DNA of 64,000 nucleotides, from contig OZ024742.1 of assembly GCA_964016885.1 (NCBI GenBank), positions 329,406,001 through 329,470,000 on the forward strand. Reading direction: 5' to 3'. Below the pieces are notes generated by a model. The model was not told the DNA's origin. It was given only the letters and a program-made list of their open reading frames with translations, and made no database searches. Shown here one piece after another: positions 1-64,000 of the stretch. The first letter of the stretch is position 1. The number at the start of each line of letters is the position of its first letter. This DNA is from Eledone cirrhosa. Taxonomy: Eukaryota. The position numbers and the translations under genes are program-made.

Positions 1-1533
1 CATGTTCATCCTCGTCATCATTATCATATTTTTCCTTCCATGTCTTTATTAGTATCATGACAATCCTCGTCATTTATTTCTTAGCAATCATGATCAGTGT
101 TAAGATCATTATCGTTATTTATTCTTTCCGAGTGCTCTTTCATCTTCTATTTTCCTCTTTGCGTGAAATCACTTCTCCTGTGTCTCTTTTATCATCAATA
201 TACTAAATTAAGTTATCTTTTTTTTGTGTAAACTCATCTTAAACAACTACAAGCAAATCAACAATTCTTTACATGAATAGGAATGACAGCAGCAACAACA
301 ATTCTTTAGATAACAACAATGACTGCAATAACAATGTTTTACATAATATCACCAACTGAATTTCTTTACGTAAATAGCAGCAACATTTCTTAACATATAT
401 AACAACATCGGCAGCTCATTACAAAAGTAACAACAACAATAGGAATTGTATACGTAAATAAAAACAACTGCAATAACAAAAAATATAATACATTTCAACT
501 GTAAAAAAACTTGTAATCAAACAAACAAACACGGAAATAAGATATACGAATGTGTGAAGATCGTCAATTAATAATGAAACAAATCCTGTGAAGTGGCCCA
601 AAGTAAAGTGATAATATTTGTTTTGGCAGATCTGAAGATGATAATGACCTTAAAAATAATACGATAATGTCGTTCAGAAATTTACATATATCTATTTACT
701 CTTATATATATAGACAATTCAAAAGTGTCCTTGTTCTGTTATATTTAATCGAGCATTTTCGATCAATTCTAAATATGATATAATAGTGTTAATGGAGACC
801 TGTGACTTAGTGGTTAAGGTGTTCGCCTGACATTCATAAGTTCTGACCTCGAATAATTGTGGTTCCTTCCGCCATTCAGAGAAAAACGAAATTTCTTCAA
901 TAGTACTTAATCTTTGTGAAATGCTGTCCGTGGTATATAGCGGTTATGCAAGGAAAGATGCTGGAACAAATCCCTACCCCTCTAATAAATATTTTATAGA
1001 CTTAATAATAACATTCTCACAAAGAACAAGCTTGCACTCGTTTAACTATTAAGAAAATGAACTTTAATCGAATACAAATTCTAAAATATATCAATCATGT
1101 TCTCGCAAATGGTTCAGCCAGTTGTTGAAGTGCCAATGTAGACGATTTTGTAATTAGCTGTTGTCAAGATCTCTGTTCTCTGTCATGCATAGAAGGGTCC
1201 TAGTGTTACTGCTGGCCTTCCAGTGCTATTTATGAGTGAGGCCCTAGCCGTCAAAAAACACGAAACAACAATAAAAGCAGACCGTTACACAAGTCCATGA
1301 AGAATCAAACAAGCACACACAAAACGTTTATACTATTGTCGTGGGTAAATCAACAACTAATGTCCCTCCTAGTTTAAAGAGTGGGCGTAGAAACAGAGGG
1401 TGAAATATTTTGTAAAATACTGAAAGACTGGGGTGCAAATGACGGGAGAACCTGTTCAGACATTCACAAGGGTTTGACAATACCGACAAGAATTCCCAAA
1501 TGCACCAGTGTAGACCTGCATTAATCGCACATA

Positions 1534-1580
<47 letters not shown>

Positions 1581-1611
1581 AGATCAAGAGATGGTTAAAG
1601 GAGTTCCATAT

Positions 1612-1680
1612 ATTTTATTATGCGCATTTCAAAAACAAACATCATCATGCAATAATATTTGTGTTTTCATCAGATAAAAC
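1612..1680 (-). ncRNA. Minimal type I hammerhead ribozyme (inverted copy)
   Basis: Minus strand reads GTTTTAT-CTGATGA-...-GAAA-TGCGCA-TA-ATAAAAT, with a palindromic TGCGCA at stem III. Confidence 0.8.
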
Positions 1681-1880
1681 AGGAGGACATGATATGAAGG
1701 CTAAAAAACACTTGTGGATAGTGCAGTTTTAAATCAACATATGAAAAGTAGTTTTAGATTGATGTGTGATATTGGGAAAATATCAATCTAAAACTACATC
1801 AATCTAAAACTACTTTTCATATGTTGATTTAAAACTGCACTATCCACAAGTGTTTTTTAGCCTTCATATCATGTCCTGCT

Positions 1881-1949
1881 GTTTTATCTGATGAAAACAC
1901 AAATATTATTGCATGATGATGTTTGTTTTTGAAATGCACATAATAAAAT
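1881..1949 (+). ncRNA. Minimal type I hammerhead ribozyme
   Basis: GTTTTAT-CTGATGA-stem II(aaacacaaatattat..gatgtttgttttt)-GAAA-TGCACA-TA-ATAAAAT; stem I GTTTTAT/ATAAAAT. Confidence 0.75.
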
Positions 1950-2073
1950 ACATGGAACTCATTTAACCATCTTTTGATCTTATATATTATGTATACTCCT
2001 GTCCTACAAACTGTAGAGTGCTTCTTATCCGATATCTGCATTGCTTTATTGTACTACAATAAAACTCACCTCC

Positions 2074-2146
<73 letters not shown>

Positions 2147-2199
2147 GAAGAATTAAAATATATATATATTATAAGAAGAATTAAAATACTAGAGTGTGT

Positions 2200-3798
2200 T
2201 GGAGTTAAACACCCTCTTCGTATTATAGAAATGACAGTGAAGGTATAGCTCAATGTAATTAAACAGAGCCGAAGAATTATGAAAATAAACCAAAGAAGCC
2301 TTCAATACATCAAATGTCTTTTTAGGTGTGACTTTGGACTTGGTCACTAATAGTTTTAAACCCTTCCATAAGCCTAATGAAATACTCTCTTATGTTAGTC
2401 CCAATTCTAACCACCCTAAATCTATATAAGCTCTATAATTAATGGTGTATCTAATAGGATTTCCACACTCTCTAATAAGGACGTAGGAATATTTAATGCA
2501 CATGCAGAGTACTATAATAATGCCCTAGCTAATTCCGGTTACTCTGGTAAAATACATTATAATAATAGTAACCTTAGAAAGTCTCCGCTTACTTATAATA
2601 ATAACAACATAATATCCCATAATATGGCCATGAATGGGAGTAGAAAGCATAAGAATCGTAGAAATCACATAGGTGTATCTGAGTCATCCATAAGTTAAGC
2701 CATCTGACTCGTAATGGGGAATCTAATACTTCTCGGAATCAAGTCGAGCCCTCTGAGCGCCCACTCAGTTGTAATGCTTTTGCTAAATCTAATTCTAATA
2801 GAGTTGTTTCTACTGATCCTATTATTAGCCCTAATCCTTTTGATATGTTTCCAGATAGCAGCAGATATAATAATGGTAGACACAAAAAGAGACTTAATGG
2901 AGTTTCGGCTGATTCTAATAATGTGGTTTTAACTAGTCCTTGTAGTAACCCAAATCTTAATAAGGGGATATTAGATAACTGTAGAGTTGGTAAGGATAAA
3001 AATAGAAGGAGACTAAATACTTATTTTAACCCGCCATATAATCAGGAAGTATTAACTAACATCCCTAGGTCTTTCTGTTCTATCTTAGAGAAAAATTTCG
3101 CTCCTACTAATAAATACCATAGTATTTTTAATAAAAATGTAATTAAACTTTCATTCTCTACCACCCCTAATATTAGTTCTCATTTAGCTAGCACTAACAA
3201 AGCGAAAATTAGGGATGGATACTCCTCTCTACGTACCACTAGTCCGAATAGATCCATACATACCTTACCACCTGAGCAGACCTTATCTCACAGTAAACCT
3301 ATAAGTGATGCATCACTACTTCAGCCGATCAATAGCACCCGGAAGTGTAACTGTAGAGTGAGTGCTAATTGCCCTTTAAACGGTAACTGCCTCTCTAAGA
3401 ACATCGTTTATGCTTGTGTAGTTAAAACAAATTCCTCTAATAGTACATATATAGGCTCTACATCTAACACTTTTAAGACTAGGTTTAATTCTCATATCTC
3501 TAATTTTAAACATGTTAAGTTTAAGAATTCTACTTCTTTAGCACACCATATCTGGGATCTTAAGGGGACTAATATACCATATAGCCTTAATTGGCGAATA
3601 GTAGCACGCTCTAATAACCTTTCAACACATACTAAATTTTGTATTCTCTGTATCCTTGAGACCCACTCTATAATTTTCTCTAGGGAAACCTTACTTAATA
3701 GAAAGTCTGAGATATTCTCTTCTTGCCCCCACGCCATTTCAAATTCTTACTTTTATTATAAACCTAAAGGTTCTAGTAGTGTAAGTTGTATCCATTAG
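2200..3798 (+). mobile_element. 5'-truncated Penelope-like element (Naiad-like): RT thumb remnant plus GIY-YIG endonuclease
   Basis: ~2320-2470 reads FLGVTLDL..FKPFHKPNE.LSYV..NSNHP.SI..RISTLS (frameshifted). The downstream ORF carries the endonuclease. Confidence 0.9.
2845..3798 (+). CDS. PLE linker plus GIY-YIG endonuclease (317 aa remnant of the pol ORF)
   Basis: YFNPPY, KLSFSTTPNI, CNCxxxxxCPLNGNC, IVY...YIGST..FKTRFNSH, TSLAHHIWDLK, CILCILE, LLNRKSE..SCPH. Confidence 0.85.
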   Translation: MFPDSSRYNNGRHKKRLNGVSADSNNVVLTSPCSNPNLNKGILDNCRVGKDKNRRRLNTYFNPPYNQEVLTNIPRSFCSILEKNFAPTNKYHSIFNKNVIKLSFSTTPNISSHLASTNKAKIRDGYSSLRTTSPNRSIHTLPPEQTLSHSKPISDASLLQPINSTRKCNCRVSANCPLNGNCLSKNIVYACVVKTNSSNSTYIGSTSNTFKTRFNSHISNFKHVKFKNSTSLAHHIWDLKGTNIPYSLNWRIVARSNNLSTHTKFCILCILETHSIIFSRETLLNRKSEIFSSCPHAISNSYFYYKPKGSSSVSCIH

Positions 3799-4377
3799 CT
3801 GCAATATTCCCTTATCTTTTTAGTTTAGGTTCTTTTTGTTTACCACCATCATTATCATTATTTTTATTATTATTGATTTTTAACAGCTTTTCATTCTAGT
3901 TTCCATAGTCCTTTGGCTACCATACTATATCTATATTATATGTTCACTATTAACACCTTATGAGTTTATATCTGATTATATATTTTATTTTATATTATTT
4001 TATTTTATTTTATTTGGATTCTTCTTTGGATAATTAACCTCCCCCCCCCCCCCACCACAAACACACACACTTGTCATTCGCCCCTTCAAATATACTATAA
4101 TTATATTCAATTCCATTTTATGCTCCTTTCTATTGTATAATACAGTATATTGATTATGATTTTATGCTCCTTCGTATCCTCCACACATTTCTTTTTTTCT
4201 GTCCCCATTGGCCTACCATAATTCTACTTAAGTCCGTTTATTAGATAACGTTATTCAACTGATAGTAGAATATTTCATTCTTTTCCACATATTTTTATAG
4301 TGATATCTTAAACTTTGGAGTCTTTGATTACTTAAACCATAGCTAATGTTGTATTGACTTATTATGTATTGTAAATA

Positions 4378-4562
4378 GGGCGGTGGATTGGCAGTATCGG
4401 TAGAGGGTCAGACGCCATGCTTTCCAGCATAGTTACGTCCCTTTATGATCTGAGTTCAAATCCCGCCGAGGTTGACTTTGCCTTTCATCCTTACGGGGTC
4501 GATAAAATAAAGTACCAGTAATGCACTGGGTAATTGCTGGCCTTGTGCCAAAAGTAGAAACA
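4378..4562 (+). mobile_element. tRNA-derived SINE (family A) with 17-bp target-site duplication
   Basis: TGGCAGTATCGG A-box-like, GTTCAAATCC B-box, core GACTTTGCCTTTCATCCTTACGGGGTCGATAAAATAAAGTACCAG. ATTATGTATTGTAAATA is duplicated at 4361-4377 and 4563-4579. Confidence 0.9.
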
Positions 4563-5699
4563 ATTATGTATTGTAAATACTTTCAATATTAATTAATTTA
4601 ATAGGGTTTTCTAGTCATTTATCCGGGTTTGTTTCCTAAATTTTTTACTTAACTGCATGTGAGACCTAAGTAAATACTTTTGTTTTTGTTTTTCGATTTC
4701 CGGTGATTTTATTTATATATTTATACTACCGTGCGTAGTTTTCTATCTGGTTCTTATTCACTTATTTACAAATGTCTGTCCCCAACCATGTAATTATGTA
4801 TATTATACTATGTTCAATATTTTATACTGAAATTTTTATATCATTCCACTCTTTGTAAACGTACTACTGATCTTTGTTATTTACCGATTATTAAATGTAC
4901 CATTATGTTATATTAAATTTTGTAAATTCTGTAATATGCTTATATTTTTATAGTTTTTGTAATGTTTGGATAATATTTATTTGCACCAATTGTGGAGAAA
5001 TGTGACCTCCGTCTGTTTACTTGCAATGGTTTTGATATTTTTCTCACATAATTTTTCCAACATAATTTAGTTCTGTACGGTGTTTTTTCTCACCCGGTCT
5101 GTGGCTCTATATGATTTGTTGGGTTGTATGCCATTATATTATGGTATTGTTATTATAGTGTTATTGTGGCATTTATATTGTTTGAGCAAATTGACCGGAG
5201 ATTATCTGTTATATAATTATGTAATTATATAGTTTATTATTATATATTGTGTGTTTGCTTTTGGTCATTTCTTCTTCATTGTATACTGTAAATGGTATGT
5301 GTATTATATTTTTATTTTCATTGTTGTTTTCATTTTTGTTTTCATTTTTGTTCTTGTTGTTCTGATTATTCTTATTTATATTTAAACTCTCAATGGGGGT
5401 TAGTTTGTGCTTGTATTGATGGAGATGTGTATTGATATATATGTATATATGTGTACATATGTATATATATATATATATATATGTATATTGGGCCTTTTGA
5501 TATTATTATTGTTGTTGTCATTATCAATTATATTATTTTATATTATATTATATTATATATAGTACAATAGTTCCCGCTCTGTATCACCACCTTTGTTTAG
5601 CTTTGGTTTTTGCATTTGACTATATTTGTAATACGGTTCAAAATGTTGTTCACTTCCTTGGCAATTTTTACTTGATAATTTTAACTATATATATATATA

Positions 5700-8600
5700 T
5701 AGTTAAATCTTAGACAGGAACAAACACAGAGAGGCAGTATAAATATGAGTTTATTAGGTTCACGCTTGTGAGAGTGTGAGGGGTTGGTGTTTCGGGCATA
5801 ATCCCTTCATCAGGAGAAAAGTGGGTAGGAAGAGAGTTCGGAGGTTGCGTGGGGGAGTGGTGCAAAGACATTTAGAAAAAGTGTGTGAGGGGGGGGATGA
5901 GAAACGGAAGAAAAAACGATTTTCGAGATACAAATGAAAATAAAAATAAACATAAAAATAAACAAGTGGTGGAAAGTTGTGAGGCGTGTAGGGGTGGTGG
6001 CGGGTAGAGTTGGGAGAGGGAGACAGGGGGTCCGAGTGGGGAGGGCTGTAGGTGGTTTTTATGTATGTGTGTAGGTGTACGTGTGTGTGTGTGCGTGTGT
6101 ATGTCAATGTGAGAGTTGGGGAAAGAACGAGGTTCCATGTTCAGGAAAAAGGGGAACCGGTGTGGATGGAGAGGGGTCAGAGGGGTGGGGGAGGGGCGTG
6201 TGGATTCTGGAGTCTGAGTGTGTGTATATGTGGGTGTACGCACGTGTGTGTTTGTGTTTGTACGTGGTGTGGATGTAGGTGGCGTGGTTCGAAAAAATGT
6301 GATGTTTGTTCGTGGTTATGTTCCTAATCAAGTTCCGTGGAGTGTGCGATAGGATGTTGGATATTTCTCATGTTATGGAGTGGATAGCTGGAACGATGAC
6401 CGGTGGTGTGGAATCCATTAGTGCTGGTGGTCAGAGGTGGAGAAATGTGGGGTGCGCGCGCAACAGGAAATGGTCACAGGGTAAAGGCAGGGTGAAAATA
6501 TAGCAGTAGAGGAAGATGACAGGTGAAGAATGGTCTGTGTGTGGTGTGGACTGTGTGTCTGTGTGTGCAAGAAGTGCGGTGGACAGGGTAGAGGATGGGT
6601 AGGTGTGAAAGGTGGAGGGGGGAGGTGGTGATGTAGGGGATGGGGTGTATATTAGTGTAGGTGTTAGTGGGATGTGTGTGTGTAAAGAGGTGTTTGTGGG
6701 GCGGGGAGAGGGAGAGGGAGAGAAAAAGGTGTTGGGGACGGAGCATGGAGTGTAGTGTACTGGTGTGTATGTGGGCGTATTTGAATGCGTGTGTGGTAGA
6801 GGGGGTGTTAGTATTACTGGTGGTGGGGAAATGGTTGAATGCGTGTGTGTTAGTGGGGGTTAGTGGTGGTTGGGTGTATGGAGTGGGTCCTGTACATAGG
6901 TGTGGATTGGTGTTTGGGTGTGGTGGGTGGGTGCACGGATGTCGGGGAAGGGTGGGGATGTTAGTATTGTCAGTTAGGGGAGGACCGGGGGTTGGTGTGG
7001 TGGTGTTAGTATTATTAGTTTTGGGGTGGACACAGGGGTGGCGCGGTTTAATGTATGAGTGTGTTAGTGGTGTTAGTGTGGGATGTGTGGTGGGGAAAGG
7101 AAGGTTAACGGAATATGGGTGGGGAGTTCAGGCCGGGGGTGTGTGGGTCTGTAGGGTGAAGATGTTGTGTTGTTCGACCGTGAGGCGGGTGGCGGGTGTT
7201 CCATGGCATTGGAGTAGGCCACAGACTATGAGGTGGTGGGTGGAATGTCCAGGGGAGCCAAAGTGGCGGGTGATGGTTGAACTCCCGCCGAGACGAATAT
7301 CATGGAGGTGTGCAGTGAAACGCTCCGCCAGACGACGTCCTCTCTGTCCGACGTAGGTTGCGCTGCACTCCGTGCAGCGAAGTCCATATACTAGGTTGGA
7401 GGAGGTGCAGCGTAAAGCGTGCTGGACAGAGAGAGAGAGTGGCCGTTGAGATCTTGGAAGGTGGTGGTGTTGGTGATGTGGGGGCAGGTGTGGCAGCGAG
7501 GCTTGGAGCAGGGAAGGGAACAGGGGTTTGGGCAGAATAGCGTGGATTGGGGGGTAGGGAGCTGCAGACGAGGAGGGTGTGGATATTATGCGCGCGTTTG
7601 AAGGAGGGGAGGGTGGGGAGGGAATATGGGGGCGTGGAGGGGTCGGACTGGAGGCGTCTGAAGAGGTGGAGGATGGTGCGGTGGAGGGGTAGAGTGGTGG
7701 GTGTTAGGTGATGGGAAGGGGAGACGGTGGGTGGGTGTGCGGCGGTGTTTTGTGAGAGTGTAGCGGTGGATAGCACGGGCGTGAGTAAGGGCAGTGTGGA
7801 CGATGGAGGGGGGCGGGGTGTAACCTCTCCGGATGAAATGGCTGACTAAGAGAAGGGTCTGGGACTCAAATTCAGCATCTCGGCTGCAGAGGCGGCGGAT
7901 CCGAGGGAGTTGGGTGTAGGGAATGGAGTGTTTTGTGTGTGTGGGTGGGAGGAGGTGGACTCGAGGTACGAGTGGGAGGAGGGAGATGGGATTGAATAAG
8001 GTTGAGGAGACGAGGGAGCGGTTGGAGGGGTCGATGGCGAAGGAGATGTCTAGGAAGTGGATGTCGGCGCTGGAGATAGAGGTGGTGAAATGGAGGGAGG
8101 GGTGGAAGAAGCAGAACAGGAGAGAAACAGTCAAGCTGTTCTCTGGTGAGGGTCGTGGCTCCGATATAGTGGTCGATGTAACAACCGTACAGTTCGGGCG
8201 TGGGGCCGGTGTACTGGGCAAATATTTGAGACTCAACATGGCCAACGAAAAAGTTGGCATAATTTGGGTCCATTCTTGTGCCCATGGCTACCCCCGTGAT
8301 CTGTTGGTAAAACTCACCCGAGAAGGAGAAGCAGTTGAGAGTGAGGACCAGCTCGGCGAGGCGAAGGAGGGTCGGGTGGAGGGGATGGGGGAGGAGCGAA
8401 GGGCACGTAGGCCGTCGGCATGGGGGATGACAGTATAGAAAGACTTGATATCTAGGGTGAAGAGGAGGGAGTGTGGGCCGGGTCGGAAAGTGAGGGAGTC
8501 GAACAGACGAAGGGCGTGGTTGGTGTCGGAGATGTGAGAGGGGAGGGTGGGGACGAGGGGGGCGAGGATGAAGTCAAGAAAGACGGAGATGAGTTCGGTG

Positions 8601-8710
8601 GCGCAGTTGCAAGCGGAAACGATGGGGCGGCCGTGGTTGTCGGGTCTGTGGACTTTGGGGTGGAAGTAGATAGGTGGAGTGCGGGGGGGGGGGGTGCGGA
8701 CGATGAGGTG
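5700..8710 (-). mobile_element. GC-rich Neptune-like PLE, frameshifted: RT, GIY-YIG, long 3' UTR, terminal hammerhead
   Basis: PKVHRPDNHGRPIVS, LDIKSFYTVIP, AMGTRMDPNYAN, YIDH, HFLDI, SIPYTQ..RIRRLCS, NLVYGLRCTEC..TYVGQ..RRLAERF..H, PGLN (~7125). Both ends abut (TA)n. Confidence 0.9.
5781..5820 (-). ncRNA. Hammerhead core in the PLE 3' terminus
   Basis: Minus strand CTGATGA-A-GGGATTATGCCC-GAAAC; stems I and III are degenerate. Confidence 0.6.
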
Positions 8711-9038
8711 ATATATACATATATATATATATACATATGTATATATAATGCATCTAATTCTAAGCATATATAGTAGGCCTCCAGGACTAAACTCAGAAAA
8801 TAGAATATTAGATTTTACGAATGTCCTTCGAAAAGGCATTAAGCGCATAAAAATGGAAACATTTTTAATGCATAAATACTTGTCTTCGGTAACAGATCTA
8901 ATTATTTTCTACTGATTAGTTTTTTCATCTTGATCAGACAGCAGGAAATCGAATACGTCTTTTTAGCTTTCATTTCACCAATTCCTTTCTAATACTTCAA
9001 CATTTCCACCACAATCAAACGCATAAATGTATACACGC

Positions 9039-9225
<187 letters not shown>

Positions 9226-9671
9226 AACATGAATATGCAAATAAAATGCTACAATCATACTCAAACACACTCATATTTACATCACATACACACAATTATA
9301 CATAATATGCTCACATAAACATATGAGGATAAACATACGAACGCTCTCACATGTTAACGCACACAAATATTTACATATATAAGTATAGCTTCATATATGC
9401 ACATATGAATCTACACACATACACCGATTCCCACATTCACGTAAACGTGTTCATATTAAGATCAATGAATCTGTCAAATTTAATAACTATTTTTAGCAAT
9501 ATTACACATTATCAGATCGTAGTTATAGTTATAGTCAATGGGCGGGTGAGTGATGATGTGGACGAGACATAGATTGTAATGTTATTTTCTGGAGATATTG
9601 GCAAAAATAATGATTTAATTACTTTAAAAACTAACATAATTATATAGAAAATAAATTCAAACAAATTATAT

Positions 9672-9895
9672 TAGCGGGAGGACGTGGGCAACGAACGGTC
9701 GCAGCTAATGCTAGTATAACACGCCCGCAGTGCTACGCTTAGTAGGAAGGTAATGTGAATGTGCGGTTTCTTCCAATGTTAGGGCTGCACTACCTGCAAT
9801 GCTACGCTTAACAGAAGGGCGGGAAGGATGTAGAGTGTCCGCCATTACTAGCACAACACTGCCCGTACTGCTACGTATAGCAACAAACGGGGAGA
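9672..9895. repeat. Three diverged ~70-bp repeats with Helitron-3'-end-like motifs
   Basis: cccgcagtgctacgcttag / cctgcaatgctacgcttaa / cccgtactgctacgtatag. GGGCAACGAACGG...GCTAGT on +, and CGTAGCAGTACGGGCAG...GCTAGT on -. Confidence 0.4.
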
Positions 9896-11575
9896 ACTAA
9901 CTCTGCATCACCATTCTAAATTGCTTCTCTTTGTGAGAGTGTATTTGTGTTTGAACTTTTTAGGCCGTTTAACATTTCTAACTATATAAACCAGCACGTC
10001 TACCACACAACCACTTTTACAGACAGTTCTATTAAAAAATAAAATAAATAAAGTGACATTGTAAATATATATCTTTCCATCCCTTAGACCTCTTCGGTTT
10101 CATACCGAGATTGATTGGTTTTGAAACATTTGTCAGAAACTAATTTTAGACTTCTTGGAATGATTTATTTTGATTTTTTTCCATACACGAGTATAGAAAG
10201 ACTACAACCAATACCAGGTTTGCTTAATTATTCATGAGATGTTAGTTTATATAACTAATGATTCAACTGAAGTTATAGTGTTGCAAAATATAAATATTTT
10301 GGGAATGTTTTATTGTACACAAATACTTTTGAATTCAAATGAGTTTGGTTTTCATGCAGCATTGGGGACGTACGTAACAACAGCTGCTGTGTCCTTTAGT
10401 CCATGGGCCAACATTTTAAATCGCATAGTTTTTGATCTGATATTTTCCAATAAGTGGTATACTCTAAAATGCAAGATTAAATCTAAAATTTAAGATTAAC
10501 GCAAACGCGGAAATCTGACGTATATTCAACTTAGATAATGCACTCAACTCTGATTATTTCATCTTCCATTTACTCGACCTTTAAAAACTGGTTTTCTTAC
10601 TGTATGACATATGTATAATCTGTTGTATATATTGTGAGCATATTTAATATATGACTGTGTATGTTCGTTGCCTGTAGATGGATTGCACTCGTTCACTGCG
10701 ACATCAACTACTGATTCATTTCTCATCTACTGTTACATATTACTGCTTCTTAATGCTTTCATACCCCGCATTCATTCCACACTTTATTCTTTGTAAGTTC
10801 CCATTCATATTCCGCTTTCTATTTTCCTTCCATCCAACTTATTCCACTGCCTGTGGCTGACTGGTTAACATAAAAATAGAGCAATATCCTGTACTAATGA
10901 GTTTTAATCTGTTGTATTTTAACAGAAAACCGTGTTTGAGAATCAATTTCGATTGACATCTAAGACATAATTAAATTCCTATATCATAAACAGATCTCTC
11001 GTTTGATGTAGTGCTTCTTAAACATTATCATGTTTATCCTACGCTTTTCCAAATCTTTAAGCCAATTTCCCTTTAAATATGATACGTAAAACGTTGTCAA
11101 ATTATTGTGAAACACGAATACCTTTATATTAATTTAATGGAAGTCCTGTATATACCACAATATATTACATAACACAAACCTTAAAATAATTTAAGATTAG
11201 GAGTCTCCAATATAATTCAGTGTTTTACATAATATTAACACAATTAATTACGTAACGTTGAAAGTCGTATATTAATTAGAAATTAGCATTTTGATATTAG
11301 TGACAAGGAAACTTCCTTTTACTTAAAAAAAATTTCCCTGCTGAAATAACCAAATATTCCCCTGGAGTTCATACATTTCGCTCCGGATGTAAAATGACCC
11401 CCTTTATTAAGAATTGCTGGGCTAGAAAAATGGCAAGGATATGTCAAGCGCAATGCCTGGAATGTAACACATTGGAAACATAAGTCTCAATTGTATGCAA
11501 CGCGAGATTGCTGCATTCATTTTGTAATTTCTTTCTCTCTTTCTCTCTCTCTCTCTCTCACCATCACCCTCTCTC

Positions 11576-11634
<59 letters not shown>

Positions 11635-11700
11635 TTCTATATAGACTCATGTGCACTCACACACGAACCCAAACACACACATACATATATAATTACATAC

Positions 11701-11772
<72 letters not shown>

Positions 11773-12156
11773 AGATACTATATATAGCTATGTATATATT
11801 ATACTATAAACAACTATAAACAGGGAAGGTCAGTAATTTATTACTACCAGTAAGATAAATATCTCAATGTAAGCAGCACAGTTGTTTTACAGAGCAGTAA
11901 TATTGAATTCACAAGAATCAAATTAATTTGAATTATTGTACAAACATTGTATAATATATTATATGTCGCATCAATTCTACACTGTTACTCAACATCAATA
12001 TATATATATGTATCTGTATGCTTCTTCGGTTGACTGTGAGGTCAACTATTGTGTGCACAAACATTAGAAATGCTCCAATGACACCAGGCCTATGTTTGGA
12101 AGAAACAATTGTCAGCGAATAAATATTTAAACATAACTTTGATTCTTGTGAATTCA

Positions 12157-12631
<475 letters not shown>

Positions 12632-12634
12632 TAT

Positions 12635-12790
12635 AAAACATTAAAGTTTAAGCAAAGAATCGCTGCTTTCACCCTTAACGGGCTCTTCTGAAACTCAGAA
12701 GATCCCGTTATGGGTCATTTTAATAAATATTTGCTCTACGGTTTTTTCTATATATTTATATATATATATTATCCTTATCGAGCCCTCTAC
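12635..12790. mobile_element. Fold-back mini-element family F1
   Basis: aacgggctcttctga-aac-tcagaagatcccgtt hairpin with F1 arm sequence; (TA)n on the left. Confidence 0.7.
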
Positions 12791-12815
12791 GGGTTTTCGT
12801 CTTTACATCTATCAT

Positions 12816-12995
12816 TGGATTGGCAGCCACGGCAGAGGGTCGGACGCCATACTTTGCAGCACAGTTACATCCCCTTACGGACTGAGTTCAAATACCGTCG
12901 AGGTTAACTTTGCCTTTCATCGTTACGGGTCGTTAAAATAAAGTACCAGTAATGTACTGGGTAATTGCTGGCCTTGTGCCAAATGTAGAAACAAT

Positions 12996-12996
<1 letters not shown>
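12816..12996 (+). mobile_element. SINE family A
   Basis: Aligns by eye with 4378-4562. Confidence 0.85.
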
Positions 12997-13062
<66 letters not shown>

Positions 13063-13067
<5 letters not shown>

Positions 13068-13122
13068 CTGATGAAAGCGCACCATAATCTGCTTTGGTGG
13101 CCCTTGAAATATGTATAATGAA
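13063..13122 (+). ncRNA. Minimal hammerhead in a ~105-bp solo insert within (TA)n
   Basis: TTTAT-CTGATGA-aagcgcacca..tggtggccctt-GAAA-TATGTA-TA-ATGAA. The tail aaatatggttttataaatatagtttccatttgtt is shared with 19761-19795. Confidence 0.7.
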
Positions 13123-13163
13123 CCAAATATGGTTTTATAAATATAGTTTCCATTTGTTAATAT

Positions 13164-13213
<50 letters not shown>

Positions 13214-13721
13214 GAGAGAGAGGGTGTCTTCAGTACAGATTCATTCCTGAATATTCTAAACAAATTACATTAGAAAGCTCTGAGCTCTGGTAGAAAACTG
13301 TTGATCAACGTCTCGCCGTTACGACGCACTGAACTGACGAATCTCGCAACAACTTATATTTTTAAGTGGAATTCATAAATACAGAGACATGTCTACGTCC
13401 ACCAATTGGAAACTACGAACGTAATATAGATTAATATAACTAGAACCGAGCACAGTATTATACACTATTATGATATGATTACTAAAAATCTGACAGACAT
13501 ATTAACAATATTAGTCACCCCGTGAACAAACATAATTACACATGCCTCGGGATAAAAAAGAAAAAGTAAAAAGTATCTCAAAACAAGTGATACAACATAC
13601 TCTATATTAATGAAAGCAACACCACGAACAACAGCAACAGTCATAATATGAACTATGTTGAAGAAATTATCAGTATCATAAAATCAATCACAATCTAAAT
13701 TACAGTGGTAATAATTACAAA

Positions 13722-13722
13722 A

Positions 13723-13814
<92 letters not shown>

Positions 13815-13828
13815 AGCTGCTGCTACTG
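13722..13828. repeat. (CTA)n trinucleotide repeat
   Basis: Direct inspection; a second tract lies at ~15321-15432. Confidence 0.95.
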
Positions 13829-13834
13829 CTAATA

Positions 13835-15060
13835 CAAATAATTGTTTCATTTAATGGCCAAAAGAATGCAGCCAGAAGATCTTCATTATAGACTCCGTCG
13901 ATAGCCGGATCCATCCAATACCCGACAACAGATTTTCGACATATTTCCACAATTCAGCATTGAAAATTCCAGATACCAGGCGTCCAGTCTTAGTTTCTAT
14001 TTGACCCCGAAATGCATCTCAGTCAAAAAGACGAGCTGCGGAAAGACCTGTCTCACAAACGGCGACCACACCTGTTCACCGTTTAGCTAAAAGATAAGGA
14101 GATGCGGCAGTCTCAGGGTATGTTTGCGCATCATTAGCCTCGGCCTGAATAGCCCTCCACACAGAGGGTACTGGCTGCAGATGGACCCCCTCCCCAATTG
14201 AACCTGTCCCTTCAACATGTGGTTGAAGAAGAGCCGTTCCAATTTGGCTACCCTGTTCGTAAGCTCGTCATAATTGTTATCTACTGGAGGACGAGTCCGA
14301 GCAACATTACCAGTCCATTCCTCCAGCGCCCTATGACGCTGTTGAACAGTATAGACATATAATATAGTCCGATTTACAGGGATCCTCCAAGTGTTTTATG
14401 GCAAGGGCCTCGGTTTTGAAAGGCACTCGAGATCGGGCCGAACTGAAATGAACTGAAATGTATCCATACAATTAGCCTCCTTTGAATTGTTGCTATTGCT
14501 TCGGCCTTGATGTTTACGTTGGCCCTGGATTTTTTACTTTTTTAATTTATATTCCATGCCTGGGTCAAATGTTCTTTTTTTGTCTGAAATATTCACATGA
14601 ATGAATGGTCTTGATTTTGCAAAGGTAGCTGCGAATGTACTGATGTTGTTCGTTCTGTTGTTGTACGTCACAGTGTCGTTGCTGTAGCCTGTTCTTGTTG
14701 TTTTGTTCGTCTTGTTTCCATCGTCCTTCCTCTCATTGAACATGTTGTTGCTGTTACTGTTGTTGTTGATCTTGAATTTGTTGTTCATCATGGTGTTAAC
14801 ATTTGGGTTGTCGCTGTCGTCTGTGTTAGGTCTAATCTTGTTTTTCATTTCAGTTTTTTCAGATGTTGTTGTGGTGGCGGTGGTAGTGGTGTTGGTGATG
14901 GTGGTGGTGGTGGTGGTGGTTATGTTGCCATATGTTTTGGCCGCGCGTACTGTTGTTTTGGGGAGAGCAGCGGCTTTCACAGTGATAAAAAAATGGCGTA
15001 ACCTGGAAGTCCGCTTAGTTTGCGTGAGTTAAAATTTGGTTGCTGCTGCTGCAGTCAATA
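13835..15060 (-). mobile_element. Possible internally deleted L1/Tx1-like LINE remnant
   Basis: Low-complexity ORF1-like segment (14534-14980), GVVAVCET (AP-endonuclease-like, ~14050-14073) and AELWKYVENLLSG (ORF2 C-terminus-like). (CTA)n at the 3' end. Confidence 0.4.
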
Positions 15061-15359
15061 ATTTCAGAATTTCGGCTGTACCACTCTACTGACTCCCCCC
15101 CCCCCTCATTCAATATATCTGATGCAACATCCTTGTCCGCCATCTTAATGTTCACTGAGGACACCAGGTAGTGTTAAACTATCCAGCTCACGCCGATAAT
15201 GGTTGGCTTAAACTCAAAATAATAGCAAAATTCCAATGCAAATTGTTGAGTAACTGAGAAAATAGGACAAACTTACATGAGCGATATGAAACACGTCTTG
15301 AAAGACTGAACAACATAGACGCTACTACTATTACCACTACTACTACTACTACTACTATG

Positions 15360-15425
<66 letters not shown>

Positions 15426-15661
15426 GCTACTACAGGAAATAAAAATGATAATAAAACAATATAATAATAATGAGAATAATAATAATAGATGCCACTGAAA
15501 TGCGATACGTTGTGGCGATGAACACGATTTCCTATTATGAATTGACATGCTTTTAATTTCCATCAGAACTCGAGATGAATATGAATTTCTGTGTGTATTA
15601 GTGTGTTTACATCTTTTTTTTTATATAAACGTATGTCTATGTGCTTCTAAGGTTATGTTTT

Positions 15662-15694
<33 letters not shown>

Positions 15695-16611
15695 CTTTTG
15701 TGTGTGTGTATGTATATATGCATATCTACATAAATATGCGTATACATATAGATATGTACGAGTCTATATATGTATATGTGTGTGTGTGGGGGGGGGGGGG
15801 ACTGCATGCGAGAAAGGGACAACGAGTGTGTATGTGTGCACGCATGTTTGTGTATATAGGTTACTCTACTGCGTGACTATCAGTTGATTCCGTAAGATTA
15901 TAAAATATTCAGATAAACAAACATGAATCCAGCCACTATCTTAATCACTTACAATGGACCACCATCCCCCAACCAGCACAAGCACTACCATCACCACCAC
16001 CATCACCACCAAGAATAGCAACAACAATAAAAGCAAAAATAAAAAAAACAAGTTACGTCTCAAACAGAACTGTCCTCATAGTATGCAACAATAACAACTG
16101 CAGCAGTAGCAATCATACCATCAATAACCATGTTGCTATCGTCACTGATTAAATGTCGATTATAATGTGACTTAAATATATAGTGGAGGTAAAGAAACAA
16201 TTATTGAAATAGAAAGATAATATAACTTATACAGATAAAATAATGAAATATAGTCACATCCATATTCCTCAGTTCCTACACGCATAGATATACATCCTAA
16301 CTTCAGCAACATCAATATTAAGAATAACATAAACGGCTACTACACCAAGTATATAATGCCGAAACAAAATAAACACCGAGCAAATAATGAAAGCGGTCAA
16401 TAAACATGATAGGACGAGACGTGCCTCGATTCGGTTATTTGTTAGTTCAGCCATTTTAACTTCACAGCTGGACCCAGCCAATCGCGCTATGCATCTTCTA
16501 TTGCAATAACATGCACACGTTTTAGGTTATAGATAATTCCTCGGTAGTGAGGGCTAGATTCTGCATGCTCCTCTACTGCCAACCCCGCACATTCACATAG
16601 ACACATGCGTG

Positions 16612-16762
<151 letters not shown>

Positions 16763-16975
16763 GTGCGTGTGTGAGTGAGTGCGCGCGCGCGCGCGCGTGT
16801 GTGTATGCTACTGTGCGTGTGTGTGTATGTGTCATTGTCTGTATGTATAGATATGAATGTGTATATACATATATACACATGTGTTTATATATATATATAC
16901 GCACACATAAATCTCTCTTTCTCGCTCTCTCTCTCTATTTCTCATTCTCTCTCTCTCTCTCTCGCTCTCTCTCTC

Positions 16976-17040
<65 letters not shown>

Positions 17041-17418
17041 GTGTGTGCGTGTTTGTGTGTGTGATGTGGATGTGTGTGATACATACGTGTATGTGTGTAT
17101 TTTTGCGCTGTAGACGAAGAAGGAAATTCACATTTTTCCCTTGTGTTATTTTACAATTATTATGATTGTATTTCATTTATTTGCTTCATTTATTTGTTGA
17201 GTATATATATATTTTTTATATTTTAAAATATTATCTTGGAATGTTTACCTGTTTACAATCTTGTTGACTGGCATTTATGTACAAAACACAACACTGATAT
17301 CATATTAGAACTGACAATACAAGACAGCGACATGTTTCTTTTAATTTACATATAACACTCAATACTTGCATGCTCCATATGACAATTTTCCCTCTCTGTC
17401 TCACTGTTTACATACATA

Positions 17419-17456
<38 letters not shown>

Positions 17457-18039
17457 ACATATGTATATATATATATATAATATAAGTAACATAGTTCAAG
17501 GAAACAGCGAAGCAAAGGTACAAACATTCTTATTTATGCCATGCTTTATATGATAGGGGGGAAAGCAATACCCCCCCCCCTAGAACATGTGTACATGTAT
17601 AAAGAAAATGATATACATGTAACTGTTTAAGGTCCGTGACCTGAACAATCTGGTACGTTTAATTTGTGACTTAACAATATATGCAACGAATTTATCTGCC
17701 CTAGGTGTGGGCAAGATACTCACCAAGAAATAGAAAGAAAACCGAAGGAAGATGTAAAACTCAAATAATAACAATGATAATAATAACAATACAAATCATA
17801 ATAATAATAGTAATATTTGCTCTTTATCACATCCTAATAGCCATCCTTGTATTTTTCATATTTGCACATTGAAGAACTGTCCGCACATTCCATATACAAA
17901 TGTAGAAAAACATAAGAGAATAAAACAACTCCAAGCACGCGTGTGACGCGTGTATTACATGTTTTCACATAATCTCTGACAGATATCTAAGAATGCATTG
18001 TGCATTCGTTTCTTCATTCTATTTACTAATTACATCATT

Positions 18040-19890
18040 TAGCAATTCACAACGCTAGACTTGGCAGGCATCCATCTATGTCCACTATATTGTTTATCAG
18101 CGACCACGGAGCAGGTTTCAGGTGTGTGTGTTTGTGGACTGATAAAAAGAAGAGTGCGCAAATATATGTAGACACGATATATTTCTTTATATACACATAC
18201 CCACGCACACACCGACATATATATATATGGCAACTTAAGCATGATAAAGTTGGATATTCCATGGTTTGGAATATAGTCTCAAAAGGGATTCCTTTTAATT
18301 CCTCTTCTGAGACTTGTGACCTCTGCGCGCAGGAGATATTATTTATATTAAAATCTAAAAATTCCTTTAATTTACGAACCAATTTATTCAGCTGTTGCAG
18401 ACATAGATTGAACTCAACATTTAAATATAAATATAAATTTAAAATGTAGTATAAAATGTAGTATATTTACTTAAGGTATTTGACTATTTGTGATACTTGG
18501 CGATAAATCTTTCGATTCCTTAAATTTTTTTAAAAACCTTTCCGCATGAATATATAATTAATGAGATTAAATAAACTACCCTAAAATTGGCGTTGTTCCC
18601 AATCTTTTGAATACATTTTTAAGCTGGATAAACTTCTATAATAAATATAAGAGCATTTGTAGAATAAGTTTTGAATGATTTCTGATAAATAAGGCTTGGT
18701 GAGCAATTTTGGTCTTGTTTGCTTTTGACTCTGATTCTATGACCGATATGCGTGGCATACTATGTTCTCTTGCGTCCCTAGATACTCTGTGGAGTGACGA
18801 AGATATTCTTGGCGTTTTTAATTTTAATATTGATATCTGTTGTCTACTCTATGCTTGATCGATGATTATTTTAGATGTTGATGTATATCTTATATGTTTT
18901 GTGTCTATATATATGTATATATGTATGTAAATGTATGTAGGGTGGAATCTTTTCTAACGCATTGAAGTTTTTCTTTTCTGACACATTGATGTTTTTCATG
19001 AAATATAAGAATCAGTGCAGCGTATCACCTAGGTTCACATGTGCGTCTATATTTATCAACTTTAATTTGAGATAACCTTCTCTTTTCTCATTTTTCACGA
19101 GAATGCATATATACTTGTTTGAAGTTTTGTCTCAGATTTTGCTTATAGACCTAAGAATTTTTAAACTGAGCATGTGGTCATTTTTTTTTTACACATTATA
19201 GATATGTGTCTCATTCATGAATACTGATATTTACATTATAATGCCTAATTCATAAAAATTGATAATTCAAATGGATGAGACATAATATATTTTTAATATA
19301 TTTTAAACATATCATCTTTCTTTCTTTTTCTTCTATACACTAATCTAACTGTATCCCTTCCCTTAACCTCTCCAAGATATACGATGATCATCTGTCAAAA
19401 AGCAGCCTACTATGTTTTTTTGTTTTTTTCACCATCAATGTATTTCTCTCTATCCTTGTCTCTCTATCTCGCTCCGTTGTTTTTCTTTACATACATCTCT
19501 TTCTCTTTCTCTTTACATACATCTCTTCATCTTCTTCTTTTTTATTTACATACATCTCTTCATCTTCTTCTTCTCATCTTCGTTTTCTTTCTATATAACT
19601 ATCATAACAGTTTCACTACCAAATCAACTTTTTAAAAGGAAGTTGCATTATTGCAAGGTATGTCACTAATTATTTATAAAACAGCTTATGTATTGTATTT
19701 TGTCTGAGGAAGGCATAACATATTTTTAATATGATATCCCAGAAATATATATAACGAAATAAATATGGTTTTATAAATATAGTTTCCATTTGTTTAATAT
19801 CGTAAACCTACTCCAGAAACTGTTGAGTGCTTTTATATCAGTTATAAAATATTTACTCGTTGTAACCCAACAATCTTAAATAAAACTTTT
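18040..19890 (+). mobile_element. Naiad-like PLE 3' remnant: endonuclease C-terminus, ~1.3 kb 3' UTR, hammerhead
   Basis: YIWQLK...WNIV...CDLCAQE...N.RTNLFSCCRH is homologous to the C-terminus of 2845-3798. Ends in (TA)n. Continuity across the UTR is inferred. Confidence 0.7.
19697..19760 (+). ncRNA. Minimal type I hammerhead ribozyme
   Basis: ATTTTGT-CTGAGGA-imperfect stem II-GAAA-TATATA-TA-ACGAAAT. Confidence 0.7.
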
Positions 19891-19925
19891 GCATATATAT
19901 ATATACATATATATGGGGTGGGGGA

Positions 19926-19958
<33 letters not shown>

Positions 19959-19980
19959 AAAGTGTGTGTGTATGTATATG

Positions 19981-20166
19981 CGTGGATTGGCAGTATCAGT
20001 AGAGGTTCGGACGCCATGCTGTGCAGCAAGAATTACGGCCCTTTATGGTGTGAGTTCAAATCCCGCCGAAGTTAACGTTGCCTTTCATCCTTACAGGGTC
20101 GATGAAATAAAGTACCAGTAATACACTGGAATAATTGCTGGCATTGTGCCAAAAGTAGAAATAATT
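19981..20166 (+). mobile_element. SINE family A
   Basis: Aligns with 4378-4562. Confidence 0.88.
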
Positions 20167-20191
20167 ACTATTATTATAATAGAAGGGCGAA

Positions 20192-20345
20192 CAATTTGTT
20201 TCTACGTTTGGCACAAGGCCAGCAATTACCTCAGTGCATTACTTGTACTAAATTATATCGACCCGGTAAGGATCAAAGGTGAAGTTAACTTCGGTGGAAT
20301 TTGAACTCAGACCGTAAAGAGCCGTAACTCTATGCTGCAAAGTAT
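20192..20345 (-). mobile_element. SINE family A, 5'-truncated, inverted relative to its neighbour
   Basis: Reverse complement of the family A core and tail. Confidence 0.85.
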
Positions 20346-20440
20346 AATTGAATAACATCACCTACATTGCTTTCTTTAAGTATTGAACACTAAGCGGAAT
20401 GTTTGTGTTTGTGCGTGTCTGTCTGCCTGCCTCTCTGTCA

Positions 20441-20512
<72 letters not shown>

Positions 20513-21134
20513 AAGTGTGTGTATATATATATATATATATATAAGTGTGTATATATATATATATTTATATATTCATATATATAATTTATGTGTGTTCATA
20601 CATAATATAGCGAATTATTTTATTTATGCCTCTCTATTCTGCTATTATTGGAATATTTGGTCGGACTATAGACCCAACGTGTTCATGTTTATTGAAGCGA
20701 AACCCATACTAAAACATAATCAGAAATATTTTAAATTTGCGGAAACATCTAATGAACCACTCTCCCTGTAAACGGCTTTTAAAATATACTGACCCTTGAG
20801 AGATATGTTCTTGCATTGAAACATGCATGACCGTAGGGACACGTATCTGTTTACACACCTCTATATATTAAAATGATATATATATATATATATATATATG
20901 TATGCACTTGTCAGTACAAATATACATTATAGACACATCTCGCATTATAGATATCGTCATGTCTTTAATAATCTTTCAAATACAACTACAGATAATTCAA
21001 AACAATCGGACACATAATGTAAAGCAATGTTTTTAACTTATACACAGTCTGTACACAGATGAAAACACACATATACTCACTTAGTACAATAAACTTCACC
21101 ACACCACTCTACAAATACACCACATTGATATATA

Positions 21135-21164
<30 letters not shown>

Positions 21165-21165
<1 letters not shown>

Positions 21166-21544
21166 TTATTAAAATACAAGATTAAAGTTTAAGCAAAGAA
21201 TCGGTGCTTTCACCGTTAACGGGATCTTCTGAAACTATGAAAGTCAATCTGTGAACGCAGAAGTGAATATTTCAAAAACTGTTTGCCAGTGAACGTTTCC
21301 ACGAACCAAAGTATCGTCTTCCTGTCTTCCTCCGGTTGCAACGTTTTTTGAAATATCCAGTTCTGCGTTTACAGATTGACCTTGTTAGTTTCAGAAGATC
21401 CCGTTAAGGGTGAAAGCAGCGATTATTTGCTTAAACTTTAATTTGTTATTTTAATAAATATTTGCTCCACGGTTCTTATGTATTTGATATATATTTATCC
21501 TTATCGAGCCCTCTTTGGAATTTAGTCTTCAAATTTACTATTAT

Positions 21545-21545
<1 letters not shown>
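21165..21545. mobile_element. Fold-back mini-element family F1 with ~70-bp spacer
   Basis: 21165-21276 is inverted against 21346-21460; the right arm continues to (TA)n. Confidence 0.8.
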
Positions 21546-21600
<55 letters not shown>

Positions 21601-21604
<4 letters not shown>

Positions 21605-21802
21605 AAGTATGACCCCGACGGCAGAGCTCAACCCGTTTCGACGGCTATTTCTGGACTAACATTAGTCCAGAAAATGCCGTCGAAACGGCTTGAGTTCGGC
21701 CGTCGGGGGTCATACTTTCTCCTATTACCCACTCTACTACCCTAAGTATTGAGTACTCTGGTGCGTTATGGTCCATCTGGTTCCTTACCACAACTCCTTC
21801 CT
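21601..21802. mobile_element. Fold-back mini-element family F2
   Basis: 21601-21721 is an imperfect palindrome centred on ctggactaa-ca-ttagtccag. The tail ctactaccctaagtattgagtactctggtgcgttatgg recurs at 22385-22468 (-), 52272-52445 (-) and 54219-54346 (+). Confidence 0.8.
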
Positions 21803-21808
21803 TATATA

Positions 21809-21879
<71 letters not shown>

Positions 21880-21885
<6 letters not shown>

Positions 21886-22338
21886 GGTTATGCACGAGTG
21901 CATTAATGTTTTCCAGGAGACAGTGTTATGTACCGTGTAGTGGAATGTCAGCTTATAACAGAGTGGTGTTCAACGAAATGCAGAAAAAAGGTGTATATTC
22001 CAGTTTAGCTATATTCCGGGGCGTGTATAAAGAATTAAAAAGAACAGAATGATGCAGTAAAAGTGATTTATTCGGTTCTTACGTACGTTTCAATAGACAT
22101 CTATTTGCCTAGATCTCGCTACATCTATAATATTATATATTTAGTAGAGCATTCGATATCCAATGCACAATCGATCCCATATCTGATGATATGGGATCGA
22201 TTGTGCATTGGATATCGAATGCTCTACTAAATATATAATATTATAGATGTAGCGAGATCTAGGCAAATAGATGTCTATTGAAACGTACGTAAGAACCGAA
22301 TAAATCTCTTTTACTGCATCATTGTGTTCTTTTTAATT

Positions 22339-22345
<7 letters not shown>
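21880..22345. mobile_element. Fold-back element with ~160-bp near-perfect arms, axis on a hammerhead core
   Basis: 22026-22183 is inverted against 22188-22345. CTGATGA at 22183-22189 and GAAA-CGTACG-TA at 22280-22291. Confidence 0.85.
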
Positions 22346-22388
<43 letters not shown>

Positions 22389-22729
22389 ATCAAAGAAGAT
22401 GTGGTAAGATACCAGATGGACTATAATGCACCTGAGCATACGATACCTAGGGTAGTAGAGTGGGTAATATATATATATATACATATATGTATATACATAC
22501 ATACATATATATAATGTAGAAAGTCATATATATAATAGGAATAAACAATGCAATATCGACGGTAAGTTGAAGGCAACGAAAACAATAGTTACCTGGTAAA
22601 CTTGGAACGATTAGAGAAACAAATGTTCTCTTCTCTCTGAAATTAGATTTTGATTTATATTTCATAAAACTCTTTCAAACGTTGTTTGATGTTACCTTAA
22701 CTATTAATGAGAAGCTGGAGGATGAGGTC

Positions 22730-23025
22730 ACTCCTTCACCTGCCATCCACCCACGTAGTCTATGGTGTCCGGTGATCCATTTCCTTATTCATTGGACAAG
22801 CAGAACGCCGTTTGGTGGGCCTTTTTGATGAACATATGAGACATATAACTTGGTATGCATAGCCCCACAGTTTATCATTTCGATTCCCGGGCCACTCCTC
22901 CCTACATGTCTCAGGCCTTGGTGTCATTTTACATCACGGATCACAGCTCATACGTACCAGGATTTGAAGAGTCTCATACTCGGGCTTTGGGACCAATTTC
23001 CACAAAGGACTCAACTCCCCTCCCT
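22730..23025 (+). pseudogene. Neptune-like GIY-YIG endonuclease fragment
   Basis: FTC..THVVYGVR*..LFIGQAERRLVGLFDEHMRHI...HF...GL...LGT..GLN pattern, with stops and frameshifts. Confidence 0.65.
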
Positions 23026-23757
23026 AATATATTTTTATTTACACACATACGCTTGTGCTTACTTCTAAAAGCACTTGGCGCTGTCACCTTTACCCCGTCC
23101 ATTGTCGCATACACACACACACACGAGTATATTCACACCTAGGTTCATATGGTTGTGTTGTACGTTGAAATATACCCTCTTACATATGATACAGACCAGC
23201 AGAAAAAGCATCCAAACCTATATATTTACCTTTACAGCTCTGTACACACATACACACACAAACACGCACACACACACACACAGGCCCTGATATACACATA
23301 TTCGCTCAATGCTTCGTACGTACAAATACAGACACATATCTTCTGAGCTTCTTACGGACGTATAACAACAAACACACATACACGTATCGCACGCGCGCAC
23401 GTATAGATCTATATACAAAACAATTTTTTCTTTCAGTTAGATGCACTTCATCACTATATTTTCAAAAAGTATATCATACACAAAATGCCTGCATCAACAA
23501 TTTCCTAAAAGCTGGCAACATGAACGGACCTGTTATTTTTTTCTAAAAATCTTTTTCCGCCATGCCCGTCTCCTCAATATTTCGATTTCTTCTTTAATTT
23601 CACATACTATTTTGTGATAAAGGAATACCATCCGAAACGTTAAGGACCGTTCCCTACTATATCAAGCGTAAAACTATTAATATATTTCTTTATTGAGCTG
23701 TGTCATTTGGTATGTTTTCATTATGGCTTTTGCCATATATATATATACATATATATA

Positions 23758-26700
23758 TAAACAATTAAGTTAAAAATGTACATCCACATATGTATACTGA
23801 AATACTAGTATGCATATGAATACACACACGTATACATATGTAGATGTACCGAGTTTTTCACTGGTCACTTTACTGTGAGTGTCCAGCTATTCTGTATGTA
23901 AACACACAGACAAGCCGGTTTTTCGAGTCATACTGGTTTTTGAGGAAACACCTTTCCTCTATTCTCCAGAAAGCCAGACAAGGAATATTGAACTAGTTTC
24001 GATGTTGTTACATCTCATCAGCAATATTTACCTATCTTCCGGCCTTTCTAGAGAATCGTAAAAGCACATATCGTTATATGCTTTTTCTATGAAAATTAGT
24101 AGTGGGCAGACTAATTTGCATAGAGCGTGAGTACGTACCGGTTCAACGGAGACGATAAAAACAAATAACGAAACGAAATTAAATTTCGTTTCGTTTGTAA
24201 CTCACTTTTGTATGACTGACGCTTAAACAATTAAGTTAAAAATGTACATCCACATATGTATACTGAAATACTAGTATGCATATGAATACACACACGTATA
24301 CATATGTAGATGTACCGAGTTTTTCACTGGTCACTTTACTGTGAGTGTCCAGCTATTCTGTATGTAAACACACAGACAGACCGGTTTTTCGAGTCATACT
24401 GGTTTTTGAGGAAACACCTTTCCTCTATTCTCCACAAAGCCAGACAAGGAATATTGAACTAGTTTCGATGTTGTTACATCTCATCAGCAATATTTACCTA
24501 TCTTCCGGCCTTTCTAGAGAATCGTAAAAGCACATATCGTTATATGCTTTTTCTATGAAAATTAGTAGTGGGCAGACTAATTTGCATAGAGCGTGAGTAC
24601 GTACCGGTTCAACGGAGACGATAAAAACAAATAACGAAACGAAATTAAATTTCGTTTCGTTTGTAACTCACTTTTGTATGACTGACGCTTAAACAATTAA
24701 GTTAAAAATGTACATCCACATATGTATACTGAAATACTAGTATGAATATGAATACACACACGTATACATATGTAGATATACCGAGTTTTTCACTGGTCAC
24801 TTTACTGTGAGTGTCCAGCTATTCTGTATGTAAACACACAGACAAACCGGTTTTTAGAGTCATACTGGTTTTTGAGGAAACACCTTTCCTCTATTCTCCA
24901 GAAAGCCAGACAAGGAATATTGAACTAGTTTCGATGTTGTTACATCTCATCAGCAATATATACCTATCTTCCGGCCTTTCTAGAGAATCGTAAAAGCACA
25001 TATCGTTATATGCTTTTTCTATGAAAATTAGTAGTGGGCAGACTAATTTGCATAGAGCGTGAGTACGTACCGGTTCAACGGAGACGATAAAAACAAATAA
25101 CGAAACGAAATTAAATTTCGTTTCGTTTGTAACTCACTTTTGTATGACTGACGCTTAAACAATTAAGTTAAAAATGTACATCCACATATGTATACTGAAA
25201 TACTAGTATGCATATGAATACACACACGTATACATATGTAGATGTACCGAGTTTTTCACTGGTCACTTTACTGTGAGTGTCCAGCTATTCTGTATGTAAA
25301 CACACAGACAAGCCGGTTTTTCGAGTCATACTGGTTTTTGAGGAAACACCTTTCCTCTATTCTTCAGAAAGCCAGACAAGGAATATTGAACTAGTTTCGA
25401 TGTTGTTACATCTCATCAGCAATATTTACCTATCTTCCGGCCTTTCTAGAGAATCGTAAAAGCACATATCGTTATATGCTTTTTCTATGAAAATTAGTAG
25501 TGGGCAGACTAATTTGCATAGAGCGTGAGTACGTACCGGTTCAACGGAGACGATGAAAACAAATAACGAAACGAAATTAAATTTCGTTTCGTTTGTAACT
25601 CACTTTTGTATGACTGACGCTTAAACAATTAAGTTAAAAATGTACATCCACATATGTATACTGAAATACTAGTATGCATATGAATACACACACGTATACA
25701 TATGTAGATGTACCGAGTTTTTCACTGGTCACTTTACTGTGAGTGTCCAGCTATTCTGTATGTAAACACACAGACAGACCGGTTTTTCGAGTCATACTGG
25801 TTTTTGAGGAAACACCTTTTCTCTATTCTCCACAAAGCCAGACAAGGAATATTGAACTAGTTTCGATGTTGTTACATCTCATCAGCAATATTTACCTATC
25901 TTCCGGCCTTTCTAGAGAATCGTAAAAGCACATATCGTTATATGCTTTTTCTATGAAAATTAGTAGTGGGCAGACTAATTTGCATAGAGCGTGAGTACGT
26001 ACCGGTTCAACGGAGACGATAAAAACAAATAACGAAACGAAATTAAATTTCGTTTCGTTTGTAACTCACTTTTGTATGACTGACGCTTAAACAATTAAGT
26101 TAAAAATGTACATCCACATATGTATACTCAAATACTAGTATGAATATGAATACACACACGTATACATATGTAGATGTACCGAGTTTTTCACTGGTCACTT
26201 TACTGTGAGTGTCCAGCTATTCTGTATGTAAACACACAGACAAACCGGTTTTTAGAGTCATACTGGTTTTTGAGGAAACACCTTTCCTCTATTCTCCAGA
26301 AAGCCAGACAAGGAATATTGAACTAGTTTCGATGTTGTTACATCTCATCAGCAATATTTACCTATCTTCCGGCCTTTCTAGAGAATCGTAAAAGCACATA
26401 TCGTTATATGCTTTTTCTATGAAAATTAGTAGTGGGCAGACTAATTTGCATAGAGCGTGAGTACGTACCGGTTCAACGGAGACGATAAAAACAAATAACG
26501 AAACGAAATTAAATTTCGTTTCGTTTGTAACTCACTTTTGTATGACTGACGCTTAAACAATTAAGTTAAAAATGTACATCCACATATGTATACTGAAATA
26601 CTAGTATGCATATGAATACACACACGTATACATATGTAGATGTACCGAGTTTTTCACTGGTCACTTTACTGTGTGTGTCCAGCTATTCTGTATGTAAACA

Positions 26701-28411
26701 CACAGACAAACAGGTTTTTAGAGTCATACTGGTTTTTGAGGAAACACCTTTCCTCTATTCTCCAGAAAGCCAGACAAGGAATATTGAACTAGTTTCGATG
26801 TTGTTACATCTCATCAGCAATATTTACCAATCTTCCGGCCTTTCTAGAGAATCGTAAAAGCACATATCGTTATATGCTTTTTCTATGAAAATTAGTAGTG
26901 GGCAGACTAATTTGCATAGAGCGTGAGTACGTACCGGTTCAACGGAGACGATAAAAACAAATAACGAAACGAAATTAAATTTCGTTTCGTTTGTAACTCA
27001 CTTTTGTATGACTGACGCTTAAACAATTAAGTTAAAAATGTACATCCACATATGTATACTGAAATACTAGTATGCATATGAATACACACACGTATACATA
27101 TGTAGATGTACCGAGTTTTTCACTGGTCACTTTACTGTGAGTGTCCAGCTATTCTGTATGTAAACACACAGACAAACCGGTTTTTAGAGTCATACTGGTT
27201 TTTGAGGAAACACCTTTCCTCTATTCTGCAGAAAGCCAGACAAGGAATATTGAACTAGTTTCGATGTTGTTACATCTCATCAGCAATATTTACCTATCTT
27301 CCGGCCTTTCTAGAGAATCGTAAAAGCACATATCGTTATATGCTTTATCGATGAAAATTAGTAGTGGGCAGACTAATTTGCATAGAGCGTGAGTACGTAC
27401 CGGTTCAACGGAGACGATAAAAACAAATAACGAAACGAAATTAAATTTCGTTTCGTTTGTAACTCACTTTTGTATGACTGACGCTTAAACAATTAAGTTA
27501 AAAATGTACATCCACATATGTATACTGAAATACTAGTATGCATATGAATACACACACGTATACATATGTAGATGTACCGAGTTTTTCACTGGTCACTTTA
27601 CTGTGTGTGTCCAGCTATTCTGTATGTAAACACACAGACAAACCGGTTTTTAGAGTCATACTGGTTTTTGAGGAAACACCTTTCCTCTATTTTCCAGAAA
27701 GCCAGACAAGGAATATTGAACTAGTTTCGATGTTGTTACATCTCATCAGCAATATTTACCAATCTTCCGGCCTTTCTAGAGAATCGTAAAAGCACATATC
27801 GTTATATGCTTTTTCTATGAAAATTAGTAGTGGGCAGACTAATTTGCATAGAGCGTGAGTACGTACCGGTTCAACGGAGACGATAAAAACAAATAACGAA
27901 ACGAAATTAAATTTCGTTTCGTTTGTAACTCACTTTTGTATGACTGACGCTTAAACAATTAAGTTAAAAATGTACATCCACATATGTATACTGAAATACT
28001 AGTATGCATATGAATACACACACGTATACATATGTAGATGTACCGAGTTTTTCACTGGTCACTTTACTGTGAGTGTCCAGCTATTCTGTATGTAAACACA
28101 CAGACAAGCCGGTTTTTAGAGTCATACTGGTTTTTGAGGAAACACCTTTCCTCTATTCTCCAGAAAGCCAGACAAGGAATATTGAACTAGTTTCGATGTT
28201 GTTACATCTCATCAGCAATATTTACCTATCTTCCGGCCTTTCTAGAGAATCGTAAAAGCACATATCGTTATATGCTTTTTCTATGAAAATTAGTAGTGGG
28301 CAGACTAATTTGCATAGAGCGTGAGTACGTACCGGTTCAACGGAGACGATAAAAACAAATAACGAAACGAAATTAAATTTCGTTTCGTTTGTAACTCACT
28401 TTTGTATGACT
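23758..28411 (-). repeat. Tandem array of ten 466-bp units, each with a hammerhead ribozyme (non-LTR retrozyme-like)
   Basis: The period is exactly 466 (also visible in the ORF track: 23879, 24345, 24811...). Units differ by only a few substitutions. (TA)n on the left. Confidence 0.95.
23984..24028 (-). ncRNA. Minimal type I hammerhead, unit 1 (repeats at +466: 24450, 24916, 25382, 25848, 26314, 26780, 27246, 27712, 28178)
   Basis: Minus strand AATATTG-CTGATGA-GATGT-AACA-ACATC-GAAA-CTAG-TT^CAATATT: full catalytic core, perfect stems I and II, palindromic ACTAGT at stem III. Confidence 0.9.
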
Positions 28412-29162
28412 TGTCTGGCTTTCTGGAGAATAGAGGAAAGGTGTTTCCTCAAAAACCAGTATGACTCGAAAAACCGGTTTGTCTGTGTGTTTACATACAG
28501 AATAGCTGGACACTCACAGTAAAGTGACCAGTGAAAAACTCGGTAATCTACATATGTATACGTGTGTGTATTCATATGCATACTAGTATTTCAGTATACA
28601 TATGTTGATGTACATTTTTAACTTAATTGTTTAAGCGTCAGTCATACAAAAGTGAGTTACAAACGAAACGAAATTTAATTTCGTTTCGTTATTTGTTTTT
28701 ATCGTCTCCGTTGAACCGGTACGTACTCACGCTCTATGCAAATTAGTCTGCCCACTACTAATTTTCATAGAAAAAGCATATAACTATATGTGCTTTTACG
28801 ATTCTCTAGAAAGGCCGGAAGATAGGTAAATATTGCTGATGAGATGTAACAACATCGAAACTAGTTCAATATTGCTTGTCTGGCTTTCTGGAGAATAGAG
28901 GAAAGGTGTTTCCTCAAAAACCAGTATGACTCTAAAAACCGGTTTGTCTGTGTGTTTACATACAGAATAGCTGGACACTCACAGTAAAGTGACCAGTGAA
29001 AAACTCGGTACATCTACATATGTATACGTGTGTGTATTCATATGCATACTAGTATTTCAGTATACATATGTGGATGTTCATTTTTAACTTAATTGTTTAA
29101 GCGTCAGTCATACAAAAGTGAGTTACAAACGAAACGAAATTTAATTTCGTTTCGTTATTTGT

Positions 29163-29165
<3 letters not shown>
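28410..29165 (+). repeat. Inverted ~1.6 units of the same 466-bp repeat
   Basis: Reverse complement of the unit, starting at cttgtctggctttctgg and ending in (TA)n. Confidence 0.95.
28829..28873 (+). ncRNA. Minimal type I hammerhead in the inverted block
   Basis: aatattg ctgatga gatgt aaca acatc gaaa ctag tt caatatt, read directly on +. Confidence 0.9.
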
Positions 29166-29233
<68 letters not shown>

Positions 29234-29239
29234 TATATT

Positions 29240-29314
<75 letters not shown>

Positions 29315-29777
29315 TTCCCCCTCGTTATCGAGTATGGCCATTGCACGATATACCATTGTTAATTATTAATTAAATCTATTGTGCAATGCCTGTGTGTGAA
29401 TATATTTTTTTAAGTGAGGAAACACTGTGCACTGAGCCAATCCCTCTCTGAGCGACAGTAGCTATAACCCGAAAAGAATAAAAAATCACCATCATCGGTA
29501 ACTAACCGCAGGTTTTATCCCAGAGTTATCCCAGTTTCCTGAGTTGCCTTCTCATAGAAGAATGCCCTAACAAAGGCTAGGGGTCCTTTACTCCCAGCGG
29601 TTTAACCGCGCTATCGGGTGTCCAGCTCGAATATTTCTATGTCCCGCTCATATACACACATATGCACCCATGTATATACACATATACATATACATGCACA
29701 TGTACATGTGTATATACATATTTACACACTTTTGGATGGCCGTTGACTCTTACGAGTTTTTCCGCCCTTATATAAAT

Positions 29778-29917
<140 letters not shown>

Positions 29918-29924
29918 ATATTAA

Positions 29925-30058
29925 TAGTAATAATAATAAATTTGAAGACTAAAATCCAAAGGAATAAGGAAATTTATATATAAAATATTTATTAAAATGA
30001 CATATTAAAGTTTAATGAAAGATGCGTTGCTTTCACCCTTAACGGGATATTCTGAAAA
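29925..30058 (-). mobile_element. Single arm of family F1
   Basis: aaatttgaagactaaaatccaaag..attaaagtttaa..tgctttcacccttaacgggatattctgaaa matches the reverse complement of 21388-21545. Confidence 0.7.
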
Positions 30059-30114
30059 GCGTGATTTCTCACGAATGAAACTGTTTTAGTCCTGTAGAAG
30101 CTATTCTATATTAA

Positions 30115-30216
<102 letters not shown>

Positions 30217-30816
30217 AAATTGTAAAGAAAAAGAGAAGTTGAGTTGGAGACAGTGATGTATTGGCCATTGGCTGATAGCATTCCTGGAGCTTAATTAAAA
30301 TTCATCGATAAACTATATCAAGCAGTTTCTAATGTTTATTATAAGCCCCAAAGACTGGCATATCCAACTACCAATATTGAGTATTATTTGATTAGAATAT
30401 TGACAGATGTCCAGGCACGTAACAAAGTTGACTAATGCAGTAAAACATATATATAGGAAAATCAGCATATAAAAAATAGCAGCCATTATATATATGTGTA
30501 TTTAACTTCAGCATCATACACGCAGCAACTGTCATGTTGCTGATTTCAGTCAGTAGATGGCGGTCATAGTGGGCACTGCACTGTCTCGAAGGGAATTCAT
30601 TGCATCGTATCGATCTATATGTCTTATTTTTTTCACATAGTTTACTTATTTTATTGATCTATATTTGTCGAATTAGTAAGTTACAGTGCATAAACACAAT
30701 CATAGACACAAACGTAAACATTGACTCGGTTTCGCAATCACATAGATGTGCACACACACACACGCGCACACACACAGATACACACACACACACACATACA
30801 TACGCACACACACACG

Positions 30817-30849
<33 letters not shown>

Positions 30850-30869
30850 TCGTGTGTGTGTGTGTTCGA

Positions 30870-31285
30870 ACGATATCTCACAAACTACAGATTAAGCATT
30901 GTTGGAAACTTACGTGAGTAGCTGCATGACTTCTGAAAATACCGAAGCCAGCCTGTTGCAGTCAACTGGTTCCTCTCAAACGAAACATCATTTACAAGTG
31001 GGGTGCCTAGGGGACTGTCTTGGGACCACGAAACTTTGTTGGTGGCTCTTTCAAATATGACCTCTCTAGTGCATACAACATCCCTTACCAGCTATGCTGA
31101 TGACACAAAGCTAGCACAGGCAATGAAGAACCCAGTTGATGCTACTCTTTTACAAAAAAGATATGGGTGCTATATAGAAATGGGCTGAACAAAAGAACAT
31201 GCAAGCTAATGCTGCAAAATTTCAAGCCTTACAATATCAATCTGTAACCACAATGTCAGTACAACAAAGTGATACCGGACAATGA
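30870..31285 (+). pseudogene. CR1/L2-type LINE reverse transcriptase fragment
   Basis: SGVPRGTVLGP...SYADDTKL...W.EQKNMQ.N..KFQ. Confidence 0.75.
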
Positions 31286-33151
31286 TTTAACCTTATCTTC
31301 CGATTGCTCATAAAGTAAACAAGAAGTGTATTGGGATCAATTCCAGTTTCATCCAGTAAATTCTATTAATATGTGTGATTTTGTAAAGACTTTGCAATAT
31401 AACCGAGACCCGAGTCTGTTGAGCTAATCCACGAACATGAAATCCTCAATGTTTTTACGTCAGAAAATAATCCATTCCAGTATATGACAAGAACTACTTC
31501 GTATAATGCAAATTAAATTATCCACCTGCCTTTATCATCACTGGCAGAGGAGGCTAAAAGTTTACTAAACCAGTAAATCCTCGGCATCAACGGCATATTT
31601 CATTATTTAATTTCTCAAAAGAAGAGTAAATAAAGCAAACATGGTGACACAAAATTAAAACTTGGACCCAGATGTCTACTTGTTATAAAGTATAAGAAGG
31701 TACACAGAGATTTGAAAGAATTTGTATTTACAAGTAAAATTGATGTAACCAATTTTTGATTGAGATTTGAGTCGTTTAAAAACAGGTCATTATAACCAGA
31801 TTGAAGATATTTTAGGGAGAGAAACAGTAGAACGCAGCGCAGAAGTAATGAAGGACCTACAATATAAACTACTTATGGAATAATGAAGCGAGACGCAACT
31901 GTTTGGTTGGATCCCGTCTGTAGCTTTAGCAAGACTGACGTTATTTTACCTTATTGGGATAGGACTCAGTGTAAGTAGAGAGTGCCTGGCGGAAGAAAAT
32001 AATGCTCTACAATCGATATAAAAATAACAAAACTGAGAGAAAAGGATAATTATCAGTATATAAATAACGACATACTGCAAGGCTTAAGTAGTTGTAGCTG
32101 CATTGAAACAAATGAATTTGGACATAACCTCATAACGTGAATGATTTTGGCACCACTGGAGAAGGTCAAATTTTCGGAAGGTATCGAAAAAGGAGCACAC
32201 TTCGTTCCTCAGAACATGAACAGATATGTGTCAAAGTGATAGTGGTATCTGAAATATTATATACGATACATTCATGCGTATATGATTACACAAACGCAAA
32301 CATATATTTATAAGGGATTTGGTATACAAACTGATAAAAATGTACTTATTACATGCAACATTTTTTAAATAACCTGGATAAGTTCGGCATATAACTGCAT
32401 AAATCCTCAAATAAGAGCGTACAAGAACACACATACGCACGCACACGCACGCACACACACTCACAACACACACACACAGACACATATATATATACATATA
32501 TATATATATATACATATAAATATACATATAAATGAATTTATTGTCGCAAACGATCACAAATGTATATATATTCTATTTTCCTCACAAATATCTACAAGCG
32601 GATATCTAATCCATTTCTAGGGAAGCAGCAATATTTCAAACCTTACTCCCCGTCGCTTTGCGTTACATCAGCACACGCATTCTGCATCCTTGGACAAAGA
32701 TACATTCAGAACGGCAATGATCATTGGGGGGTTTCAGGCAGTTAACATGCGCTGTGAATATTCGTAATTGTTTGCAGATGAAGATGAAGATGAAGATATT
32801 TCAAGTTCACTAAAAGTTGCAGATAACCTTTGATAGTAAGATAAAGGGGTTATCTAAGAAAGGCAAAATGATTCTGGATTAAATAGAGATTGGTCGAATG
32901 GAAATTTCAGATTCAGGTTAAGAAAGGTTATACATATTGGCAAAACTCATAGCTTGCTGGACACTCGGAAATGAGGATTCTTATAAACACGTATAGCGAA
33001 AATGCATTACATACATCTACCCGCAAGCATATATATTTATTTACAAATGTAATTCCCATTTCTACACCCATTGTACTTCGCCTAATATCATATATACATA
33101 CGCACCCGCACCCACATATATGTCCACACATTGATGCACACACATATGCAT

Positions 33152-33203
<52 letters not shown>

Positions 33204-33207
<4 letters not shown>

Positions 33208-34338
33208 AAATTAACAAACGTGAATACTAAAATCAAAAGAGGGCTCGATGAGGATAACTATATCTGTATATATATAAAATTAAGTATGTGTGTGTCTGTG
33301 TGTCTGTGTATTACCTATAGGGGCCTACATCTTACGTCCGATTTTCATGAAACTTTACAAGCTCATAGATTAGTCATCGGGGAATGTTTTTTTTATTCCG
33401 GGGTCATTCTGCAGATAAAAATCGATAGCGGTGTCACCATTTTTTAGGTATCGAAAAATAAGATCTTTGGGTTTAGCTCCCACATTTTGCCACCGATTTC
33501 GTTCAAATTTTAAAACAAAATAAAATGTATCATTGCACATCCGCTAATGGGTTTATATTTTGCATTTGTTGTTCAGGAAATGCGTGGCAGCCGCTTAAAT
33601 ACTCAAAAATACCACTTTTAGACTAAAATGTCCACTTGTTCGGGTCTAGCTCCCACATTAATCAACCTACTTTGTTCAAATGTTACACTACGCTAGATCT
33701 GATTATTTCACGTCTTAAAGTTCGTTTACATTTTGGACTTGTTGTTAAAGAACGGCGTGGCAGCCGCTTAAATATTCGAAAATACAACCTTTTCCCTCAA
33801 ATTTCCGCCCTTTCGGCTCTAGCTCCCACATTTTTCAACCGATTTCGTTCAAATTCGAAACTTAGGCACCCCCTCACACATAAATCACGTTATTTGGTTC
33901 AACTTTTATACTACGATAGAACCTATCATTGCACATCCTATAGTAGCTTTACACTCTGCTTTTTCTGTTCACAGACGGCGAGGCAGCCGTTTAACTCTTC
34001 AAAATACGATTTTTTCCACCTCCCACATATTCCATACGATTTCACTCAACATTTTGCCTTACGACCGATTTTCAAGAAACTCGCAGTCGCTAAGATCAAC
34101 ACCTTTTTATCAAAGTAGATATTATTTTACCTAACAAGGCAACGCTGGGTACTGCTGCTAGTATCAAATATATAAGAACCCTAGAGCAAAAATTAATTAA
34201 AATAACAGATTAAATGTTAAGCAAAGAATCGCTGCTTTACCCTTAATAGAATCTTCTGAAACTCTGAACGTTTCAGCAGTTCCCGTTAAGGGTGAAAGCA
34301 GCGATTCTTTGCTTAAACTTTAATATGTTATTTTAATA
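33204..34338. mobile_element. F1 fold-back element interrupted by a Helitron
   Basis: Joining 33204-33262 to 34162-34338 restores a continuous F1 arm (gagggctcgat.aggata..ata|tatcaaata.ataagaacc) followed by the F1 palindrome. Confidence 0.75.
33263..34161 (+). mobile_element. Non-autonomous Helitron
   Basis: 5' TC(tgtatatatataaaa); 3' GGCAACGCTGGGTAC..CTAG; inserted between A and T without a TSD; three internal ~175-bp subrepeats (gctcccacatt..., gcgtggcagccgcttaaata). Confidence 0.8.
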
Positions 34339-34341
34339 GGT

Positions 34342-34390
<49 letters not shown>

Positions 34391-34714
34391 TAAACGGAAT
34401 AGAAAATGCTGACAAATTGTTCACAGTTGAAAAATGGTTTAATTAGGAATAAAAGAGTATTAGTGATTGTATGGGTTAGTATTCAGTTGTGGTTTTAAGT
34501 TTTTAAGTTTTTACCGGTTGCGCATTTCTAAATGCTTTTCAAAAATAATTTTGAGATAGAGTGTCCGTGCTGTTTGCTCTGATCTGATTAGTTTTGGGAA
34601 TTCTACCTGTTTTTATGTTAAAAAAGTGGCTCCAATTTGCAAAAATTCTTGTGGTCAAAACAATTTTGATTGGTCGGTAGAGGTCATGTGAATGTATATA
34701 TATATATACATATC

Positions 34715-34918
34715 GATGGTCAATCGACGTTCGTTAAATCGGACACAGGAAAACAAGGGTTCCGTTGGTCTTTCCCATTGCTAATACTATCTAATGGTCA
34801 CAACTCCAGGTAGTAGGAGCAATGTGAAATAAAGTGTCTTGCTCAAGGACATAAGGCATCACCCGGTCCAGGATTCAAACTCACAACCTCACGATTTCGA
34901 ATCCAATTCTCTTACCAC
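34715..34918 (-). mobile_element. tRNA-derived SINE family B
   Basis: gtgaaataaagtgtcttgctcaaggaca...caggattcaaactcacaacctcacgat. Related copies at ~56270-56545 and ~58360-58592. Confidence 0.6.
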
Positions 34919-34927
34919 ACACACACA

Positions 34928-34964
<37 letters not shown>

Positions 34965-35159
34965 ACACACACGCACGCACACACACACACACGCACACAC
35001 ACGCACACACACAAACTCACACACACACACACATATTTATTATATATATATGTGTGTGTGTGTGTGTGTTTCTTTGGGCTTGTATCTGTGCGTGGGTTTA
35101 TTTGTGTGTATATATATATATATAAATATCTTTTACGACTGGCTGAAGCCATGCTGTAT

Positions 35160-36240
35160 CAGGACCTTTGCCACTACTCTTTCTATAGTAAGACGACCTT
35201 GGTTGGCCATTGATGTAAAAGAGAGATTGTCACTGCTTTCCTTATTTTTACTTCCTTTCATAATGTTTGTTCTTCCGGTATGTGGGTTAGCGGAATGTCG
35301 AGATGTTTCGTGAAAATATCTACATCCGCACCAATAGATCTTTCAGGTTTCCTGGCAGCTTAGTAAAGAGCTGTGAGCCTTCATACCCTATACTAGTGAT
35401 GTGTTTGGTCCTCACTTTAGGTGTGAAGTATTGGATATTTGGCGCTAGTCATTTTGTTCTCATCGATTGTTGGTCCAGCTCTCAATAACAATGTTTGATG
35501 CTAGTCCATTCAACCCTTCCATATGTATATGGAATTTTCTCCCAGAGGCTCGTTTCTGTCACTGTGACAATCTTGCTGTCTTAACTACACTGGATTGTTA
35601 CAAGTTCTGCGGATGGTTTGATTCTGTGGGGCGACCACAGGTGGGAACAATAGTCCAGTCAACTGAGGGCAACAGTCCACCAGTGGATGAATAGAGTTTC
35701 CCAGTCTATTAACCGGAACGTCATCAGGACCTAATGAGCTAGTCGTCGAAAATGTGTCACCGTTTTTATGACGTCTGCATTAAATAATGCATCATTACTC
35801 ATGCCGATACCCAGGTCCCATTTGATTCCAAATCGGCGATTTCGATTCTTTCTGCTCCAGTGTAGTGTTATAGTGGCCATGTGTTTTCAGGTCCATACAA
35901 GAGAGCTTGAACATTTCAGGTATTAACCTGCATATTGCTGTCCTCAGCCCTTTTCTATATGACATTCATGTCATAAAAGTAGCATTAACTGGTTTCTTGA
36001 TTGCTTGGGTTACTTTAATGTCATCAATATAGTGAGGACATGTCCCTGAGCAACAGCACAATCAACAGTGTTCCCATGATGATGGTGCTTTTGGGAACAC
36101 CACTTCTTATTGACATTTTTTTAGATGGTCCCTTTGGCTGCAAGAATCTGGTTTCTGTCTTTTAAGTCGTCATGAAATCATTCACTTAATTTTCAAACTA
36201 TGCCGAAACAACGTAGTAGTACTGACTCAATTACATGCTT
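35160..36240 (-). pseudogene. CR1/L2-type LINE RT and 3' fragment
   Basis: Minus strand SGVPKSTI..GTLL (~36075-36105) and YIDDIKV (~36012-36032), related to 30870-31285; heavily decayed. Confidence 0.6.
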
Positions 36241-36611
36241 GCTATATTCCAGGACATATAAGACATAACTACCATTGTGGACAAATCCAGCTCTCCTTAA
36301 CGAATACACATCTGCCGTTTCCCAGACTGTTGCATTACCAGTACACGAAAGAGAGATTGACTACTTACTCATTACGTTAAACCTTGTCTATCGGCCAGGA
36401 TTTGTTAACAAAAACGAAATAGAATTTTGAAAGTATACTAGCTTATTGTAAGTTGCAATTTGTACATATTAACCGCTAGAGAATGAAAACATTTGACAGG
36501 GATCACATGATGAGATCGAACACACAGTCGTCGTATGCCAGGAGAAATTGACCACTTAACCATCATTGGAAACCCTTATCAATCAGCTAGGAGATATTAA
36601 CAAAGTAATAA

Positions 36612-36790
36612 TTGTTTCTAATTTTGGCACAAGGCCAGGAATTAACTAGTACATTACTGGTACTTTAATTTATCGACCCCGTAAGGATGAAAGGCAAAGT
36701 TAATCTCGGTGGGATTTGATCTCAGAATAGCAAGGGCCGTAAGTTATATGCATCAAAGCATGGCGTCCGACCCTCTACCGATACTGCCAA
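36612..36790 (-). mobile_element. SINE family A
   Basis: Reverse complement of family A; AAGTAATAA repeated at 36603-36611 and 36789-36797. Confidence 0.85.
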
Positions 36791-37363
36791 GTAATAAAAG
36801 TCTTAGGCAACTGTTCGTAAAATAAAATGTCATTTTTCCTCATAATTTTTCTCTCATACTGAGGGTTCCACTTATTAACAATACAATTTGAAATATATGT
36901 GTTCCAATGTAAATGACTATACAAAGGTCTATCTATAAATCATTGTTAGTTAAGACCCAGGCTCCAATTGTATTTATACAAAATGTTCTACTTGTCTTTA
37001 TAGTCACTTACCGACAAGAGATATAATCTCTTTCTGTCTATTTCAGTTCTCTCTAGCCGCCCCTCTCACTCTGTTTTCTCTTTGTTGGTTTCTCTCTCTC
37101 GTATTTTATGGCTGTCTATCTCTTTCACATTCAGGTATTCTGATTGTCTCTTTATCAATATTTTTTCTACATATTACTATTGTGGTTGAGTTGTATTCTG
37201 AATCTCACCCACACTCTTGTCTTTGATATTCTCAGTTGTGTAATGTCTTCAGTTCTAAGACAGCTTTACTTACATTTATTATCCCTCACGCCTTCATCTC
37301 CCCACATACTGAATCAAGTAATAGACTCTCAGTGAAACGCGCATACCAGACATATATTTAACC

Positions 37364-37415
<52 letters not shown>

Positions 37416-37438
37416 GTATATGTATGTCTGTATGTATG

Positions 37439-37493
<55 letters not shown>

Positions 37494-38223
37494 GCTTGTA
37501 TGTATGTATGTATGTATATATATATATATATACAAATATGCACACACCTACACAAACATATATATATATATACATACACATCCATACACAGACTATATAA
37601 ATATATCTACAGATACACTCATGTGAACAATACAGGAATAATCGTACATAATTTACGCACATTTACATACATTTATATCCGTCCATCAATCATCAGCCAT
37701 TTGTGGCACTTTTCAAACTGGGTGCCTTTACAAAAGCACAGCGCGAGAAAAAAGAATCTCGTATACACACTAATAACAACGTAAACCTCTAAATATGCTG
37801 CAATACTCTGCACACACCTTATACAAATTTATGTCATATGATACATACAAGAAAAGTGTATAATACTTAGGCATGGAATAAGGAAAATAATATCAATTAT
37901 AGCTTATAAAAGAGTGAAAACCTATAATTTGTGCAATACATTTATTTTATTTCTGAAAATAATGATTTAACAACTAAGAGGGATACATATAAGTGGAAAT
38001 ACACACCAGTCCATATGGGTGAATGTATGTATGTATATAAGTATGTATGTATTTGTGTATGTATGAAAATAATAATAATAATGAAATTATTGTGTACGTG
38101 TGTAAATGTAGATGTAAGTTTATATATATATATATAAATATGTGTATATATATGTATACACACACATACACATTCATAGAAACAAACACAGACTCACTCA
38201 CACATACACACATACGCACACAC

Positions 38224-38266
<43 letters not shown>

Positions 38267-38422
38267 GGATTGTTTGATATGAATATATATTAAATATTAT
38301 GAAAGGTATATCAAATGAATATTTGCATGTATCATTCTTATACCTACCGCGATACATACTCATATATGTATGAATAAATAAATAAATGAAAAAAAAAATA
38401 TATATATATCTTTATATATATC

Positions 38423-38587
<165 letters not shown>

Positions 38588-38618
38588 TATATATATATAC
38601 ATATATAAATATATAAAT

Positions 38619-38712
<94 letters not shown>

Positions 38713-38714
<2 letters not shown>

Positions 38715-39147
38715 AGGAGGTTATAGTTCACTTGAAGCATTGTGTAATGAGGTATAACCGTTAGAATATGTGTAATAAGGCCAAGACAATGCAGATATGG
38801 ACATAGAAAAAAGAATGCAATAGTGAGAGATATTGATGACAATTCGTCTTTCACCTTGAATTTATTTAAATGTCCTTAATTTTCGAGATAATATCTCTTC
38901 TTCGGAGGGAAGTAAAAGTCTCAGACCAGCGTCTTAAATTTCCAATGAAGCCATGGCTTCATTGGAAATTTAAGACGCTGGTCTGAGACTTTTACTTCCC
39001 TCCGAAGAAGAGATATTATCTCGAAAATTAAGGACATTTAAATAAATTCAAGGTGAAAGACGAATTCTCATCAATATCTCTCACTATTGCATTCTTTTTT
39101 CTATGTCCATATCTGCATTGTCTTGGCCTTATTACACATATTCTAAC

Positions 39148-39150
<3 letters not shown>
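38713..39150. mobile_element. Spacer-less ~390-bp palindrome element with hammerhead variants
   Basis: 38759-38953 is inverted against 38954-39148 around CCATGG, with about one mismatch seen; (TA)n flanks. Confidence 0.88.
38996..39035 (+). ncRNA. Minimal hammerhead variant (CCGAAGA core); mirrored on - at ~38872-38911
   Basis: TTCCCT-CCGAAGA-A-GAGAT-ATT-ATCTC-GAAA-AT-TA-AGGA. Confidence 0.55.
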
Positions 39151-39186
<36 letters not shown>

Positions 39187-39200
39187 CCTACATATATATC

Positions 39201-39264
<64 letters not shown>

Positions 39265-39303
39265 CGAAACATAAGTCAATTGCATGAACTCATAATCCTT
39301 TAT

Positions 39304-39364
39304 CTACTCCTATATATATTTCGATGATAGCCATTGAATGGCTATGGCCTCATCAGGCAGTTAG
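39304..39364 (-). ncRNA. Minimal hammerhead in a ~165-bp insert within (TA)n
   Basis: Minus strand CTAACTGC-CTGATGA-ggccATAGCCA-ttcaa-TGGCTATcatc-GAAA-TATATA-TA-GGAGTAG. Confidence 0.7.
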
Positions 39365-39445
39365 TCAGTTCCTAGATATGGCAGCTCTGTGTTTATAGTG
39401 TTGATGGGATCAGAGCCTTGGGACATCATTATATATATATATATA

Positions 39446-39514
<69 letters not shown>

Positions 39515-40426
39515 ATGTATGTATATATATATATATATATATAATTCAATTATATAACTCTGTATTTAACTAACACACACACACATATATATGGGTGTAT
39601 ATATGTGTTTTTCTGTTTGTATTTATTTTCTGGTGTATGTGTAGATGTGTGTGCACGTTCTCTCCTGTGTGTAATTATATATTCAGATGTGTATATTATG
39701 TGTAATTATATATGCGTGTATGTAGATGTTAATATATAGCCACGGAAAATTATTTATTTTCAGTTTCTATGTCAACGCACTCCTGTGCACATATATTCTT
39801 ATACATGATATCCATTATTTAAAAAAAAGCTAATCATATCCCTAGATATATGTATTCATCTAGAAAATTCTTTCAAATTACCTGTCATATATCCTTCGGT
39901 ATTGTCACATATATATGACAGAAAGATAATAATATTTGAAACCATGTAAAGTTATATTTATTTTCTTATTTTGTTAATGAAAGAATATATGACTTATCAT
40001 GTGGAATATTCTGTTGATCAAAAACACCTGCACAAAATCATTACATAAATTGACGAAATAAAACTCTGAAGTAGCTAGATCATTAGATGAAGGCCATTCT
40101 GGAGCACTGATTTGCAAAGCTTTCAGTCCATCACAAATACCTCATTATGTATTTCTTTCAAGGCTATCGATCTATTATATGGTCAAACCTCTAATATATA
40201 GGATGTACAGAAAGACACTCACAAACGTAAACACACATAAACACAAAATATTTTCGATAATCCTTTACCGTTTCTCTCTCCCAAATTTCACTCACAAACT
40301 TTGGTCAACCCAATGATATATAAAAGACACTTGTCCAATATACCACCAGGGGACAATGAGACCAGAATTTCATGGCAGTAAAACGAACTCTTGTAGTACG
40401 TAACCATACCGCTACCTTAAATATAC

Positions 40427-40521
<95 letters not shown>

Positions 40522-40754
40522 AAGGTTTACATATACAAACATTTTTTTTAGTAGAAAATGTTGAAGAGATTCTTTGAGTATAAATATCAACTAACAGAGA
40601 ACGAATGACAAACAAGGACAGAGATATGAACTCTCCTCTCTAAATATGTATGTAAAACCTAATCATTTTTCTTCCCCTATTTATTATTCGTATAAATAAG
40701 CAACATAACTACATTATGCATATCCGCAGTTGAAAAACCATATGATGCTGAAAC

Positions 40755-40934
40755 CGTGGATTGGCAGTATCGGTGGAGGGTCGGACGCCATGCTTTCAGC
40801 ATAGTTACGTCCCTTTACGATCTGAGTTCAAATCCCGCCGAGGTTGACTTTGCCTTTCATCCTTACGGGGTCGATAAAATAAAGTACCAGTAATGCACTG
40901 GGTAATTGCTGGCCTTGTGCCTAAAGTAGAAACA
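40755..40934 (+). mobile_element. SINE family A
   Basis: Nearly identical to 4383-4562. Confidence 0.9.
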
Positions 40935-41087
40935 AGTATTAAATGCGGAAATATCCACTTTATGAATAAATGTTTTGATATTATACTGAAAGAATCTCTT
41001 CAGCATTTTCTACTGAAAAAATCTTTTTCCTCTCTACTCTTTGTTTTTATATATATCAACTTGTGTGTTACTTTGCTGCATTCCATA

Positions 41088-41128
<41 letters not shown>

Positions 41129-42157
41129 AGTATGGAGTGTATATATTTGTGTGTGAGAATGTATATGTATGTGTGTGGTCTCGTTTCATAGCTTCAGCGA
41201 GATAGGTGGATCTCAACACCTTGCGACCTTTAACTTATTATACAATGAAACGTGGATTATATGGATGAATTCACCAGGTTAATGCTGATCGAAACATCGG
41301 TATCGGATGCAGCTAAAATGAAGAACACACAATCGTCAGGCGGGACCACAGTGTTGCCATTTGCTTGGTGCACAATAGAGAGAGAATCTACCTGCATGCA
41401 CAACCTACTAGAAATATCCTCCAATCTCACAAAATCACACGCCAGCTACTTGAAAAACGTAAGGACTTAATGGATAATAGGATCAGAAATACATGTAATA
41501 CGAAGTAATAATCAAGTATGTAAATGTTTTGATCCTTTCTCTGCCAGTTAATAAATATGTTCAACATAATCAGGTAATGTGGAATTCAAATAGCGAGGGA
41601 TCAAACAACAGTCCATTCACTTTCATATATAAGAAAAAAACCTATACGGTACAGAATGAATATATTTAAAAACAAAAATTGAGCACGATTGGACAAAACA
41701 AGACTAATCTATTCATACAGAATACATTTCAACTCAGGTAGCATACTGAAGGAAATTACATCATAAACAATGGAAAATCATCACATTACCTTTGAAAATC
41801 CCAATCTAAACCAATCTAATTTCCAAAGATCTTGGATGTATTAAATGCCGACCCTTATTTAACAAACAAAAATCAGATTATCTTTTTCCTTTAGCAAATT
41901 AATTCATTCTGAATTTATGTTTAATTTTTTACTATGTTATTTTCAGACTAAGGTTATGCGTGGTAAATACATGCCAAAGCGGCCATGCGAATGGATCTAA
42001 AAAATAATTTTCCTGGGAAGCGACGTTCTTAAAAGTACGTTCATGCTCAACGAGAATCTATGAAACTGCTCATTGTTATCCAAGAAAACAACATATTGGA
42101 TGTTTTTGAATTATGTGGGAACAATTGGAATGTCTTCTATAGAATGGCAATGATATA

Positions 42158-42209
<52 letters not shown>

Positions 42210-42351
42210 TCTCTGTTCCCACACACTTCTCACCCGAGGAAGGGCTTATGCCCGAAACGTCGTCCCCCACCAACACCCCACTCTCCAGAGCGTGAAATTA
42301 ATAAACATTCGTTGTACTGCCTCTCTGTTTTGTCCCTGTTCAAATTTTTCC

Positions 42352-42355
<4 letters not shown>
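42210..42355 (+). mobile_element. Solo 3' terminus (pLTR) of the Neptune-like family, with hammerhead core
   Basis: CCGAGGA-A-GGGCTTATGCCC-GAAACGTC, then gcgtgaa..aataaac..tactgcctctctgt..tgt.cctgt matching the reverse complement of 5700-5820. Confidence 0.75.
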
Positions 42356-42415
<60 letters not shown>

Positions 42416-42417
<2 letters not shown>

Positions 42418-42992
42418 AGGGTGTTAAAGTTTGCTTGAAGCATTGTGAAATGTGTAAAATACGTAGTTAAGAAAGCCACAACAATGCAGAGGGAAATCTC
42501 GAGGTAGGAAGTGAAAGATAGATAGGAAAAACAGGTGAAAGTGAAAATTGAGAGAGACAAAGATGAAAACAAAACAAAGGTAGAAGTGTTACCGTAGTGG
42601 AGATTTAATCCCAATATTTCGGGCTCACGCCCATCAACGGGGGAAGTTCCAAAAGGGGGGGGGGACAGGCCAAGCGGAGAAAGTTGTGATGTCGTTAAGA
42701 CAGGAATGCCGTTATGGGGAGAAAATTATTTAAAATTTAAACGAGGGAAAGAATGCGCGTGCGCGTGATAGGCTGTGGCAAAAGCTCCCCCCCCTTTTGG
42801 AACTTCCCCCGTTGATGGGCGTGAGCCCGAAATATTGGGATTAAATCTCCACTACGGTAACCCTTCTACCTTTGTTTTGTTTTCATCTTTGTCTCTCTCA
42901 ATTTTCACTTTCACCTGTTTTTCCTATCTATCTTTCACTTCCTACCTCGAGATTTCCCTCTGCATTGTTGTGGCTTTCTTAACTACGTATTT

Positions 42993-42993
<1 letters not shown>
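42416..42993. mobile_element. Fold-back element with ~210-bp arms and ~120-bp spacer
   Basis: 42456-42665 is inverted against 42787-42993. Each arm has ccc-CCGTTGA-T-GGGC-GTGA-GCCC-GAAA-TA-TT-GGGA. The left terminus cttgaagcattgtg is shared with 38730-38743. Confidence 0.85.
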
Positions 42994-43056
<63 letters not shown>

Positions 43057-45119
43057 TACATATATACATATATATTTATATATTAAACTCTGCTTGGTTG
43101 TTGTTGTTTACAATGCCAGTGAAAAGCTTGGTTTGTTTTTGTTCATTACATTTTTATGATGATGATGATGAGAATTTGTCTTTCTTAGCAATGTGTTTAC
43201 TCTATAAAACCCTTTTTCTAGATTTGTTTGGTTGCTTTCATAAGTATTTGTAAAATAGGCTTCAAAGTGGGCAATCGCAAGCATTGGAAAATACATGCTG
43301 GAGATATATTTTTTTCGCTTTAATTATTAATGAAAAATAAATTGAAAATCTCAGGAAAAAACATTCTTCACTTTTTTCGTTCTTCCTCATTTTTGTGTAG
43401 GTTTTTACTCATTTATATTATTTAGATATTTGTATTTCTTGTATATTCGTTTATTTATTTCCTACAAATGTGACAAAAAATATACAAACGTATGAAATAT
43501 ATCTACCTTACGAGCACATTTTATAGTATCTCGCTGATACTTCAATTGATTTAAGTTCAAAATCATACTGCAGACAAATATATATTACACATATGTGTAG
43601 TTGTTTGTGTTTATAATAACTTCTAGCACATTCAGTATCATTCATAACCTAATTGAATACGACAGGACAATGTATATATCATGTTTCAGAGCCATAGAGA
43701 AAGGGATAAAGTTATCGTTTAATATAGAACTTATAATACTTCGAAAGCAAGGGCTCTACTAACGTCACCCAACGATGAGTTGTTAAGGTGTTACTATTCA
43801 ATTGGGCGGTTTTTAGGGATAACAAGTAGAAAGCGCCGGGGTTTTTCGTGTCGATTTCCGTTCAGTTTCTGTTATCTGAATTTCGCTCGCACGAATTTGA
43901 TCCTCAAAAGGATATAATAGACAACACATGCACAATGTGCCGGTTAGTCAGATTGTAGCCTAAACTATGAAGTTGTGACACAAACTTCTTAACCCCATAA
44001 AAACATGTTTGCGTTAATATACGAGCTTATGCCATTATACAAACTGATATACATGGAGATGATTTTCATTTAATAGAATTAATGTTTACAAGTTTATTTC
44101 ACTTAATGATTTAATCAGTATTGAAATACTTCACGGACTGTTGTGAGATTATATATAGTTACAATAGATTGATTTTTCATGTAGATAGCCAAACGAAATA
44201 ATAAGATATTATGTAGTATAATACCAAAAGGATATCTTCGTCAGTGTTTGTTTAAGTTCGTTTCATATATCTAATCTGGGGGTGTGGTAGTAAATAATTA
44301 TGACATTAGCAGCAACTTAAATTTAAAAGACATCTTCCTGTGAATGCTCTTTACTCACACCTATACATTCCATATACATTTTTCCTTCTTCTCGTACTCT
44401 CCAGTTTATTTTATTGGAAGGGTGTTTTTCTTCATGAAATATATTTGTATAATATTTGTGATGAGAACTATCTTTGTTTCAGAATGATGCAGTACAATTT
44501 GCGTATGTTTTTTTTTAAATATCCTTCTGTCCTTCCGATAAAGCTTCTGCTGTCAGCCTATCAATTATTGTGATTGGAGTTAATATTTGTAAAGTGCATT
44601 GGCCTCTATATTTCCATTTGTATACATCATTAGCGGGGTTTGCTCGTTTGAAACGTTTCTCAAGCTCTAATTAATTCAAATGTTCAGATTGAGATCATCA
44701 GAAAAGAAATCGTTGGCAGTTTGACAGAGCACACTGCCTGATAACATGGCCAAACATGACTAAATGATATATATTTTGTTGAATTGAACATTAATACTCA
44801 CAGAGCAGCAACGCAAAATGTCTACAGATATTTAGTAAGTAAGCAGAATTAAATTCATATATTCGTTATACTTTAATATAGTACAGTGTCATTCTGACAT
44901 GCTATTATAATTATTGTCACTACAATCAATACATTTACTTTCTAAAACAATTTCATTTCAGGTAACTACACACCGTTTCACTCAAACTCACAACTATCTG
45001 CAACTTTATCTATGTATCTGCCTGGCTGCCTATTTATCAGATTCATTCTCTCCACACCCTCTTTCTCTGTACAATTCTTTCTCTCTCTCACTTCCTCACT
45101 CTTTATATATATATATATA

Positions 45120-46900
45120 TAATCAACAAAGGCGACGGCCTACTACCAACGCCTCCAACCAACATCTTCCTGTACATAAGCATAGAAGGAAGAAGAGTGC
45201 ACCTGAGCATAAAGTGAAAGGGGCACATAACGGGCTACAACGCATTAACATGCAAAAGAACGGTCACCTTGATGGAATCACCCGTAGCAAACGTACAAGG
45301 ACACGTAATCGCTACCGTAAAATGCTATGGTTCCATCCCCCAAAACTCTCGGAGTGTGGCCACCAAATATACCCCGGATATCCTTCGAAGCCTTAGAGAA
45401 GAACTTCCCACCCAAACATAGGTATAGAAAAAGTCCTTAATAGGAACAATATAAAAATATGCTTCTCTACTACTCCTAACCTAGCAGACATCATAGGAAC
45501 AACTAACCACAGTAAGATCACCAAGACACAGCACCTTGGCACAGACGCACCTACACCTGACAATACCTATATCGGCCTTAACGACTCCCTAGCAGCATCC
45601 AATAGTGCTGGTAACAGCCTCTACAGACGACACCAGCATAACCGCGCCATGACTGGGGAACATGCAGGACATGACGTGCGGAATAATAATGGTACCACCT
45701 CGCACACAGTGGGTTATAATGGTGCTAACGACAGGTGCGGGAGCGTAGATAACAACGTAGATAGCAATAATTGTTTCTACTTTAGGCACAAGGCCAGCAA
45801 TTACCCAGTCTATTACTGGTACTTTATTTTATCGAACCCGTAAGGATGAAAGGCAAAGTAAACGTCGGCGGGATTTGAACTCAGACTGTAAAGGGACGTA
45901 ACTATGCTGGAAAGCATGGTGTCCGACTCTCTATCGATACTGCCAATCCACCGAGCAATAGTGATAGTCTTAACGTGGGAATTAGAAGGAACCGCAACAG
46001 AAATTGCAACTGCCGCGACAGGAGACGCTGCCCCTTTAGCGGATACTGTTTGACTGATAGGGTTATATATAGGTGCACTGTAACTAGCCACAATAGCGTT
46101 AAACATTATATTGGAGCTACCTCTGGCCCGTTCAAAATTAGATTTCGAGCACATCTCCACTCTTTCACAAATAAGAAATTAAGACACTTCACTCGCGGAC
46201 TACATCACATCTTTAAAATACTTAAACATCAGCTTCTCCATGCACTGGGATATTGTCGGCAGGGCTGTACCGTACAACTTCAAGAGGAAGTGTGATCTTT
46301 GCCTCATGGAGCTCTACGACATCATAACTGCACCCCGCGAGCTCATCAACAGCAGAGCTTTAAATGACGATAAGCTGTACACATCGCTAAAAAATATTCT
46401 TCTTCAGATGTGATAAGGATGAGGAGTGAAACCGTACACCGGGTCTCCCTGCAACAAGCTTTAATACCCCGGCGGACAGGCGCTGAAAAACACATCCGGA
46501 AACTAACCATGCATCCCAGACCCAGCTTCAAATGACCCAGGCTGGCAGGTGCAGCGAACCAACATCTCAAAATAAGCGTTGATTACCTGACCCTGTGCGT
46601 ATCGACAATGGTAAGGTTGTAACCACATCTTGTGACAGATAAACAATTTGTCCAGGAAAGACTGCCCTAACACCGGCCAGAGTTACCTCCCTTGACCTAC
46701 TGCAAAATCAAAACACGCTTTTTTGCGAAGAATGAACTCTGACGTGAACTTACCCCCAAAACACTTTCCGAGCCATGTAAGGAACACTTTCAGTTATTTA
46801 TACCCTTGAGAAGCCCATCGGGGCGAAACGTACGTAGGTGCTTTTTTAAATAAACATATATTAACGGTCTGTTCTCCGATTTCCTACTTTTCCACGTATA
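45120..46900 (+). mobile_element. Decayed Naiad-like PLE (linker, GIY-YIG, 3' UTR), interrupted by a SINE
   Basis: LWFHPP, KICFSTTPNL, CNCRDRRRCPFSGYC..VIY..YIGATSGPFKIRF..H, CDLCLME. Terminal atacc-CTTGAGAA-GCCC-ATCG-GGGC-GAAA-CGTACG-TA-ggtg (46800-46840). Confidence 0.8.
45770..45953 (-). mobile_element. SINE family A nested in the PLE
   Basis: Reverse complement of family A; AGCAATA duplicated at 45763-45769 and 45954-45960. Confidence 0.88.
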
Positions 46901-46914
46901 TGTATATATATATA

Positions 46915-47000
46915 TGCAAATCCGGCTGATCAGTTGATTTGATAACAAGCAGATCTGACTGATCAGTGGATCTGCCAATATGCAAATCAGGCCGATCTGT
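46915..47000. repeat. Three diverged ~31-bp tandem repeats
   Basis: gcaaatccggctgatcagt / gcagatctgactgatcagt / gcaaatcaggccgatctgt. Confidence 0.5.
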
Positions 47001-47299
47001 ATAATTTAGTAAATAGCATATATTTTCTCTAGCTCTGGTAGTTGGCAGGTGCCCAGTGAGCTGTACTGATGATGGGTGATGTCCAGAAATATTAGTGTCT
47101 GCAGTTGTTTACATGCCAACACAAGAGCAATAATGAAGGGTTCATTCTACTGACATGGCCTTAAAAATGAGGCGGGTTTGCATAATTCCAAACAAATCGA
47201 ATGTTATCATTACTATTCGAAACACTCAAATTACATTTATATATATATATATATTAGTTTTGCGAGGTTTTTGATATGAAATCGTGTGTCGAAAAAAAT

Positions 47300-49469
47300 A
47301 TCGTTATATTTGGGGAAGGTCATATTGTTGTAATAATATTGCCAGAATTAATATCAGAACACACTCACTGTTCACTTTTGTATCTTTTATATCAGTTGAT
47401 TTAGTCGGTACTCAATGTTTACCATTGACTGACCAACGGTCAAAAATACAGATATAATATAGACACAAACACATATATATATATAGTCTAACAAAGTTCT
47501 TTCGTTGCACATCTGCCACATCGTCAGTGGGGCTATTATGTTTCCTCCTGTTGTATTGTATGTCTACGCCATCTTTATTTAATATGTTTATTTATTTATT
47601 TATTTATTTTATCTTCTTCTCTGCACATGCGTTTGCGTGTGTGTATAGTGTTTGATGTTTGTTCACGTTTGGGTGACTGTGTTTTGGTTATTGTATATTA
47701 TCTTAGATTACTAATGTATGTTTATATTTGTTTGTTGTTATTGTGCTCGTGTATATATGTATTTATTTATTTATATTCTCTTAGGTCAGTATTGTTTGTT
47801 TGGGTGTTGTTATTCCATTCATTTTTTTCTGTTTAGCTTTGACCTTCTAAGTTCTATTTCACTGGCCTCCCATGATAAGGTGGATTGGGTGAACCAAAGC
47901 CATACAGACACCCCACAACAATGATCAGATAACAAAAATGGTCGCACATGCAATAGGGCTAGTATTAAAACTACCTAAAGAGCCACATATTCAAATTCAA
48001 CGAGAAGATCTACATCCAAAATGAGGGAGCAGCCATTGGCGTCAGCACGGCTGATGACGTTGCTAACATGTTTATGGTATGGTGGGAAAGGAGACTCAAA
48101 GATCTTCTTGATGAGAGCTCCATATACCTCATCATGTACTCTCGTTACGTAGACGACATTAATATAGTAATAAGGACATCCCCACAAGAGAGTACTAACA
48201 AGTATGATTTAGAATGTAGCACGATGGAAAGCATCCAGCAGATAGCTAATTCCATACACCAGAGTATAACTGTAACTAACGAATACCCTTCCAAACACCC
48301 TAACAATAGACTACCTGTATTAGACACGGAACTCTGGATTAACACTATAGACAAAAGAGCCCAAACTCTGCACTCACACTACGCTAAACCCATGGCCTCC
48401 AAATACCTGATACTCAAAAACTCAGCAATGTCCAGTCGTGCTAAGTTTAATATTCTGATCGTAGATTTGGTACGAGTGATGAAGAACGTGTCCCGCATGT
48501 GCGACCCAACAGAAATGGAAAGACACATCCGACACTTCATCAATCGCATGCAGTTCTCTGGCTACAACCAACGAGGCAGAATCAGAGTATACGAAGGAGC
48601 CACGGAGAAGTATAAGACCCTCATAGAACTGCATATGAAAGGAATTTGTCCATTATACAGGAGAAAATCATGGAATAGTTTAGATTGGACTAGACATAAG
48701 ATAGGGAAAGCCACCTCATTGTACGACAACCAGAGATACCAGAGTGTCATGTTCGTGGACGCTATCCCTGGAGGGAAATTAGCTAACCAGTGTAGAAAGG
48801 ACCCGAGAAAGACCCACTTAAAGATTAAGGTGGTAGAAAAGCCAGGAACCGCCATAAAATTCCTGATCAGCAAGACATACCCTTTTAAGAAGACCCACTG
48901 TACTAATAGGAATGGTATTATATGTAGAGTAAACCCCCGTATACACTGTACAACTAGAAACTTAGTCTATAGTATAAGATGTACACTGATCTAAGAGAAG
49001 TATAAATAAATAAATAAATAAATGTATACACAAGCACAATAAACACAAATAAACACACACTAGTAAACTAAGATAGAATACAATATCCAATACACAGTCA
49101 CCCAAACGCGAACACACATAAAACACTATACACACACGCAAACGCAGGCGCATATAAGAAGACAAAAATAAATAAATAAATAAACAGATTAAATAAAGAT
49201 GGCGCAGATATACAATACAACAGGAGGAACACAATGCCATCACTGACGATGTTGCAGATGTGCAACGAAAGAATGTGTAGACTATATATATGTTTTTGTG
49301 TCTATATTATATCTGTATTTTTGACCGTTGGTCAGTCAATGGTAAACATTGAGTACTGAATAAATCAACTGATACAAAAGATACAGAAGCGAAAACCAAC
49401 CAAACAGTGAGTGTGTTCTGTTATTAACTCTGGCAATATTATTACAACAATATGACCCTCCCCAAGTAT

Positions 49470-49478
<9 letters not shown>
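47300..49478 (+). mobile_element. PLE with inverted pLTRs flanking a truncated RT ORF
   Basis: 47300-47790 is the diverged reverse complement of 48985-49478. Both copies carry CTGACGA-T-GT(T/G)GCA-GATG-TGCAAC-GAAA (49243-49270 on +, ~47500-47527 on -). Confidence 0.85.
48068..48994 (+). CDS. PLE reverse transcriptase C-terminal half and linker (truncated; homology extends upstream to ~47860)
   Basis: Upstream FKFNEKIYIQNEGAAIG. In the ORF: SRYVDDI, LPVLDTELW, HYAKPMAS, MQFSGY, KVVEKPG, C..C..C NLVYSIRC, then truncated before YIG. Confidence 0.85.
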   Translation: MFMVWWERRLKDLLDESSIYLIMYSRYVDDINIVIRTSPQESTNKYDLECSTMESIQQIANSIHQSITVTNEYPSKHPNNRLPVLDTELWINTIDKRAQTLHSHYAKPMASKYLILKNSAMSSRAKFNILIVDLVRVMKNVSRMCDPTEMERHIRHFINRMQFSGYNQRGRIRVYEGATEKYKTLIELHMKGICPLYRRKSWNSLDWTRHKIGKATSLYDNQRYQSVMFVDAIPGGKLANQCRKDPRKTHLKIKVVEKPGTAIKFLISKTYPFKKTHCTNRNGIICRVNPRIHCTTRNLVYSIRCTLI

Positions 49479-49559
<81 letters not shown>

Positions 49560-49560
<1 letters not shown>

Positions 49561-52195
49561 AAGAAGTTTATGGAATGGAAATGCGGGTATAAAGAATTTA
49601 TTAGGTAACAATTGTTTCTATAGTGTGTGGGGTACCTATACCTCGCTATTTGTATAATATAAAAAATATTATCATAAATCGTAGGTACACTGTAAGAGAA
49701 CACACCATGTCGTCAGACCTTTATGGTAGAATGGTACGAGAATATTTTACACACTAGATATGTGAGAAAGTAGGAGGTAGGAAGGGAAGAGGAAGAGGGA
49801 AGCGAGTAAGGGGGAGGTAGTCTTAAGATTCAAGACTGTCAGAGTAGTAGAGATTGTATAGAAGAAAATGTTTTGGCAGCAGTTAGCTAAATGAGGCGTG
49901 TTAGGGTTGGCGGGGGAAGTAAATTCTTCTAGTGGTGTTGTTTGGACAAAATTTAGTTAAAGGGGTCAATGTAGTACATAATTATAGATAAGTTATTGGG
50001 GCTATTATAGTAGCAGGATATTTCTAAAGGGGTCTAAAAAACAGTGTTTAGTGCTATTATTATAAAAAGCCATATCGTGTGTATAACCATATAAACATAT
50101 GAAATAAAAATAATAAAAATTTGCAAATGGTGGTGTAAAAAGATAACATTACATGCATTTAAAAAAAGAAAAAAATCGTGTTTAAACGATGGTTACAGTA
50201 AAGTGAACGTTCAATTTTGCTGTTCAAAAGTTTGTTTTCCGACGTTAAAATGCAGTATATCTCCATATTGCATAATTTACAAAATCGGTGATTTTGCTTA
50301 TATACTGGCGCAACTGCAATAATTTGCAATCAAGGGAGAATGCTTGATCGTTCTTCCGAAGCTACCAGGCTTTATCGGCGAGGGTTGTTACGGAGCGCAT
50401 TTTCTCATGCTTGATCGAAGATAGATGTTGGTATAGGCAAGCTTTGAAAGATGTTGCGGTACATCCGACGTAAAACCATTTGTTGGTTCCGGAATTTATT
50501 GTACATCGGTAGACAATATTGCGTGTTAGGCATCGGTTATTCAATGGGCACAAACCTGGTTTAGTGCAGTTACCATTATTTTTATGTTTTGCAGTAGTAT
50601 CCTGGATAGTTTGGTGGGGTTGTAGCTGCGTGTTAGTGCGTTGTATGTCGCTATGTTGGTGCGCTGTGTCATTAGGGATGTACTTATTTAGTATTGTTGA
50701 GTTGACATTTTTAATTAGTTGTTCTATGTTAGGTGCAGTGGAGCATGACAGTCTAATGGTGCGCGAGTTTAAGATTTTATAGTATTTATGTGAAGTTGTA
50801 AAGTGTTTATTGATCAGTGTATAGAATTGTGAGATAATCTTAGTGCTAATAGAAATATTGTACACGGGGTTATACCATATGTACTCTCTACGTCTAACTA
50901 TTTGCTGGTTTACACCTATTATTATGCCTATTAATATGTCTGTGTGGTGCAATACTAGTTCGACTTAGATGTGATTTATTCATAGTACCTATGTGGTTAT
51001 CTTCTAGATATTCTATTTTCTCGCAGTAACCAGCTTTTCTAAGTGCGTCGTTATAATACTCAGCATGCTCGTTTGAAGGTCTGCAAATTAGACGATAGTC
51101 GGGAGATCCTTATGGATATATTTTTAGGGATAGATTTAATAATGGAATGGGGATGGTTCGATCTTACATTAACGTACTTGAGATTTTCATTAAGTTTGTG
51201 AAATGGCTTTATATTACCGTTATTAAGGTTGAAGGTGACATCCAATAAATTGACCACTTTAAGATTGTGTTCGAAGGTAATACTAAGTCCTAGTTCTAAG
51301 AAAAGTTTCCTAATGTTTTTACGTCGCCTTTCTAGGTTTTGTTTGTTCATATTTTTGACTAATAGGAGTGCATCATCACGGTAGATTCCGCCGTGGAGGT
51401 CAATAAATTCGCTCTAGACTCTGTGAGCTATATAGATTCCAACCAAATCCGTAACTTCCGCCGAATCATTAGAACCCATCGTAATGTCAAATTCCGAGGG
51501 TCTATTTCTGCGGACCCAATAACTATTTTCAAAATGGACTACTGTGCGTCTAGCTTCAAGTATAATATTAATATCCTCGTTTGTGAGGTCCGAGTTAGCC
51601 TTAGCGAATGAGAGGGCCTTATGCAGAGTTTCAGGTGAAATAGAGGAATAGTATTCATCTATATCGAATTGAATAAAAGAAGATTTGTTTTTGTCACTGA
51701 TGTTATTGAACCAACTTATTGCCTGTTGAGTATTACCCCATAATTTAATATCTACCTTAGCCTTAACTTGAGGGATAATACGATCTAATATGTACTTACT
51801 GATTCTACCTATATCAGATTTTGAAGGACATATCAATCTAATTTTAGGGTTAGTATCGAAGTTAGCCTTATGGTCCTTCAAATTAAAAGTCGGTGTAGCG
51901 GGAGATGGGGGTTCCGTTCTGTCGTCGATTTTCAGTTTCTTAACAATATCACATGCTGCGTTGTTAATGTTGGTTAGTGTAGTTGCGTTGGTTTTTTTGT
52001 ACTTCGTATGTAATTCCTTACGTATAAAATTATTATATGTTTCTACATCTAGGGTATATAGATTCGATGTTTTGTCTGCCTTTACAATAATTCCTTTGGT
52101 ATTTCTTAAGTTGTCGAGAAGTCGGATTTTAAAGCATATTTTATTATACGTTGAGCAATCTCCGACGTCGGTTGACTCCATCCAATGCGACTACC
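49560..52195 (-). mobile_element. Naiad-like PLE with RT and GIY-YIG, frameshifted
   Basis: VKADKT, LKDHK.NF..NPKIRLICP, FDIDEYY, FDITMGSNDSAEV.DLVG, GGIYRDDAL, NLLDVTF, SNHP, WYNP, NC...CPLNNRC, IVY..YVG, CKLC.ME, CNH (~50185). Confidence 0.92.
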
Positions 52196-52225
52196 TAGTA
52201 ACATTGGAGTACATATTTATTAATT

Positions 52226-52271
<46 letters not shown>

Positions 52272-52273
<2 letters not shown>

Positions 52274-52441
52274 CGAAGGAAATGTGGTAAGGAAGCAGGT
52301 GGGCCACAAGGCTCCACATTACTCGACACTTAGGGTAGTAAGTGGGTAATAGGAAGAGAGTCAGGACCCCGTCGACTGTGCTCCAGCCGTTTCGATAGTT
52401 AGATCCGGCCGGAGCTCAGCCGTCGGCGTCCTGACTATTTT

Positions 52442-52445
<4 letters not shown>
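52272..52445 (-). mobile_element. Family F2 mini-element with a short fold-back
   Basis: agtcaggaccccgtcgactgtgctcc..ggagctcagccgtcggcgtcctgact inverted pair; F2 tail on -; (TA)n flanks. Confidence 0.65.
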
Positions 52446-52537
<92 letters not shown>

Positions 52538-52567
52538 CATACATATATATATTTATATATATATTAT

Positions 52568-53098
52568 TATACTTTGGGAGGGTCATGTTGCCAATAAGAA
52601 ACACACGCACCACTGCTTCACTCTAATTTATTATAAATTAAATTATAAATTTAAAAAATTCATAAATATCCGGTTGGTTGGTTCCATAACCGGACGGTTG
52701 TTCATATATTGTCAACGTTCTTTCGTCACACATGCTGTGACCTCATCTGTGACTGGGGATTATTTTCTTTGTTTTGTGCCTCTCCTTTGTTCTGTCCTAC
52801 GCCATCTTGTTTTTGTGTGTGTTGTGCGCTTAGTTTGCGCATATGTTACATCGGTGTTTCTGTGTGTGTTTTTATTTGTTTATTTACATGTTACTGGTTG
52901 GTTGTTTGTTCTATGTGTGTGTGTGTTTTCATTTTTTCCTTAATTGTATGTTGTAATGTTGCTATTCCATTCATGTTTTCTATTTAATTTTGGTTGGAGT
53001 TCATTTATGTTTATTACCTCTGTGATCTTTCTAAACACTGCGTCTTTTCTGTGTGTAGATTTTATTTTTATTTCTATGGTCTTTAATTTGCCCTTATG

Positions 53099-53100
<2 letters not shown>
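52568..53100 (-). mobile_element. Solo pLTR related to the 47300/49478 family, hammerhead variant
   Basis: tttgggagggtcat terminus and ctacgccatctt are shared with 47300-47580. Minus strand GTCA-CAGATGA-G-GTCACA-GCATG-TGTGAC-GAAA-GAACGT-TGAC (~52711-52752). Confidence 0.65.
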
Positions 53101-53156
<56 letters not shown>

Positions 53157-53527
53157 TGTTATAAAGCCTTAATAAAAAGACGTTCAAGTGTCTCAAGGCA
53201 GTCAGTCATCAGGACGAGTTATAATATACAATTAAATTAAATCACTACAACGATTTCATAAAATTAATATGTGCTATCGCTGGCGCGTAAGTTAACATCA
53301 TTTTTTCAATTCGCCAACTTATGAGGGATCCCCCATAATAAGGCGAACTGAAGTGTTGCTGTTACCTATCAATATAACGAAACGCACGTATTCGACATAT
53401 ACATTCGTTGCAGCAATTTAATTGAATTATATATATTAATATATATTTATATACGTTAATATATTAATATATATATGTGTGTGTGCGTGTGTATTGAAGG
53501 TGAGTGATATGTATGTTTGTGTGTGTA

Positions 53528-53568
<41 letters not shown>

Positions 53569-54218
53569 TATAGATAGAGAGAGAGAGATAACGAGTTAGA
53601 TAGATAGATGTCATTGTATTTATTTTCCAAAGACATGTAGCCACATAGATATATATCAGTACATATTTGCTTTTTGTCTTCTTCTGTAAAGTGTTGAGAG
53701 AGAGAGGGGGAGATGTAGGGTGGAGGGGTAATATCAAGTTACCATTTTAGAAACAAATCGCCAACAAATAAATGTCACTGCTCCCTTGCCACTTCTTATA
53801 AATGTATCACAATCTACGAATCTATTTACTACTATGATTCTAAATACCAATATGTCTGTTCATACACTTATTAAAATATTATGTAGCAACAAGATACCTA
53901 GAATGTTATATTATTTGAATAATATTTTGATATCTCGGCATTTTGTGTTACATATTTTTTTCCATTGCTTTAACATATATAACTGCAGTATCTCAAAAAC
54001 CACAGTAGGCATTACACTGAAAAATTGTATGTCTTTGTCGTCACGCATCTGTACAATAGTGCAGTGGAAGCACGCTCAAACATACACACACACACACACA
54101 CACTCATGTATATATATTACATATATATATATTATATACATATATATTAAATATATATATATATATATATGTTTGTCCTCGAAAAAAAAGGCCTGCGAAT
54201 ATATATATATACATATAT

Positions 54219-54346
54219 AGCCGTCGAAACGGCTTGAGCTCTGTCGTCGGGGTTAAATATTTTCCTATTACCCATTCTACTACCCTAAGTATTGAGTACT
54301 CTGGTGCGTTATGGTCTATCTGGTTCCATACCACACTTCCTTCGTT
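54219..54346 (+). mobile_element. Family F2 single arm
   Basis: gccgtcgaaacggcttgag...ctactaccctaagtattgagtactctggtgcgttatgg, nearly matching 21676-21802. Confidence 0.8.
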
Positions 54347-54861
54347 ATATATAAATGCATATTCACAGCTCTTTTTTTCCGATGACAAACATGGTAGTTA
54401 GTAATGCATGTATATGTGTTTGTGTTCACGTGTATGTGTATTTAAATGTGTGTGAGTGTTTAACATCGGGAACTCATGACAAATGCCGTTCTTTAATCAA
54501 AATATATACTGAGTTTTCAAAAAAGCAACACTAAGAAATGAAAATAGATTTATTTATTTCTGCTAAGCTTATGAATAATTTCGTCTTTACCTCGATATTC
54601 CCGCTACAGATATGACATTTACGATTGCATAGCAGACTAGATTTGTATCTCTGTGTTTATATATATACATGTATGTATGTATGTATGTATGTATGTATGT
54701 ATGTATGTATGTATGTATGTATGCATGCATGTATGTATGTATGTATGTTTGTATGTATGTATGTATGTATGTATGTATATCTGTATGCATGTATGTATGT
54801 ATGCATGTGTGCATGTGTGCTTGTATGTATGGATGCATTCATTAGTGGATGAATGTATGTA

Positions 54862-54900
<39 letters not shown>

Positions 54901-54953
54901 TTGTTTGTATGTATACAAACCAACCGACACCATATATACATACACATACACAA

Positions 54954-55051
<98 letters not shown>

Positions 55052-56038
55052 ATGTGTGTGTGTGTGTGTGTATGAGTGTGTGTATGTTTATTGAATGATT
55101 GGACGTGATTCTATGTTCTTTGAGTTCAAATTCCAGCTAAATCAGCTTTGATTTTTATTTCTCTTGGGCGGTAACTGAAATAATATTTTCACAAGTAAAT
55201 AGATGTTTCTGATTTGAATACTTTTCATCCAAATCTTAATGATATAAAATTTAACCTACTCTCGGCATCATGTGAAAAGTGAGATAGCGTCGGAATTAAT
55301 CACAATCTTTTAGGTATTAAATCATGAATATTATATATGTATAACTAAAACATTTGAATATTTGCTATATTGTTTAACAAATATATATTCTATAAGAGTT
55401 CGAACAGTTGATTCACTCGCACGAAAATACATATACGTACGCATACACCTATCTAACTACGATGCATGTATTCAGCAGATTTTATTATAAACCGTTACAA
55501 CTAAACTAAATAGTCCAATATATTAATGTTTCTGTAAACAGCTAGTGGTTAAACAGAATTGTCTATAACGCTGTCTTTCTATATTGATATGAACACAATC
55601 ACAAGGATAATCGTTTATGTTAAGCTATATCAGTTTTACAAAGGTTAATTTGTTGAACACTATATACATATTTCACTTGACGTATATTGGACTTATTTAC
55701 ACACTAATGATGTATACGGCTTCTTAATGGATACATCATATTTGATTGTTAGCAAAAGCGCGTAGCTTAAGGGTTACAGTGAATATGAGTTTGGTTTCAG
55801 GTCGTGTGGGGCCGCACCTGCCTATACTGGGTCACACTGGACCGAACATTCTATATTTGAGAAAGTTATTTAGTGTTGTTATACGTGGAAAATATGTCGC
55901 TTTAATTAAAGAGGTCAGTTTTGTTGCACATTGCATTACACAGAATCTTCCTGAGAATCGCCTTATATGTGCGCGTGTCAGTGAAATGTTCCCATTTACG
56001 CACACCCACACACACATACACACACACACACACACATG

Positions 56039-56070
<32 letters not shown>

Positions 56071-57031
56071 AATGGCTGGGTGTTAGCTTTTGTTTTTATG
56101 CCTTCTAACCTAATCGTCCTTTAAAAATGTAACAAATAAAAGTACTAGAAATAAACTTTATGTAATAGAGCCGATACAATCGGCAATATTCCTTCACGCG
56201 CATAGATCAACATTTCTCCAGTCTAATGACTTAATTCCCAAAAAGTGTTTAAAGCCTGCCTCGAGCCAGGAGGCTCTTTAGACCGGCGCTTATCCCGATT
56301 TCCGTGGCTGTACGTTACTAAGAGTATACGACTACTCCCAGGGCAGGACGCCAGACCATCGCAATCTTAAAAGCCCAGCTATTGATAGTACTCATTGTCA
56401 GCTGGGCATACTGTAGTAACGTGAACTAAAGTGTTGGTCAAGAAGTGTTGGTCAAGAACACACGACACAATCCAATCCAACAATCGAACATACGACATTA
56501 TAATCGAACATACGACATTATAATCAAGTCCAAAACACATAACACTAATGACTAAAACTAGTTAAAAATATATAAATATTTATTTCTGAAAAGACACAAG
56601 TTTGTCGATTTGCTTGTGCCGTTGCACTTTGATAATGATAATTGTTCCAACTCTGTCCACCTGCTATTTTTTTCTTTTGAGGGTCGATAAAAGAAACATC
56701 GAAATTAACTATCTTTCTTTTCGTAGTTATATGATTCACAGGATCTAACGAGGAAGGTCCAATATTGGAATCAACGTTTGCTAAATATCTTAGCGAAACT
56801 ATGTTACCTACTCATAAGATATGTTCGATCTGTAATGACAACAGTTGTTTATATTTTTCTAAAGAAAACAAAACAAAAGACATATAAAACAAATGATGCA
56901 AACACACATACATACACGTACACACACATACATGCACATACACATAAGTATTCACACACAAAGAGTGACACCTTTACAGATATGTTGTCATACATACACA
57001 CAGACACTCACTCATACACATATGCACACAA

Positions 57032-57068
<37 letters not shown>

Positions 57069-57069
57069 C

Positions 57070-57187
<118 letters not shown>

Positions 57188-57908
57188 ATATATATATATG
57201 TATATATACAAAATAGTGTCATGCCCTCTAGATATGAAAACAAATATCTATGTAGTAGAAGATTTACGTAAACAAAACAGTACCCAGCATTAATGACATT
57301 GCCACACACATAATGTAACTACGACCAATCTTCATAATTATATATGTACATCTGATCAAATAGTGACTGAATCATTCCATTTTCAGTGTGTATACTTATA
57401 TTACATGATACGCTCACTTGCTTCTGCTACAACACATTACTAGGATTAAAGCAGACGATCTTGACTCAATGTACTCATTTTATCAATATATAAGTTCCTA
57501 GAGGCGACAAAAATGGACAGTTTCTATAGTGAGAATCGAACTCCTAGTTGCGGTATGTTAGACTGATGTGGTAACATTAAAGCAAAGCTAGACGAACCAC
57601 ATACTTGTCATGTTTAAACCTTTTCTATCTGAATGTGATCAAAGAATCAATCTTAAGCAAGAAGTAAAATTTGATGGTCTAACTGTAGATATTATGTAGA
57701 TAAAAGAACATATGAAAAAAATGACACAAACACTCATACATACACGTTCACAAACACACACACACACACACATGCACACACACACACGCACCCATATACA
57801 CACACGCACATACACACACGTATTCATGCACAAAGAGTGACGCCTTTACCGATATTTTGCCATACATATACACAGACGCTCCCTAATACACATATGCTCA
57901 CACATATG

Positions 57909-58025
<117 letters not shown>

Positions 58026-58111
58026 CTGTAGATACTATGTAGATAAAAACATCGTACAATGTATATACAATACATATACTAAAATTGAAACAGTGCCCCA
58101 GAAGAATCAAA

Positions 58112-58217
58112 TAATTGTTTGTAGTTTTGGCATAAGGCCAGCAACTATAATCAGTGCATTAATGATACTTTATTTTATTGACCCGTAAGGATGAAAGGCA
58201 CATTTACCCTCGGCGGC
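58112..58217 (-). mobile_element. SINE family A, 3' half
   Basis: Reverse complement of the core and tail. Confidence 0.75.
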
Positions 58218-58359
58218 AAAGTGGTAGCTCGGTAGAAACACACATAAGAGTAAATGTTAAATTAATTCATAACATTTGAAAGTAATTTTCATTGACAAGT
58301 AAGAATCACAGAAATATTAAATTCATATGCTACAACAAGGTCTTTTTTGTGTGTGTGGA

Positions 58360-58592
58360 AGACAGTCAGGAGTCACCCATGCATACCAATCTTCCCTCTC
58401 AACGCCAACTATGTTGTCCAAGAAAAAGGGAAAGATAGATACAGCTTAGCATCAGTGACTTCACAACTCATTTACACAGCTATGTGAAATAAAGTGTTTT
58501 GCTCAAGGACACAACGCATAGATGTTTCCGAGATAAGATGTCACAAACTTCAGTTTGTGTGTCTGACACACTAACCACTATGCTGTGCGCCT
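58360..58592 (-). mobile_element. SINE family B
   Basis: gtgaaataaagtgttttgctcaaggacacaacgca...ctaaccactatgc (A-box TAGTGGTTAG on -). Confidence 0.6.
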
Positions 58593-58683
58593 CCACACAC
58601 ACACACACACACACACAGAGACACATATATATATACACACTTACATATGTATATATGAATATGCATATAAACACACACACACA

Positions 58684-58772
<89 letters not shown>

Positions 58773-59991
58773 ATATATGTATATATACATAAACACATAT
58801 CTATATATATGAAAAAGACGTATAATTGTGTACAGGTTACCTAAAACATAATAGAGTAAATAACATATATTAGCTTATGATTAATGTGTAATTTATATAT
58901 CAGAACATAACAAAGTTGTTCATTCTGTACTAAATCTTTAGTGTATTTCATCATATACATATATTCTATCAAGCTGATACAATTTATATATTCTCTGATG
59001 TTATAATTTTAGCGTGATAACGTTGTCAAATGTGTTTACAGAACATGTTATTCATTTATATACTTAAATATATCCCCTGTTTATATTCAATGATTTTTAA
59101 CACTCACAATACATACAATAACTTGAAAGCTCTAGAATTTTGTTGTAGATATTTATCAAAGATGAATGAGTAGTGTATATACATTTGTTATCGTTAATTT
59201 AAGAATCAGCAGAAATAGTTGACTAGATAAAGTTTGCCTCTGATACAAACAACAGAGAGGTCTGTCGCTAGCATTAGTTATACTAGGCAGTTTCTTCGGC
59301 ACAGACTACAGCCAGGCGCATTACTCACTTTTTAATCAACTATTTAAATATGTAATAATTTCCTGCGGTCAATAAATAACCCTTTGTCGTGTAGACATGT
59401 TGAAGAACTATCCAAATCGTTCGAAAGGTTTGTATGATGATATGACCTGTCATATGATTTGGCGTGTGTAAGTTGTGGGTTTCATAGAGGACTCGGCAAA
59501 AAACCAGGTGTTTCAGCATCCGAAAGTATAAGTTGGAATTCTTTCTTTTTAGGATACAAAGGTGTATAACTGGAAAAAAGCCTAAGGGACTATTTATCCA
59601 AGTGCTATTGGATGCGAGTAATATTATAAAATCTTATGTTACAAAGTTTTAATATGAATACAGCAAATATGAATACAGCAAATAATATGAATACAGCAAA
59701 TATACAGTTATAGCGAAGGTATTTCAGCAGATAGAACTTATAATCATGTATTATGTTTAAGAAAAATATGATTTTCTATAGGAAATCTGTCTATATACAA
59801 TTTGAGAGCAACTAACGAATTGCCACTTTTATAGAATTTGCATTACTATGTTTTAAAACAAATAAACTTTTAACAACTGCCTCCCCCCCCCCCCCTACAC
59901 ACATCTATCTCGGTCTCTCTCTCACGCTCTGTCTAGCTCTCTGTCTCACATACACACAAAGACACACTCAAACATGTATATATATATTATT

Positions 59992-60059
<68 letters not shown>

Positions 60060-60166
60060 TATGTGTATGTATGTGTATGTGTGTGTGTGTACATACGTGT
60101 GTGTTATAGTGTAATTTATAAAAACGTTATGGCCTATGTGTAACGCATCCACACATGCGTATATAT

Positions 60167-60351
60167 AACTGTTTCTACTTTTGGCACAAGGCCAGCAATT
60201 AACCCAGTGTATTACTGGTACTTTATTTTATCGACCCCGAAAGGATGAAAGGCAAAGTTAACCTCGGCGGGATTTGAACTCAGAATGGCAAGGGCCGTAA
60301 CTCTATGCGTCAAAGCATGGCGTCCGACCCTCTACTGGTACTGCCAATCCT
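60167..60351 (-). mobile_element. SINE family A
   Basis: Full-length reverse complement of family A. Confidence 0.9.
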
Positions 60352-61036
60352 CTGGTATATATAACATCGATGTATAAGAATATAATTATATTGTAGTACA
60401 GTTACGTCCCTTGCGAGCTCTAATGTTAACATGTGACACCGCACAACCTGTCACGGTCTATTTTTGTTGACTAAATATAGTTTCGTGGCGGGAGGATTGT
60501 GAACACCTTTCTGGATGAAAAACAAAAGCCTGTGGAGAAACTCAGGATTGTCAACGGCCATCCAATACTGTGTAAAACAAACCAGATAGACAGAGCATGT
60601 TAGCAGTGGTTGGCAAACTGTCGAGGGCAAGTATCAGTCTGATTTTAAAACCTGAGTAAATAGGACACCGAAAAGACCTTGCTTACAACCTTTTAAGTTG
60701 CTAACAGGTTCATTCTTGTGACAAAGACAAATCAGTTCCAGCTCAGTAGTCAGATTCCCAATAATTTTCGGACGACAATTCGTCACCCAACGAGGTCCAA
60801 TTTTTTCCCGATGAGAATCATTAACTTACAGCAAATTTGCCCATTTTTCCGCATTCCTCCACCTTCATCAAGGAATATGGGGTCAGAACAAGCACATACA
60901 TTAATAGTTTAGAAACCGTTGGTCGATGATCTGATAAACTTGAGTTTCTTCTGTAACACATTGAGAAAGGCAGACTAAGAGTCCACAGGCACGACCATAA
61001 TGATAATAATAACAATAATAATAATAGTAATGATAA

Positions 61037-61076
<40 letters not shown>

Positions 61077-61137
61077 TATGCGTGTAGAGTTTTGTGTAGG
61101 CGTAAGTTTCTGTGAGACTCTAAATTTATATTCGTAA

Positions 61138-61175
<38 letters not shown>

Positions 61176-61714
61176 ACGTGTGTGTGTTTGTGGGTGCTTG
61201 TGTTTTTATATATATATGTGTGACTTTGTGAGTTAGTGTGTGTCTGTGTTTTGTGTGTTGAACTGTTATCAGCAGTTTATTTTGCAGAACGCTGCACACC
61301 ATTTTGATTCACGTGACGTATTATATAAGAAGGTCAGAAGATAAATTCGCTTCATGAAAAATATATATCTTACGAACACACTTTAAGATTGTTGGAGCAT
61401 AATGCTTGTGAAAAGAGATAGTTTTCCAGTCTTCTCTAGATAAGTATCAAGCAAAAGAAAATGAATGAACGTTAACACAGGAATTGAAAAACAACAAAAC
61501 AACGTTAAGGATAGAAAATGGCGTGAGCATGAGAAAGGAAGATGGGAGAATTTATTATAAAAGTTTCATTGGATTATGGGTAATGAGTGTTTTATTTTAT
61601 CAAACTGCTTTGTGGTAGATGGATGGAGTGACAGCTAAGCAGTTTTCATTTTAGACAGAACGCTGAGGTGATTTGAAGTGTGTTAAAATGAGTGAAGATG
61701 GTTAAAAATGGTGT

Positions 61715-61991
<277 letters not shown>

Positions 61992-62261
61992 AAATGAAGA
62001 GTTAGAAAGATATGTGGAGAACTACACTTTTAATCTAAAGAGAAAATGATTTATAGAGATTTTAGAAGTCGTATATCAAAGAAAGAAACATTAAAGATGG
62101 CTGCAAGATTGCCTACAACCACAAAACACGCCCGTACAGCTACACAACAAATATAGGCATGTATATATTTACACAAACCCACCAATATATGTATATATAT
62201 ATATATTAATATATATATATATATACACATACATATATATATATATATGTGTTTGTGTGTA

Positions 62262-62357
<96 letters not shown>

Positions 62358-64000
62358 TGTATGTGTGTGTGTGTGTATTTGTGTGCGTTTGTTTGTAGGC
62401 CCGATATGGTTGTGATTATGTTTGTCTCTGTGTTTCTCCGCTCGTAAGCGCAAATCGTACAAAAGTATCTCTATCCAGTTCTCAGTGTATAAACACGTAG
62501 GCTTATGTGTAAGAACCTTACATAAACATTTACATGCATACATTTGAGATTGTATGTAAATATGTATGTAAGTGTGAATGTATGCCTGCATGTATGTATA
62601 AATGCATGTATGTATAATGCATGTAAGAATGATATACACACGTAGTTACGCATTTTCACATGGCCGTATATAAACACATCGCTCTCAAACACTTTCTTTC
62701 TCTCTCTTTCTCTCTCTCTCTTTCTTGGTGGTTTCATTATAAGCCAGTGTGTGTGAGTACGCATGTGTGTGTGTGTGTATGTGTGTGTGTGTGTGTGGAT
62801 GTGTGTGTGTGTGATTGTGTGAATGTACACATATTCGTTAAATAAGTATGAGATGGATAGGTTGAAATGAACGTATAACATTTCATGAATGCAAAAGCAT
62901 GTAATATAGCGTAACTGACGCACATATACATATATGTCCACGTTTATATATATATGTAGGGTTGTATATAGGTTTGTATATAAAAACATATATTATATGT
63001 TTGTATGCAATATACATATTCGAGACTCGCTATCAAAGGAAAATGATTTATGGTTCATTAAAAAAAAAAAAATTCTTCTCTTTACTCTGTGATCCTGTCA
63101 CAGAATCTGTGGTAGTCACCGCTGTTTCAAGTTTCGTTAATATCTCATCCATGACATTCACTCAACAGGTACCGGCATGACTAGAATAGACTAGAATCTA
63201 TATAGATCATTCGTGAAGAAATGCGGGATAGTGCATGTGTGTTGGAAATCCTCCTCGCGCTGATCGCTGTCACATCCATACATGGGTCTTTTTTAAGGTC
63301 GGGGAGCAAACGGCCTTGATTCCTGGATGACCGCATGTCACGCGTGTGTATGCATCCTACGCTTATTTTAAATTTCCCTGTTAAGCTGAATGAATTACGT
63401 TAGAAACAAGGAATCTACTAAAACTTCAGGTGTTGTTGCAGATCGTGTGGTTCGACCTCCATATGTGATTATGTCTTATAGCATTTTAAAGCCAACTGGA
63501 GGCTTGTACATTCGGCATTCCACGTTGTATGGGGGTTGTTCCTAATATTTCTTTATGTCTCGAGAGACATAGATACCACCAGAAGCATTTATGGAATCAT
63601 CACTTTCAATATTTCTAATTCTTCATTGGCTGTCAGATTCATGATTAGCACCAATTCGGTGACGTCATCGATGTTGCTGTATACGTTTTCTTTTTGTAGG
63701 TAGTTGTGGTTGCGATAGTGTCGGCGGCTGTGGTTGGCAGCAACGGAGCTCTGTAGTTCCCTGCTGTATTCTGTTGAGGGAATTAAGCTCTTATGTTGAT
63801 GTTATCAAACCATAGATGGCATCGATGCGTGTTATCTTCAACGACATCATGTAGGTCCACACTACTAGGATTATGAATTAAATCCGGGATTTCATACTGC
63901 TCTTCCTGTTATATATGTAGGGGTATCACCAAACTAATCACAGACCATATTTCTGTTCAGGTTATTTTTATATGAGGGTTCCGTTACACTCCATGACAAC

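What the first reader, a model, noticed from the sequence alone, without database searches (positions are those of the whole stretch)
23758..29165. 466-bp satellite with an intact hammerhead ribozyme in every complete unit: a retrozyme-like, probably circRNA-producing array
Seen: ten tandem 466-bp units plus about 1.6 inverted units lie between two (TA)n tracts. Each unit carries AATATTG-CUGAUGA-GAUGU-AACA-ACAUC-GAAA-CUAG-UU^CAAUAUU. The core and stem II are invariant in all 11 copies, while substitutions occur elsewhere. Stem III is reduced to the palindrome ACUAGU. Established: minimal type I hammerheads with a palindromic stem III cleave as dimers in tandem transcripts (newt satellite 2, metazoan non-LTR retrozymes). 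They release monomers that circularise and are thought to be mobilised by PLEs. Inference: a minus-strand transcript would be cut every 466 nt (first site between 23991 and 23990) into non-coding monomers or circles. 466 nt is at or above the upper size range I recall for animal retrozymes. I know of no description of this family but cannot search.
Basis: partly seen in the sequence, partly recalled or inferred. Interest (0 to 1): 0.93.

Follow-up and report, generated by a model that had tools for sequence, protein, structure and literature searches.

The report
Two-armed hammerhead retrozyme, Penelope-type insertion
This repeat is one of about two thousand insertions of a small non-coding jumping element carrying a predicted self-cutting RNA; the copies sit as back-to-back arrays with two fixed start points, which suggests that a Penelope-type enzyme copies one likely circular RNA round and round from both sides of a DNA break.

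Summary
The array and its 11 hammerhead motifs are real. It is not a local satellite but one insertion of a dispersed family: 1,908 exact (TA)n junctions and 921 exact ribozyme copies genome-wide. Most insertions examined are two opposed arms joined at their 5' ends. One arm starts at unit base 302, the other at 226-234 (45 of 49, none at 302), the one-sided 'tail' of Penelope-like elements. Stems covary and the core is unchanged in sister families only 60% identical. In one young insertion a single-base change found nowhere else in the assembly fills all 12 covering units of both arms, which favours repeated copying of one monomer, likely a circle. The window's own array is older and grew partly by local block duplication. 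Cleavage, circles and the partner enzyme are not shown; 466 nt is within the published range. A spliced RNA run holds the family at low level, from another subfamily. Verdict: new member of the known non-LTR retrozyme class. Earlier notes of this scan reported the same family and architecture on other DNA.

The parts
23736..23757 (.). Left (TA)n flank, short and interrupted; likely remnant of the target
   Evidence: sequence
23758..28411 (-). Arm 1: ten tandem units, ribozyme sense on the minus strand. Outer end at unit base 233 (short start site), inner end at base 240; bases numbered from the predicted cut site
23758..26553 (-). Likely three-unit block duplication (units 1-3 repeated as 4-6) made after insertion
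   Evidence: variant pattern; a variant pair in units 2 and 5 has only these 2 matches genome-wide
23984..24028 (-). Type I hammerhead, first of ten at 466-bp steps (last at 28178-28222): 7-bp stem I, core, 5-bp stem II, one-pair stem III inside a 6-nt palindrome, GUU triplet; predicted cut 23991/23990
28410..28411 (.). Inner junction of the two arms, 2-nt microhomology
28410..29168 (+). Arm 2: 1.63 units, inner end at base 9, outer end at base 302 (long start site)
28829..28873 (+). Eleventh hammerhead; predicted cut 28866/28867
29100..29168 (+). 'Tail' of about 70 nt (unit bases 234-302), present at this outer end only; holds a 13-pair hairpin (29128-29156) followed by a U-rich run
29167..29308 (.). 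Right (TA)n flank

Best explanation
This is one insertion of a dispersed, non-coding 466-bp retrozyme family whose copies sit in (TA)n tracts as two opposed arms with fixed outer ends, likely written in by a Penelope-like reverse transcriptase copying a likely circular RNA monomer from both sides of a DNA break. Proposed cycle: (1, inferred) tandem copies are transcribed; (2, predicted) pairs of hammerheads join through the palindromic stem III and cut at GUU or GUC, releasing 466-nt monomers that a host ligase closes; (3, inferred) the Penelope endonuclease nicks both strands of a (TA)n tract and each DNA end primes reverse transcription at an internal site, base 302 on one side and 226-234 on the other; (4, inferred) each enzyme runs through the ligated cut site for a variable number of laps; (5, inferred) the two cDNAs are joined at their far ends, often by short microhomology; (6, shown for this locus by a private variant) the array later mutates and grows by block duplication in DNA.
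For: Dispersal: 921 exact 45-nt ribozyme matches and 1,908 exact (TA)n-plus-base-302 junctions, reversed-pattern controls 0. Ends: of 88 loci picked only on that junction, 5 were dropped as mis-chained or duplicate; 56 of the other 83 are two-armed; the far end was visible in 49 and lay at 226-234 in 45, at 302 in none, elsewhere in 4. A DNA run of the same species shows (TA)n loose ends at both sites (24155, 24224). Purified Penelope-like protein cuts both strands at AT-rich DNA and starts reverse transcription at two adjacent internal sites that define the tail (PMC11167929). RT plus GIY-YIG elements in this genome (938-aa frame) also end on (TA)n at two sites about 67 nt apart. Junction overlap of 2 nt or more in 19 of the 37 junctions without a gap, null 18%. 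One template unit: among 12 insertions of one young subfamily, the one on contig C22 has a private change in all 12 covering units of both arms and that pattern has exactly these 12 matches genome-wide. 117 of 147 arms run through a cut site. Ribozyme: core 11 of 11 and stem III 6 of 6 identical in sister units that are 60-62% identical overall; 6 of 16 pairs change on both sides; one stem II pair is A-U in 44 and U-A in 35 insertion-level counts, mismatched in 1. Monomer folds with z = -9.6.
Against: No cleavage, circle or enzyme was tested. No partner: none of 50 GIY-YIG loci shares sequence with the unit beyond separate retrozyme copies. Within the family the core changes as often as the median site (1.4% against 1.3%; mean 5.5%) and 11 of 245 units have a core change. 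Inner ends do not pile up at the cut site (6 of 133 in bases 1-12, null about 3, P = 0.055). A variant pair that looked private to one insertion proved to be a subfamily mark (117 matches), so homogeneity alone does not prove a circle; a donor for the C22 variant could be missing from the assembly. One locus has two short-type ends (L262). 19 of 56 junctions have gaps or extra bases, and my extension rule inflates overlap against an exact-match null. The window's array is heterogeneous (mean 5.25 differences between units against a median of 1.4 within 24 other insertions), so its length does not count laps. Hammerhead cleavage was not needed for Penelope insertion in vitro.
Confidence: 0.68

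Rival explanations
1. Same element and same Penelope enzyme, but the template is an uncut linear multimer read from a homogeneous donor array; the hammerhead is slow or idle and circles play no part.
For: Most arms cross cut sites; young subfamilies share identical units across loci; stem III cannot close in a monomer; 8 of 9 frog dimers did not cut; unprocessed RNA was the main substrate for a purified Penelope-like protein; an RNA contig bridges the cut site.
Against: The C22 variant fills both arms with no donor in the assembly; long arms of sister insertions do not repeat the scattered variants of the longest array of their subfamily that I saw; core and pairing are kept across families 40% apart.
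Confidence: 0.25
2. An ordinary minisatellite or satellite: short insertions expanded only by unequal exchange, with the hammerhead as a passenger.
For: Block duplication in the window and higher-order periods in 30- and 70-unit arrays show DNA-level growth.
Against: Young insertions have many identical units in both inverted arms between fixed ends; at least 1,908 dispersed insertions. Explains ageing of arrays, not their birth.
Confidence: 0.05
3. A DNA rolling-circle or MITE-like element with no RNA step.
For: Tandem units and strong hairpins; TA targets.
Against: Both outer ends are 3' ends in ribozyme sense, the inner ends are variable and the two ends differ by a tail; conserved ribozyme.
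Confidence: 0.02

Closest known systems
Animal non-LTR retrozymes (coral, mussel, axolotl Rtz331 with HHR_Amex1, newt satellite 2; PMC7229834; preprint 10.64898/2026.07.22.740005)
   Same: Non-coding tandem unit, low GC, one type I hammerhead per unit, one-pair helix III with palindromic tetraloop, highly paired monomer, monomers to large multimers, Penelope elements in the same genome.
   Different: In the parts read, those papers give no two-armed inverted insertion, fixed start sites, tail or (TA)n target; cleavage and circles are shown there, not here. GUU triplet in this copy. No homologous autonomous end found here, whereas 24 of 57 frog families matched known elements.
Endonuclease-bearing Penelope-like elements (PMC11167929; 10.1101/2021.04.23.441226; PMC3846280)
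   Same: Partial tandems plus an inverted 5'-truncated copy, tail at one end only, AT-rich or microsatellite target, hammerhead upstream of the start sites.
   Different: No reading frame (longest ATG frame 19 aa sense, 50 aa antisense); tail about 70 nt against 30-40 bp in those papers; both arms can be long multimers; full stem II rather than a minimal hammerhead.
Non-autonomous Chlamys elements such as MRC1 (10.1101/2021.04.23.441226, passage)
   Same: [quoted passage not shown]
   Different: That clade is described as lacking hammerheads and matches autonomous families at the 3' end; no such match found here.

Membership tests
Non-LTR retrozyme | Type I hammerhead in each tandem unit, at least two in a row | tested here: met
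   11 motifs; Rfam HH9 E 2e-7 though under cut-off; covariation
Non-LTR retrozyme | Short non-coding unit of low GC, no LTR | tested here: met
   466 bp, GC 0.36, longest ATG frame 19 aa sense; PBS and PPT were not searched for
Non-LTR retrozyme | Dispersed mobile copies, monomer to multimer | tested here: met
Non-LTR retrozyme | Highly self-paired monomer leaving stems I and II formed | tested here: met
   z = -9.6; stem I pair probabilities 0.63-0.94, stem II 0.91-1.0 in a dimer; prediction only
Non-LTR retrozyme | Self-cleavage, as dimer | not testable with these tools
   double-hammerhead fold -16.0 kcal/mol against -14.4 for two misfolded monomers: feasible, not shown
Non-LTR retrozyme | Abundant linear and circular monomer RNA | tested here: inconclusive
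   run X6 is spliced RNA of this species and holds unit contigs from another subfamily at low depth; contigs cannot show ends or circles
Non-LTR retrozyme | Target site duplication when present | tested here: inconclusive
   (TA)n flanks hide any duplication
Penelope-like element, non-autonomous | Tandem plus inverted 5'-truncated copy | tested here: met
   56 of 83 loci
Penelope-like element, non-autonomous | Tail at one end only (two start sites) | tested here: met
   45 of 49 far ends at 226-234 against 302; one exception, L262
Penelope-like element, non-autonomous | Sequence shared with the end of an autonomous element | tested here: inconclusive
   none among 50 loci taken from the best 150 of 10,596 GIY-YIG candidates
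Penelope-like element, autonomous | RT and GIY-YIG reading frame | tested here: not met
   no frame in the unit
Minimal hammerhead of Penelope ends | Reduced stem II | tested here: not met
   5-bp stem II with loop; definition recalled, and PMC7229834 separates minimal from canonical motifs

The most novel reading that the evidence does not exclude
A Penelope protein dimer loads on one ribozyme-made RNA circle and runs two rolling-circle reverse transcriptions at once, 70 nt apart, one from each end of a cut (TA)n tract. Insertions such as the one on C22 are then a direct genomic record of circular-RNA retrotransposition in animals, a route proposed in print but not shown in the papers read.
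Probability: 0.45. Interest if true: 0.78.

Novelty: new member of a known kind. Interest (0 to 1): 0.5.

Why it matters
How animal retrozymes are copied into genomes has been a hypothesis: circles as templates, Penelope enzymes as helpers. This family names the two start sites, the target and the junction type, and one insertion carries the mark of a single template unit copied many times in both directions. With a purified Penelope-like protein already working in vitro (PMC11167929), circle against linear template becomes a direct experiment. The related families are also a sizeable repeat class here (23,373 and 1,564 pattern matches). The window's own copy is an aged, ordinary member.

Tried and rejected
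1) 'First-lap' change at unit base 77: it differed within 12 of 26 insertions and several junctions ended at 77-80. In 88 independent loci no C was seen there. It was ascertainment: my query unit carries that C. Rejected. 2) Variants 'private' to the C10 insertion were a subfamily mark; only the C22 variant passed a genome-wide check. The 49 near-private fixed variants are private only within 122 sampled insertions. 3) RNA-editing scars (lead from earlier notes): A>G is 14 of 49 fixed variants against 31 of 348 singletons (P = 0.0003), with adjacent A>G pairs in L188 and L209, but strand asymmetry is not significant (14 A>G, 10 T>C, P = 0.42). Suggestive only. 4) Pile-up of inner ends at the cut site: not significant. 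5) look-up of sequencing runs: no RNA holder listed. X4 and X5, labelled as other organisms, hold the unit and ordinary intron repeats at a similarly small share of the X1 depth and no single-copy sequence, so I take them as traces of this or a close species' DNA, not as evidence of spread or expression. 6) In X6 the unit's depth relative to the DNA run is roughly 50-100 times lower than that of intron repeats; different likeness settings, unknown library and contig depth make this weak. 7) Partner search by GIY-YIG loci and by hammerheads with the same palindrome but another stem II gave only sister retrozymes; one odd match was isolated and had no reading frame nearby. 8) Ribosomal S7e search found nothing; an accession recalled from memory was not in the library. 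9) One search had one misplaced row and was replaced. 10) The bacterial promoter scan says nothing on an animal promoter. Host group: earlier notes say cephalopod; not tested here.
Full report
Numbering. Unit bases are counted in ribozyme sense from the predicted cut site (base 1 = first base after the cut).

Observation. The window holds ten 466-bp units at 23758-28411 and an inverted 1.63-unit arm at 28410-29168, between (TA)n tracts. Rfam finds nothing at gathering score and Hammerhead_HH9 at 36.5 bits, E 2e-7, in the permissive mode. The identity of the core in all 11 copies is real but weak evidence: only 21 of 466 sites vary in the array and P = 0.22 that all miss a 32-nt stretch. The rest of the window shows decayed transposon frames and simple repeats, and I saw no host gene among 120 frames of 90 aa or more.

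Is it a ribozyme? Sister families in the same genome (23,373 matches to one pattern; 1,564 to another) align along the whole unit at 60-62% identity but keep 11 of 11 core bases and the 6-nt stem III palindrome. On 7 chosen sequences 6 of 16 pairs change on both sides and no shuffle of 500 reaches the covariation score; related rows inflate this, and the stem II closing pair is unpaired in the 4 sister rows. Within the family one stem II pair is A-U in 44 and U-A in 35 insertion-level counts, mismatched in 1, and the base before the cut is U, C or A, all allowed (GUU is listed as a cleavable triplet in PMC3138052, passages). Decay does hit the core at background rate: 11 of 245 units have a core change. 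Stem III has one pair around a palindromic tetraloop and cannot close alone; a double hammerhead is modestly favoured in energy. This is the axolotl HHR_Amex1 design, which cuts poorly as monomer and well as dimer (PMC7229834 section 15). Activity here is predicted only.

It is a dispersed element. The exact 45-nt motif occurs 921 times and the (TA)n-base-302 junction 1,908 times. In a first set of 35 insertions, biased by my query, all 24 with two arms and both ends visible had one end at 296-303 and one at 228-234 (hand count). In an independent set of 88 loci chosen on the 302 junction (the first such places on contig C1, less those already used) I dropped 5 as mis-chained or duplicate; 56 of 83 are two-armed; of 49 visible far ends 45 lie at 226-234, none at 302 and 4 elsewhere. 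One locus found by the other junction has two short ends (L262). Sister families end at the homologous sites. A DNA run of the same species shows (TA)n loose ends at both sites. Inner junctions are scattered; 37 of 56 have no gap and 19 of these overlap by 2 nt or more, against 18% by chance (the extension rule inflates overlap).

Reading of the ends. Tandem copies with an inverted 5'-truncated copy and a tail at one end only are the signature of endonuclease-bearing Penelope-like elements (10.1101/2021.04.23.441226, passages; PMC3846280, passages). A purified lizard Penelope-like protein nicks and extends both strands at AT-rich DNA and starts at two internal sites whose spacing is the tail; hammerhead cleavage was not needed and occurred only with protein (PMC11167929, parts 1-2 of 4). 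This genome has 10,596 GIY-YIG candidates, including long RT plus GIY-YIG frames; one family ends on (TA)n at two sites about 67 nt apart. None of 50 loci examined shares sequence with the unit's ends, so the helper is inferred, not identified.

Circle or linear multimer? 117 of 147 arms cross a cut site and inner ends do not gather there, so the template was continuous: a ligated circle or an uncut multimer. Young insertions have up to 17 plus 13 near-identical units across both arms. My first 'private' variants were a subfamily mark (117 matches). Among 12 insertions of that subfamily, however, the one on C22 has a change in all 12 covering units of both arms, and that pattern occurs nowhere else in the assembly. 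The simplest reading is one monomer copied repeatedly from both ends; a donor missing from the assembly remains possible. It is one case.

This copy. Its units differ by 5.25 bases on average, against a median of 1.4 within 24 other multi-unit insertions. Units 1-3 resemble 4-6 and a variant pair of units 2 and 5 has only those 2 matches genome-wide. The array therefore likely aged and grew by a three-unit duplication; larger arrays show the same higher-order periods. Its ten units should not be read as ten laps.

Expression. Run X6 gives a contig that joins five exons of a single-copy gene across four GT-AG introns, with no mismatch in the four pieces listed, so it is RNA of this species; X1 is DNA. 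X6 holds 42 contigs on the stretch laid (two units and some flank), the strongest from the U-A stem II subfamily, one bridging the cut site with 41 and 121 bases on either side. This shows presence of family RNA, not of this locus, and nothing on ends or circles.

Literature. Non-LTR retrozymes, their circles and the proposal of Penelope-driven copying of circles are in PMC7229834 (passages and sections 14, 15, 17). The 2026 preprint (parts 1-3 of 5) gives family lengths of 51-972 bp, links frog families to Penelope ends, sampled no mollusc and found cleavage in 1 of 9 dimers. Six searches (listings only beyond the papers named) showed no description of this family or of two-armed retrozyme insertions; subscription papers, supplements, Dfam and Repbase were not covered.

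Earlier scan notes. A sequence look-up found nothing; word and place look-ups found this family and architecture reported on other pieces of this genome and in others. My reading was noted before. These notes are unchecked and are not counted as support.

Verdict. A new member of the non-LTR retrozyme class that works like a non-autonomous Penelope-like element. Shown: anatomy, dispersal, fixed ends, covariation, one insertion filled by a private variant, local duplication in this copy. Inferred: cleavage, circle, helper. Interest 0.5.

Noticed in passing
window 1593-1960 (cores at 1673 minus and 1888 plus); also L040, L046, L086, L097: Another two-armed hammerhead element with a long stem II and a different stem III palindrome; frequent in the loci fetched.
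   Followed up: no
window 47150-49560: Penelope-like element with a 341-aa RT-like frame between inverted terminal repeats that carry hammerhead-like cores (47527 minus, 49243 plus), (TA)n at both ends; the two ends differ in length.
   Followed up: partly
window 2420-3798, 7100-8900, 18030-18450, 45400-46300, 50362-52190: Decayed RT or GIY-YIG frames of several Penelope-like families.
   Followed up: no
window 5790-5813 and 39319-39356 (minus): Further isolated hammerhead-like cores.
   Followed up: no
L081, L082, L086, L089, L090, L092, L093, L097, L099, L100 (3' ends): Autonomous-type Penelope families whose terminal hammerhead-like motif has a changed core (U and A in place of C3 and G8 in several) and shares one stem III palindrome; tail about 67 nt in the L081 family.
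   Followed up: partly
L045:2792-3643, L101-L150: Sister retrozyme families, 420-540 bp units with an internal (TA)n-like stretch, over 23,000 pattern matches, same two ends.
   Followed up: partly
L188, L209 (unit bases 340, 341, 357), L187: Clustered A>G changes fixed in all units of an insertion, possibly A-to-I editing of the template.
   Followed up: partly
L262 (G000:C1:121677800-121679660): Insertion with two short-type ends and an internal rearrangement, the exception to the two-site rule.
   Followed up: partly
L154: Single-arm insertion whose two flanks begin as short inverted copies of each other beyond the (TA)n.
   Followed up: no
L201 and L202: The same insertion appears twice 17.7 kb apart, a likely segmental duplication or assembly repeat.
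   Followed up: no
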